DNA of 64,000 nucleotides from Oopsacas minuta (Eukaryota; Animalia; Porifera), in assembly GCA_024704765.1 (NCBI GenBank), contig JAKMXF010000302.1, positions 310,001-374,000 of the forward strand. The letters run 5' to 3'. A program made the position numbers and the translations under genes. The notes below the pieces were generated by a model. That model was given only the letters and a program-made list of their open reading frames with translations. It was not told the origin of the DNA and made no database searches. This document shows, piece by piece, positions 1-64,000 of this stretch. Each line of letters starts with the position of its first letter. Positions within the stretch are counted from its first letter, which is position 1.

Positions 1-3000
1 AGAATAGCTTAGGAATTATACTAGGAAGCTCAGTTTCGAGATTACTCATTGCTCGATCCTTTGTGTTAGTTAAATCCAGCATTTGACCTTTAAATAGTGT
101 AGATAAAGTGAATGTATGTCCTAGATTTAAGAGCGGATATGTGAAGGAGAGATCTTTAAGAATTCGTGAAAGATTAAATATTTCCTTATAAGTAGTTGAT
201 GCTGATTTAGGTAGAGCTAGCTCTAAATTGGTAGCTTCTTCAGTATCTTTTGTAGTATCTTTATCTTCTTTTGCGTCAGTACTCGAATCCTCCTTCTTCT
301 TTTTCTTAATATAATCAATAGATTGTGTTCCCATATACTTCTGTAAAACTGATAAGAGATTTGGTTTGGTGTCCTGGTTGCTGAATGTAAATACAACGAA
401 TAACCCTATGGATGCTGCTTCTTGTGAAATAGAGTTTGAAGTATTTAATAGGATAGAAAGGAGAGCTGAGTGAATTCTTTCTATCTCAATACAGAGGTTG
501 AAAGGGACAATAACCAACTGCAGCAGGGAGAGTAACCATATAGGAATTGAATAGCCTTTCTTCATGACAAGTTCATCCTTCACAGTTTTAAACAAAAACT
601 CTAGGATATAAGTTAGAATTATGATATCTAATTTCTCCGTAGTTTGCTGGCAGTAAATAGAATCGTGGAGAAATGGAAGAAACTGGAAAGCCTTAGAACG
701 ATTCCCAACTACACAAAATGAGAGACTCTCTCCTATACCAAGATGTAAATCTGCTCCTTGGAGATTGTGCTGTTTAATTAAACAATCACATACTTTCTTC
801 AAGAACTCTTCATCTCTATAACAAATAGAGAGAATACCTAGCAATAAGAACCCACACTCTTTGGTAGGAATATCAGTCTTTGAGGATTTAAGGATATCAC
901 TAATAATCTCCAACAATTCACCATGCTTAATATTAATCCTCTCCAACAGCTGATGATGAGAGAGTACAATAGCTAGACTCTGTAGGGATGTTTTAACAAT
1001 CATTAGGGATTCATGACGCATAGCTGACGTCATAAAATGTATAGATTTATCAATACAGTCTGTTTCAATTTGAGAGAATTGCTCAGCCTTACAAAACGCT
1101 ATGATATAAGCAAGAGATAGAATACTCCCATCAAAATGCTCTAATCTAAAGTTATCAGGAGCGAATGTGAATTTCTTGATAGTTAAGTTTATTTCTTCTA
1201 TAGAATTCTCTCGCATAATAAGCCCAGTTAATTCCGCAGCTAGCAGCCTCGTGTCGTCACGTCCTGAACTGATGAAAGGTTTCAAACTCTTGAACGTGAC
1301 AACGTCAGCTAATTCAGGAATGCAATGCAGTATCTCCTTTAGAGATTTAAGACTGACTTCATTGAGAGCTGAATCAGCTGCTGGTTTCAATCCGTATTGA
1401 ATAAGTTTGATATAATTGAGAAGAATATCATTTCTATTGGATAAGTTATGAAAAAATTCCTTTTTCTTCTGTAATCGTTTCTTACTGACCAATTCTAAAT
1501 CTGTCCCAGAAATCTTGGATATCAATTCTTCAAGGAATTGCAGCATCTTACCAAGGACAGCTGGTTTGAAAGGGAGTTCCCCTACACTACTACCAAACTT
1601 AACTCCTGTATTAGCACGCTCATTGCATTTATTAATTAAGAAAGAGACAAGAATATTAAATTCAGGCAACGAATCTGATTTAATTCCTTTTAAGGACAGT
1701 CCGCGAATAGCTTCATCTCTGACGTCACCCCTGGTATCGCCAGCAGCTATGAGCATGAGATAACGAGACAGTATGTGAGTAGAAGGGAATATTCTATGAC
1801 AACAACTGACGGTAGCTAACCTCACTAGAGATGTTTCCGTCTCCATAAGAGATGGGAATAGAGCTTCCAGGGTAGTTTGAACCTCTTCATTCCCTGATTT
1901 GAAAGCATCTGTCATTAGAGAAATACACTCATAGATAGCTAAACCTAAATCCTTCTCTGCGTTGAGTAAAGATTCAAACATTATTTGGAAGAATTGTATT
2001 TTCTCCTTGAAAGCTTGAGGTCTACGCTTAGACAAAAGACCAAGAGATCGGTATCCAGAAATCAACAGCTTGACATCAGTTGATTGAGTGATCAACTTCT
2101 CTAGTGCATTCTGTAATAATGGAGCCATATAGCCAATTTTCTTATCATTAGTCTTAACACACAGCTGATGAGCAAATTGTAATGAATAATCCATCAGTTT
2201 CACGTTAGTTATTTCTCCGAACAAACCTTCGAATATGATCTTAATACAGTCAGGGAATACGTCATGTGCTATATCAGATTTAATAAGAAATGGAAATATC
2301 TTTAATCGAATAAGATAATCAGCTGGCTTAGCCTCCTCAACAGCTGGCATTACCTTAGCACGCTTAGCACCCTTAGGTCTTGAGTATATATACATAGGTC
2401 CACCTAAGAACAGAGAGAACATTTCACGAATAATATCTGGCGAATTTATACAATCTGGAAGAGGAACTTTCTTGATAATTCCCTCAGCTCTTTCTTTCAC
2501 TCTAACTCTAGGGTCACCGCTTGCTGCTACTAAAAGCATAAATGTATCTGAATGATGTTTGAAATGCTCTGTAGTTAGAAATTCTAGGATAGATAGTTTA
2601 ATCTGCTCTAATACATCTTCAGTGGGAAGAATATTGTTATTAGCTTTTAGAGAAGTTATAGCTTTATGGCTGAAACCTGGAGGAAGAGAATCTCCGTATT
2701 TTTCAATGTTATAAGGCAGAAGAAGGTAATAATATAGGAACTCTATTAACAGAGGTTTGATACCTTCAATACAATCCCAAACGAATGGAAGCTGGGCAAA
2801 TCCTGTATCAGATACGCCTAGAAATTTAACGTTAGCAATCATAGGAACCAATAGTTGTAGGAGGTTAGCTTGCATCGCTGATGATTTGCTTTTTAAGCTC
2901 CCAGCGAGTACTGGAAAGATCTCAGATTTCTGAGCAGATCCACTTCTAGATAGTCCCATTCTAATGTATATCATAAGAAAGCTTGTAACTCTAGGCGGTA

Positions 3001-3280
3001 GATTATCCTGCTGGAACCTATCAAACAGCTGATTCAATGGGATTGATATATTGGGACGATCTACTAATCGTTTGTTCAAGTGAGTGAATAGTTCAATGAG
3101 CTTCTTATGAACTTGATCATCAGGAGAATTTAGTTTCATAACCAGAGGTGAGAGAAAACGCTCTAAGAACTTCTGTAAGTCATCATCTGTTTGTATCAAT
3201 GCTAGTTTAAGAAATACATGCTCTATCTGCTGTAGATCATTAGAACTAGTGGGTATATTAGCTTCTGTCTCTGTATTCAT
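1..3280 (-). CDS. ECM29: Proteasome adapter and scaffold protein ECM29; 3' end runs off the window
   Basis: Manual translation from ATG 3280: MNTETEANIPTSSNDLQQIEHVFLKLALIQTDDDLQKFLERFLSPLVMKLNSPDDQVHKKLIELFTHLNKR, matching the ECM29/ECPAS N-terminus (LERVFLRL..ETDEQLQ..FLPPVLLKL...HLNKR). Its absence from the ORF track fits an open frame with no stop before position 1. Confidence 0.9.
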   Translation of the reverse strand, partial: MNTETEANIPTSSNDLQQIEHVFLKLALIQTDDDLQKFLERFLSPLVMKLNSPDDQVHKKLIELFTHLNKRLVDRPNISIPLNQLFDRFQQDNLPPRVTSFLMIYIRMGLSRSGSAQKSEIFPVLAGSLKSKSSAMQANLLQLLVPMIANVKFLGVSDTGFAQLPFVWDCIEGIKPLLIEFLYYYLLLPYNIEKYGDSLPPGFSHKAITSLKANNNILPTEDVLEQIKLSILEFLTTEHFKHHSDTFMLLVAASGDPRVRVKERAEGIIKKVPLPDCINSPDIIREMFSLFLGGPMYIYSRPKGAKRAKVMPAVEEAKPADYLIRLKIFPFLIKSDIAHDVFPDCIKIIFEGLFGEITNVKLMDYSLQFAHQLCVKTNDKKIGYMAPLLQNALEKLITQSTDVKLLISGYRSLGLLSKRRPQAFKEKIQFFQIMFESLLNAEKDLGLAIYECISLMTDAFKSGNEEVQTTLEALFPSLMETETSLVRLATVSCCHRIFPSTHILSRYLMLIAAGDTRGDVRDEAIRGLSLKGIKSDSLPEFNILVSFLINKCNERANTGVKFGSSVGELPFKPAVLGKMLQFLEELISKISGTDLELVSKKRLQKKKEFFHNLSNRNDILLNYIKLIQYGLKPAADSALNEVSLKSLKEILHCIPELADVVTFKSLKPFISSGRDDTRLLAAELTGLIMRENSIEEINLTIKKFTFAPDNFRLEHFDGSILSLAYIIAFCKAEQFSQIETDCIDKSIHFMTSAMRHESLMIVKTSLQSLAIVLSHHQLLERINIKHGELLEIISDILKSSKTDIPTKECGFLLLGILSICYRDEEFLKKVCDCLIKQHNLQGADLHLGIGESLSFCVVGNRSKAFQFLPFLHDSIYCQQTTEKLDIIILTYILEFLFKTVKDELVMKKGYSIPIWLLSLLQLVIVPFNLCIEIERIHSALLSILLNTSNSISQEAASIGLFVVFTFSNQDTKPNLLSVLQKYMGTQSIDYIKKKKKEDSSTDAKEDKDTTKDTEEATNLELALPKSASTTYKEIFNLSRILKDLSFTYPLLNLGHTFTLSTLFKGQMLDLTNTKDRAMSNLETELPSIIPKLF

Positions 3281-3417
3281 TAAACTGAATATAGCTAGCT
3301 AAGTCAGGGAAAAGAATAGAAAGGTAATGCACTTAGTCGATATGTATTTGGACCAACGAGTACATGAATGAAATCAATAAAATGTTAGATAAATGAGTAA
3401 ATTAGTTTGGTTAAACA

Positions 3418-4263
3418 TTATGATTCAGCTACACAATTTTCTATTATCTCTACAGGCTCTTTTGATTCTGTTTGTGTTTGTGTTTGTGTTTCATTCTTCA
3501 AATTTAACTCATTCAAATTATATTTAGAAAATTCTTTATGATATCTAACTAAACCTATGAAGCATTTTGAAGCTATAACTTCTACAATTATAACAAACTC
3601 AGGATTCGAATAGTCAGGATATAAATTCATTTTCTGCTCTTCTACAGCTAGAATGATCAATTCTATAGCACTAGACCTACAGATAATCGCGTTATTTCTA
3701 CATTGATAGAATATCTTGTATTTCGTTGGTTTATCATGGAATAATTCAGAATTTCCATTCAATAAATGAGGTATAGTCTTCTTAATATCTATAATATCAG
3801 CTCTACAAATGTGAGATATTGGGATGAATCTCATTATAAATCTTGTACGTGAAATCTTGTTCTCAATAAACGATCTGAATATTCGTTCTACGAATATCCT
3901 GGGTGATATGTCAATATTACATTGAATGAAAACAAAATGTTTTGCTCCTGAATCGACAGATTGAAATTCTTTAATCTTTTCCGATTTAAGATCATCCAGC
4001 TCTAACTTTAACTGCTCTGACAAATCATTAGAGTTTGATTCAAGTTGAGTTTGTACATCCGTATCTTCTTTATAATATTCATTACAGAGGTCATATGCTT
4101 CTCTTACTGCCTTAGCTTCATTTCCAGAGTTACAAGAGATAAGAATTCCTCTCATATCAGTTGTAACCTTTTCTTGTTTCCTCCTTTTCGAGAAAGCTGT
4201 AACTTGGTTATCATAATATTTCCTCTTGCGTTGTTTATTAGAGGCACTACTCTCTGCTGACAT
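3418..4263 (-). CDS. THUMPD1: THUMP domain-containing protein 1 (tRNA ac4C adaptor, Tan1-like), intronless
   Basis: RGILISCN..E.KAVREAYDLCNEY and FQSVDSGAKHFVFI..TRFIMRFIPI motifs. Likely start is MSAESS at 4263, not the ORF-track start at 4326. Confidence 0.88.
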   Translation of the reverse strand: MSAESSASNKQRKRKYYDNQVTAFSKRRKQEKVTTDMRGILISCNSGNEAKAVREAYDLCNEYYKEDTDVQTQLESNSNDLSEQLKLELDDLKSEKIKEFQSVDSGAKHFVFIQCNIDISPRIFVERIFRSFIENKISRTRFIMRFIPISHICRADIIDIKKTIPHLLNGNSELFHDKPTKYKIFYQCRNNAIICRSSAIELIILAVEEQKMNLYPDYSNPEFVIIVEVIASKCFIGLVRYHKEFSKYNLNELNLKNETQTQTQTESKEPVEIIENCVAES

Positions 4264-4423
4264 CCTAATGAGTAGAAACATTTCAATGCAAAATTTATTA
4301 AATAATAGATAACTTTTGAAGTACAAATATTTTGTCGTATGCAGTAAAAGTGTAAAATGTGTAAGTGATAAATAGCTATAAAGTCTAAGATATGTTATAT
4401 AGTATAGAGACTATATTAGTGGG

Positions 4424-7400
4424 TTAGTCTGCATCAGTTTGGTTGGATAAAGTAGTATCACAGTTAGAATAAGAGTCTAAATGGAGGAAAGGTTCTGAAA
4501 GAACGTTAGGTGATTGGGTGACCCTGTGAATGCTAGAAGATGAAAAGAATAGAGGAGGAGGTAGATTAGCAGATGAGATATACTCAGAAGTAGGTAGTTT
4601 AAATTTGTTCGAGGGAGCTGTCATTATACGAGTATTCTTGGTTTTCAGCTGGGAATGAGAGGATTGTAATTGTAATCTTGTTAGATGGTTATTAAGTATT
4701 TTCTGTTCTTGCTCCCACTGCCTTTCCTTAGTCATATACTTGGTCAGCTGTTGTGTATATTGATCGTTTCTATCTTCCAACTCATCGATACGATTCTGAA
4801 AGTTATCCCGTTGTGATTCAAGGTTCTTTAGTTTGATAGAAACTGATTGTTGCTCAAATTTACTTTGTACTACTTCCCCTTTCAATTCTTCATTAGTACG
4901 TTTCAGTTTCGAATTTTCTTCTTTCAACTTTTTGGTTGCATTCTCAAATCTGTCAGTAATAGTTTTAGTCTCTCCTCTCCATTTTGCTCCTAGACGTTGA
5001 TGAGAAGATAACAAGTTTCTGAGCTCATTGGTAGTTTCACGATGACAAGATTCTGTTCCTTCAAATTTAGCTTGTAATTCAGCTTCCTTAGCTCTGAATT
5101 GATTACTCAGAGATTGCAGCTTTTGCATATATTTCCGTTCACAAGTTTCTAAATTAAGATTAGATTCTTTCAAGTTAGTTTTCAACTCTTCAACTTGTCT
5201 GCTGAGTCTCAGCTGATCCTGTTTCTGAGCCTGAATTTGAGAATGAAGTGATTCTTGTCGTTGTTTATTGTTTTGTTTATCTGTTTGTGTGAGTTTCTGT
5301 TCTTGATCCAGCTGTTCTCTCACTTGTAAATAGTCTGAATAAATACCTTCCATTTTGAGTATAGCAGTCTCCCTCTCCAATTCTACACTAGACAGACGTT
5401 GCTGCAACTGATGTATCGCTTCTAAATTCTGAGAAAGATATCCTCTCTTTAATCTCTCCAAATCTTTCTGAGAATTTTGCTTCTCTTTGAGAACTTTTTC
5501 AAATTCCGTCTCTCTCGCTTGGGCCTCATCCTCCAAACTCCTAATTTCACGAGCCATATTAGAAATACTCTGATTACATTCTAGTCTAACTTCATCTACA
5601 CCTTGTTTTGTTTTGTGTCCCACCTCTTCAACAAGTTGTACTAGAGTATCATTCAATCTATCAATTTCTGAATTAGCCTGTTGAGCTTTCATCATTGCTT
5701 GATTCTTCTCAATCATTGCTACTTCTACCATGTCAATACTCTCCTTAACGTGACGAACTGCTTCTTGTTCTCGAGATTCCAAGCTGGCCAATTTACGACT
5801 GTTAGCCATTAAGGAATGCTCGAGTTCAGCTCTTTGTTCTTGTAAAGCCATTATTTCCTTCTTCTGCTCAGATAGTAACATAGCTCTCTGTTGTATGTGA
5901 GATTTCATACGAGATTTTTCCTGTTCAGATTCCAAATCACTCTGTATGTAATTCTCCTTCTCATCTTCAAGAGTTCTAACCCTTTGACTTGCCTATACAA
6001 TGCATAAATAAATTATTCTATTAATAGTACAGATTGTTAATAAATACTTAATCAAAACAGAACCTTACGTAATTCCTGGTGAAATATCTATCAAATTTCT
6101 ATTGATGGAATAGAGATATATATATGAACAGAATAGGATTAGATTTAGTAAATTCAGATAATTCAATACTAATTGTAAGAAGTTATGGCATCATACTTCA
6201 AATCTGCAGCCAGCTCTTATAAGTTCGGAGATCTAACTAAGACAACACTATGGGGATTAAAAGAAGGCGTACACCTATACACGGGAAAGGATGAGTACGA
6301 ATTTGGAGACGTGGCAAGGAAAACTACTAAACATTTGAGTTATCTAGCTGGATTGGTACAAAGTAATCAGAATGAAGATGATCAAGAGGTTTCACAAAGT
6401 GAATTGTCTGAAGAAAATTTGAATACTCCTAACTCACCAGAAGTTATAAATAAATCTAATCCTGAGCCAGTAGAAGACCGTAATAAACTGGTTGATAATC
6501 TGCAAGATGGAACAGCAAGCAATAGCGATGTAATGAACATATTCTCACGAGCTTTTTGGTCTCCCAGAATACAACATACTGTTATATTCACTCCATCAGA
6601 AGAGATTAATCCTGACGTCATATGGGATTCATTCTTTGACAGAGCCTACGAACTAGCTAACCAATGCTTACAATTGACTGTTCTCAACATGGATGATTTC
6701 GTGTGTGAAGAACCATTCTTATACATGGGACTACCATCGCTTATTCTAATCGAGGTCGTGCATCGCTCGCTTGACTGTACAGATGGATTCATTCTATCTA
6801 CTGGTATGAAGCTAACGGGAGATAATTGCCCTGAAAAACACATGTTACTATTCGCATGTATGCAAGCATCAAGAGGAAGACTAAAACTCTTACAACTCAA
6901 CACGAATGAACTGGCAGTGATGAAACTTAGACTTCTATTCGCGGGAGATGATAGTAAAGAGGTACCGTTAGAGCTGACAGAGAGTATAGGTATTGAGAGG
7001 TTGTCGGCTATCAACGCGGTTGTTGCAGAAGTTACGAGTGTTGCTATACATCTTACTCAAGAAGTTATTTTTAAGCAGAAATTCAGAGCAATATTTGAAA
7101 GTATTACGAAGAATGTTTAGTTGTGTATCTATTCCTTAATTTTCCTACTAACGAGTAAATGTGGTAGTTTACTGTGTGGTTATTAAATTATGAGATTTCG
7201 TATTTACCTGTTCAATCAGTTTCTCCAGTTGTGTGTTTTTCAATTTCATCATCCCCAGCTGAGATTTCGCTTCATCAAACTCTCCTTGTAGACTCTCCAA
7301 ATGTTCAGCTTTTCTCTTAAGATATCCAGTAGACTTCTCAGTTTCCATCTCGAGAGTTTCCTTATAGTTCTGCAGTTCAGTGAAGTTCTGTTTCAACACA

Positions 7401-7987
7401 CTTATCTCTTCATTCGTTGTAAAATTTCTAGAGTTAAGCTCCAGCAATCTACTGCTCTGCTCTTGTGAATTTTTCTGTTGTCTTAGTAGTGCATGTTGTG
7501 ACGCTTGCCATTTGTCAAGATAACTATCTCTCTCATGAGTCACAATAGCTATCTGCTGCTTCAAGTTATCTACAAGCTCAGATGAAATTGTTTCTTCAGA
7601 ATTCCCTACATCTTCTATCTGACTGTTATCTCCTATTTGTGACCTCAACGCTTTGTCTAGCTCTTCATAGAGACGTTTGTTCTCATCAGTCAATTCGTGT
7701 ATTTTCTGAGACAAAATCTCCAATTCATTTTGGTAGAAAAGATTATGTTTCTTAAGTTCCTCTATTACCCTGTCGTACTCAACTAGAAGCGGAGCAAGAA
7801 TACCTCTCTTCTCCAACAACAAAGACGCTTCTTTCCCAACTCTAACGGGTACCTCCTCTTGCGAATCAAACTGGATAGGAGAGGGAGTTTCCTTTTGATA
7901 ATGATCTAACTGACTTGACAATCTCTGTACCTGATCCAAAAGGAAGTTCACTTGTGAATCTGTAGCTGTATCAGCTGATTCACTCAT
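4424..7987 (-). CDS. SCLT1: Sodium channel and clathrin linker 1 (centriole distal appendage protein); exons 7987-7208, possible 30-nt exon 6098-6069, and 5992-4424
   Basis: ORF 7169-7987 matches the SCLT1 N-half (QVNFLLDQVQRL, ILAPLLVEYD, DNLKQQIAIVTHERDSYLDKWQ). ORF 4424-5935 matches the C-half (EAVRHVKESIDMVEVA, ELRNLLSSHQRLGAKWRGETK). Phase-0 donor CAG|GTAAAT at 7208/7207 and phase-0 acceptor TAG|GCA at 5993/5992 join the halves in frame. Confidence 0.82.
6185..7120 (+). CDS. Intronless 311-aa uncharacterised protein nested antisense in the SCLT1 intron; N-terminal Y-x-FGD repeats, C-terminal region resembling plant At3g27390-family C-terminal domain
   Basis: Long ORF with ATG and stop entirely inside SCLT1 intron 1. 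Repeats YKFGDLTK and GKDEYEFGDVARK; region WDSFFDRA..MGLPSLILIEVVHRS..GFILS..LLFAGD..FKQKF. The domain similarity is from recall only. Confidence 0.8.
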   Translation: MASYFKSAASSYKFGDLTKTTLWGLKEGVHLYTGKDEYEFGDVARKTTKHLSYLAGLVQSNQNEDDQEVSQSELSEENLNTPNSPEVINKSNPEPVEDRNKLVDNLQDGTASNSDVMNIFSRAFWSPRIQHTVIFTPSEEINPDVIWDSFFDRAYELANQCLQLTVLNMDDFVCEEPFLYMGLPSLILIEVVHRSLDCTDGFILSTGMKLTGDNCPEKHMLLFACMQASRGRLKLLQLNTNELAVMKLRLLFAGDDSKEVPLELTESIGIERLSAINAVVAEVTSVAIHLTQEVIFKQKFRAIFESITKNV

Positions 7988-8162
7988 CTACAGACTTTAT
8001 TAATTATTTATTAAAATTCTTATATTAAATCAAAATATGAACATTATTAGCAAAAATATTATTCTTACACAACAGTGGAATAGAGTCCAACAAATTTACA
8101 ATGATAGAATTGCGAAATATACAATACAATATAAGTCAGCACTTAAGAAAATATATTTTCAA

Positions 8163-9836
8163 TCAGAGCTTATTAGCTATAAAATTCAGATCAACCTTAT
8201 CTTCCTCGCTTGAGTAGTCCGCCTCTGCCATAAGAAATGGTGACGTATTAGCCTTACCAAATAGGAAATCTTTAAAATCTCCTCTAACAATTGTTAGCAA
8301 CAGAGTTGATGCTAAGATGGAAGGGACAATATACAGCAGAGCTGGTTGCCCCATTTTTGTTACAACACTAATAATGAAAGCCAGGGCCAAACTGACCATG
8401 TAGCTCAATATACAAATAAGATAGGTAAGTTTGAATTTCCTCTCTCTGAGGTTATCGTAGTAGAGACAGTAACTGAGGAATAAACCAGGCAAAGCAACAT
8501 CTCCAAACCCCAAACCTGCGATAAATATCTGCGGAAATTGACAGGCAACTTCCTGAGGTGTTAACGTTAGATGCGGTATAAGGAATAGAAAGGGAATATT
8601 CTCATTATCTGTTGGGGTGTAAGGAACAACTTCTTGTATTGAAAAGTTAGAATTTGACAATCTACTCGAAACATCTGGACCAAAAGCTACATACTCCATG
8701 ATACTACGTCCATCAGTTGTGAATAGCGGAGTTATGAACACAAAAAACACATCGTACACGACTAGAACACATAACAATGGAATAAGAAAGGAAATAGAGC
8801 TTTTGAATTGAAGTATAGATAGCATATATGTGATTAGAAAACATCCCAGAATATCCTGTAGTATCCAAGCATAGTATGATTGTCTACACAAAATCCACCA
8901 TAGCGATAATATTACACTTGTCAGAGATAGTATGAAGAACTTTGGATCTGGTCTGTTCTTTAGGATGGGGAATTCGTTAGCAGGGATACGGCAAGTAATA
9001 TACTTTATTTGAGCTATAAATGGCGAGAATACTGAGTAGATAGCAATAGATGTACTGATGCAGAATATAATCATTGCAATCCAAACAAAATACTCGTAGA
9101 AGAAATATAGTCCTAGTAAGAACGCAATCATAGCTCCAAGCAAGAAAACTATATAGATAAATAAACCGAACTGCTTCTCCTCTTCTTCCTGAGAGAATAT
9201 GACCAAATTGCTCAGATCCACTTCCCCCTTACGTTGCAATAAGCCATACTTCAAGAATTCTATATCACACCCGCCCAATATACTACCTAAAATCAATGGT
9301 ATAAGTGCTATGAAGAAGAGAACAATTTTATTAACGTTTAAAGAAGGAGTGTTCACGAGTTCTATTGAAACAGTAGTATAGTCAGCTGAACTAACCAACT
9401 TAAATGAAGATTTTGGTACGATTATTAAGGGTATTGTATAGTTGTCTATTATGGTACTGTTGAGATTGGGAATTGGGAGAGGATAGGCAGAAGCAACGAG
9501 TAACATACTTGCATTAGCGTTAGCAGCTTGAATAATCTTAGTATCGAATGAACAACTCCCTCTAACGATAAACAATACATTTTCATCTATCAGTCTCATA
9601 CTCTTATTAGCAAGCGTATCACACCCATAAGAACGAAATGAAATAACTTCAACTGGTTCAGGAGAAGGCAACGCACCACTCAATGCTGAGAACTCCCCAC
9701 AAACAGAATTACTCACAACTTCAGCTTCATTTCTTAGAGTAACTGATTCGAACGTTACATAAACAAACTCTCCGTATATTGGATTCAGCAGTGCAAATAG
9801 TGAACAAACCAAGCATATTAAACGGTCATAAAGCAT
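8163..9836 (-). CDS. SPPL2: Signal peptide peptidase-like 2 (GxGD intramembrane aspartyl protease with PA domain), intronless
   Basis: Signal peptide, PA domain (VRGSCSFDTK), catalytic YD (VYDVFFVFITP), LGFGD and QPALLY motifs. First ATG is at 9836. Confidence 0.92.
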   Translation of the reverse strand: MLYDRLICLVCSLFALLNPIYGEFVYVTFESVTLRNEAEVVSNSVCGEFSALSGALPSPEPVEVISFRSYGCDTLANKSMRLIDENVLFIVRGSCSFDTKIIQAANANASMLLVASAYPLPIPNLNSTIIDNYTIPLIIVPKSSFKLVSSADYTTVSIELVNTPSLNVNKIVLFFIALIPLILGSILGGCDIEFLKYGLLQRKGEVDLSNLVIFSQEEEEKQFGLFIYIVFLLGAMIAFLLGLYFFYEYFVWIAMIIFCISTSIAIYSVFSPFIAQIKYITCRIPANEFPILKNRPDPKFFILSLTSVILSLWWILCRQSYYAWILQDILGCFLITYMLSILQFKSSISFLIPLLCVLVVYDVFFVFITPLFTTDGRSIMEYVAFGPDVSSRLSNSNFSIQEVVPYTPTDNENIPFLFLIPHLTLTPQEVACQFPQIFIAGLGFGDVALPGLFLSYCLYYDNLRERKFKLTYLICILSYMVSLALAFIISVVTKMGQPALLYIVPSILASTLLLTIVRGDFKDFLFGKANTSPFLMAEADYSSEEDKVDLNFIANKL

Positions 9837-10153
9837 TGAATCCAAACGAATTTCTTATAAATTTGCTAGGAAAAGAAGAATTCAGAATATTTATATAATA
9901 TTCATGTAACCTTGAAAAGAACTTTCCAATAAACGAACAGCACTATGTGCATATAATGCTACCCTCAAATAGACAATTATGAAGACAAGTAATAATCAGT
10001 GTAATTGAAATTAATATAACATGGAAAACTGATACAGGTGGTTAACTTATACAACATACCAATGACAAATATGTGTTGTCAAGAAAATACATGTAATAAC
10101 ACAAAGAATATTTACATTTCACTCCATAATGAGAAAATATATAAGATATTATA

Positions 10154-12508
10154 TTATAGCAAGAAAAAGTATATGACAGAACTTAAGTAGTTAGTAATCT
10201 GCATGGATGTGCTAACCTCTTCTGGTTGATCATCTGTCTGAATACGTAGTAACTTAACTTTAGAGGTAGTAGCACCTACTTCTTCAATACGACACAAAAG
10301 GTTAACTTTATCCCACTTTTTAAGCTGCAAAAGTTGGCTCTTAAACTTGGTCCCAGCTGATATTCTAGCTGTATTAGAGAACGTTCTAGCCTTACCACCT
10401 AACTCAATGCCATAAGTAAATTCTTCACCTAAACTCATTGCACAATGTCCAACCTGACACAAATTGGGATATTTCTCGTAATCACAACCTTCTGGATAAC
10501 TTTCCTTCTTCCCAAGTAAACAAGTCAATCCTTGAACAAGCGGCGAGAAAGGAATTTTACTGATCACCCGTTCCAAGCTATTATCTCTACTCTCTAGATA
10601 TATGTTATCTATCACCCCTTCTAAACGCACCTTCCTACCTACTAAATGCATACATTTGTGTTGATAAGTTGCAAAGTTTTGATTTCCCCCGTGAGGACTA
10701 CAGAACTCAGAATAATCCTTCCACTTAATCACTGACTTACTATTAAAAGAATATTGTGAATAAGCATAAGATAGGAAACAGACAAACGAAAACATGAAAA
10801 ACACCAACCACATAGCATTCTTGAATGTAAGTTTAACAAAATCCAGTTTAATAAGTCTATCATAAAACCATCCAAACAGCATGACAGCAATCCCAGCAGT
10901 AGCTAGACCAGCCCATACAAACAATGCAGCATTAATATCATAATAATACCAAGTCGCTAATGGTGAAATAGCTAAGAAGACTATAATCAGGACTGTTAAG
11001 AATGGTAGTAAGGTTGTCACCAATATAGTACCTATGATAATATACACTAGTTGTGACATGGCTAAATTCATTACAGACAGTGCAAACATTTTCCACCAAA
11101 CAGCCATGAAGAAATGTGGACAAACTAACAGTGTGAATCCCTTCCATTTATAACAACAGGCCATATATATGAATACAAGTGTGTGAGTTATCTTGGTAAC
11201 AGCTCCTATTGCTAATAATATGGCAGATGGACCGATTAGCATACCAATACTCCAGGTTAAGAATTCAATGAACCAAATTGCGATTGATAAATACACAACT
11301 TTTTGTCTCACTTGGAGGGCAAAGTATGTACTTGCCAGGAAGAAAATAAGAGATAACGGTACGAAGAATGCAGGAACTTGAGTTTTAACTTGGGGAAAGA
11401 CAAATAGAAAAAGAGACCAACAAAAGAAAAACTTGATATAATAGATAATACTTGTCTTCCTTAGATAATCTGAAGCAACCACAAATTTATAAATATTATC
11501 CACGAATCCCAAAGAATCGACAATGGACAGATATTCTGAAAAATCGAGTCTAGCACTAATTATCTGTACCGAGTAGACTAACATTGTCAAGAAGATACAA
11601 ATTGAAATTACGGTAGGTATAATAGTGAATAGAACCTCAGGTAGAAGCAATAGAGAATAGAAATACAAGACAAGTAGGAACTGTAATTCACGATAAGGTA
11701 CCCATCTCCATAGGAATGTTATGCTGTATTTCTGTGTGTTCTTGATAACAGACTCTTTTATCGTGTTAATAGTCATACCAGGATGGTTAAAAACCTACAA
11801 AATACAAATTTAAGTATTTGCATATGGAAAGTAACGACCTGGATATATGTGAAATTACCTTGTTTAGGATAGGGGCCTCATGAAACTTTTTCCATTCTTC
11901 CCGATTGTGTTTTCTAGCGTCAGCATATATAGACTGAGATACATAACCCAGTTCTCCTGTTAACAACTCTTTAATTGAATTAACAAAGAATTCTTGACTC
12001 ATTTCTACGTCCTACAAACACACAGACATTGAATACATATATACAATCATTATTGTAAAATATGAACCTCTTGCTCAGCTTTATATTCAGCAAAAGAATT
12101 AAGAACATTCTCGTTTTGTTTTCCAACAACTTCAGTTTGTGTGTCGTTATTTCCTTCAGCTTTTGTATGAACATTAGCATTCAGTATTTTGTCCTCCTCA
12201 TTCTCAGGGGTAGCACCATCTACTTCATTAGAAGCACCTCCTCTAGGTCTCAGTCTTAACCCATCACCTGGAATCATATCAGAGACATTAATGGTATCTT
12301 CTAGAACATTCTGAGGTGATTGAACTATTTCCTCTCTTTTGTTCTTTCTCTGTCTTACACCTGTATCAGGGCTTTGCGGATTAGAACCTGCATGTGAAGT
12401 AGTCTGTATTGGACTTTGAAAGCGCTTGAAGAGTAAGCGAGCATTTTGATTGATTGACTCTTCAACTAAAGTTGATAAACTCCGTTGTAAATCATTATTT
12501 GTACTCAT
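10154..12508 (-). CDS. WFS1: Wolframin-like ER membrane protein; exons 12508-12068, 12011-11859, 11794-10154 (about 744 aa)
   Basis: Three ORFs joined in frame by two GT-AG introns. Multi-TM core and luminal motif WKDYSEFC..HKCMHLVGRKVRLEG..DNSLERVISKIP..CLLG match the wolframin Cys-rich/OB-fold C-terminus. Confidence 0.85.
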
Positions 12509-12569
12509 AACAAGCTAACAGAAATGAAATAACATTATATACTGTAATTAAATAAGTAAGTAATAATAT

Positions 12570-13370
12570 CTATAGTATCCCAGATGCAGTCCCAATTGGA
12601 AACAGCTTAACTCCCCGATCTTCTAACTTAAAATGCCAATCTTCTCTATAGCAAACTATTACAGGAGAAGGTCTCTTAGATCTGGCAATTAGCTTCCCGT
12701 GAACTTCCTTAGAAAAACCTGATGGCAGTCCTTCAACTGTCAGAATAATGTCACTCTCATTTGACAAGTGATTGACAAGTCTTCCCTCTGTACTTTCAAA
12801 ATCTCCGTTTGATGTAGCTAGCACACATAAACTAGACTCAATAGACAATTTAGCCTGTAGCAAAGCACGAACCGAGAAAATCAAATCTAAAACTTGAATC
12901 TGAGAAATTCCGAGGAGAACAGTACTGGAGAGATCATCAATTAAAATAGTCAGAGGGATATTATGATGACTGTCTTGATGTTTATTGATTAACTTTTGTA
13001 AACAATTTGAAATATTTGAAAGAGAACACTCATTTGCTTCGTTAGTTAGAGGACATACAGTACTATCCTCTTTGTTCTGAGAAATACAGTCTATGAAGGT
13101 TAGATTCCCTTCAATACGAGAGGATGCAAGATTGATGCCTAGCTTCAAGCCTATAGTATTGTAATGCTGAAAACAATTAAGAAACGATACAAGAACAACC
13201 TTATGATTACTCTTCAGATAGAAAGCAGTTAGATGGTGAATCAAAAACCCTGCATCTATAGAGAAGCAATACGGACTTTCTAGAAGGACTAGTTTGTTTG
13301 AAGTAATATATCCTTTATCTTGAAAGAGTAGAGAAGAATACAGTTCTTCTATCGTGCGTGAAATACTCAT
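12570..13370 (-). CDS. ELP6: Elongator complex protein 6, intronless
   Basis: DAGFLIHHLTAFYLKSNHKVVLVSF..FQHYNTIGLKLGINL and VEGLPSGFSKEVHGKL match ELP6. Confidence 0.9.
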   Translation of the reverse strand: MSISRTIEELYSSLLFQDKGYITSNKLVLLESPYCFSIDAGFLIHHLTAFYLKSNHKVVLVSFLNCFQHYNTIGLKLGINLASSRIEGNLTFIDCISQNKEDSTVCPLTNEANECSLSNISNCLQKLINKHQDSHHNIPLTILIDDLSSTVLLGISQIQVLDLIFSVRALLQAKLSIESSLCVLATSNGDFESTEGRLVNHLSNESDIILTVEGLPSGFSKEVHGKLIARSKRPSPVIVCYREDWHFKLEDRGVKLFPIGTASGIL

Positions 13371-13461
13371 AAATCTAACTTTAATATTAAATATTCAAAC
13401 TATGTAGAAGTAATGAAGTAATTAGAAAACTATAATTTTTATTAAACTTTATGTCCACAAA

Positions 13462-15707
13462 TTACAAAGAAGAAAATCCTGGGATAGGCTTTAATCCTAT
13501 AAATTCTTCCTGTTTAGAAGCCATGAACATAGCTTCGTTAGCCTTTAAGTGACCTATGAGACAATTAGCTATTTCATCATCTTTAAACGACCAAAATATC
13601 TCTATTGAGCAAGATGGATTCCGCTTCGCATTCTCTTTCTCATATAAACTGATTGAAATGGTGGAGAAACACACTGATATTGTATTGGCTATTTTCTGTA
13701 CAGGATTGTATTTTGATATTGTTTTACAAACCAAGTTAAAAATAATCTCTGTGCACTGATCTATAGTGAATCCATGTCCCATATCATAAGATATAACATG
13801 ATGAAACTTCATCTCATGATCTAGAATACCAAATTCACTACAAGTCTGATTCTGCTCGAGCAATTGCATACTTCCATTATCTTTACAGACGAGTACGCCC
13901 TGTATAGGAATATCATTCTGCAGACACGGTTTCTTGGATTGAATAGCCATAGCGGATTTCTCTGCTAAGTTCTTGGCCAGTACGTGTAGGCTTAAGTCAA
14001 TTGACATTCTAGGTGGACACGTTATATACTCAGTTTTGCCATTAGGTGGATAGTAACTATCTAGATTATAATGTATCTTTATCTGAGTCTTTAAGAACTC
14101 CATCTTCTTCACTTCTCCATGTACAAGCATTACATTCATTGGTTCTATATACCGTATTAACTGCATTATGCCTTTAGCATCAGCGTGTGCAGAGAATGAA
14201 AGATACTCCACTGCTAACTTCACCTACAAGCAAAATATATACACACATAATCTACGTAAGATACTCGCAAAAATATATCTGCAGTAAATGAATTTGTAAT
14301 ATACCTTTACTACTTTGTGTTCTATATCAACTTCTTTACTACCAGAGAGGATCTTGTTACCTACAGTTCCCTGTACACAATATCCCGGAATAATAACCAT
14401 ATTATTCTCATCTTCTGCCCATCGTTTAAATATCTAATAAAGTAACGAAAATTTAAGTCAAAAACTGTTTCAAAGTGATTGCTGGAAAGTAAATTATTTG
14501 AACAAAAATGGAAATAATTAAAGCCTATAATAAATAAATAATTAGCTAACCTGCAGGGAAGATCCAGCATGTAACATCCCTGGGGTAGCAAATACAACCA
14601 TTGGGCCAGGTTGATCTACATAAGACCAATCAAGAGATTTGATATGCTTAAACTCAAACATATTTCTTCTATCATAAGTCTTCTTTATTTTCTCATTAGT
14701 CCAAGAAATGAAAAGTTTATAGAAGAAGTTCGCTTTTTCAGTCATTCCAGCGGAAAAATAGATTGGAGCCTAGGATTAATAATAAAATAGAGATGATATA
14801 ATTTGATATATACACACATACCTGAAGGTTCATTCGTTCCCAGAAAGTTTCCAATAGAATGCACAGCTCCTGAGCTCTACCCAGTGCGAACACAGGTATT
14901 AGTACCTTCCCTCCTTTCTCTACTGTGTCGTGTATCTTCTTCAAGAATTCACGTTCTCTACATCGCTTACTATCTCTAATTGTACTAGCATATGTAGACT
15001 CTGTTATAAGCAGATCTGGTTGGCACTTGTCTATCCAGGCCGCTCCTATTTAGAAACATGAAAATAAACGCGAAATGTAAATTTTATTCAATTTGTACCT
15101 AAATGTCTATCAGGAGTCATATTATAATCTCCGGTGTATACGATTGACTGAGATCCTACACGAATAAGAAACATCGCGGCCCCTAGTACATGACCAGCGT
15201 AGTAAGCCTTAATCTCTATATCTGCGTCTACACGGACTGTTTGATGAAGTCCAATAGTTATCACCTAATAGCATTGTATTGAAATTGCATATTAATTATA
15301 ATATCTACCATTACCTTTTCCATGCACTTTTTAATACTTTCAGAATCAAATAGCGATTTGTTATACCTCTTCTCAGCTATTTTAGCATAATCCTCCAGGA
15401 GGATGGGACATATAGCTTTGGTTGGATGTGTCATATAAATAGGACCATCGTAGCCTTTAACCTCAGTGAAATATGGGAGAGCTCCACAGTGGTCAAGGTG
15501 GAAATGACTGATGATAAGACAGTCAATATGCTCAGTATAGGGCCCCTTAGGTGCTATGTAACTAAAGTCTGGGAATTTACGCTCGTCATTATATCCCATA
15601 TGAATCCCACAGTCCAACATAAGATTCTTCCCTTGTATTGTAACTAAGATACAACTCCTTCCCACGTCTTGTCCTGCACCCAAAGGGACAACTTTGATAT
15701 CTGACAT
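13462..15707 (-). CDS. INTS11: Integrator complex subunit 11 (CPSF3L) metallo-beta-lactamase endonuclease, multi-exon
   Basis: [58 protein letters not shown] and [11 protein letters not shown]. Introns traced with GT-AG ends. Confidence 0.97.
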
Positions 15708-16292
15708 ATTTCTTGTATAAAATCAGCTAATCATAATTAGTAAAATATTAGATAACCTCTAATAATGCAATCAGAAAGTCATTTGACAGGGTTTTAAGTA
15801 TTCAATTATACTATTAATGATCTTAACACATTTGTAAGTTAATAATTATATTAATGTGATGGTATATTACTCAGTTTTATTACAACAAAATAATTGCCAT
15901 TGAAAGTGAATAAAACTTCATGCAAACTTGTAGTATTTATCACCAGTAAAACTGATATGTAGTACAATTAAATTTAATAGTTAGAGAGAGTAATTTGCTA
16001 AAATTATTGCAAAAAAAGTATTACTTTGAATATTTGAAATTACAGATAATATTTCAAGTTTGTATTGTGAAGTTAAACAGTGTCATTTTTGCAGAAATAA
16101 GCTAGAATTTCCCTAGTTAGTATTAGAACAATAGTGAATTATTCTGAATCGAAAGTCTTTTCATATGACCTTACAAACCATTCAAGTAACTATTTTACTG
16201 TTTTCAGCTATTGACTTAGTATGGCTATCCATTCTCTACAATATAAATACTCGTAAGATATAGTCTAATATATTCAATATTCTATAATAGAG

Positions 16293-16802
16293 ATGACAGA
16301 ACCACTGGCAAAATTAGATCAGAAAATGGAGAAACGAATGAATACTATTGATTACAGTAATGAAAATGCTGAGATTGATGAACAGCAAATTGGAACAATA
16401 ATCTACAAGTTAAACATGGAAACAGAAATACAAACTGAATCAAAATCACTGACAAGAAGGGAATTCAACTGGGACTCAGGGCAAGTAGACGGAAGGAAAA
16501 GGGACTTCAGACCATTATATTCAGGTAAGAAATATCAAAGTTCATCCAGTAAAGTGCTCAGTACAGCCAAATCAATCGGGCAAGCAGTCTATACACCCTT
16601 TAACTTATATTCAAAACTACTATTCTTCTGGGTTAAAACACTGACTGGAGGAATAAGTAAACAAGATTTGAGAATGAAAAACAGCAGAACTGTCTTTGGA
16701 TTAATTACATCTATCTATATGGCATCTATGTGGTATGGGATCTCACATACAGTTACAGTTCTATCTATCTCTATCACATATTCGAGTTTATTGGTAGAAT
16801 AG
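16293..16802 (+). CDS. Uncharacterised 169-aa ORF with hydrophobic C-terminus, possibly a truncated or pseudogenised membrane protein
   Basis: ATG-initiated ORF with protein-like composition, preceded by TAG|AG-ATG. It ends inside a hydrophobic stretch and no family is recognised. Confidence 0.4.
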   Translation: MTEPLAKLDQKMEKRMNTIDYSNENAEIDEQQIGTIIYKLNMETEIQTESKSLTRREFNWDSGQVDGRKRDFRPLYSGKKYQSSSSKVLSTAKSIGQAVYTPFNLYSKLLFFWVKTLTGGISKQDLRMKNSRTVFGLITSIYMASMWYGISHTVTVLSISITYSSLLVE

Positions 16803-17780
16803 TATATTGTTAAATTTTAATGAATTGGAATAACTTGGATCTCACAAATTTTATCAATAAAGATTAAACTCAAATATCTTGAGAATTTAGAATAACTACA
16901 TAACATGCTGTGTAACATATTGATACGATTTCGAACAAAGCGAAGGTCGAAAGTTTGTGGATAGTTCTGCTTCTCTAAGCATGTCTATTCCTATATTCTA
17001 GAGCTAGCATTTATTGACTTCAACATGTCTTCAAGCCATCTTAAGGAAGCTGGCAAGAGCATAGGTTAATAGTTGTTGACTCAGGTCATTCTCTGGATTA
17101 GGTAAATAATTCCACAATTTATTCACGTAATAATAATCAGAATAATTATTATCCCAAACTGGTATTCACAGCTGAACCCATATCACAAAAGATAGATTAA
17201 AAGGAAAATAGATACCAATAAAAATAAATGTGATAATTAATACAATAAATTGCCTAATAATACCAGCTGATACCATCAGCAAATAGTATTCGTTATGGCT
17301 ATAAATTCATGAATAATTGTCTGTCTAGTAGGTGTTTTGTAGTTCTGTTTTTATCCAGGTTATTATCATATGAGTCTAAGCCAGTATTCATTCATTTGAA
17401 CTAACATTAATTATAAGATAATGTAACAAACTGCATGCAGGTCAAAACGACACCAAACCATAACAGATTCCTGCATTTAATATTGAACTGAAAGAATTTT
17501 CAGTTAAATATTAAAATACAGGAATCTGAGCTGATAAAGTATACAATTCTTAGGCTAGTTTAAAACGTAAAATTATGAAAGACCCACAAGAAATGTTACA
17601 TCATATAAATGTAAATAATCAAAATATTAACCACCTCGGCCCTTAACAATATGAAAAGTGAATTAGACTAAATTAATTAAATAATATAGCAGTAACGTAT
17701 AAATAATTGAGAATCAAGAACAACAACAGGGAAAGAGGACAACACTAAGGGTAAAATAGAATGAATCTGATACAAAACTA

Positions 17781-19226
17781 TTAAACATTAGCGGCTTTCT
17801 CAAATAATTCTGGTGTTCCATTAATTTGATTCACAGCATAAGGAACACCTTTCGTTTCCTTCAACTGAATGTTGAAGCCACCTTTGAATTTTGAACTGTC
17901 AATTGAAGAAGGGTCATACTGACTGTAATGTTGTTGGAAGAATACGCCACCACGGGACTTGCCACAAGGATCACGAATACACAGTATCCAATGGATAAGG
18001 AACTCCCATCTCCAAATCCAACAAGTCAATAGGAAATGCTGTAAGAATAGAGATATGATGAAAATATACGATACGGCTAATTGGGCATCAGGATTCCCGA
18101 AAAGTTCATGAACGGTAACTTCACAAACTTGGTGACCTGATATTTCATTCTGTAGCTCACAGCAGGTATGCTTAGCGAGACGAGATAGGAAATTATCTGT
18201 AGAATCATAGTCGTTAATTCCATACATGGATATGATAGTTAAATGAGCAAGGGATATGACTATGAAGATGGATATCTTGATGAGGAAATTTCGCAATTCT
18301 CGACAATTTTTCGCGCTCTGCGCGGCTTTCATCATAGCTCTCAGATACATTTGTATTGAGTACAGCCTGATAACAGTGAACACAAGAAGTGGAAGAGATA
18401 GAGAAACAAGAATAAGAGTTGGTAGACGGAAATAATACAAACTATCCTCAGAGCTTTGAAGATAACAAAATCCAATAATATTCTGACCAGCTACAGCCCT
18501 CTGAACAAGCACAATAATAAGAAGAATCATGGGAATACTCCAACTCAAAACATGATAGATTATCTCATAAACTATTTCCCATTTGTGCATACTTTTCGAA
18601 TAAGTTTTCTTAATATTCTTGGCTTTAATGAAACAAGCATGACATAGACAAGGGATCCAACAAATCGAGGCCATGTTGAAATAGTAAATTATACAAAAAC
18701 CAATACTACAGCCAATATGGTTACTTGGCTGGTTTAAAGCTAAAGAGCCATCTGGATTGCAGGTCACATAATCACTCAGTCCGAAAAGCTGAACGATGAA
18801 TGTACTGAAAACTGCGAAATTACACAGGACTAAGAAGATTACGGGGCGTGCGATAAACCGATTCAGCAATGGAAAGTTTATTACGATAGTCAGCAGGGTA
18901 ATGAAGGAGAATATCCAAATAATAAGGCCAAGGATACCTGAAAATATTTTGAAAATGATGTAATTCTGTTCAGAAATGACTGGAGGCTTGCATTCGTATC
19001 CACAAGGCAGACCTGAATAAACTTCATTCAAATCTACATCCGTATCGACCATTGGGTAAGGACATGTACCATTCGCTTGATCGTAAAGTTTACGTAACTC
19101 ATTGATTATTGTAGCAGATATTCTTTGATTGGCATAATCACAGACTGAACTATTTGTACTATTTTCATCTGCGAATGTAATCGCGATTAATAACAAAATT
19201 GAAATTGATAAAATCCAGTAATTCAT
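17781..19226 (-). CDS. Class F (Smoothened/Frizzled-like) 7TM receptor lacking the extracellular CRD, intronless
   Basis: Signal peptide from M at 19226; linker CPYP..CGYECKPP; ECL1 CNPDGSLALNQP..GC (Smo: CRADGTMRLGEP..SC); TM3 YYFNMASICW; YHVLSWSIP; GFCY; terminal WIWRWEFLIHW. Confidence 0.85.
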   Translation of the reverse strand: MNYWILSISILLLIAITFADENSTNSSVCDYANQRISATIINELRKLYDQANGTCPYPMVDTDVDLNEVYSGLPCGYECKPPVISEQNYIIFKIFSGILGLIIWIFSFITLLTIVINFPLLNRFIARPVIFLVLCNFAVFSTFIVQLFGLSDYVTCNPDGSLALNQPSNHIGCSIGFCIIYYFNMASICWIPCLCHACFIKAKNIKKTYSKSMHKWEIVYEIIYHVLSWSIPMILLIIVLVQRAVAGQNIIGFCYLQSSEDSLYYFRLPTLILVSLSLPLLVFTVIRLYSIQMYLRAMMKAAQSAKNCRELRNFLIKISIFIVISLAHLTIISMYGINDYDSTDNFLSRLAKHTCCELQNEISGHQVCEVTVHELFGNPDAQLAVSYIFIISLFLQHFLLTCWIWRWEFLIHWILCIRDPCGKSRGGVFFQQHYSQYDPSSIDSSKFKGGFNIQLKETKGVPYAVNQINGTPELFEKAANV

Positions 19227-22067
19227 TTCGATGCCTATAAGAAGTGGGTTAATCAAATTGTTATAAGAGAACAAATCTTATTATAAATACATTTAAAAGA
19301 TTGTAGATAACAATTTTCACATATTTAACAAACAACCTATAACATTCCTTTATGACAGAGAACAAAGAATAGACAGATAAAGCCATACCAGCAGGTGGAA
19401 CTAACAATGCAAAATCGTGCTATCTAACATGCACATGTCCGAAAGAAATGATAAGGACAAATAAGGACAGATGCCCTGAAATAAATCTATAGAGTTCAAT
19501 TTGAAATGACTTAGTATGCGATTCGATACACATATCTTAGGAAATATAGTTCTGTAAATGTAGGAAGTTATATTTGATCAGATAGGGATGATGAAAACGG
19601 CAATATTGGCATTTTAATTAATGATAGAATGACCAAATTATTCCGGAATTATTGTATAAATGGTATATGATTCCGATTATGTAACAATCAAACTAATACT
19701 GTTTCTTAGAAAGCTGGCTAAAAGCATTTACAGGGAATCTTCTATACTCGGTAAACGATGAAAACAAATGAAGTGTAACAAAATACTACACAGTGTTTGT
19801 GATATACACAATTAAGACTTCAGTTCGTTTATTATCAGTACGTACCAATTAAAAATGTGGAATTCAGTGAGTCTAGACAGATGCTTGATTAACAAGATGT
19901 AGACACCAAGGGTCAAATGGTCCAATGATAAACTGGGTTATTCAATCTTAATGATACGACAGAAATATGGCAGGCGTAATCAATGATCGAATATATCTAC
20001 ATTAATTAACTCAAATACATCATGGAAAGTAAAGCAAGGGCCAATAAGCAACAAGTGCTGTCCTAATTACATAAATTACTCTATTACATACGTGTAGTAC
20101 TGTTATGCCCTTAATTAAAGGAAGTGTAATCAGTACATATACATTCCGATATCCTCAGCTAATTTATAGAATTATTTATTCCATCCTTATACATTCTTGC
20201 TGTAGAAAGTAAAGTAATGACGATCGCAAGTCAGGACTATATAGGAGGGATTACCAATTTCCAATTTGATCCAATTAATTAGAGCAAGTACACATTGGAA
20301 TACCAATGCGATATCAGTGTTAAGTAATATTGTAGGAATAGAATTAGAATTAGAATTAATTAAAAAGAAACTAATCATCACTAATATTGTGAAACAATTA
20401 GGATATAATTGTAATAATGTAATGATGTCAATCTGTAGTAGGATGAATAGTACACTCGATATCTCTATCACGGGGAGGGGCTTATGTCTTACATAATACA
20501 CATAAAGAGAATACGCTTTCAGTGCAAGATTATATGAAATCAGTGGATTAACTGCTTACGTGTTTCATGATATAGAATTAAGAGGCTATGCTTGTATAGA
20601 CAATACGTCGATACGTTTCAATTAATGAAAGTAATAATTCCTTTAATATTAAATCACATACCTAAAGGTCAGATTGTCCACGAACAGTACAATTTCAAGA
20701 GAGAGAAAGGAAGGGAGAATATCAATTGACTCCTGAATTATTAAACTAGTTATTGAATAGAACAAACGGTTGTAATATATTTATAGTGACTTGCTAGTTG
20801 AAACCAGGACAATGCGATAATGGAGAGAGATATGGTGATGCTGCCGGGTAGCAATGTTTGAAGCCATCAATGCTCACAATCACAATAGTACATGATGTTA
20901 GGTCAAACAGTACATACGAATAAGGCCAATCAAGTCAACTTACATTAATACTTTACTAATAACTAAAATTTATGAGTGAGATTGATTTTACTCACATATT
21001 ATGTCAAATAATGGAATATCTATTAGAGACTAGTTGGAATATTTGGCAGTTAATGAACTATTACAAGTTCAACTGTCAATTATTGGCTTAATGGATTATC
21101 ACACATTAATTGGCCTGGGGATAGAATCTAAGTTCTTGATTATTAAAGCATAATTTATAGGAATCTGATAAAAATAGTATGAATCAGTATTAGATACTGA
21201 TGATGAAATAACAAAATAATATCTCAAGTTTGAACCTTAATAATTGGTGGCAGTGGAAGAGAATTAATAGCAAAATATCATCCAAAGTCAATTAATTGTT
21301 ATCAATTTTAATGACAAATTACAAAAAATGCTGCAATGTTTGTTAAGTAAATCACATAATTGATGTGTCATAGCTCATAGCTGAAATATTCGCTATGAAT
21401 AGTAAGAAGACTCAAATAAAGTAATTGAACGATAAATAAACTGATTAAAATTGAATGGAAGATAACTATCACACGATATATAAAATGTTTTAAAGACCTC
21501 ATTAACCAATGCTATGCTCATGAAAACCTGTGTAATAATTTGGCAGCCTTGGATATTGCATTATCATTACTGTTGCAAGGTATTGAGAACACAGAATTAT
21601 TACAAGAAAAAACTATATAAAAATTGCGGAATAACTCACCTCAATGTATGTAGGTTGTCTTCAGAATTTTCGCGTTAAGCTGAATGTAGATATTTCTGCT
21701 TTATAGTTCTGACAGAATTGTAAAATGATTGCTCAATATTAAGAATAAATAATCTCTCTTTTGAATTGTATATATTCTGGTAAGATGTAGTATAAGACGG
21801 TATTAAATATAATTATCCTTTCAATACACTGGGACTATACATTCGTATTACATCATTAATGGTGGTGAGTTAGTGTAGCAGTCCTTTCTCGAGTTGCAGA
21901 GAAGCTGATTATTAAGTTAATCCCGCAGGTTGCGTGGGAGAATACAATAGAGAAAATATTGAGAGTTGTTACCTTTGAAATTCAAATTTAATAGCATACG
22001 AGATTGGTGTCAGCACGTCTATGATTGAGAATAATCATAAATTAATTGCTAAAATAATGTCATAATT

Positions 22068-23285
22068 CTAGTATTGAGGAATTGATGGGTCAACTAATTG
22101 AGACCATAGATGGATCCCTCCAATAACATCTTTAATAACACGATATGGTTTGTAGTCTTTCAGCAAAAATATGTTATCATTAACCAATTTAACTGCTTTC
22201 TGTGAATCGTTTCCATGATGGCATAAGAAGAAAATATTCTTGTTTAAATCAGTTACAATATTATCCAATAGTATGACAGGTTCCTTAGCATTTGACAGCT
22301 CTTCAAGTGGGATATTAATCGAGTTTGACAAGTGACATATATCATATTCTACCTTCTTTCTACAGTCAACTATAAGAAAACTATCTTTGTCAATTCTTTG
22401 CAATAATTCTACTGTAATCCTATCTTCCTCATTTAAAATAGACAAATTCAAACATTTGTCGTTTGGCTTCGAACCACAGAATTTAACATAATCAACGAGA
22501 CCAGTAATCTCAGGATTATTACCACAAACTTTACAGTTAATAGTTCTGCTTCTAAGCTTAACTGTTGTAAAACTACCTCTCAAACCGTCATACAAAAGTA
22601 GCCGACCACTATATGACACTTCCAATCCTGTTAGTATCTTGATGGTCTCAAGAGCTTGTAGGCTACCTATAACACCCGGAACAACCCCGAGTACACCTCC
22701 ATCTGAGCAGTTTGTAACCGTCTCTGGGGGAGGAGGGGCTGGGAAGAGACATCTGTAACAGGGTCCCCCTTGGTAATGATACACAGTAAGTTGGCCCTCG
22801 AATCTCAATGCACTACCAGACACCAGAGGTCTATCTAATAACACACTTAAGTCATTTAGAAGATAGCGAGTAGCTACATTATCAGTAGCATCTAAGATGA
22901 CGTCATAATCTCTGGCTATATCTATTGCATTATCACTTGTAAGTATCGTTTGGTAGCAATTTACGGTTACATTAGAGTTTAGCCGAGTCATAGCTTCTTT
23001 CGCGGAAGCAACTTTAGATTGTCCTACTCCATTTTCTGAGTATAAAACCTGTCTATGGAGATTAGCTATATCAACTCTATCATAATCAACTAGACCTAGG
23101 GTCCCTATACCAGCTGCAGCAAGATACGTAGCAGCTGGACAACCTAGACCCCCCACACCTACAATAAGACAAGACCCATGTTTGAGTTTAGATTGAGAGG
23201 AAGGACCAAACTCATCCAATATAAGTTGTCTACTGTATCTGGTGATATCACTGTTGGTAAGATCGTGTGAAGAACTTGAAGCCAT
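22068..23285 (-). CDS. MOCS3: Adenylyltransferase/sulfurtransferase MOCS3 (Uba4), intronless
   Basis: RYSRQL, GVGGLG, DATDN and PCYRCLFP..CSDGGVLG in the E1-like domain, plus a rhodanese domain with CHHGNDSQ. Confidence 0.96.
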   Translation of the reverse strand: MASSSSHDLTNSDITRYSRQLILDEFGPSSQSKLKHGSCLIVGVGGLGCPAATYLAAAGIGTLGLVDYDRVDIANLHRQVLYSENGVGQSKVASAKEAMTRLNSNVTVNCYQTILTSDNAIDIARDYDVILDATDNVATRYLLNDLSVLLDRPLVSGSALRFEGQLTVYHYQGGPCYRCLFPAPPPPETVTNCSDGGVLGVVPGVIGSLQALETIKILTGLEVSYSGRLLLYDGLRGSFTTVKLRSRTINCKVCGNNPEITGLVDYVKFCGSKPNDKCLNLSILNEEDRITVELLQRIDKDSFLIVDCRKKVEYDICHLSNSINIPLEELSNAKEPVILLDNIVTDLNKNIFFLCHHGNDSQKAVKLVNDNIFLLKDYKPYRVIKDVIGGIHLWSQLVDPSIPQY

Positions 23286-23440
23286 TAGCTATATTGAACT
23301 TACTAAGAATACAATTCAAACAATTAAAACACTTAAGTAGCTGTCAAAACAAATGGAATAATTAAGATTTATACAAAGTGATTAATTGCCAACAGCTGAA
23401 CACAAGTGATAAGTTGTAAACACAAACAAGCTAATAATAC

Positions 23441-26483
<3,043 letters not shown>

Positions 26484-26643
26484 AGTCCACTATGTGTGTA
26501 ACTACTTAAAAGAAATAAACAACTAAATACACCATGGAAACGAACCAATTTTGGATAATATGTAATACGTATATTGAAACCTGTATTTACAAGAGCTTGC
26601 TAGTATAGTATTCAAAGCAATCAATAGACATACAAATAATGGA

Positions 26644-28814
26644 CTATGGATTACTGTCTACATGATTCTCAACTTCACTGCTCTCTCCATTCTCTCCCTT
26701 GGCGGGATTATCAATTACTTTATACCGGTATTGGAGTTTGATATCAGTAGGACTTTTCCATATTTGGTATTTAATACTTCGCATATCTAAGTCAAGACTT
26801 AATACTTGACCGTTACACATAATTTCCATCAAGTTGGCGGCCTGGTCTCCTTCAGGAACAGTCTTATGAATCTGCTCATAAGTGTAGTCTATTATTTTAC
26901 GAATAGAGACCGTGTCACATCCGTTAAGACGAGTAGGACATGATGGACTGAATAGACTAGCAGTTTTCTGACTAGCAACCGATTTATGTGGCGCTATTGT
27001 AAAGTTAATCTTGGTTTGCTGAGGGAGATCACTATGTAGAAGATAGTTAAGTGCCCATAATGGCAGGTGCTTTTTAAGTTTCTCTCTTTCAACTTCTTCA
27101 GCTGTATCTCTAGCAAACATCCTACATATTACAGTACCAGAATCATCTGAGTCTGTTAAGAGAATAGGAGTATGTCCTGGTACATTTAGAAATCCACTAT
27201 TTAAGGCGTTCTCATCCTTTTCAAATCCCTCATTATCTTCCTTGTTATTCGCTTGATTAAATTTCACAAACTCATCGAATACACCTTTCAGTACCAGACA
27301 ACCCAGATTGTATTTCATACTAGCTTTATCCTTTCCAGGGAGTTCTGTTTGAGAAGCTAAAATCCAAGCAGAATTCCAACCAACTTCATCAATACAGATT
27401 GTTATGAGACCAGTTTTGATACGTACAGTGAACCAATTGGGGATCATGTTATTCAACATTTTCCTCTCAACTTCTTCGCGATAAGTCTGTAGCTCACCCT
27501 TGCCTTTAGTCTCTATGAACTTTGCAAACATAACATCCCATAACTGTACGTCACCTGACGTATCCTTGGTTAAAATATGTCTCCGATCTTTTAAAATTGA
27601 GAAATCTTTAATCCTTGGTTTTCCTGGGATAATCTTGACTGGCTGTTTAGGAACTGTATGACTAGGAGCAATAGCATTACTTTGTGTTATTCCATCTAAA
27701 CCAGATAGATTTAGCTTCCAACCTCTAACAGTAGAGCTAGTAGTTGCTACCCAGAGAAGAGAGTCTTGTTCATCAATACAGAAGCTAAGAATTGAACAGG
27801 ATTCTTGTATTATGAGTTTAGTTACTTGAGTTGTAATATCCACCCAATAGATTGCACCATCTTTCAAACCAACTAGAAACTGATCGAATTCACCTATCAA
27901 TAAATCAATAAATAAATAAATAAATAAATAAATAGACAGGTGAATAAAGTAACTGAAAATGAATTTACTAAAATTACAATTGGTTTCATATTTAGCTCAC
28001 CTAATGGCATAATAATCCAGACACTATCAGGCATAGGAATCGTGAACAAACATCTCTGTTGAGATATAGACCATACTTTTAAAGTGTTATCAGAAGATCC
28101 GGATATACATAGAGTACCATCATTATTAATAGCAAAAGTTCTAACATTGTCAGAGTGTCCACGGAGTTGTATCATACTGTCCTTTTGAGAGCCCCTCGGG
28201 TCCCAAACTCTTATGAATTTCTCAGTAGATCCACTCACAACTAGGCTACAATCAGGTGTAGTAGCTATACTGTAAATAGAATTCTTATGACCAGATAACT
28301 TAATCATCGGAGCTGTAGTATTAATTGTCCTGAGCTCTTCCAGATCCCAGATAAGTATCTGTTTATCTAGCCCAGCTGATACAAATTTGTTCGCAGCATC
28401 AGCATAAGCAAGAGCAGTAACATAGTCTGTATGAGACTGTAGATTACGTATACATGTACCATCACGTATGTCCCATACCTTGATAGTTGTATCAGACGAT
28501 CCACTGACTAGGATATTATTATCAGCTGATAAGAAGATGGAATTTACCCAGTCTGAGTGTTCATCCATGCACTGAGTACATTTTATACTACTCTCTCCTA
28601 CTGGAGGATTTGATGAACATTTCCACGTACGAATTATGGAATCACGTCCAGCTGTGTATAGTAACCTATTCGAGCTGTCAAACTGTAGACAGTTTACACC
28701 TGCTCGGTTCTGAAGTTCTTCTGGTTCTCGTAATATGTAAGAGATTGTTACTCTCTTCTTGCTCCCACTAGACCCCAGGCCCCCTTTGGTGTCAGGCCGC
28801 GTCTTATCAGACAT
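26644..28814 (-). CDS. WDR48: WD repeat-containing protein 48 (UAF1), two exons; intron 28000-27894
   Basis: KKRVTISYILR..NRAGVNCLQFD..LYTAGRDSIIRTW, WD40 repeats, IPNWFTV.IKTG and a SUMO-like C-terminal domain. The in-frame splice gives PLG|EFDQ. Confidence 0.93.
27900..27934. repeat. (AAAT)n tetranucleotide repeat inside the WDR48 intron
   Basis: Directly visible: ataaatcaataaataaataaataaataaataaata. Confidence 0.85.
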
Positions 28815-29061
28815 TATTCAATTTCTACTGATATCATATTGATTCTTGTTAACACAAATATAGGAGAAATCAGAAGTGGCCATTGAATAACCTAAGCCGT
28901 GAATTACGTTGTTCACGCCCAATAAGGTTATATCGTATTCATTTACAAAAAACACAAATACACAAATAAATCGTATAATCGACTCTTATATAATCATTAC
29001 ACAAAGATACATTGATAAACAACTAATCACAATAGTAACAAGTCAATTTAACTAAACACAC

Positions 29062-30399
29062 TCAATACAATTGAATACAATTCTCGTTTTTGAGACAAGT
29101 AGCGATAAGTCCCCCGTCTCTCCTTGAACACAACCCCATACAGTATTCGAATTCTCCTACATTGGTACCTTCTCTTCCTATAGTATGCATCAGGGTACCT
29201 TCAGTATCAAACACTTTGATGCAATGATTAAGTCTATCGCTTATGATAAAGTTAAGCCAATGGTCTACTACAAAGAAGTACGGATCATAAACCTGAGCGC
29301 TTTTCCCCTGTGCGATAACATCAAGCTTCAACTCTCCACCTACAGAGAATACATGCATACATATATATCCGTGATCTAGTACTATTACGTCATCATTTGA
29401 GGGTGATATCCTAACGCATCTCGGAGAGTTCAGTTGTGTTTCTCCGAATACTGTTATAAACTTCAATTCCTCTGTGAACACTTGTATTCTGTTATTCTTA
29501 CTATCACATACTAACAAATTACTATGTGTGTTCATAGTTATTCCTTCCGGAAATGAAAACTCTCCCAATTCACTACCAAAATGCCCAATTTTCATCGCTA
29601 CTTCGCCATTAGAAATGCTATAAGATTTAACACAATGCGACCACCACTGAGTAACAAATAGAGTGTCCTTATGGATACACAAGCCCCATGGTTGACTCAT
29701 CTTTCCAGGTCCCTCCTCCTGACCGATGTAATACTTGAAATCGAACTGAGCTGAGTACACATGCACGCGATGATTACCAGAATCAGCAATGAAGATATTC
29801 TTAGTAGCTGGGTCTATAGCAACGTCCCTGGGCTCTTGGAATTCTAACGGACCTGTACCATTCCTTCCGCTTGACTTAACTGGCATAGATACAGAAGTGT
29901 AGTAATCATTACAGGATAAACTAGGATCAGGTGATCCTGAATGATCGCTTAGAGAAGGACCACAATACGATATTTCACCCAGCTGACTAATCCTATGCAT
30001 TATCTCGTCATCTAGCCAACGGAATACTAGAGTTTTCTCTGTTTGTGCATTAATCATTGCTCTAATACAACCTTGATTTTCTTGCGGTGGATTAGTTTCT
30101 TTATGCATTGTAATGAATGAGCTGTCTTGGAAACTGGAATCAGATGATTCAGTGGAATCGACATGTATCCAGCTATCGGTCCTAGTCTTCTCAAACTCAC
30201 CAAGTTCCTTCTCCAATACTCTCTCCTCTTCTCTATGCAACTCCTCAATGTGCTCAACTTCTCTTAACAATTCTTCCCTTCTAGCTCTCGCGGCTACAAT
30301 CACAGTCTCAAACTTCTGGGCAATAATTTCACGTGTCCTACTAGCCCGTGCATAGAAATCGGAGAACTCTTCGTTATTTCGAGGAAACCACTTAGCCAT
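29062..30399 (-). CDS. NHL-repeat beta-propeller protein with N-terminal coiled coil (TRIM-NHL-like, no RING/B-box), intronless
   Basis: FQEPRDVAID..IFIADSGNHRVHVY, FSFPEGI..VCDSKNNRIQVF and ISDRLNHCIKVF repeats. Confidence 0.88.
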   Translation of the reverse strand: MAKWFPRNNEEFSDFYARASRTREIIAQKFETVIVAARARREELLREVEHIEELHREEERVLEKELGEFEKTRTDSWIHVDSTESSDSSFQDSSFITMHKETNPPQENQGCIRAMINAQTEKTLVFRWLDDEIMHRISQLGEISYCGPSLSDHSGSPDPSLSCNDYYTSVSMPVKSSGRNGTGPLEFQEPRDVAIDPATKNIFIADSGNHRVHVYSAQFDFKYYIGQEEGPGKMSQPWGLCIHKDTLFVTQWWSHCVKSYSISNGEVAMKIGHFGSELGEFSFPEGITMNTHSNLLVCDSKNNRIQVFTEELKFITVFGETQLNSPRCVRISPSNDDVIVLDHGYICMHVFSVGGELKLDVIAQGKSAQVYDPYFFVVDHWLNFIISDRLNHCIKVFDTEGTLMHTIGREGTNVGEFEYCMGLCSRRDGGLIATCLKNENCIQLY

Positions 30400-30927
30400 A
30401 TAAGGAAATAATCGTTCGTTATGTACAGATTATTTAGCTAATTAATCTCGCTTACTTACTTATTATTGGTAAAGCAGTATAATTGGAATTAATAAGGATA
30501 CCTCGAATAGATACAATTAACAAGTTTATGGGTTTATTCCAGTAATAATAGTGTCGTAACTGCTCTCTATTAACTGTTAAGAAATGCAAGAACTGACCTT
30601 TAAGAAGAGGCCATTGCTAAAACATGCCCGAGTAGAGTGATGAATGATTAGGCTTTCCAGACACTAGAAATAGCGATTGGAAGAAGCAATAGACAAGTCT
30701 GTATATTCGTGAACTCTTACTTACGAAGTTGCGATAGTATTTTAATTAGAATACAAAATATGGAGCAAATCATAACACAAACAAATGAATAATACACTTA
30801 ATCATTGGAACCTTTGAAATATATTCAAGTTGATTGCAACTCGTGCTCCTTATTATAAAGCCTTTGAAAGCTAGTTAGATAATCTAGTAAGGACTCTCAG
30901 AATTCAACGACGTTTTCATGAAGGGAT

Positions 30928-31488
30928 TCATTTGGCTGAGTCGATTTGAAGTTCTCGATCAATTATTTTGCCTTCAAATTCGATTTTGTATGCTACACCT
31001 CTATGAATATGTGCACTAACCTTTGCAGGGAAGAGTGAGCCTCTAAGAAAGCCTTCGATTATTCCAGCTGAGAAATAAGCTGCGTTGAAAGAACCTTTTT
31101 CTTGTGGTACTGATATATATTTATTTACCAATGCTTCCTTCTCAATTAGATAGTAGGTATTTTCAAAGTCAACAGCTCGTTCAATTCCATCTGCTTCCTT
31201 GCCAAATAAATTTCTCCAAAGAGAAGATTTTATGAAGACAAGAATATTCACTATTCTGGTCTCACGTTTCCCATGTTTTTCCCTATGGAAAGTTAGATCA
31301 ATTAACGATCTACCGATTCGTTGCCCCATTTCGGACAGTTTATCCTGTAGTTCTGGAACAGAACTGACCCGTTGATGACTGTATTGTACAATCTCTGAGA
31401 AGAGAAATGCAAATGCGCTCAAATTCACATCACTCTTACCTACCTTAGTCAGTGGTTTGTCTAAATAGAATTTCTTTTGTTGATCCAT
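30928..31488 (-). CDS. TRAPPC5: Trafficking protein particle complex subunit 5, intronless
   Basis: VNLSAFAFLFSEIVQYS..RVSSVPELQDKL, KRETRIVNILVFIK, ALVNKYISVP.EKGSFN. Confidence 0.96.
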   Translation of the reverse strand: MDQQKKFYLDKPLTKVGKSDVNLSAFAFLFSEIVQYSHQRVSSVPELQDKLSEMGQRIGRSLIDLTFHREKHGKRETRIVNILVFIKSSLWRNLFGKEADGIERAVDFENTYYLIEKEALVNKYISVPQEKGSFNAAYFSAGIIEGFLRGSLFPAKVSAHIHRGVAYKIEFEGKIIDRELQIDSAK

Positions 31489-32072
31489 AAATTAGAGAGA
31501 TAATTTACAGAAATTTCTAATTACAAATTAAATATTACAGTGTAAAGGTTATTGTATTAATCAGGTATACTTCGAAAGCATGGTTTCGATGCAGTTTGTA
31601 TTTATTACTATAAAAGAAAAATTGTTGTTTGTGTCAATACAAATTGGCTCTATGAAGAATGGAAGCTAACGACGCGTTATCAGAAGTATAATCTCGTCAG
31701 CTACATACGAGGCAAGCTATACAGGGATATATTGTCCTTTGAATGCAAATACAGCACTTACATTATAGGAAATGTTCAGGTGAGAAGACAATCCATACTA
31801 TTGAGTTCAGTCGTTATTATTTCGAGTAGAAAGGATTCACAATTTGTATTTCAACTGATTATCTATTTTGTCACTCGAATTTCCCAGTCTTCTAAACTTA
31901 GTAAAATAAGAATAAATTATTCGTGGAATGTCCGAATGTTATAGTCAAACAAATACGTATATATAATACAAATAAATTGCAAGGCAAGAAAATAAGTCAT
32001 AAGAATAGAAATGGCTTGCTTGCTGAATTGAGTCAGTAAAATGCGAGTCTTAGTAGCAACAGTATGTAAGTC

Positions 32073-34091
32073 TTAAGGCCGAGCCGCAAATCTATTCATT
32101 TCAGCGTTTCTTTTTGTATTGTGGCACTGTGATGGCCATTGCATGTTAACAGAGTGACACTCTCCAGGAGAAATCCCTTCGCCCCTGCCAAAAGGAAGCC
32201 TTGCCTTTCCAACTTCAACTAATCCATCATTCGGCCCTTTCAAAACAACATTTGTACCAAAATTGCAATATTTCTTCCTTTTACCATAAAATGTTCTGTA
32301 AAAATGAACTTCATCCTGAACATATAAAGGAACCTTTGAAAGCCAAGCCTGTGCACCCTCATAAGTTAACTCCAAATTTGACCCGCACATTATTCCAAAG
32401 AAATGACCAATGTCTGCTAATAGCCCAGCTAGAGGGGTACCTTGGTAAGGCGCTCCTACAGTTTGGATCTTACGATCAGTCCCGTTTCCACTCACTGTGT
32501 ACGAATCAAGACCACTATAATAGTAAGAATAGAGATGGACAGAAGCAAGGCCACCTTGTGAATGAGCGACTATACTAAACGCACTGAGATTGTTATCTTC
32601 AGTAAAGTCTATAAGATGTCTTGCAAACTGATCATTTGACAGGGATTGTCCCCAATCTTTGAATGCTATGTAATCAGTAAAATTACCAACCGTAAACGGA
32701 TTCTCTTTCGCGCAGTATCCGTGTACGAGAAGTAGGTTAGGCTGTTGATTCTGTGAATATGATTTTAAACGTTGTTTTGCAAGTATTTGTTGTTGATTTC
32801 TTTTGCAATTAGAAAAGTTTCCAGACATAACAGATTCCTGTATTAACTGGAGGTTAGGTTCTCCAAGGTTAACTTGGAAACTTTGAATTTCGAGAACAGT
32901 TGTAAAGAGATTTAAATCCTCGATTGTTACATTTTTTAGGAAAATAATATTTGGAGGCATTGCATACCGTGTGATCCAATTCGGTTCAATATATATTGGC
33001 AGTAGATAAGATCCTGTTGAGTTTCGTTCTACATCAGTTAGGTGAATTATCCAACATATTGGTACAAGTTCTCCGTCTACTATGCCCCAGATCTCTGAGA
33101 AAACCCGGTAAGTTAAGTCCATCCCTTCCTTCCAATCAATATACAACTCGATTTTGAAATAGCCCTCACTCAAAGTGAATATAGCGTAGTTGTTAAATAC
33201 AAGAGTATTATAAGACACGCCCACTAAATGCCATTGTGTACGAGCAAACTGTATGCCACTCTGAGTCTGTCCACTGACATTTACAAAAACTTTATAAACA
33301 CCCCCGATTGGAGGCATAAATACTCCAGTCAAATGTAACTCTCTTCTTCCAACTCCAGACAGCTGGAAACTAACCAAATTTATATCTTCTTTGTACTTAA
33401 CGCCGTCTGGCTGCAGTACTTCAAGGTTACTACTATACGTCGCCAACTTTGGAATGTATTCATCTAGCTCAGTTTTATAACTTGGCATTGAAACATTTAC
33501 TTTTATATAAACTGGCGTGTTTGTTAATGTAAATTTCTGAACTTGATCTACCTGTGTTTCTAATATAATCTGACTACCATCGAATCCAACAAGAACGTAG
33601 ATAGGGTAAGATTCAACATTATCAAGAAATGCAAATAGAATATATTTCCTGTATGTAACTTTTGCTTGCCATGTACCTACCTTAGGACTAGTAACGATAT
33701 AACTTTTGCAAAGAAATTTAAAATTATCGCTTATTGTGATAACCTCTTGCGCAACAGATAATGAAACAACTGGAATACCACTTGGAGCTTTCAGAGAAAC
33801 TGTGATTCGCTTCATAATCCGTTTCGCGTTATTTTTCATTGGCAGCAGAACACTCACTGACATCTTTTCACAGCTATCAACTGGAAAGGGTATGTATTCA
33901 CTTGAAGAATTAGTAGGCAATGACGATATTGGTAAAAGCAATAAATCAGAGTTCATCGGGAAATAACCAGGATAAAATCTCTCAAACTGGTCTGGGGGAC
34001 CAGATAAATATTTGTATTTGTAGCCAGCTGAAGCCAAACCAAGGAAGATATGTAACAGTGCAAGATATGAAAATTGGGAAAATCTAACCAT
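32073..34091 (-). CDS. Secreted 672-aa protein with C-terminal alpha/beta-hydrolase domain, conditioned-medium-factor (CMF)-like, intronless
   Basis: Signal peptide. The C-terminus LLLVHGYC..SNDQFA..AHSQGGLA.VHLY.YY.SGLD..IQTVG.PYQGT.LAG..CGSN..LTY.GA..WL..DG..E..CH..M..P.QC....RN..MN..AAR matches recalled CMF-family sequences from Dictyostelium and bacteria. Confidence 0.75.
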   Translation of the reverse strand: MVRFSQFSYLALLHIFLGLASAGYKYKYLSGPPDQFERFYPGYFPMNSDLLLLPISSLPTNSSSEYIPFPVDSCEKMSVSVLLPMKNNAKRIMKRITVSLKAPSGIPVVSLSVAQEVITISDNFKFLCKSYIVTSPKVGTWQAKVTYRKYILFAFLDNVESYPIYVLVGFDGSQIILETQVDQVQKFTLTNTPVYIKVNVSMPSYKTELDEYIPKLATYSSNLEVLQPDGVKYKEDINLVSFQLSGVGRRELHLTGVFMPPIGGVYKVFVNVSGQTQSGIQFARTQWHLVGVSYNTLVFNNYAIFTLSEGYFKIELYIDWKEGMDLTYRVFSEIWGIVDGELVPICWIIHLTDVERNSTGSYLLPIYIEPNWITRYAMPPNIIFLKNVTIEDLNLFTTVLEIQSFQVNLGEPNLQLIQESVMSGNFSNCKRNQQQILAKQRLKSYSQNQQPNLLLVHGYCAKENPFTVGNFTDYIAFKDWGQSLSNDQFARHLIDFTEDNNLSAFSIVAHSQGGLASVHLYSYYYSGLDSYTVSGNGTDRKIQTVGAPYQGTPLAGLLADIGHFFGIMCGSNLELTYEGAQAWLSKVPLYVQDEVHFYRTFYGKRKKYCNFGTNVVLKGPNDGLVEVGKARLPFGRGEGISPGECHSVNMQWPSQCHNTKRNAEMNRFAARP

Positions 34092-34887
34092 AACGAAATA
34101 TTAGCCGATAAAATTTGAAATTTCTGATTATTATACTGTTTATCTTCCAACAATGCTAGAGTTAGCATTTTGTACATCACAAAACTCCCAATATTTATAC
34201 TCAAACAAATAATATCATGATTCCCAGTACTTCTATGAATAAGAACATATTTTTTCGTCAATGCGAAGCGTTAGAAGATTATTCGTAGGTTTCAATAGAT
34301 CGTTCTGAGATACCTCTCTTCAAGTGGAAGCAGTGCAGTGTATCAAGTGGGAAGCGAGTGGAAACATTACATTATCGCATTATCCAGATTCTAAAAGTGC
34401 TTCTAGAATGTGCATTAAAACATTCGATCAAATGTTTGCAAGTTTACATATTTCTACGAATCATAAGTTTTAAACTAAACAAATACGATGCAAATACGAT
34501 ACCATATTAAATCTGTAAATATCATCTCAAGAGCGCTTCAGGGCTTTGGATACGTTCAAAAAATACCATAAATGATCACATAATTGGTTTTTAAATACTG
34601 ATCATGAAGATATAATCTGAATAACAAGATATTATAAGAATCTTGTAAACAAATTTCAGAAGAAGGCAATACTGTAAAAAGCTCAATAAAGCAATAATTC
34701 TGACACAAAACACTCAAATTCTTGCGGTTTCAGAATGCAATTAAAATAATTATCTCAATAATTACGATAATTACTGTAAATTGACCAATAGAATTGAAGG
34801 GTGAAAAATGACTAAATTTACAACAGAATATTTTATGTCAAGGCAACATAAAATGAAGAACACTGAAATGAAGAGAAAAATACGCGA

Positions 34888-35922
34888 ATGAAGGGGCTAG
34901 TTTGTTTTACTATGTTTGTAGTATTCTGTTCCTACGTTATTTGCTCAGATAACAGAGACAAAAGAATTGCAATAGAGGAGATACCTATACCTGAGGACAA
35001 GGATTCTATCACTGATTTCAATCAGCATGGAAAGGCAATAAGAGAATCCTCTCCTTATGGCGAATACTTAGCAAGCGAGGTTAGCAGCGAGGATAATATA
35101 GAACAATACGAATACGGCAGTGAATATGATTCTGATAGTGATATGGAAGCTTATGAGATCGATTATTTGGATCCTGATGAAAACTATGGTGATGACAGCT
35201 TTTATTCTGAAGGCATGAATGAAATAAGTGAGGAAGAAGATAATGCAAAATATAATGAATATTCTGAAAATGAAGATAATGAAGATTATGATGATTATGA
35301 TGATTATGATGATTATGATGATTATGATAAATTGGGCGAAGACATGGATTATTACACAGAGAATGACAATGAAAATGATTCAGATTATGATAACGATTGG
35401 GAAGATGATAAGGATGGAAAAGAAAACTACTTCACAGATACTACTTTAGATTATGATGAGTATGATAGTGATTATGGAAATGGGGACACATGGCATAGGA
35501 AGAGAAGAGAGGCAACAACAGTTGGCAGCTTATCTTGTAGCTTAAAATCAAGTACATTTCTTAGTGATAGAATCAAAACAAATCAAGATACACTGATGGC
35601 TTCTCGAGATGCACTTATGGTTTCTCGAGATACACTTATGGCTTCTCGAGATACACTTACGGCTGCTCGAGATACACTTATGGCTTCTCGGATGACATTT
35701 CGGCAATATAAGCAACGATGCAGGGATATTACTACCCAGCCAATAAAAACAACAACAACAATAACAACAACATCAACAACAACAACAACACCTGAAACTA
35801 AAACAACCACCAAACTAAAGACTGAACCACCAACTCTACCCAAAACTCAACCACCCATTCAAACAAACCCTGATCACAACCATGATCAAACAGTTGGCGA
35901 CCTGCCAGTTTGTGAGATTTAG
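34888..35922 (+). CDS. Orphan secreted protein: signal peptide, Asp/Glu/Tyr-rich region, RKRR furin site, five 7-aa repeats, Thr/Pro-rich tail
   Basis: 344-aa ATG ORF. Hydrophobic N-terminus ending CS-D, DKR and RKRR basic sites, (DYD)5, (DTLMASR)5, poly-Thr. Confidence 0.8.
   Translation: MKGLVCFTMFVVFCSYVICSDNRDKRIAIEEIPIPEDKDSITDFNQHGKAIRESSPYGEYLASEVSSEDNIEQYEYGSEYDSDSDMEAYEIDYLDPDENYGDDSFYSEGMNEISEEEDNAKYNEYSENEDNEDYDDYDDYDDYDDYDKLGEDMDYYTENDNENDSDYDNDWEDDKDGKENYFTDTTLDYDEYDSDYGNGDTWHRKRREATTVGSLSCSLKSSTFLSDRIKTNQDTLMASRDALMVSRDTLMASRDTLTAARDTLMASRMTFRQYKQRCRDITTQPIKTTTTITTTSTTTTTPETKTTTKLKTEPPTLPKTQPPIQTNPDHNHDQTVGDLPVCEI
35284..35328 (+). repeat. (GATTATGAT)x5 coding tandem repeat encoding (DYD)5
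   Basis: Five exact 9-nt units. Confidence 0.95.
35587..35691 (+). repeat. 21-nt x5 coding minisatellite, consensus GATACACTTATGGCTTCTCGA (DTLMASR)
   Basis: Five units starting at 35587, 35608, 35629, 35650 and 35671, each with 0-2 substitutions. Confidence 0.95.
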
Positions 35923-36213
35923 AACTCACTTCGTTGTAACTCGAATTATGATCAATCATATTTGTATTACAATCAGGAATTATCAAAATCATTATACAAT
36001 ATATTGAAATAATTAAAATCTACCTGTGTGTATCATCTGTAATGCCTAAGGCAAAGAGTGATCCTGAGGATCCACAAAGTTAGAAGTCATAGAAATTTGA
36101 AACTACACAATACGCATTCAGTACTGCTGATCCAAGTACAATATATAGGAACTGCAGTTTATAATGTAAATCATCACTGTATCTAAAAATACATTTTGTT
36201 TAGATAGCCAACA

Positions 36214-36241
36214 CACGTGAGGGGTGTGAGGGGTATAAAAG
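36214..36241 (+). promoter_or_regulatory. Candidate Pol II core promoter: E-box CACGTG (36214) plus TATAAAAG (36234)
   Basis: Motifs are visible in the sequence. Function is untested and the nearest downstream ATG is about 950 nt away. Confidence 0.25.
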
Positions 36242-37191
36242 GAAATAATTAGGCTAATTCTATAACGCATTTATGTTGGATCAATTCTAACGTAAATGAC
36301 AAACATTCTATTTGCTTTCTTCGAAATCGGTTAACAAACCAATCTTTTGAGATTGATTAGTTAGCCAACTCGTACGGTCTGAATGGGACTTCTCTAAGCC
36401 ACCCCGCTATCACCTAGGTGCTAGGGGTGTGAGAACTTCCTGAGGACCACTCTATACACTTGTAACACAAACAACTTGACAGTTGGTTAGCAGTTGTCTT
36501 GTGTTAGAAGTGTTTAGAATATATAAATAAAGAACAATGAGAGATAAGTAATCTTTCCCAACACAAGTATTTTATTTATTCAATTACCTGTGAGAGATAG
36601 TAGAATTGTTGAACGATATTCCGACTTGCCTGACAACAAGCAGATCAATCGTGTTGTTGCTCAATAAGAAATATATTGCATCGAGTAATTGTCCATGGGG
36701 CTGGTCACATTAGTTGCTGATAAGTTACTTCATGACATGTCACAATCCTTCCAAACTTAACTGACAAGGGTACACACTATGCTGGCCATGTAGCAGTCAG
36801 GTTGACCCGTGAACTACGTACGGTTGACCCTAACCTACATACAAACGTAAAATTTCAAACGTTGCGAGAAATATATTTCTAATGCGTGTCTTATATTCTG
36901 ATAAGATGTGTTCATTTATTCAACGTATCTAGACTAACGTCTATTGCCTAAACTTTACACACACGAGAGATTTTATTAGAAGAAGCTTTTTGAAACTATA
37001 AATTGGGTAATAAGAAATATTAAAATAATGCAACTATATAGAACTACAACTTTTTATCACCATACATCATCCAGAAGGTGTATGTGAGTTTAGAGTTTAA
37101 TTAAATTAGGGAATTCTTATTATTTTCTTCGATAAACTTCGCAAATATTTTCCATTAATTTCCCCATTGATTACTAGCGTTTACCTTTCAA

Positions 37192-37914
37192 ATGTCAGAA
37201 GCAATGGAAACACAAGCAGACAATGCTATTATACAGTCCACGGAACCCTTAGAATCGAACTCCCCTAAAAAGAGCCCTGAGGAGAATGCTACCATCCCTG
37301 ATGATATTACACCAGCTGAGGAGATCACTCTCCTCAATGACTTGGCCTCTCCTCCGCTAGAGAATGACCAGACTGAAGATAGCCCACTCATCACTAATTC
37401 AGCTCCACTAGAAGAGAGCATCACTCCTATAGTTGATTTATCTGGAGCTGATACAGCTGTAGGTCAGGTGGCTGCATCACCTGCAATTATAACAGCTGAT
37501 CAGTGTCTGTCTCACTCTAAGACGATATCAGAAACAGTGCCATTCAATAGAGAAGAAGTAGTTAGCGATTCTCGTGCAAATGCACTATGGATTGTGTGTC
37601 AAGTATGTAAGAGCAAGATTCTACAGCCAAATATAGGAGTGTATGTTGAGAGCGAGGCTGAGCTTCCTCCCCTCCTTAAGAAGGAATCCCTGAACGCTGC
37701 AACCCAAGAAATACCCGTAGAGAAAGTAACTGCATTCTGGAAAATAAAAGATATGTTCCATTTCGAGAACATAGGTGTATCTAAGACAATCGGTAACACA
37801 AAGTACTTACTATGTGCTGACTGCGAGATAGGACCAGTTGGGTATCATCTTATCACCAATCCACAAGCTTTCTTCCTAGCTGTTCACAGAGTAGTGTATG
37901 CAGACAATGTGTAG
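37192..37914 (+). CDS. RABIF: Mss4/RABIF Rab chaperone-GEF with an acidic, Pro-rich N-terminal extension of about 125 aa, intronless
   Basis: CQVCKSKILQP, FWKIKDMFHFENIGVSK and KYLLCADCEIGPVGY (two Zn-binding CxxC motifs). Confidence 0.92.
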   Translation: MSEAMETQADNAIIQSTEPLESNSPKKSPEENATIPDDITPAEEITLLNDLASPPLENDQTEDSPLITNSAPLEESITPIVDLSGADTAVGQVAASPAIITADQCLSHSKTISETVPFNREEVVSDSRANALWIVCQVCKSKILQPNIGVYVESEAELPPLLKKESLNAATQEIPVEKVTAFWKIKDMFHFENIGVSKTIGNTKYLLCADCEIGPVGYHLITNPQAFFLAVHRVVYADNV

Positions 37915-38329
37915 TTGTAATGTCAAATTAATAGTATTAGGCAGTAGGCAGAATTTTTGCCATTTGCTTAGATATAAATATTTTGATTATTTCCCACAGT
38001 AGTAGCATCAAGAGGGGTTATATATAGATAATAAACTATGGAATTTTATTGAGTTAATTTTAAGAAGTAAATATACCCGCTTAATTCACTGCTAGTAATT
38101 ATTCCAGAATTCTTCTGAAACGACATGATTATATGTACCTTGATAACTTTAATAATATGAAAATTTGGTTTTGGATATTGTCCCCTATCCCAGCGTGTAA
38201 TTGATTAAGCAGGTTCTTATACTTTAGCTAAGTACGTAGTTTACGTAATGTACGTACCATATCTTAAATTTTATACAAAGGTTATATAATCATGATATTA
38301 TCTAGCATAACAACAGCTACTAAGGGTAT

Positions 38330-40439
38330 ATGTCTCAATTATCAGGTGAAGTGATGTTGATTGCAGCAGAGAACGGAGAGTTCGAAAGTGTTAGAGAAAT
38401 ATTTACACATCCAGATTATGGTCATACACTACGTGATATATTCCATAAAGAACGCAAAAACAATCCTCTTGTGCTTGCGGCTAAAAGTGGTAATCTCAAA
38501 CTGGTGAAGTTACTAATTGAGAAATTAAACTTTGACAAAGAGAGTGTAGGAACTGTTTTATTTTCACAAGATGAAGATCAAATAGCTGAGGCCCCTGTAC
38601 TATGGACAGCTGCAACATCTGGTCACCTGCACTTAGTGAAATACCTTATTTCCATAGGTTGTGATGTTAATAAGCCTACACAGACTAGTAGCACTCCTAT
38701 ACGCGGAGCTTGCTATGACGGCCATTTAGAGGTTCGTTTAACAATTTCAGTTTTTCGCGAGTCTACTGTGATTATTTATTGTGTTTTACAGGTTGTTAAA
38801 TATCTTGTTGGGTGTGGAGGTAACTTCAATACACCTAATGAAAACGGACAAACTCCTCTGCTAGTAGCTTGTGGTATGAATCATGCTAGAGTAGTCCAGT
38901 ACCTGATTAACATAGGAGCAGATCTAAATGTACAGGCTGTTAAGGGGCTCACTGCTTTACACATAGCTTGTGAAAGAGACTATACTGATATTGCTTCTCT
39001 ACTTCTGGGTGCAGGTTGGTTTGTAACATGAGACCAATATTCCCTGAATTATCCGAGATGTAGCGAATATAAGCTAGGGAATTATTAAGTATGCTATCTC
39101 TCCCTTCTTAATCTTTATTATTATTATCTACATCTATATAGGAGCTAAACTACTGCTAGATGAACAGGGTGCTACTGCGCCAATGCTAGCTGCAGTTAAC
39201 GGACACGATGATACTCTAACAACTCTGTTAGATAAGTACCCAGACTGTCTGCATCCTGAATCTAAAGCAGACTTATACACTGTATTAGGTTGTTCTAAGT
39301 ACGATCGAGCTATTCAAGGCAGAGGTCAAGACACTATTTCTACTGTTATACAATACTGGTTCAGAGCTAGTTCATTACGAGATAGATTTCCACAAAAAAG
39401 TCTAGCGAAAATAGTGAAAAACCGCGTAAATATTCCTGAAGTATATGGAAATAATAGTTATGAACCTTTAACGACATCAGAATTGTTACAGATTCTGCCT
39501 GATGATTCTAAAGTTGGCATTTTCACTCTTCAAGCGAGAGAGAGAATCCTTGGTCCAAGTCATTACCTTATTTATTTCCTACGTCTAAGAGCTGCTATTG
39601 AATTAGATAGGAATCTGTATGAACGTAGTCTATTACTACTAGACAGATCTGTTTTGTTATCTTACACTGCGCTTAGACCGAATAACAACCCCTTACGTTA
39701 CCTAGACCAAAACCTATTCATCTTACAGTGTCACGGTATGGCTTATAGAGATCAGAAGTGTGGGGCTATGACGAGTCTATTCTTTGAATACCTCACAATG
39801 CAGATAGAAATGTTCTTTAGAAACCATTACAACTGTAGTACACAGGAGATTTTTAAGAGTGGAGACGATGAGAATTTGATAGAAATCTGGTTACATGAGT
39901 TAGTACTGTTGGTATCTGCTAACGGTGCTGAGCATGAAGATAGGATAGAACAGCTGATTAATAGGATAGCTAGCCTAGGGTATCGGTCTAAAAAGCATGG
40001 GAGATCTGTATTGCATATAGCTTGTTGTTTGGATACGAAAACTACCACAATTAATTCAGAATTGGTTGGTCATCTTTGGCCTAATACGGACTTCTTAAAA
40101 CTTTTATGCAAATACTTTGATGTGGACTCACGGGATAATTCAGGTTCTACACCACTGCTAACAGTCGTACAATACACAACAGATTATGATTTAAGATACG
40201 AAATGGTAGAGCTGCTCCTGGAGAATGGAGCTCATCCAGATACATTATCTTATATTGGTCAGTCTGCAGCTGATTGTGAGTACAATTCAGCAAACTCTCT
40301 TCAGTTATGGAGTATTAAAAATTTGCTTTGGAAATATACCTCTTTAAAATGCAGAGCTGCTCGTATTATTTGTAAGGATATGCCTAGATACAGAGAAAGA
40401 GTTCCTCCCAGTCTCGCATACTTTTTCTCTCTACATTAA
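38330..40439 (+). CDS. FEM1: FEM-1 homolog (ankyrin repeats, Cul2 E3 substrate receptor); introns 38732-38791 and 39015-39141
   Basis: APVLWTAATSGHLHLVKYL, STPIRGACYDGHLEVVKYLV, LQARERILGP and C-terminal SLKCRAARII box. Splices are in frame. Confidence 0.88.
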
Positions 40440-40561
40440 TTTGTTGTGTGTCATTTCTAGATATTCAATTAAATATAGAGATTATGTGATTCGTATTTCC
40501 TATTAAACAACATGTGTTGTTCCATATTATACCTTAATTCGTAAATTACTATAGTATTTTA

Positions 40562-43224
<2,663 letters not shown>

Positions 43225-43462
43225 ATGTATTAGCGAATAGCTTTAGGACAGATTTCTTAAATATAGATATAGTAGAATATTAAGCTTATGATAGTTTATA
43301 GTGATAGTTGTTAATAGGAAATCATTTTTCTCCAATGAGATTCTTAATTTCTTATATATATACTTAAAATGTAGAAATTAGTTACTTGCTTGTGTTGGAA
43401 ATCTCATAAATTTATTCTATCGTACTGATTATCTCTAGTAAAAGTAATAGTAACATTTTGTA

Positions 43463-44806
43463 ATGGCTCAGCATAACCCGTTACCACAGGGTCTACCCAA
43501 CGAGCATCATATCTCTATGATGGCTGATCACCATTCATCTTTGCAGCATTTCCATCTTGCAACTCAACCTCAATTCACCCCTACTCCTGCTCCCCCTCCA
43601 GCCCAGAATTGTAACTTACAGCGAGATATTGCTCGGGCAGTGGAGTTAATTAATAAAATACAAAGCAAAGAGAGAGTTCCTGACGATAAATTACAGAAAT
43701 TAAAAGAGGTACATACGTAGTGTATCTTTAACGTTATTTCAATATTCTCCAATTTGTCAGTGAATTTATTTTACTTTCCAAAACAATTTGCATGAATGCA
43801 AAATATATTCCAATTAAACTACAATTAATTCAAATCTAATTATAGTCAGAAGTAGTAGATTAAATTAATGGTGAGATGCATGCGTGTGTCACGAGAGTAC
43901 AACACGAATTCTATTTATAATTATCTGTGTATAAGGTAAGGTGTATCTTGTGTGTGACATCCTCAGAGTCACGGGGCTGCGTTGAGTAATTTGAGAGCTT
44001 TGTTATCACAGTAAGGGCGGGGCAATACTCCTATTTCGGAACTAACATTGACAAAATATTCTGTTCTCACTCACATTCCAGATTCCAATATTGGTTTCCA
44101 AGTTATTGAACTAAATATTAGTTCAAAATTTAAACAAAATTATTCACAACTTATTCTTAACTAATATTTTAATAATAATTTTTTCTGATTACGAATTATG
44201 TGATTTACGATTTGAATGCTTATGTTCTTTGTTAGGTTTTGGAAAGCCCATTCCTGCAAACAGTACGTGAGGTATATGAGAGCATTTACAATTCTGTGGA
44301 CCATCAAGCCAATGTAGATGTCAAGGCTAATGTTGTGGCTAAAGCTACTGTTGCAGCGTTTGGAGCTAGTGAGGGTTATGGACATCCTCGTGTTGTAGAA
44401 CTACCATTACAAACTAGCAACAGTGAAGGATTAGGCTTCAGTGTTGTGGGAGGGAAGGAATTGCAAACTCCTGTAATGATCACCAAAGTTTCTACAGGTA
44501 GTTTATTGTTTATGTACAAATGAGATATAAATATTTCAACAGGTGTATTTTATGTTAGGTGGACTTGGTGACCGTTTCGGTCATTTAAAGCGAGGAGATC
44601 AAATCTTATCAATCAATGGAACGAATGTTGAACAAGAAACACATGAAAATGTTGTAAACCTTATGAAATCATCTAGAGGATCAATTCGCCTCGTTGTTCG
44701 TTATGTTCCAAAAGTTTTAGAGAGTCTTGAATCTCGCCTGGAAACACAGAGAGAGAAGGTAATGTTGGAAAGATCTACTTCAAAGGGACTTGATTTAGCT
44801 CAGTAA
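43463..44806 (+). CDS. LIN7: Lin-7/MALS/Veli homolog (L27 + PDZ), three exons
   Basis: [60 protein letters not shown] and [12 protein letters not shown]. Confidence 0.95.
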
Positions 44807-45066
44807 TTGAGGTGATAACTTTGTTGTACTTACTATTTTATATCTTGTATGGATCTTGTATGGTGTAATAATTTGGCTTATCTGGGACAAATCTAATATT
44901 TCAATTATCTCAAGTAATACTGGTCCCTGACATAATATTAAATCAATAATTATGTGTAAATAATTATATTATCCTTAGTCCGTCATAGCAACACGTCGTT
45001 AGTAATTAATGGATTCCAAATATAGCATAGTATCTTTTGTTGATCAAGTAATTGTTTAAAAATTAT

Positions 45067-45099
45067 TGACGTCAAGAAACCAATTGGCTCTTTATAAAA
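45067..45099 (+). promoter_or_regulatory. Candidate promoter module: CRE TGACGTCA (45067), CCAATTGG (45080), TATAAAA (45093), about 1.15 kb upstream of Rheb
   Basis: Three canonical motifs within 33 nt. Function is inferred only. Confidence 0.3.
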
Positions 45100-46255
45100 T
45101 GCAATCGTTATAATTTAAGTTTTAGGTATTTAAATGCTAACCATCCAACCTAAAAAGGAATTAAATTTATATTGTTTAAACTGCAAGCCATATTCCCAAA
45201 GTTAGATAAGCTACATACAATGCTGTATAGTCAGCCAGAAGACTAAAATACTTCGCATTTGGTTAGATTTCCGAAATCATAAAATCCCATATGATCGTCT
45301 CTTCGAAATGACAACATTTTTCTGGTTTAATTGTAATTATTAGCCTTCTCTTTACATTTCAACTGTTTGCAGGGTTTCAATTATATATTGTGCAAAAATC
45401 CATAATTGTTCTCCAATTCTATTGTCTCACAGACATCTTACTACATATTTCAAATATTTGGAACAGGTTTGTGACTCGACCTTATCATGCTATACATTTC
45501 ATGCAACATGGGCTTCTTAGTGGTCGAATCTCGTGATTAAAGAAATATGTTTTTGCATTACTTAGTCAATATTTTAGCCAGCTTACAGACATTAATTTAT
45601 ATTCACAGCTTCCATTTATTTAAACCGAAGAAATAGCACTTAATTTGTAGCCATATTTGCACGCTTTTAATGTAACCAACGACAAACAGACTACATTAAA
45701 AATGCGTAATCCTGTATCCAAAGTGACGCAATACAACCATCAGGTTACCACGCTGTATCACGCTCTATGTTATCCTTAAGAAAGCTATAAATTGGTTTTG
45801 CCCAATACCAGAAATCAACCACCTCACCTGAATACATATATTACACGCCTTATAAGTTTTGTGAATATTCATGAATAGGACAATAATATGCGTTATGCAT
45901 TAGCTTAGCTGCCATCTCTTTATTTATTCACCCAAATAATACTGCAATGCACATATTTACGTTTCTACAATGCATTTTAACTATCGCTAATACTTTATTT
46001 GTAAAAGGTAGACACAAAGTAGACTGCTTGTATTATCTGCATTCACAATTGTGAACATCTGAATATTCTCGTAGAATGCAGTTAGAGAAGTCAAAGTGCA
46101 GATGAGACGCTTTTTATCATATATCTATGTATCTACATGTTAGGTTTCCAGTTATGCTAAAATGCAGTATATATAGAATTGATATACGTTAAAATTTCAT
46201 ATATTTGATTTTGTTTTTCTAATTATTCAATTCAGCGATAAAGGCCACATACCTG

Positions 46256-46861
46256 ATGATGTCTATGAATCCGGTGAAGATGAGAGAAGTTGCCATTATG
46301 GGAATGAACAGTGTTGGAAAAAGTAGCTTAACATTCAAATTTGTCTGGAATTCATTTCAAGCAGAATACAACCCCACGATTACTGATCGTTTCACAAAGG
46401 AACTTGAAGTTGACCATGTGAAATATGCATGTACATTCATTGACACCGCTGGACAAGATGATTACTCAATCTTTCCATCCTCTTGCTCATCAGTTCACGG
46501 TTTTATTCTCGTATACTCCATCAACAGTCGCAAATCGTTTGACCTGTTACACGTTATTAGACAGAAAATTGTAGAATATAAAGGCGATGATGATATCCCT
46601 CTCGTGATTGTGGGTAACAAGCGAGACCTCGAGGGTATCCAACGGGCTGTTCAAACTGAAGAAGGACGTGGATTATCTACTGAATGGAATGCCAGTTTCT
46701 TCGAAACTTCAGCTAAAGAAGATGTAGAGCTAGATCTTCGTAGTGTTTTCACATCAGCAATTACTGAAATTGAGCGTAAACAGAACCCCCATCTTATGCC
46801 ACAAACGAATCCTTCACAGCCACAACAACAACAACAACAAAAAGATTGTGTGATCATATAA
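46256..46861 (+). CDS. RHEB: Rheb-like small GTPase with polyQ and CAAX (CVII), intronless CDS
   Basis: SVGKSSLT, YNPTI, DTAGQDDYSIFP (Rheb-typical), NKRD and ETSAK. Confidence 0.85.
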   Translation: MMSMNPVKMREVAIMGMNSVGKSSLTFKFVWNSFQAEYNPTITDRFTKELEVDHVKYACTFIDTAGQDDYSIFPSSCSSVHGFILVYSINSRKSFDLLHVIRQKIVEYKGDDDIPLVIVGNKRDLEGIQRAVQTEEGRGLSTEWNASFFETSAKEDVELDLRSVFTSAITEIERKQNPHLMPQTNPSQPQQQQQQKDCVII

Positions 46862-48413
46862 ATCACAGTAACTACATTAACAACCACTATTGTTAATCCT
46901 CACCTTCTTATTCTGCTCAGACCTGCAATTCCCTTTTTATCTACACCTCGTATATATTCTTCCCTTCTCCCCACAGTTACAGTATATATTTACACTACTT
47001 ACTTAAACCCTACTAACAGCATGCAATAATAATGAAACAGCTTCCAGCTCGTTGAGTTTTAATATACCAAGTTCAAACTGTTTTAACAATTAATATGTTA
47101 CACTCCAGCATTTTACCCGTTTTCTGATATCCAATTATTGTCCTACTACTTGATTTATTAGTGATAATTATTCGCAATTGTTACGGTTCAATTAATTATA
47201 ATGAGAATTAAATGCATTGTAAACTTTATGTACATTTCAATTATTCAATATATTGTGAGCCCCTTTAATTAAATGCTAAGCTATTTCAGTTTGACAGATT
47301 ACTTTGTGGAAATAGGGAATGGACGCTAGTGGGAGTTATTGTTACCTCATTTATATCTAAGTTAGGAAATGCTAAAATTATTTGCATTCCTATCATATTT
47401 CATTTGTGCCATGAAAGGTAACTAATCTTCATTTAGCTTGTGAATTCCGACAAGTCACTAGGTGCTGATTTTTGAGAGATCAGCATGACTGATTCTACAT
47501 TGTTGGTCATCATCATGACTTGAATCAAATCTTGCGGAGTTTATTCATAATGAATAGCGTGAATTTTCTATATCAAATGAATGAATGGAGAGTGAATCAG
47601 TATCTGGAATTGTAATAATCAGGCCTTTCTAAGCAGACAGATATGACAATTTGATGTACTTTTTGCCATAAATATGACATAATGATGGCTGGACTGAGTT
47701 AATAATAAATTGGAAGTTTTCGAACTTTCAAAACGTGCAAAAATTTCCATGTGACGGATTTTGATCACGGTTACTTGCATGTGACGAAAAACTTATTTTT
47801 AGTTTTCTAATAATATTCAATACCCTAAACCCAATGGATTTTATCATTTTCGTTAACGTATAATCAACACGCATTTCTTTAGAGACATATTGTCTAATCA
47901 AATATATTACCCAAAAATTCTTAGATAATGACTCTCATGATTGAAATTGTGTAACTGAACGGAACTATCGCGATAATTAGATAATGAGAATTAACGTTCT
48001 AACACGTTTCACATTTAACATCAAAGCTAATTAATTGTAAGAATTTAAATTGGTACGTACCCCGAGTATGTAATCGCGACGCCAATTATTTGAAGTGATT
48101 GGCGCAATAAGCACAACTATTTCTTCCGACATCCCTAATTCACCATTAGTAAGAGATTATAATTGCGGAAATGTAAGTTCCGAAGTCTCACTAAATGTTT
48201 GCTATTACATTACGGAACATACTTATAGAACTTCGTTACACAATCGTTACAATAATGGCACGGGAAGTCACAATCTGCTCAGACTTGAGTTATAACTAAT
48301 ATTTATGGAAAGTAACATTCTACACCAAATTATTGTTCATGGATTTGGTATGAGTTCTTTATTATTGATTTATGTATTCTTCCATAGCCAGGTGTACAAT
48401 CTGATTGCTGACA

Positions 48414-49645
48414 ATGGAATTTGGTTTGAATGAAATTCACACTTCAGAGATTGTTAATTTCCTACGATTCTCACGGTATCAGAGAGCTAACCGGCTCAAA
48501 GGTATAGACTGTGCATTCCAAGATTTAATAGAGAGCCGCCTTGCGGAAGATAACACATTTACCGATGCTGAGGTGATTATATAGTGACATACCTATACCC
48601 TGCAACCATGTGGTTATTACCAAATGAATTGTAATCTTAAAAATACGATGATCTAGTCAAACGTGAACTTGTAGTGCAAAAGTATTACATAAGTGATAGA
48701 AGGAAGGACTTATATACTGTGACGGAACCTTAGTAATGCTAGATCAGCTTTTTATTCTATTTATGTATTTCCATATTATAGCGGAATAAACTGAAATGCA
48801 TGGTTGTATCATTATCGAGATGCTTTTAGGTACGAGACATGCTAGAAGGCCTGCAGGCTGTTGTAAGCAGTGATATGGAATCAGAGCTGATACACAGTGC
48901 TCATACTAACACATTACTACTAAGACAGTTATTTCAGCAGGGGGAGAAATGGCACCTTACTTTACAAGCTGATATATCTGAATTGGAAAATAGAGAATTG
49001 TTAGATGGAATCAAGGAGTTTGAAGAGAAGCAGCTAATGATGCAAGGTAGTTTATTGTAGGAAAGTTCATGGACTTATTGACTATTTTCAATAACTATTG
49101 TTCGATATTATTGTTATACATCTACAGGAGCAGATAAATTTGCTTCACCCCCTCCTCCCCCTCAGAAACCTAAACTAGCTCCTCTCAACGAGCCTGGAGT
49201 AACCATGATATTAGAGAAGGAATTGAAAGAAGTGAAATTAGAAAATGATAATCTTCGTTCTAAAGTGAAGTCACTTGAATCTCGTTATAACTCTGTTGCT
49301 AAGGAGTCCAGTACTGTTAGGGCAAAGCTTTTGGAAACGATTGATAAACTGAAATCTGCAGAAGAAGCTGTAGCTTTGTCACAACAGAATAACTCTAGTA
49401 TTATTGAGGAGCCAGTTCAGCAGACTATAACACATAATACTGAAGTTGATAATAAAGAGTTAAGTGAGAGTAAGCATGAGATTCTGAAGCTTAGAGCTGA
49501 ACTGGAAAGTGTTAAAAATGAGATGGAGAAGAAACTACAAGAAACTTCTCAATTCCAGAATTTAAAGAAAATGCTTGGTACTAAGAATGAGCAACTAAAA
49601 GATCTCAGAACACGAATAGCTAAATACGAAGAAGTCCCCGAATAA
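48414..49645 (+). CDS. LZTFL1: Leucine zipper transcription factor-like 1 (BBS17); exons 48414-48572, 48830-49046, 49128-49645
   Basis: First exon, missed by the ORF track, translated manually: MEFGLNEIHTSEIVNFLRFSRYQR..FQDLIESRL. Also ESELIHSAHTNTLLLRQLFQQGEKW and KPKLAPLNE. Confidence 0.95.
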
Positions 49646-49794
49646 CCGCTTCCTTTACTCACTTCTAGTTATCACCATGTACTGTATCTAGTTAATGAAT
49701 TCTGTGTTTTATCTTTATAGATCTTTGTCGTTTCGATTGAAATATATTTCACTGCTAAATACATCTTAACTAGAGAATAATACAGTTTTGTAGC

Positions 49795-52700
49795 ATGTCA
49801 AAAACACAGCTATTTAGTCCTGATATTATAGAAGAGATATCTTTATCAGAGTCTCATAACGAAGGAGATGAGGTAGATAAGATAGAAACTAATACTGTAA
49901 GTATAGAAGATGCTCTATTACAGAGATTAGAATTGAAGAAACAGAATTTACAGAAGAAGCTAGCAGGGAGGAGAGATTCTGATTCTATACAGATAGCACC
50001 ACCTGAAAACAATTGTTCGTTAAATAACTTGAATAGAAATAAGTAAATTTGTATTTTAGCTTTATTCTATCAGCTGAGTCACAGAGTGGATCAGGTCTAC
50101 ATGACCGCCTGAAGCAGAAGTTGTTAGCGATGAGAGAGAGTGCTAGTGAGTCTAAACTAGAGGGAGGTAATGTGTTACTGGAACAAGAGAGAGTACAAAA
50201 AGGAAGGAAGAAGGAAGATATCGAAATGAGTTTAATTCGTAAACGTGAGAATCATTTATTTTCATGTACTACAAATTACGTAATAATTGTGTTGTAATTA
50301 GCACTTAGAAGTCTACCACCCATCGCTACAGATAGAGGATCATCCAAATCTCCTGTTGTATCATTCCAGAATGAAAATGCTGACATGCATCTCAACCAAG
50401 AGCGTAGCGAGGGAGATGAATTAGATGGTATATTCTCAAGAAACTTACTTGATCAAAATGATGAAGTAAGTACTAATATTTAAGCTATGTGTATCTATAT
50501 TATTATTAATATCCCGTAGACAGCAAGTGATGCAACAGAGATTAGAGATGATGAAGACTCAATTCATTCAGAGACTATACCATTCATTTCACAAGAACCA
50601 CTAGATATATTGGTATACCAGCCTCCTAGATACAGGTAAATTGACAGCAGAAGTTTAAGTAATTAACTATAATAATGGACATATTGAGTGTACGACTGTT
50701 GTCTGCCATGGAATGATCCACTGTATTCTGTATTTATAGATACGCAGCAGAGAGATTAGAACAAGAAAATACAGTTTTGTTTGCGAAACAAGGATTATTC
50801 CCACCAGAAAACAACCCTGTCACTTTAGAACAAAAACAAGGTTCTGATCTAGAGCTGCGAGTTGCACAAGAGGAAGGCTTATATGTACCAGAGGTTATGC
50901 TGCCTCCTAACAGGACATTGATAGCTATGGAGCATAGAATAGTTAGAGAGAAAGCTAAGAATTGGTTTGGAGAAGATGGACAGTTGAAAGGGCTCACTGG
51001 GAAATTCCAAACTTCATCTAAAAAAGGTGATTTTCATTTACATACAGTCAGCTCTCCTTATATCGGAGGTCAAGGAACCCAATAATTCTTCGGTATAACC
51101 GATGAATATATATGTTGATTTGACGGTTTGGGTGATCTCAAACCGTTTACGACTTCAGACTTCGATAGAAGTGGTAATACACGCTTGTCCGTGTTTTTGC
51201 AATGTAATGGGACTTAACTGTATATATTATCAGTAAATATATTATCTGATGCATATAGGATTATTTCATCAGAGAAAAGAGCTATTCTCACCCACAAACC
51301 ATTTAATACAGTATCAGCCTTCAGCTGTATTTCCTAATCTAGACAGACAGTCAGTTATCAGCAATCCCAATCAAACCGATATAATTTCCACAAATATACA
51401 TCTTTCAGTTTATATCAGCAGTTTGAGATTCACACATCATTGGTTATTCAGCAATGAGCATTTGCTATGCTGTACTCTATACGCTCTACAGCTACAGTAT
51501 AATAGACTGAAGGAGAGAGATAGCGCAGAAATGCACTTCAGACATTTACAAGCACTAAGAAGACAGCTGAGATCTCTGAAAGCAGAATTTGATAAACTAA
51601 TGCTACAGAGTCTAACTGGTATTGAGATAGAACAAAAAGCTAATGACGTCACACAACTTAAACAGGAGATTAGCGAGTATAGACAGCTGAGAAGTGTAGA
51701 GTTAGAGAAAGAACAACAGCTGTTGAAGAGGATATTCAAGGTATAAATAGAAATAAACGGCTGATGGTTTATTTACAAAAATTTTGATTAGGTTTGGAGT
51801 CAATTGAAACAGCTACGTATAGAACAAGGTTACGTTAGTACTGCAGCTAGATTAAGAATAAAGAAGACTAATGTTGTTGATGTAGAAGAAGATAGAGTAA
51901 ATTTCTTAACGGAATTGGAAGAGGAATTGATGGAGCTGAAGGAAGAGCATGATGAAAAGCTTTCTGGTGAAAGAATCAAGTAAGTATTTTGTGAACCTAC
52001 TAGAGTTATCACAGTTACTGATTTTACACATAGTTATGAGGTAGCTTATGACCAATGGAGACGAGACCAAGGGGAGAGAAAGAAGCTCTTGGATGACAGT
52101 CAGGGTTCAGCTCTCTCTATACCTCCTGATACCCCACCTCCTGTCCCAGTCTCAGAGTTTGTAGAGGCTGAAGTTAGACGGAGACTGAATGAAGAATATC
52201 TAGCGGCTAGGAGACACCCAGGCCAACCCGTATTAACTCCAGAACTTTATCTTAATATGCCTATATCTGGTCAGATTGAAGATCAGAAAGAATTAAGTCG
52301 TAGAAGAGAAATAGAGAAATTAAGCTTCTTTATTCGTGTTAGAGTTAATGGGGAAACTGCTTGTGAAACGAGACATAGAAAACTCAAGCAAGACTTCATT
52401 ATAGATTTTCAAGTTTGTTCAAACAATTTATCAAAATAATTCAATTTTATAATTGGTATTATAGGAACAATTTCAACTCGAATTACGTCATAAGCCAGAA
52501 TCAGTTATCCTACAAGTGTATCAGGCCTCATTCAATCCTGCGCTATTAGCAGAAGTACCGTGTCCTCTGCCTATAGACATACCAGTTCAGAAACCAGCAA
52601 CTAATCCCATGCTACAATCTCTAGACTTCACTTATGATAAAGTTATGCATGTTAAGCTAGGATTAGGAGCCGGTATTCCATCACGGGGAGGAGGCATTCT

Positions 52701-55348
52701 CCCTTATACGACGGGTGTACTTAACTCTAGTGCTGAGCTGTATGGACAATCTGGTAGCAATTGTACAGAGAGAGATGAATGGAAAGGATATGGGAAATTA
52801 GCAAAACTGCCCCTAGGTATTTCTATTAAACATTTTCAATGACATTCACTGTATAACTTTTCTCACGTATTAGATGCTGAGAAGATAAGAGCTACTCTGA
52901 CGTCATCTAGATTGGATCCAAATGATCCTCGAAACATTCCACTCTTACAACTGCTACGCTCTCTCCCTACAGAAGATAGCAGTAATACATTCAGACTGAC
53001 TAGGATGGATTTAGTACGTCCTTTTATCTCACAACGAGAATTCCTTTCTAACCCTAATTTTAATACAATAAAAGAAAAGCATCAGTAAGTACTACGTATA
53101 TTAAAAGATAGTTTATTTGTTCAGGTTTCATAAATACATGTCTTCAAAGGTTTGAGTTGAGTTCAGCTAGACCAGTTCAATATGATGATGAGCTAACAAT
53201 GCTAGCAGACAGTCCTGTAAGGACACAGCCTAGTTTAGAGGATATACAACCTATGTCTGATCAAGATTTCACTCCTTGGCATCCTGGTACCGAGAAATTC
53301 TACCAAATGGTAAAACATGATATATCTAAACAGGCAGAGATTAAAACCCCCGATTACACATTGGAAGAAGTTGTGATAGAAGATCCAGTACCCAACACCG
53401 GTATTCTTACGAAATATATACATCAGCTGTTCTCTCCCAAGAGACCTCTCCAACCCAAAAGGGTACCACGCAGGACTCTACCTTCTAAGCACACTAACAT
53501 ACGGGAACTTAATCTAGTCCTACGAGTACTACAGGGGTACAACTTTCCTACTCGTGTGATAGAACCTGACAAGCCTGGCCCTAGGCTTGGTCGTACACTA
53601 GCTGGTCAGTGGAGAGAGAGTAGTAGTGCTCATGTCAGTACTATGATGAGTGAAATACAGGAGGATATCAGTGAAGATGATACTCCTAACGAGACTAATC
53701 CTTTCATTGAGATTAGATTCCAAGGAACAACTTATAGGTATGTAGAATATTAATATTCTAATCCAATTTACAATATGAATATTCCTTTAGAACAAAACAA
53801 TCACTAGGGGTGAATCCCTGTTGGAATGAAGAACTTATAATCAAATTCCACACACCTGTGCCTACTAGCACATTCTCAGCTGATTCTCTCTTATCCAGCA
53901 CAGATATATTATACTTCAATGCTTTTGATCTAGTACGTGTAGATGCATTAGAAGATGAGAGACTACGAGCTAACACTATAAAGGAACGGTTACAATATAG
54001 ATGGCTAGGATCATTCCAAATACCTTTCCATACAATTCTAGTTAACTCTAGAGTTGATGGAACTTTCAAGATGCAAGCCCCTAAGATGCTGTTTGGCTAT
54101 GAGAGGGCTGATAGACTAGATGATACTGATATGCAACTGAGTATGTTCATTACGCTAGACCCTCTCATAAAGCCTCATAGATCTATATATGCTACACAAC
54201 TTGATAAAGATGATAAGAAACAAATTGAAAAATTTAAACACGAGACTGATTCACTTGGAAACAATTTTCCAGATAGAGAATATACCGTTAGTGTATGTGA
54301 TATTGATGGGAGACAAGTTATAGTGAACAGGTGAATCACACACTACAATATTTCCCTGTGATTATTTAATTTATAATTCATATATGTTAGGTATATAAGC
54401 CCATTGAATCCACCAGAAAGTCTATTATCACAAGAAGATCCCTGTAATTTGAAGAGTTTACAGAGAATATCTAGGTTTGTATCTCTAATCCCGTTTCTAC
54501 CAGATAGTCAGTGTCTAGAGGGTCTGTCTGATGTCTGGGTACCAGCTGAAGAATTCCTTAAACTTAGATGTGGAGATGAAGAAGAACATGCTACTCTCCT
54601 CCTTAACTATTTCCTATTTCTAGACATAGAGGCATGGCTAGTGTTAGGTTTTGGAATACCAGAAGGTTCTACCTCCTATGTATTGAGTAGAGACAAAAGA
54701 TCTCGTAGCTTCTGTCTATGGAATCCATCTAATGGAGAGAGATTTGCTCCTTCAGACGTTAACTGTCCTCTATTACATATTTATACTGTATTATCTGCTA
54801 AGAAGATACACTTTAACATTCAATCATCTACCAAACCATCTGATATTATCTTCGATTTCAGTAACAGTCGTAAATGGAAAACCTGTGTAGTTGCAGAGGG
54901 CATACCTCAGAATAGCTTACAGCCCTCTGAGCTAGTATACACTCCCCCAGACCTTGCTAAGGCCTCACAACTCCAGGACACAATACAACACAGATTACAG
55001 CATCGTATTGAAAAATGGCGCAGTAGAATGCCTACTCACTGGAATAGATATGCAAGCGATATGCTCAATGAACAGCTGATTAAATGTGAAGAATCCTATC
55101 CTCACATACCTGAGTTTGAATTAAAACAAGCATTCGAGGCTTTATTCACTACTTTCCAAATAGTAGGTTTCCCTATTCATCTAACCCCTACCTCCCTCAA
55201 GGGCATTGAAGAACAAGTATATACTACAGGTATACACACGTGTCAAGAACCAGGAGTTGAATACGTTTTAGCTTGCTACGTACATCCTTATCCTAGCGAT
55301 GTACACTCTATATGGATATATCTTGCTACCATGGTACCTAGAGAGTGA
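49795..55348 (+). CDS. CC2D2A: Coiled-coil and C2 domain-containing protein 2A (MKS6, ciliary transition zone), multi-exon
   Basis: EEGLYV, MEHRIVRE..WFGEDG, C2 domains (VLQGYNFP, NPCWNEEL, WLGSFQIPFHTI) and C-terminal GDEEEHATLLLNYF..EGSTSYVL..HPYPSDVHSIWIYLA. Not every exon boundary was traced. Confidence 0.92.
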
Positions 55349-55471
55349 AGTCCGAATATTTAATTTTCTATCAGTCACGTCACCTATTTAAAAGACATGC
55401 ACACACTGTAACATTAATTGGGGTATGTGTATTAATTAATTGGATTTTGTATATTGTTATTATCTCCTCTC

Positions 55472-55514
<43 letters not shown>

Positions 55515-55533
55515 GCTGTTGTTGTTGCTGTTG
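55472..55533. repeat. (TGT)n/(CAA)n microsatellite of about 20 units in the convergent gap between CC2D2A and the SEFIR gene
   Basis: Directly visible. It produces the spurious poly-Leu and poly-Cys ORFs. Confidence 0.95.
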
Positions 55534-55977
55534 GAGCATAGCGTATCTCTCAATCCTCATAATGACTGGCCTCGTGTCTATCCCTATTACTGCCCTCAGT
55601 CCTGATATTAGATCGCTGAATGTTACTGTAGGCTGTTTCCTACAATATAATTTTTTAAATATTTGTTAAGCTATTGTGTTAAAAATACTTACTTCCACCA
55701 TTGAAAGAGGAATTGATAGCATTTCTCATTTTCGCTTTCTTTATTGAACATTTCTTCTACTTTTTTCAAGTTGACATCTAATTCAAGAGCTAAACATTCC
55801 CAGAATGGTAGGACATAAGGCAATAGATCAGAAAAGAACTTTTCTGGACTGTTGTCTGTCAGAGGCCTATCTAAATCTGGAATTATTTCAAGCTGTGGAC
55901 ATTTCTCTAAGAGTTGTATTTCCTTGCATTTCTTAACACCAACACTTTCTAAAATGCAATGCTACTCATTATACACG

Positions 55978-56667
55978 TCATTTGAGAGAATTTATGATTA
56001 ACTTACTTCTCCACTCAAACATATTTATGCCAATCAGCTGACAAGCCAATTGAGTAAACTTATCTATTGCATAGTTAGCTAGGTCTAGGCAATACGGAGG
56101 TGTCCTCAATATGTAATTCTTTTTCAGTTTGAATGCTGATGGTATATAATCTATAAGATTTGGATATTCTTTAAGGAAGATTGGCATTACTTTACTACCA
56201 TTCTTATTGAATATTTCTGAGTATAATAGTTGTCCTTCATAAGCTATACTTTTAGATTCTCTATCATCTTTCCTACTCTTCTGTGTTATTAGTTTGTAGT
56301 ATTCTGGACTATTTATCATCAGTATCTTATCGCATAGCTCTATCTTATTCGCGATTCCGAAAGCTAAATTGCCCTCTGTGTGATCGAGGAAATCCACGCT
56401 CACTTCAATCCCCAAAGCAAGTAGACAATACACGAATTGGTAAACTGTATTAATCCATTTAGGATCAGTCGAATCGTCCTTGCAGTAAGATACAAATACT
56501 TTCCTATAAACAGGAGAGAATGCTTGGTTAATTCTTTTAATTTCTTCTATGACCTCTTTCTCTAAATTGCAAACAAAATTTAAACTGATAAAAGGTATCA
56601 AAAGTCTAGTTTCTTTACCTTCTCTCGGTAGCAGATCAAATTCATTTTCATTGTTATAATTAGCCAT
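55978..56667 (-). CDS. Stand-alone SEFIR/TIR-superfamily domain protein (Act1/TRAF3IP2-like), intronless
   Basis: RKVFVSY (box 1), LGIEVSVDF, ILMINSPEYY, YEGQLL and KVMPIFL..YIPS follow the SEFIR pattern. First ATG is at 56667. Confidence 0.75.
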   Translation of the reverse strand: MANYNNENEFDLLPREGKETRLLIPFISLNFVCNLEKEVIEEIKRINQAFSPVYRKVFVSYCKDDSTDPKWINTVYQFVYCLLALGIEVSVDFLDHTEGNLAFGIANKIELCDKILMINSPEYYKLITQKSRKDDRESKSIAYEGQLLYSEIFNKNGSKVMPIFLKEYPNLIDYIPSAFKLKKNYILRTPPYCLDLANYAIDKFTQLACQLIGINMFEWRSKLIINSLK

Positions 56668-56823
56668 AATCTGTAAAGTTGGTTGCATACCCTACTTTAT
56701 ATTGTTATACTGCATACCTAGCTATTGCTAAAGATATCATATTCAATGACTATTAAGTATACCTAACTATTTTCATATATTATATTAGCAAGTTGATATT
56801 AATTATACGCGAATTATTGCACA

Positions 56824-58880
56824 ATGTCTACTTCTGTAAAACTATCAGTTGGAGGAGAGCGCAGAACAGGCGAGGATGTCCGTACTCAGAATGTGATGGC
56901 AGCTGTATCTATTGCGAATATTGTCAAAACCTCCCTTGGCCCTGTAGGTCTAGACAAGATGTTAGTAGATGATATTGGAGATGTTACAATTACTAATGAC
57001 GGTGCTACTATTCTAAAGCTACTAGAAGTAGAACATCCTGCTGCAAAGGTAGAGGAGAACTAGAATTATAAACATACCGATGATATTAATGTTTATAGGT
57101 GTTATGCGAGTTAGCAGACTTACAAGATCAAGAGATTGGAGATGGTACTACTTCAGTAGTTATCGTTGCAGCTGAGTTGTTGAAAAACGCGAATGAGCTG
57201 GTCAAGTATAAGATCCATCCTACTAGCATTATATCTGGGTATAAACTAGCTTGCAAAGAAGCTGTCAAATACATGCAAGACAATCTATCAATAAAGGTAA
57301 ATTCGTATAAACTTCAAATCATTATTGTTTTATTGTTCTTACCTCAAGGTTGATGAATTGGGTAGAGACTGTCTGATAAATGTAGCTAAGACATCAATGT
57401 CTTCAAAGATAATCGGCCCTGATTCAGATTTCTTCTCTAACATGGTAGTAGAAGCTTGTCTCTCAATCAAACGCACTACAACTAAAGGGGAAATAAAGTG
57501 TCCTATAAAAGCTATCAATGTATTGAAAGCTCATGGAAAGAGCAGTAGAGAATCTATGTTAGTGAATGGATACGCTTTGAATTGTACTGTAGCTTCTCAG
57601 CTGATGGTTAAGAGAATTACACAAGCTAAAATAGCTATGCTTGATTTCGGTCTTAATAAAGCTAGAATGAATTTGGGCGTTAGTGTGAGTAAATTCTTTC
57701 TAGTTAATTCTATAATCATTGAATTATCAGTTATACTATAACTCTAGGTGCTTGTAGAAAATCCTGACAATCTAGAAGCTATTCGTCAGAGAGAAACTGA
57801 TATAACAAAGGAGCGTATTCAGAAAATACTCTCTTCAGGTGCTAATGTTATTCTAACTACAGCTGGTATAGACGATCAGAGTATGAAGCCATTTATTGAT
57901 GCAGGTTAGAGTTCGCTTCATAATAGACCATACACATTTTCTCTTAGATTAATATTATGTAATAAATATAGGAGCAATGGCAGTACGCAGATGTAAGAGA
58001 GAGGACTTGAAGCGTATAGCACGTATGACAGGAGGACAGCTCTGCTCTACTCTTGCTAACATGGAGGGAGAAGAGAGCTTTGAAGCATCTATGCTAGGGC
58101 ATGCTGATGAGGTTGTGCAGGAGAGAATCTCTGATGATGAGTTGTTACTTATAAAAGGAACACAAGTGAGAATTTACCATACTATACCTGTAGCATATAT
58201 TGGTTACTATTTGCTATGATATAGGCAAAGATATCTGCTAGTATTATATTGAGAGGGGCAAATGACTTCATGATAGATGAGATGGAGAGATCAATTCATG
58301 ATGCTCTCTGTGTAGTACGTAGAGTAATGGAGTCTAACTATGTGTGTCCTGGCGGTGGAGCTTGTGAAGCAGCGCTATCCATTTATCTAGGTTAGTTATA
58401 CTGTGGTCTATCTATCTATTTGTATATTATTATTATTCATTGTTGATTCGTTTTAGAAAATTTCGCCACTACACTATCATCACGTGAACAGATTGCTATC
58501 GCGGAATTCGCTAAATCTCTTCTTGTTATACCAAAGACACTAGCAGTAAATGCAGCACTAGACTCTACAGATCTTGTTGCTAGAATACGTGCTTTTCACA
58601 ATATGTCTCAGTCAGATGCTACGAAAGAGAATCTCAAATGGTGTGGACTAGATTTATACAAAGGTTGTAGAATTCTATATTTATACAGAACAGATATTTC
58701 TGTATTTACCTTCCATTTATAGGTTCTGTGAGAGATAGCAAGCAGTCTGGAGTACTCGAGCCTCTAATTTCTAAAGTAAAATGTTTGAAGTTCGCAACAG
58801 AAGCTGCGATAACAATTCTTCGAATAGATGACATGATCAAGATAGCTCCTGAACCTAAGCAACCAGACAGACATCATTAG
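56824..58880 (+). CDS. TCP1: T-complex protein 1 subunit alpha (CCT1), multi-exon
   Basis: [54 protein letters not shown] and [14 protein letters not shown]. Stop at 58880 found manually. Confidence 0.98.
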
Positions 58881-59080
58881 TCAGCTGAAAGAAGAATAGG
58901 CTGCGAGTTCATTAGGATAAATAGAATATAGCAAATATTTTAGTCATGAACTTGCGTAGTTTACCACATTGTATGAGAATTGAGTTAATTTACGGAATAG
59001 AATAGCCCGAATTTAACTTAAGATTTTTCCCGATATTTAACAGAGCATTTTCCTTTTGAATTAGAGTTTATTTGGAAAAA

Positions 59081-59635
59081 ATGTCTTTCTTGACTGCTTC
59101 TCTTCGCTACGGTAGCAGACCATTCTTGCTTGCTAACCAACAATCGTTTCTATACAGAAACCCTATAAACCGAATACAAGCTAGAACTAGTATGGAGAGT
59201 CCTGAACCAGGTGATACTCCTATTTTATCAGAAGATTTTTTCAAGAAGCAGATGAGATTGAAACGACCTCTCTCTCCCTTCATTTCCATCTACAAACCGC
59301 AGATAACCTGGACCATGTCAATCGGATATAGAATTACAGAAGTATTTATACTGGGCTCTATATCTACATACGGTATTTATCTATTCGCAATGGACTACAC
59401 AAATTTTGGTTATCTCTTCACAGCACTCAGTGATTTACAGATACCTTCCTCTGTCCTTACAGCTGTTAAACTTATTGCGGGTATACCATTTGGTTATTTC
59501 GTGTGGGGTGGATTGAGACATATAGCTTGGGATAGAGGGATCGGTTTCTCACTACCCACATTGTATAAGTCTGCTTACCTAACAATAACATTGTCATTAC
59601 TGACTGGTTTAGCACTAGCTTTTTGCAAATTCTAA
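59081..59635 (+). CDS. SDHC: Succinate dehydrogenase cytochrome b560 subunit, intronless
   Basis: Mitochondrial presequence, KRPLSP..IY, heme-ligand GLRHIAWD.G.G and three TM segments. First ATG is at 59081. Confidence 0.9.
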   Translation: MSFLTASLRYGSRPFLLANQQSFLYRNPINRIQARTSMESPEPGDTPILSEDFFKKQMRLKRPLSPFISIYKPQITWTMSIGYRITEVFILGSISTYGIYLFAMDYTNFGYLFTALSDLQIPSSVLTAVKLIAGIPFGYFVWGGLRHIAWDRGIGFSLPTLYKSAYLTITLSLLTGLALAFCKF

Positions 59636-59755
59636 CAAGCTGTGTACTTAAAGCATTATTTGTCTGTTATTGATTATTATAATTACATCCATCATTTATA
59701 TTACTAAAATTAATCATTTCCAAGATGATTTAAATTGGTTCTAGATTGTGGCTAA

Positions 59756-60759
59756 ATGAAACAGATACCAAAAGTTACTAAAAGAGTCAAACCAGCTAAA
59801 CCTCTAAGTGTTTCTCAAGAAATTTCTAAAAGGAAATTGACAGCTGATTTAGCTAAGCCTGGTAGATATTAATAATCGCAGCCTTATGTTATTATATTAT
59901 GTATTTTCTATTATTTTAGAGTTAAAAGAAATCGCGGTTCAAGTGATTGAAGCAGAGTTCTTATCTGAACAAGAATCTAGTGATATATTCTCTCAACTCT
60001 CCAATAATCTCTCTAGGAAAATCAGTAAACTTGATAATGAGTGGAAGAGGATTGGAAGTAAAGAAGAAATGACCCTTAAGTTGGGAGATCCACGCAGTTT
60101 CTTTGAAAACTACACCTCAATGAAGAGTACAATAGAAGAACTAACTAGCATGGTAATGCACTACAGTGCTACCCACACTAAATGAAGTCCGACGCCAAAA
60201 AATGCTATCCCGTTTCCCGTTTGTGGCTGTGTTTGTGGAGGTTTCACTGTAATAATTAATTGTCTTAATCCAGTGAATTAGAATATTATTTTAGGTTAAA
60301 ATCTACTCTCTTCCTCTCAATGATCGTAAGATACTAATGGATGAATTAGAAGATAAAGTTAAAGAAAGACAAGCACTAGTTGATCAATCTCTACAACAAT
60401 TACAGAAAACAACTGGGGAATTACAACTAACACATAAACATCAAGTAATAGAAAATTGGGAGAAATTATTCTGCGCAACAGAAGCATACAATACACACGG
60501 TAGAAGATGGAAGTTCTTAATGCGACCATTAAAAAAGAGTATTAAAGATGGTTCGTTTAACTTCAATCCTGAAGTAGTGTTGGAGAAAGCAAGATCTGCT
60601 CAAGGAGAGGATATAGATGCTATCATGGAGAGAGTTTCCAAACAATCTAGACGTTCTCAGGTAAATACATACAAAATAAATACAATCAAAATGCATAGAG
60701 TCGTTCAGAGTCACATAGATAAATATTCCCTTGCAAACAATCGTATCCTATTCCTTTGA
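59756..60759 (+). CDS. Uncharacterised helical/coiled-coil protein, at least 3 exons; 3' end uncertain
   Basis: ATG 59756. Donor at 59862 and further GT-AG junctions join ORFs 59886-60185 and 60337-60759 in frame. A possible further donor CAG|GTAAAT lies at 60661. Confidence 0.6.
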
Positions 60760-61930
60760 ATTGATTGTTATTTGAATTTTTTGGTGAAGAAAGACCAAAA
60801 TTAACTTTTATTGAGTGTACTAATTCGCCTTTAGTTGAAAATATTTTGATTACCTGCTCAATCCCGTCAGTGACTATCAAATTTGCACGCTTATCCATGG
60901 TGATATACTTGCTCATAGCAACTTCCCCCTCTTTGATAGGACATCTTACTAGCCCACCTTTCTTATTGAAAATCTGCACTGAGAATATTGAATCTTTGAA
61001 AAGAACATAGAATTCTTTGTTGAAATAGCATAGATCGCGTATTTCAGTATCTCCACTAATAAATAAGTTATCTAACTTGATTTCTTCCTTCACGATTAAT
61101 TCTTTATCCCACACTACTATTGTATTTTCTTTCCACACACAGCCATACAAATTTTCGTCTTTATCTACAGCTAAGCCCGTTATAATCTGTGGATAATTAT
61201 TGTACTGCATTCTAATACCCTTCTTGTTATCCAGCTTCAATATAGTGCGATTGTCCCAGCAGCTTGTATAGAGAAACTTCTCGCTCACACAAATATATTG
61301 AGGAGACGACATTTTTAGATCTTTTATTTTTCTTCTCAACTCTCCATTTTTATTGAATACTTGTACGCATTTATTACCACTGTCAGCTACGTAGATTTCT
61401 CCACTGAAATCGCAAACAGCAATTCCTTGTAGAGAATTCAATTTCTTTTCGCGAGAACTTTCCCAAATTGGTTGCTTCTTGTATACGTATGGATTTGGAG
61501 CAACCTGTAGCTGTAAGTAGTTTTCTACGAAGAAATCTAACTCCAAAGATTCCTTGTTTAATGTAATGAAGGGTATGTCAACTTCGTTTTGGCCTGTCCC
61601 ACTTACTTCAACACTAGCTATGGAAGCTTGTAGATCTTCATTTTCTGAATTTTTTGCGATTTCAGATTCTGTATTTGTTGTATGCCTAGTTATATATGGC
61701 TGTTTATGTAATTCCCTCAGTTCTTCCTCTGTATTGATAAGGATACTGTCTAGAGATGTTAACAAATCTTTCTTTTTGTTCTCAAGTCTTTCAAAAACTA
61801 TCTTAAAAGACTCTTCAAGCTCGCATTTTCGATTCTCAATATGATTTCTCAGTTGAGTGATTAAGAACTCTGTTCCTTCTGTGTTATTCGGCTTCGATGA
61901 GAGTTCATTGTTTACGCATAGAGTTGCCAT
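60686..61930 (-). CDS. NHL-repeat beta-propeller protein with N-terminal coiled coil, intronless
   Basis: GIAVCDFSGEIYVADSGNKCVQVF, PQYICVS and IVTDGIEQVIKIFS. Same architecture as 29062-30399. Confidence 0.85.
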   Translation of the reverse strand: MATLCVNNELSSKPNNTEGTEFLITQLRNHIENRKCELEESFKIVFERLENKKKDLLTSLDSILINTEEELRELHKQPYITRHTTNTESEIAKNSENEDLQASIASVEVSGTGQNEVDIPFITLNKESLELDFFVENYLQLQVAPNPYVYKKQPIWESSREKKLNSLQGIAVCDFSGEIYVADSGNKCVQVFNKNGELRRKIKDLKMSSPQYICVSEKFLYTSCWDNRTILKLDNKKGIRMQYNNYPQIITGLAVDKDENLYGCVWKENTIVVWDKELIVKEEIKLDNLFISGDTEIRDLCYFNKEFYVLFKDSIFSVQIFNKKGGLVRCPIKEGEVAMSKYITMDKRANLIVTDGIEQVIKIFSTKGELVHSIKVNFGLSSPKNSNNNQFKGIGYDCLQGNIYLCDSERLYAF

Positions 61931-62587
61931 TAATATTATTAAATTGGTTAGAAGACGCCTATTAACTTTTCCACGATTTATTTATTTATACTAGATCGTA
62001 CATAAGAATTTATAAGATATGATATTACAAAATTCTAAATTTACTTACATTTGTCCTGTAGACTTTCACTGAATTTGCTAATAGTCAAATGATTGAGTAT
62101 TAATTATTATATGCAAAATAGCCTTTTTATTGCATAAATGTTATTGCATGGTTTGTAATCAAAATCAGTTTCAACTGAATACAAGAATACGAATATTGCT
62201 CAATTTGTGGTGGGACTTTACCAACTTGTGATTTCAAGTTTCTAAGCAGATAATTACTCTCGTATACAATTTACTGGGAGATAGCCCCTCTTAGCTGACT
62301 ATACAAGTAATTGAATTCATTTTTCTGTTGTTCTCTTTTCATGAGCTCCAGCCTCAAGTATTTTTTGTGTGGAAAAGAAATTCTTAATACCGAGCCAATT
62401 AAGACAACACTATTCCATTCATTTGCTGAAATATTCAATGAACTTTGACCTGCCAAGCAAGTTATCATATCATTCATCTCATTTGGTACAATTAAAATAG
62501 AACATTTTATTATTGTTATTATTTACTTACAAATTAATTACATGCATTCAAATCCATAAAAACATTTCAAATAATTAAATAATTATT

Positions 62588-64000
62588 TCAGTCAAATACA
62601 GAATTACGCATAAACTGCATAAACCTCGCTCTATAGAGATAAGGCTGTACTGACGAGATATTTTCTTCTTTAAGAAATCTGATCTTCGTTTTGATGAGAG
62701 TTTCTATTTTTTTCTCGATATTATATGGTTGTAGCATATCTATAATGCCAATGTAGAGGAAACAAGATTCTTTTTCGTGTGTCTCTACATTACTAGGTCT
62801 CCTGGTAAGAATCTTATCAGCTGGTACCTTGAAGTACCCCTTCCTGAACTGGCTAAACAGGCTCTGAGCTGGGTTTATGATAGGACTAGTAAAAGGTGTA
62901 ATACTCGAGGGTGCATGCTCCCTTCGAGCACCATTCCTATACCAATGTAGATTCTGTGGATTGTAATTTACCCATTGGAAACTTGAGTCCACATCTTCTG
63001 GTAAGCTTTGTTCAGATTCGTTAAATATATTATTTTGCATGCTTGTGCTGTATCCAGTATTCTCACCCTCGCTTGTTGCAGTAACTCCAACCAGCAAACT
63101 GTAGTCCATCGCTCCTAGAGACATGTATATATACTTAGATTAATATTTTTCCTATACAATTCATATTCGTGCACTTACCGTGAGTTTGGAGGAATTCTGT
63201 ATCGAGCTCCAACTGACTTAATAAACATTTTTTCGTAGAGATATCCTTAAATTTGAAATAACTATCCATATCCAAATCTTTCATAGTTTTATTCCTTGGT
63301 CTCCCCATACCTCGTTTTACGGTCTGTCTGTTTGTGACAGATCCTTTCAGATCATACCTTTCCTTCAGTATCAACCCTTCTTCGAGATAGAACACATTCT
63401 CCATTATCACTACCATAATGAACTCCTGTTCACTCATGAATCTCAACTTTACCAAGCCATAATATCTTGTCAGTAAAGAATTTGGGTTATCCTTCAGATA
63501 ACGATAATATGGATCTAGATTTCTAATCATGAAATTTAATTCTACGGTGTTGATGGTCTTTACGATGTATTTTTTGTCATATGAGAAGAAGAAGAAACTC
63601 CCACTCTTCCCTTCTGTAAACTTTTCCATCATTGCTGCAGTCTCATTGTCTTGCAGTGGAAAAGATTTCATGAATTCTCCTTCATCTATTCCTCTCAAAT
63701 CTCTCAGGTTTTTGAAGACAAGAGGTGAAAAGTTAATAAACTCAAACTTATGGTACATGAAGGGTGCTGGTATTTGTAGTGTCCTAATTTCGTGTCTCTT
63801 CATGCTCATTGATTTCTGTATGACCTGATCTATTGTTATCTAACATGCAAATTATAATAATAAAATCCGCTAAAGTTTTAAATAAATATATTGACTTACA
63901 TGATGTTGGAAAGTACCATGACTATCACCGGCTATTTGTGACTGTGCAGTTTTCGCAGAATCCAGAATAGAATAGTTTATACAAACAACTGTAAGTCTTC
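62588..64000 (-). CDS. Phosphatidylinositol-phosphate kinase (PIP5K family); 5' end lies beyond the window
   Basis: FSPLVFKNLR, GKSGSFFF..KYIVKT, YDLKGS, MDYSLLVG and GIIDMLQPY..KKIE..YRARF. Introns begin at 63899 and 63178, and the exon 64000-63900 is open. Confidence 0.9.

Follow-up and report, generated by a model that had tools for sequence, protein, structure and literature searches.

Within a window of 64,000 nt from the glass sponge Oopsacas minuta, the intron of a coiled-coil gene holds, on the opposite strand, a small conserved gene whose product probably ends in a distant homologue of the ligand-binding domain (LBD) of nuclear receptors (NRs). The explanation that best accounts for the data as a whole, to which we assign a probability of about 0.72, is that of a vertically inherited sponge gene that encodes an LBD-type fold, belongs to an unnamed protein family and has a predicted role in ligand binding. 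The relation to NR LBDs is a new point, which a preliminary description of this DNA had missed.

The nested gene lies at positions 6185..7120 of the forward strand and consists of a complete single-exon coding sequence of 311 codons plus the stop, as delimited by the ORF list, homologues, selection and synteny. An ATG opens the 311-aa ORF, and the ORF list agrees with the preliminary description in this respect. Identity to its homologues ranges from 58 to 76%, with dN/dS values of 0.04-0.10 (dN 0.1-0.3, dS being saturated) that rise in the N-terminal part of the protein. Strong purifying selection thus acts on this ORF. In addition, contigs of a ∼95% identical relative cover the ORFs and leave the non-coding stretches 5951-6204 and 7094-7220 bare. 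Base composition and GC content resemble those of the flanks and neighbours. A spurious ORF was considered for 6185..7120 and dropped on account of purifying selection and conserved synteny. Judged by its conservation, the nested ORF is a genuine glass-sponge gene, far beyond what chance would produce, and the earlier claim of a real antisense gene inside the intron stands. An ATTAAA hexamer read from the sequence 62 nt past the stop codon (7182..7187, forward strand) is a possible poly(A) signal of this gene. All sequencing runs that contain the stretch derive from genomic DNA, with Nextera adapter ends and no joints.

The host gene runs on the reverse strand. Its coding exon 1 (7208..7987; 260 codons) and coding exon 2 (4424..5992; 522 codons plus the stop) both encode coiled coil and were delimited with the ORF list and a frame check; the ORF list itself gives reverse-strand ORFs of 272 aa (7169..7987) and 503 aa (4424..5935) on the two sides of the nested gene. 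Between the exons, sequence and reading frame define a phase 0 GT..AG intron of 1215 nt (5993..7207, reverse strand), the only coding intron seen in the host gene. Exon 1 ends in ...LEKLIEQ and is followed by GTAAAT, while exon 2 begins after TATAG with GCAAGT, read as ASQRV.... It had been proposed that the nested gene nearly fills an intron of 1.1 kb: it does sit inside one intron, but this is 1215 nt long and 77% of it is occupied by the ORF. Regarding the identity of the host, exon 2 matches PF15964 (CCCAP) with an E-value of 6e-8 in a Pfam scan, and precomputed matches to PF28159 (CEP89) are found on the exon-1 ORFs of relatives. An SCLT1 cluster in the Atlas (score 0.93) is one among many coiled-coil entries retrieved with the host, and a PDB search with each host exon alone yielded no relative; both searches are uninformative because the host is a coiled coil. 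The evidence pointing towards SCLT1 is thus of a generic coiled-coil kind only, and the host may best be termed SCLT1/CEP89-like.

The preliminary description had suggested looking for the same intron and insert in related sponges. We found the nested layout in eight glass-sponge assemblies (the window, L001, L002, L003, L005, L006, L007 and L012), and in the window and L001-L003, representing four species, the splice donor and acceptor are kept, as is the coding sequence as far as the acceptor AG. The antisense placement in the host intron is therefore old and has been preserved among glass sponges. One sequence, P0008 (540 aa), in which the nested protein looks fused to host exon 2, was first read as evidence of a same-strand transcript and then rejected as an assembly artefact because it lies on a palindromic (fold-back) contig of 6.5 kb; the sample that yielded it also shows the normal layout. 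In glass sponges, the majority of transcripts have a single exon and nesting concerns about 12% of genes (PMC10282587), and a nested, antisense and intronless gene is an ordinary arrangement for these compact genomes.

Glass sponges also carry a second paralogue (P0010/P0015) at its own conserved locus, with synteny in two species. Outside this class, an orthologue (XP_065838384.1) is present in the homoscleromorph Oscarella lobularis, which belongs to a different sponge class; it contains five spliceosomal introns of 52-64 nt and is surrounded by ordinary animal genes. The best tree found was one with a single sponge clade (p-AU 0.72), with a likelihood above that of the free tree, in which the Oscarella sequence is unresolved. 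These observations argue for an old eukaryotic gene that sponges inherited vertically and kept, and against a recent foreign import; this view of descent forms part of the overall explanation and shares its probability. The preliminary description had favoured horizontal acquisition or retro-insertion, and the paralogue, the Oscarella introns, the sponge clade and the commonness of nested single-exon genes (PMC10282587) displace that preference. Of the options it had listed, the third, an ancient gene that most animals have lost, is the best fit.

How the gene reached the host intron is a separate matter. The P0010/P0015 locus might have been copied into it, through an mRNA or as DNA, in an early glass sponge, which would account for the contrast between an intronless nested gene and the five introns of the Oscarella orthologue, for the presence of a paralogue elsewhere and for the grouping of both paralogues in one clade (SH-aLRT 93). 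Still, single-exon and nested states are not diagnostic of insertion because both are common in glass sponges (PMC10282587), and any such event must be very old because the paralogues are only ∼40% identical. We consider this insertion unlikely, although it deserves more weight than the alternatives discussed below; it concerns the route of arrival only and is compatible with vertical descent of the gene.

Two regions can be distinguished upstream of the C-terminal domain of the nested protein. Two N-terminal motif copies, SSYKFGDLTK (residues 10-19; 6212..6241) and TGKDEYEFGDVARK (residues 33-46; 6281..6322), both on the forward strand, are conserved in alignment A1. They are followed, at about residues 60-105 (6362..6499, forward strand), by an acidic, variable and probably disordered linker that is indel-rich and poorly conserved in A1 and has a pLDDT of 24-33 in the full-length model. 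The motif, GK(D/E)EYxFGD, is part of a tandem repeat of ∼20-40 residues: the sponge protein has two copies, and more than 40 of the proteins listed (for example P0042 and P0053) contain 3-7 tandem repeats to which profile positions 10-52 align. A Pfam scan returned no family covering this repeat. The earlier comparison of these motifs with algal and dinoflagellate proteins is thus largely borne out, marine microbial eukaryotes having dozens of proteins with 3-7 tandem copies.

The C-terminal domain (residues 106-311; 6500..7117, forward strand) has the fold of an NR LBD according to its model and to structure and profile searches. The AF2 model of this domain (m2403983f94e8; pLDDT 89.7, pTM 0.86) shows the three-layer helical sandwich of LBDs. 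VIA-align retrieved 36 chains of NR LBDs, their Z-scores lying at 10.1-16.3 and their aligned lengths at 153-196 residues, and the next chain, an unrelated one, at Z 4.8; the best match, ER-alpha (Z 16.3), superimposes with an rmsd of 3.1 Å over 193 of the 206 residues. NR LBDs also fill the top 50 matches of a Foldseek search, and an RXR cluster reaches a TM of 0.76 over 202 residues. Sequence profiles gave the same answer when compared with the PDB. The 46 best matches of a sponge-only profile were NR LBDs (best E 0.023), as were all of the best 60 matches of the family profile A2, built from 86 sequences (RXR/USP/ER/ERR; best E 2.2e-5), and a profile from which sponge sequences were left out (A5) again found NR LBDs (E 9.8e-5). 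The profile match is local, covering ∼80 residues from helix 4/5 to helix 8 with 21-27 bits, and identity of NRs to the sponge domain amounts to 7-15%. PF00104 (Hormone_recep) was unreported for residues 106-311 even at E≤10, the C4 zinc-finger DNA-binding domain (DBD; PF00105) is absent, and the whole protein gives no Pfam match at E≤1.

The most conserved block of the family, G...RS...G..L..G, corresponds residue for residue to the helix 5/beta-turn block of RXR/USP. It contains Arg194-Ser195 (codons 6764..6769, forward strand), the pair with the highest conservation in the family's conservation table (R 92%, S 95%), and HMM alignments place the family's "hRS" opposite the H-R-S of helix 5 in RXR/USP. 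In published RXR structures, the helix-5 Arg that pairs with Arg194 is the residue that holds the ligand carboxylate. Further along, helix 9 of the sponge domain appears reduced, given the short distance from helix 8 to helix 10 and a 4-residue helix at model positions 157-160. As regards helix 12 with its AF-2 core motif and the coactivator charge clamp, an amphipathic C-terminal helix, FKQKFRAIFESI, is present, and its Glu varies among orthologues (E/Q/H).

Could this likeness be mere convergence of an all-helical fold, the gene belonging to an unrelated family? Helical folds do reach high structural Z-scores by chance, and the low identity and the local nature of the HMM match fit such a view. 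However, a Z of 16, with 193 of 206 residues covered, helices in an unchanged order and an abrupt fall to 4.8 thereafter, is difficult to reconcile with it, as is the fact that three independent profiles place only NR LBDs on top (E down to 2e-5, zero bias) and that the conserved block aligns with helix 5 and the beta-turn of RXR/USP. We regard convergence as quite improbable, and favour, with the confidence given to the overall explanation, a distant homology between the C-terminal domain and the NR LBD.

An exhaustive profile search recovered 457 relatives at E≤1e-3, 92 of them at E≤1e-10; most of the 457 lack a taxon label, which weakens any claim that the family is absent from other animals. 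The few members with a label include Picozoa and TARA picoplankton. Three architectures are found: the domain with repeats, the domain with a membrane anchor of 6-9 helices, and the domain with a second copy of itself. A hydropathy scan counted no membrane segments in the sponge proteins versus 6-9 in the long members, and the membrane-anchored P0046, P0061, P0073, P0077 and P0106 align with positions ∼135-307 of the profile, at E-values of 1e-10 to 1e-14. The family signature reads IWxSFF ... EPxLxxGLPxLTxL..RS ... G..L..G...T..N(C/R)P ... FKxxF, and the motifs singled out previously (WDSFF, GLPSL..HRS, GFILS..NCP, LLFAG and FKQKF) fall on the most conserved columns. No significant match came from Pfam scans of the nested protein or its C-terminal domain, of the membrane-anchored relatives, of the repeat proteins or of an extra ORF of L001. 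As defined by these searches, it is an unnamed family, absent from Pfam and widespread in eukaryotes including protists, with plants added by shape.

This distribution bears on horizontal transfer, in which an alga or another protist would have donated the gene, repeats and domain together, to the glass-sponge lineage, where it landed in the intron; in a possible variant, the transfer went into the sponge stem lineage. The two-part architecture does exist in microbial eukaryotes (P0016 in EukProt; P0034, a cluster that includes a Picozoa member), marine metagenomes or transcriptomes are the apparent source of most of the 457 relatives, and no bilaterian orthologue occurs among the named matches. 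Against this stand the Oscarella orthologue with its five introns and animal neighbours, the two glass-sponge paralogues at separate conserved loci, the all-sponge clade of the best tree and a GC content equal to that of the flanks. Recent transfer was dropped on the grounds of synteny, Oscarella introns and tree, and we hold a donor very unlikely overall.

Least probable of all, in our estimation, is a true NR whose DBD was lost, as in DAX-1/SHP or in ctenophore receptors that lack one, and whose sequence later diverged past recognition. NR2/NR3-type LBDs do indeed provide both the fold and the closest sequence matches in the PDB, and NRs devoid of a DBD are known from early-branching animals such as Mnemiopsis (PMC3038971). 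Yet the protein matches its non-NR family at E 1e-20 to 1e-65 and any NR at E 0.02 at best, the family matches NR LBDs even when sponge members are left out, and PF00104 gives no match. Moreover, the family includes membrane-anchored and tandem forms. We know of no such LBD forms among NRs.

Under the favoured explanation, the sponge protein is a soluble one, composed of two motifs, an acidic disordered linker and an LBD-type domain of ∼200 aa. This domain would enclose a small hydrophobic or amphipathic ligand, and the near-invariant Arg-Ser of helix 5 may hold a carboxylate or other polar head of that ligand. The protein would sense or carry lipids, either in the cytoplasm or at membranes, and would not be a transcription factor. 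Its function is probably the binding of small lipids without DNA binding.

To our knowledge, NRs have been described as animal-only and their origin is unknown. Here, a family missing from Pfam and present in two sponge classes is linked to NR LBDs by a profile E-value of about 1e-5 and a fold Z of 16, which makes it a concrete candidate for the source or the sister of the NR LBD. We put forward, tentatively and with the odds somewhat against it, that the family is the long-sought non-receptor relative of the NR LBD, an ancient eukaryotic lipid-binding module that is mostly membrane-tethered; NRs would have arisen when one copy joined a C4 zinc finger in the stem lineage of animals, sponges having kept the unfused form. 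The relationship also provides a first functional hypothesis for uncharacterised plant membrane proteins of the At3g27390 type.

In the literature, At3g27390 itself figures as a hypothetical transmembrane protein of 599 aa (PMC3071773). The preliminary description had aligned the C-terminal part of the sponge protein with that of this plant protein by a series of motifs. Architecture, motifs and shape agree, and on these three grounds the proposal appears largely right. The ...NRP... and ...F(H)RRF... motifs given there for the plant protein also end the membrane-anchored relatives of the sponge family, and the reported membrane helices and C-domain layout are those of the protist relatives. 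Among predicted shapes, the nearest to the sponge domain come from two clusters of streptophyte (land-plant) proteins, 567 and 355 aa long, with TM values of 0.80 (rmsd 2.1, 181 residues) and 0.76, respectively. Through these shapes and the membrane-anchored relatives, the At3g27390-like C-terminal domain (∼170-200 aa) appears homologous to that of the sponge protein. Word-indexed protein searches with A3 (membrane-anchored) and A4 (led by a tandem-domain protein) returned only sequences already recovered or their close kin and no named plant protein. In contrast to At3g27390, the sponge protein lacks an N-terminal multi-pass membrane domain and carries the two GK(D/E)EYxFGD motifs. A "steroid nuclear receptor" annotation that occurs in PMC6331000 and PMC3928125 may refer to the same plant family.

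With the NR LBD (PF00104; RXR/USP, HNF4, RAR, ER/ERR), the sponge domain shares the fold over its whole length, the position of the helix-5 Arg and a profile match that is significant and local to helix 4/5, the beta-turn and helices 7-8. It differs in its 7-15% identity and the lack of a PF00104 match, and it shows no clear conservation of an AF-2 type motif; the protein has no zinc-finger DBD and is therefore not a nuclear receptor. Vertebrate DAX-1 and SHP are nuclear receptors without a DBD. Like these and the Mnemiopsis receptors, the sponge protein has an LBD-type domain without a DBD, and the DAX-1 LBD (3f5c_C) is among the structural matches to the model (Z 10.2); those proteins, however, are recognisable as NRs by sequence, whereas the nearest kin of the sponge protein are non-NR protist proteins. 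Our literature search found no described non-metazoan homologue of the NR LBD and no link between LST2 and NRs. An arthropod homologue cluster of LST2 (Lateral signaling target protein 2/ZFYVE28) matches the model with a TM of 0.60 over 156 residues, which suggests that in LST2/ZFYVE28 an LBD-like domain may be tethered to membranes by a FYVE domain.

The ORF scan located the nested gene as an ORF of 311 codons with an ATG start at 6185..7120 on the plus strand, flanked by long minus-strand ORFs at 7169..7987 and 4424..5935. Read on the minus strand, the upstream host ORF can stop at 7208 (...LEKLIEQ), where GTAAAT follows, and the downstream coding frame can begin at 5992 (ASQRVRTLEDEKENY...), with TTGTATAG directly before it. 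Between them lies a phase 0 GT..AG intron of 1215 nt (5993-7207, minus strand), across which both exons stay open. Three other species keep the host donor (GTAAGT, GTAATA, GTAAAT) and acceptor (YAG), with the host protein sequence conserved right to the acceptor, which matches one spliced host gene rather than two separate genes. Conserved splice sites thus bear out the antisense gene nested in a host intron that the preliminary description had proposed; the nested ORF fills 77% of the host's only coding intron. The check for the same intron and insert in related sponges, also proposed there, found the arrangement in eight assemblies, with the gene order ECM29, small ORF, host exon 2, nested gene (opposite strand), host exon 1 and SPPL2-type peptidase. 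The latter, an intramembrane protease adjoining the host gene in all species, is in the window a single-ORF gene of 560 aa (8163-9845, minus strand) with a PA domain and a signal peptide peptidase domain (PF04258, E 1.5e-52). The host, searched exon by exon, is a coiled-coil protein: its exon 2 matches PF15964 in Pfam, and the exon-1 ORFs of relatives bear PF28159/CEP89 matches. The SCLT1 cluster of the Atlas, a protein-cluster resource with shape search, carries PF28159, which makes the identity of the host as SCLT1 plausible. In the most divergent species (L001) the host intron extends to ~3 kb, and a second ORF of 376 aa without Pfam match (L001:7116-8246, minus strand) separates the nested gene from host exon 1.

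A word-indexed search returned eight relatives of the nested protein, 58-76% identical and all on large contigs. Pairwise counts between orthologues of the nested gene showed saturated synonymous change (pS 0.66-0.89) and a non-synonymous divergence of 0.10-0.26 in the C-terminal two thirds, with dN/dS of 0.04-0.10 where measurable. From a ~95% identical relative, contigs aligned to the ORFs, and none aligned at the 90% threshold to the non-coding stretches 5951-6204 and 7094-7220. The sequencing runs matching the locus were all genomic DNA; we infer that the nested gene is transcribed in this species. AG dinucleotides lie 3 and 6 nt upstream of its start codon (6170-6187, gtaAGaAGttATG) and could be a spliced-leader acceptor, since trans-splicing of this type has been described in glass sponges (PMC10282587). 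In the sponge alignment (A1), the protein comprises ~58 conserved N-terminal residues with two motif copies (SSYKFGDLTK and TGKDEYEFGDVARK), a variable acidic linker and a strongly conserved C-terminal region of ~200 residues; Pfam reported no family for any part. The L001 orthologue has a MASYFKSAASSYKFGDLTK start, but its frame shifts by one base ahead of ...GALKGGVHLYTGKEEYQFGD, just upstream of 6001 (plus strand), so that the protein P0009 (278 aa) was called from an internal Met; either the assembly is wrong here or the first motif has truly been lost. Another call, P0008 (540 aa), is a chimeric product of misassembly and not a fusion gene: its contig L011 is a palindromic fold-back whose genes mirror each other on both sides of a point near 3.4 kb.

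When a sponge-only profile was compared with all PDB sequences, nuclear receptors (NRs) supplied 46 ligand-binding domains (LBDs) that ranked before anything else (best RXR-beta, E 0.023), and the sponge block FLYxGLPSLILIEVVHRSLDCTDGFILSTG paired with an NR LBD stretch. The profile of the 86-member family alignment (A2) reached 2.2e-5 (USP), its best 60 matches being all RXR, USP, ERR or ER. Removal of every known sponge sequence (A5) still gave an E value of 9.8e-5 and NRs only among the best 60, so the signal is a property of the family as a whole, not a peculiarity of its sponge members. An AlphaFold2 model of residues 106-311 (A2 input; pLDDT 89.7, pTM 0.86) was then structurally aligned with representative chains: 36 NR LBD chains scored Z 10.1-16.3, and the next chain Z 4.8. 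ER-alpha gave Z 16.3 (rmsd 3.1 Å, 193/206 residues), RAR/RXR 15.8 and HNF4 15.3; the best 50 Foldseek matches were all NR LBDs, and the Atlas RXR cluster matched with TM 0.76 over 202 residues. The most conserved residues of the family are W147, G182, R194, S195 and P216. The profile alignments match R194-S195 to the H-R-S in helix 5 of RXR/USP, whose arginine anchors the ligand's carboxylate in published RXR structures. We conclude that the C-terminal domain is a relative of the NR LBD, and place at over 0.9 the probability that the nested gene is real and encodes an NR-LBD-type fold. Two further Atlas groups resemble this domain in shape, a basidiomycete cluster of 405 aa (TM 0.65) and LST2/ZFYVE28 homologues from arthropods (TM 0.60); both may represent additional LBD-like families that are not NRs.

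An exhaustive HMMER search with A1 among 1.84 billion representatives yielded 457 relatives at E<=1e-3, of which 92 reached E<=1e-10. Local domain mapping and inspection sorted the C-terminal domain into four contexts. It follows one to several copies of the GK(D/E)EYxFGD repeat, the sponge arrangement, in P0010, P0013, P0016, P0020, P0023, P0033 and P0034. In P0046, P0061, P0073-P0078, P0106 and others, 506-646 aa long, it comes behind 6-9 predicted membrane helices, and the terminal motifs are of the kind ...TEENRP... and ...PTFHRRF.... It is doubled in tandem in P0012, P0014, P0019, P0022 and P0028, and elsewhere it stands alone. Dozens of proteins without this domain carry the N-terminal motif too, repeated 3-7 times in tandem (P0035, P0042, P0053 and others). 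No Pfam model covers the repeats, the C-terminal domain or the membrane-anchored part. An origin is recorded for few members; among these are Picozoa (EukProt), a sample of TARA surface picoplankton, a transcriptome in EukProt and a single animal, Oscarella lobularis. The likenesses drawn in the preliminary description point at something real, both for the At3g27390 motifs, which fall on the family's most conserved columns, and for the N-terminal repeats, found in these tandem arrays.

Glass sponges carry a second, fast-evolving paralogue, ~40% identical (P0010 and P0015; L004:8001-9017 and L009:8001-8855); the samples that yielded its contigs also yielded the nested orthologues P0004 and P0005. 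In two species it sits in a conserved block with a 3-beta-HSD-like gene, small ORFs, the paralogue, an LRR/EGF gene and a 7tm_2 adhesion-type receptor. In the homoscleromorph O. lobularis, the gene of the NCBI protein P0013 has five GT..AG introns of 52-64 nt and is flanked by MMS22L and an hnRNP-Q-like gene on a chromosome-scale record of 3.2 Mb. The ML tree grouped the nested orthologues in one clade (SH-aLRT 96), joined by P0011 (91) and next by the second paralogue (93); forcing all sponge sequences, that of Oscarella among them, into one clade gave a likelihood 8.6 units above the free search (p-AU 0.72). Outside the nested clade no relative is closer than P0011; it comes from a 1.2 kb contig of run SRR2064712 (L008) that looks like a transcript, probably of another sponge, and its true N-terminus (MASYLTDSLSYF...TGKETYQFGDITKK) lies in another frame (L008:14-190), with the shift at a run of eight A. 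Most glass sponge transcripts are single-exon, and in Aphrocallistes nested genes account for about 12%, many being conserved (PMC10282587), so neither lack of introns nor nesting is here a sign of foreign or retro origin. Entry of a family gene into the sponge stem by ancient transfer is conceivable but unlikely, and the nested copy may have reached the host intron by duplication or retroposition. The horizontal acquisition suggested earlier fails as a recent import, against which stand the second paralogue, the intron-bearing Oscarella gene, the tree and a base composition that does not stand out.

The protein is conserved, has an NR-LBD-type fold without a DNA-binding domain (DBD) and shares its N-terminal motifs with protist repeat proteins. 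As a mechanism, the C-terminal domain would bind a small lipid-like molecule, whose polar head Arg194-Ser195 would hold, and the protein would sense or carry lipids at membranes. Such a role is likelier than a nuclear one given the multi-pass anchor of relatives and the likeness in shape to LST2 (FYVE); we regard the proposal as a whole as about evenly balanced. A recent paper describes NR origins as unknown (PMC8942334), and our literature search found no paper treating a non-animal LBD homologue; the resemblance itself has already been noticed by pipelines. A tentative reading, to which we give somewhat poorer odds than to the lipid mechanism, is that the NR LBD arose from this family or is its sister.

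Set beside NRs, the nested protein has their fold but, with neither a DBD nor a Pfam match to PF00104, does not count as one; their zinc finger is absent, helix 9 appears reduced in the sponge model, and the AF-2 glutamate is not invariant among the sponge orthologues (A1). A link to plants is suggested by the Atlas shape search, in which the best neighbours of the model were streptophyte clusters of 567 aa (TM 0.80, rmsd 2.1 Å, 181 residues) and 355 aa (TM 0.76), the former also heading a separate Atlas structure list. The plant protein At3g27390 is described as a 599-aa transmembrane hypothetical protein (PMC3071773), which fits the family's layout of membrane anchor plus domain. Its proposed kinship with the nested protein is probable from the family's motifs and layout and the streptophyte shape matches, and does not extend to the membrane domain, which the sponge protein lacks, so that it is no complete protein of that type; what the latter has in common with At3g27390-type membrane proteins is the C-terminal domain.

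Follow-up and report, generated by a model that had tools for sequence, protein, structure and literature searches.

A 64,000-nucleotide stretch of Oopsacas minuta DNA (hereafter the window) holds, at 32073..34091 on the minus strand, a CMF-like gene of 672 codons plus a TAA stop, the product of which, judged by its sequence, is a newly recognised animal member of the 'conditioned medium factor' (CMF) proteins, a family already known but still uncharacterised. We regard it as rather likely that this product is a two-module glycoprotein of the secretory pathway, that it falls in the branch of the CMF family that free-living phagotrophic eukaryotes possess, and that it has a secreted or phagolysosomal role as an esterase, lipase, or phospholipase. 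In the searchable literature, the family is uncharacterised save for one Dictyostelium protein, which is known as a signal.

The CMF-like gene is intact and part of the source genome

The open reading frame (ORF) listing of the window gave one unbroken ORF of 672 amino acids (aa), initiated at the first start codon past a stop, and the gene is present as one copy within the 64 kb. The ORF is collinear with its full-length relatives: matches to the family profile cover positions 5–654 of 654, and the BLASTP alignment with the Protostelium nocturnum protein takes in sponge residues 27–670. Because of this collinearity, no intron is needed in the sponge gene, and the original prediction, made from the DNA before any database search, was right to call it intronless. 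The four motifs that it had singled out are also at their places in the translation (VHGYC from residue 456, AHSQG from 509, PNDG from 620, and ECHS from 644). The locus is a real gene of the source genome.

The flanking genes are eukaryotic on both sides and include those for TRAPP, NHL, WD40/DUF3337 (WDR48-like), MCM, ThiF-rhodanese, Mss4, and ankyrin proteins. The setting is of animal type, and the compact gene content fits a glass sponge. Other ENA assemblies contain eight close relatives (67–86% identity) on contigs of 300–766 kb, and in all four assemblies that were compared with the window the order CMF-like, TRAPP, NHL, WD40, and WDR48 is the same. The ORF is intact in the window and in these four assemblies, and the pairwise dN/dS among the five is 0.06–0.10 for the whole gene and 0.025–0.04 for the hydrolase domain. 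Synonymous sites are saturated in most pairs, and therefore the gene is old in the sponge lineage. Purifying selection on the gene is strong, and relatives that have diverged deeply from this sponge retain it at one syntenic locus. Across the gene and its flanking regions, DNA contigs from the source sample are continuous and of uniform depth. A search for RNA runs found none, and the sequencing runs that cover the region behave as DNA, with contigs that extend over intergenic sequence. Contamination of the assembly was considered as a source of the gene and is ruled out by the eukaryotic flanks, the gene order in the four assemblies, and the dN/dS of approximately 0.06–0.10. On contigs of a related organism (~96% identical), the N-terminal half shows 16 synonymous and 13 non-synonymous changes among the 29 differences listed, a partial list that makes this a weak check.

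The protein joins a beta-sandwich module to a predicted lipase-type domain

The N-terminus of the protein (residues 1–22, MVRFSQFSYLALLHIFLGLASA, then G; 34026..34091, minus strand) resembles a signal peptide by its hydrophobicity and its A-S-A motif, a heuristic criterion. The hydrophobic stretch spans residues 7–22 with a Kyte-Doolittle peak of 2.39 and ends ASA|G, and residues 2–19 form a helix in the AF2 model. The hydrophobicity profile of the 672-aa protein contains no second segment that resembles a membrane span, and nine N-x-S/T sequons are present. The signal peptide of the original prediction is borne out in that the hydrophobic N-terminus and the A-x-A end fit a secreted-type protein by this heuristic reading.

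Residues 23–412 (32856..34025, minus strand) constitute a stacked beta-sandwich module that is similar to DUF4785 and 'choice-of-anchor X' proteins, as indicated by the AF2 model, Foldseek, and the ESM Atlas. The module opens with the family motif K-x-L-x-G-P-P-x-x-F, and residues 28–408 are entirely beta in the AF2 model. A DUF4785 cluster of the Atlas aligns over residues 17–412 (TM(row) 0.67). The sponge protein has no Pfam sequence match to the DUF4785 families PF16024, PF20942, and PF20943; its Xanthomonas homologues, in contrast, carry PF20943, and the sponge module thus appears to have diverged past Pfam recognition. Foldseek matched the module to NttD (lpg0956, 4kh9; E 7e-13, TM(target) 0.60), a type II-secreted effector of Legionella pneumophila that promotes growth in Acanthamoeba and whose activity is unknown (PMC6617341). 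NttD shares the fold of the module and is secreted (PMC6617341), as the sponge protein is predicted to be, but it has no hydrolase domain, and the identity is 11–12%. The beta-sandwich module probably binds a surface or a substrate. It is followed by a poorly conserved Gln/Lys-rich linker (residues 413–448; 32748..32855, minus strand), delimited by model confidence and alignment, in which residues 421–448 have a pLDDT below 50 and the columns of a 28-sequence full-length alignment (A1) are variable and rich in gaps.

The remaining residues, 449–672 (32076..32747, minus strand), form a predicted alpha/beta-hydrolase domain of the lipase type. A model of residues 446–672 built with the family alignment reached a pLDDT of 92.3 and a pTM of 0.91, and VIA-align matched it to BlEst2 of Bacillus licheniformis (6wpx, Z 19.1), a P. 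aeruginosa lipase (1ex9, Z 18.8), a Burkholderia lipase (8xy5, Z 18.3), and Legionella PlaB (6zth, Z 17.3). Foldseek concurs on a lipase-type fold (E 5e-08). With these enzymes (BlEst2, 6wpx/6wpy; LipA, 1ex9; the Burkholderia lipases; and PlaB, 6zth) the model shares an alpha/beta-hydrolase core of 201–208 residues at an rmsd of 3.1–3.8, and the protein has in common with them an A/G-x-S-x-G elbow, an HG motif past the first core strand, and the order Ser-Asp-His. It differs from them in its low identity (16–17%), in matching no Pfam lipase family, and in the four invariant cysteines and large N-terminal beta-sandwich module of its own family. We have high confidence, based on the models, that the C-terminal domain adopts the alpha/beta-hydrolase fold of bacterial lipases.

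The candidate catalytic residues were then assessed by conservation. The oxyanion-hole-type motif H457-G458-Y459-C460 (32712..32723, minus strand) follows the first core strand; it is invariant in 86 diverse C-terminal domains and likewise without variation in the 28 full-length sequences of alignment A1. The HG motif that bacterial lipases carry suggests, by analogy, an oxyanion role for that of the sponge protein. The nucleophile elbow, A509-H-S511-Q-G513 (32553..32567, minus strand), is an A-x-S-x-G variant that offers Ser511 as the candidate nucleophile; it sits between strand 506–510 and helix 512–523 in the full-length model, and in the family profile it is aligned with the AHSRGG sequence of 7x2p, a putative lipase (E 0.0028). 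S511 and G513-G514 are invariant among the 86 domains, and H510 and Q512 are conserved in at least 90% of them. The candidate acid, Asp622, lies in P620-N-D622-G623 (32223..32234, minus strand; D622 and G623 invariant, n = 86), and the candidate His646 lies beside Cys645 in E644-C645-H646-S647 (32151..32162, minus strand; C645 and H646 invariant, n = 86). The Asp622 and His646 loops have a pLDDT below 50 in the full-length model, and the blocks that hold them average 93–97 in the domain model. Cys569 and Cys609 are invariant as well, and the window protein keeps every invariant column of the 28- and 86-sequence alignments, including all four cysteines. Because Cys460, Cys569, Cys609, and Cys645 are all invariant, two disulfides among them are plausible. 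The apparently intact lipase triad that the original prediction had read from the DNA corresponds to a candidate Ser511-Asp622-His646, in that order, none of which varies among the 86 relatives. Such conservation puts the motifs well outside what chance would give.

Existing domain models barely register this domain. Pfam returned one sub-threshold match, to DUF7379 (E 0.039; score 14.3 bits, where the cut-off is 33), and NCBIfam returned no match to the sponge protein. A search of PDB sequences with the single protein found nothing, and the family profile alone reached lipases, weakly (best E 0.0028). Among 28 family members, one weak match to Abhydrolase_6 was the sole link to a curated hydrolase family. 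By its modelled fold, the C-terminal domain is a hydrolase of a family that Pfam does not model.

Relationship to proteins named conditioned medium factor

An exhaustive profile search yielded 2500 cluster representatives (50% identity level) at E ≤ 1e-3, of which 512 reach E ≤ 1e-30; almost every one of these matches spans the full length. When residues 445–672 were used as the query, the named relatives were 44–50% identical, and dozens of them were called 'conditioned medium factor' (E ~1e-50 to 1e-54). The names in NCBI and UniRef are either this one or 'choice-of-anchor X domain-containing protein', and the named bacterial relatives come from Xanthomonas, Stenotrophomonas, Acidobacteria, Pyrinomonadaceae, and Phycisphaerales. 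A protein of Xanthomonas melonis matches at E 6e-75 over residues 256–671, at 35% identity. In the Atlas, the full-length model matched a cluster of 'Conditioned medium factor family protein' entries with a TM of 0.82 over 612 residues and a 'choice-of-anchor X' cluster with a TM of 0.80, and the sequence-feature comparison also pointed to conditioned medium factor (score 0.96). The bacterial members have the same two-module architecture (~630–660 aa) and the identical invariant residues. When the full-length alignment served as the query of a profile word search, only close kin were returned, because its words were drawn from the poorly conserved first 500 residues. The searchable literature holds no tested function for the bacterial members.

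The similarity to CMF-named proteins, without which the original assignment would have had no footing, is thus pronounced, and amoebozoan members of the family exist. The part of the assignment that did not stand directly is the link to Dictyostelium discoideum CmfA, which is made by database names and by the amoebozoan kin. No protein labelled Dictyostelium was among the best 120–150 hits of each search, and CmfA was absent among 30 name-checked representatives and among the Atlas matches to the Protostelium protein. Mentions of 'cmfA' in animal papers, which were followed up, turned out to be the abbreviation CMFASW. The sponge protein resembles CmfA in the database names of its family, in being a candidate secretory glycoprotein, and in branching with amoebozoans. 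The two are unlike in that CMF is described as a receptor-binding signal (PMC2121003), whereas the invariant triad of the sponge protein argues for catalysis; moreover, the bearer of the latter is an animal and not a social amoeba. The sequences thus support the CMF-family assignment of the sponge protein indirectly, and homology to Dictyostelium CmfA itself is likely, given the amoebozoan members of the same branch.

The sponge gene falls in a eukaryote-labelled branch of the family

The comparison that the original prediction had proposed, a C-terminal search with a phylogeny, was run with bacterial and protist relatives. Approximately 300 relatives were retrieved, each search contributing its best 120–150 hits, and no other animal was among them. 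Trees were inferred with FastTree on 214 alignment rows and with IQ-TREE (LG+C20) on 111 and on 56 rows. All three split the family in two, with every named bacterium in one part and the sponge clade in the other. In the IQ-TREE analysis, the sponge clade is supported at 100/100, as is the enclosing branch of 34 rows. Unlabelled rows are present in this branch, and its named members are all eukaryotes: the amoebozoans Cochliopodium minus and Protostelium nocturnum, the heteroloboseans Willaertia magna (two copies), Heterolobosea sp. BB2, and Pharyngomonas kirbyi, and the malawimonad Gefionella okellyi. The gene is therefore placed with named protists rather than within a widespread metazoan lipase family, the placement that would have spoken against the CMF reading.

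Within the branch, the nearest neighbours of the sponge clade are four unlabelled environmental sequences, P0016, P0115, P0231, and P0138 (99/96), followed by P0009 and P0011 (98/94). P0011 is flanked by genes for a tubulin-tyrosine-ligase and an mRNA capping enzyme, and P0016 adjoins an Arf/Ras GTPase gene, both of them eukaryote-like contexts; the P0100 contig carries no tandem paralogue. A long stem (~2 changes per site) leads to the sponge clade. Forcing the clade together with the bacterial and Amphora-type rows cost 17 units of lnL in the 56-row set (AU p 0.036), a marginal rejection of a grouping that was defined after the tree was seen. The sequence of the diatom Amphora itself stands apart, among the bacteria, on a long branch of its own. 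The eukaryote-type branch of the family extends into animals, so far into glass sponges only within the reach of the search.

The original prediction had raised the possibility of horizontal acquisition. In favour of a recent bacterial transfer, or of an assembly contaminated with bacterial DNA, one can cite the dense bacterial communities that live with sponges, the 25 bacterial loci that a genome scan recovered in Planctomycetota, Lysobacterales, and Acidobacteriota, the missing introns, and the first named matches of the word search, which were Phycisphaerales MAG proteins at 30–32% identity. The last of these had suggested Phycisphaerales as the nearest relatives, a reading that was dropped: the seeming kinship arose because only those matches carried names, and the tree puts the gene in the eukaryote-labelled branch. 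The missing introns are shared by eukaryotic neighbours such as TRAPPC5 and the NHL gene, and the eukaryotic genes on both sides, the gene order common to four other assemblies, and the source-sample contigs that cross gene and flanks at uniform depth all stand against a bacterial source. In neither the FastTree nor the IQ-TREE trees is the gene nested in a bacterial clade away from eukaryotes. Given its position (100/100) and the marginal, post hoc AU result, acquisition from bacteria is disfavoured, and we consider a recent one very improbable.

A transfer into the glass-sponge lineage from a phagotrophic or GC-rich protist, as opposed to vertical inheritance with loss in other animals, is a different matter, and we put its chances somewhat short of even. 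It is suggested by the lack of any other animal among the ~300 relatives, which include the named NCBI and UniRef entries, by the nearest branch, whose unlabelled environmental sequences come from compact, GC-rich contigs, and by the very long stem of the sponge clade. The sister sequences, however, could themselves be holozoan protists, and weaker homologues in animals or other holozoans are possible beyond the best 120–150 hits per search. Members of the family are also present in three or more supergroups of eukaryotes (Amoebozoa, Discoba, and malawimonads), and therefore a gene that is ancient in eukaryotes and was lost many times is just as possible. The sequences at hand fit protist transfer and ancient retention alike and do not tell them apart. 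With its reach into animals, so far glass sponges only, the eukaryote-type branch adds a clean case to the debate over the protist-type genes that early animals retained or acquired.

A catalytic role is the likeliest function

The architecture suggests how such a protein would work. The stack of beta-sandwiches (~390 residues) would serve as the binding or spacing part, and the compact hydrolase domain, with its candidate Ser511-Asp622-His646 triad and HG oxyanion motif, would provide catalysis; the predicted secreted or phagolysosomal enzyme might, for example, attack bacterial prey at its membranes or its ester-linked components. From bacteria to the sponge the triad does not vary, and no part of the gene is under tighter constraint than the hydrolase domain; the simplest reading of what the family has conserved is therefore catalysis by a secreted serine hydrolase of the esterase, lipase, or phospholipase type. 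The most likely function of the sponge protein, as read from its sequence, would be that of a secreted or phagolysosomal esterase/lipase, and it is probably not primarily a receptor ligand. The named eukaryotic holders in its branch are presumably all phagotrophic feeders on bacteria, as are sponges, and for this reason it is a reasonable guess, by analogy, that the protein helps to process prey lipids in the secretory or phagolysosomal pathway. Enzymatic data on any family member are absent from the searchable literature, as is any mention of a hydrolase fold or of bacterial homologues of CMF. The invariant triad and the lipase-type fold thus offer a testable hypothesis for the job of the family in bacteria, in amoebae, and perhaps in CMF itself.

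The original prediction had raised the possibility of a signal. Under that explanation, the sponge protein would be a cell-density or starvation factor like Dictyostelium CMF, secreted, read by a receptor, and in control of aggregation or tissue behaviour in the sponge, with the hydrolase fold acting as a scaffold or an amplifier. The family is indeed named after CMF, the sponge protein sits in its eukaryote/amoeba-type branch, and it looks like a secreted glycoprotein. According to the CMF report, ~200 bound molecules of this receptor-binding signal suffice, and an amplifying step is needed (PMC2121003); a catalytic ligand could, speculatively, supply that step. However, the link to CMF is by name only. 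The family is also mostly bacterial with a triad that is invariant throughout, and therefore its ancestral job would be enzymatic and the Dictyostelium role lineage-specific. We judge a signalling role of this kind to be quite unlikely; density sensing by the sponge protein would be speculation by analogy, and the gene is not evidence of quorum sensing in animals.

The catalytic reading of the sponge protein can be carried further. Glass sponges may be alone among animals, within the reach of the search, in keeping an amoeba-type CMF, and the members of the family, the Dictyostelium factor included, may be active serine hydrolases. We hold this wider proposal to be unlikely, but it would have consequences if true. 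CMF-type density sensing might then run via catalysis, for example through the release or destruction of a lipid cue, and a catalytic CMF would account for the need for an amplifier that the CMF study reports. In a syncytial animal that feeds on bacteria, the same enzyme might, in turn, serve as a cue for feeding, starvation, or density.

Gene models at and around the CMF-like gene

The CMF-like gene of the window is represented in the searched protein collections by a 471-aa version, P0007, which is 100% identical to the window protein and begins at Met202. Comparison of the two (window 32676-34091, minus strand) shows that P0007 is an N-terminally truncated gene call, because the N-terminal 201 residues, including the predicted signal peptide, are conserved.

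The upstream neighbour of the CMF-like gene is an ORF of 344 aa on the plus strand (34888-35922), for which a Pfam search returned no match. Its start resembles a signal peptide, and it contains long runs rich in Asp, Tyr, and Glu; in the run of a related organism, contig depth is very high over its GAT-type repeat (around 35284-35474). In three of the four related assemblies that share the local gene order, an ORF without a Pfam match, variable in length (128-376 aa), occupies the interval between the CMF-like gene and Mss4; the fourth likewise carries one upstream of the CMF-like gene.

Elsewhere in the window, domain matches identified a WD40 ORF (27897..28814) and a DUF3337 ORF (26644..27900), both on the minus strand, which share the four bases 27897-27900. 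The two ORFs (26644-28814) look like parts of a single gene of the WDR48/UAF1 type, broken by either a very short intron or a change of frame, and the identical split is seen in the related assemblies.

Other members of the family

The profile search also recovered five family members of 1100-1900 aa (P0063, P0069, P0075, P0086, and P0098), in which a CMF-type unit of about 650 aa occupies one end; the unit is therefore also found fused to large extra regions.

P0100, a member of the eukaryote-type branch, which holds the sponge clade, is encoded on two JGI metagenome contigs, L027 (6001-7956) and L028 (1288-3243). Both are AT-rich (33-34% GC) and gene-dense, a search of them for tRNA genes found none, and the neighbours of P0100 include a choline kinase, a START-domain protein, and a Lys/Ser-repeat protein.

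In the family trees, P0213, P0032, and P0034, one sequence from the diatom Amphora coffeiformis and two of environmental origin, form a separate, very long branch amid the bacterial sequences, and this position suggests either more than one entry of the family into eukaryotes or a long-branch artefact.
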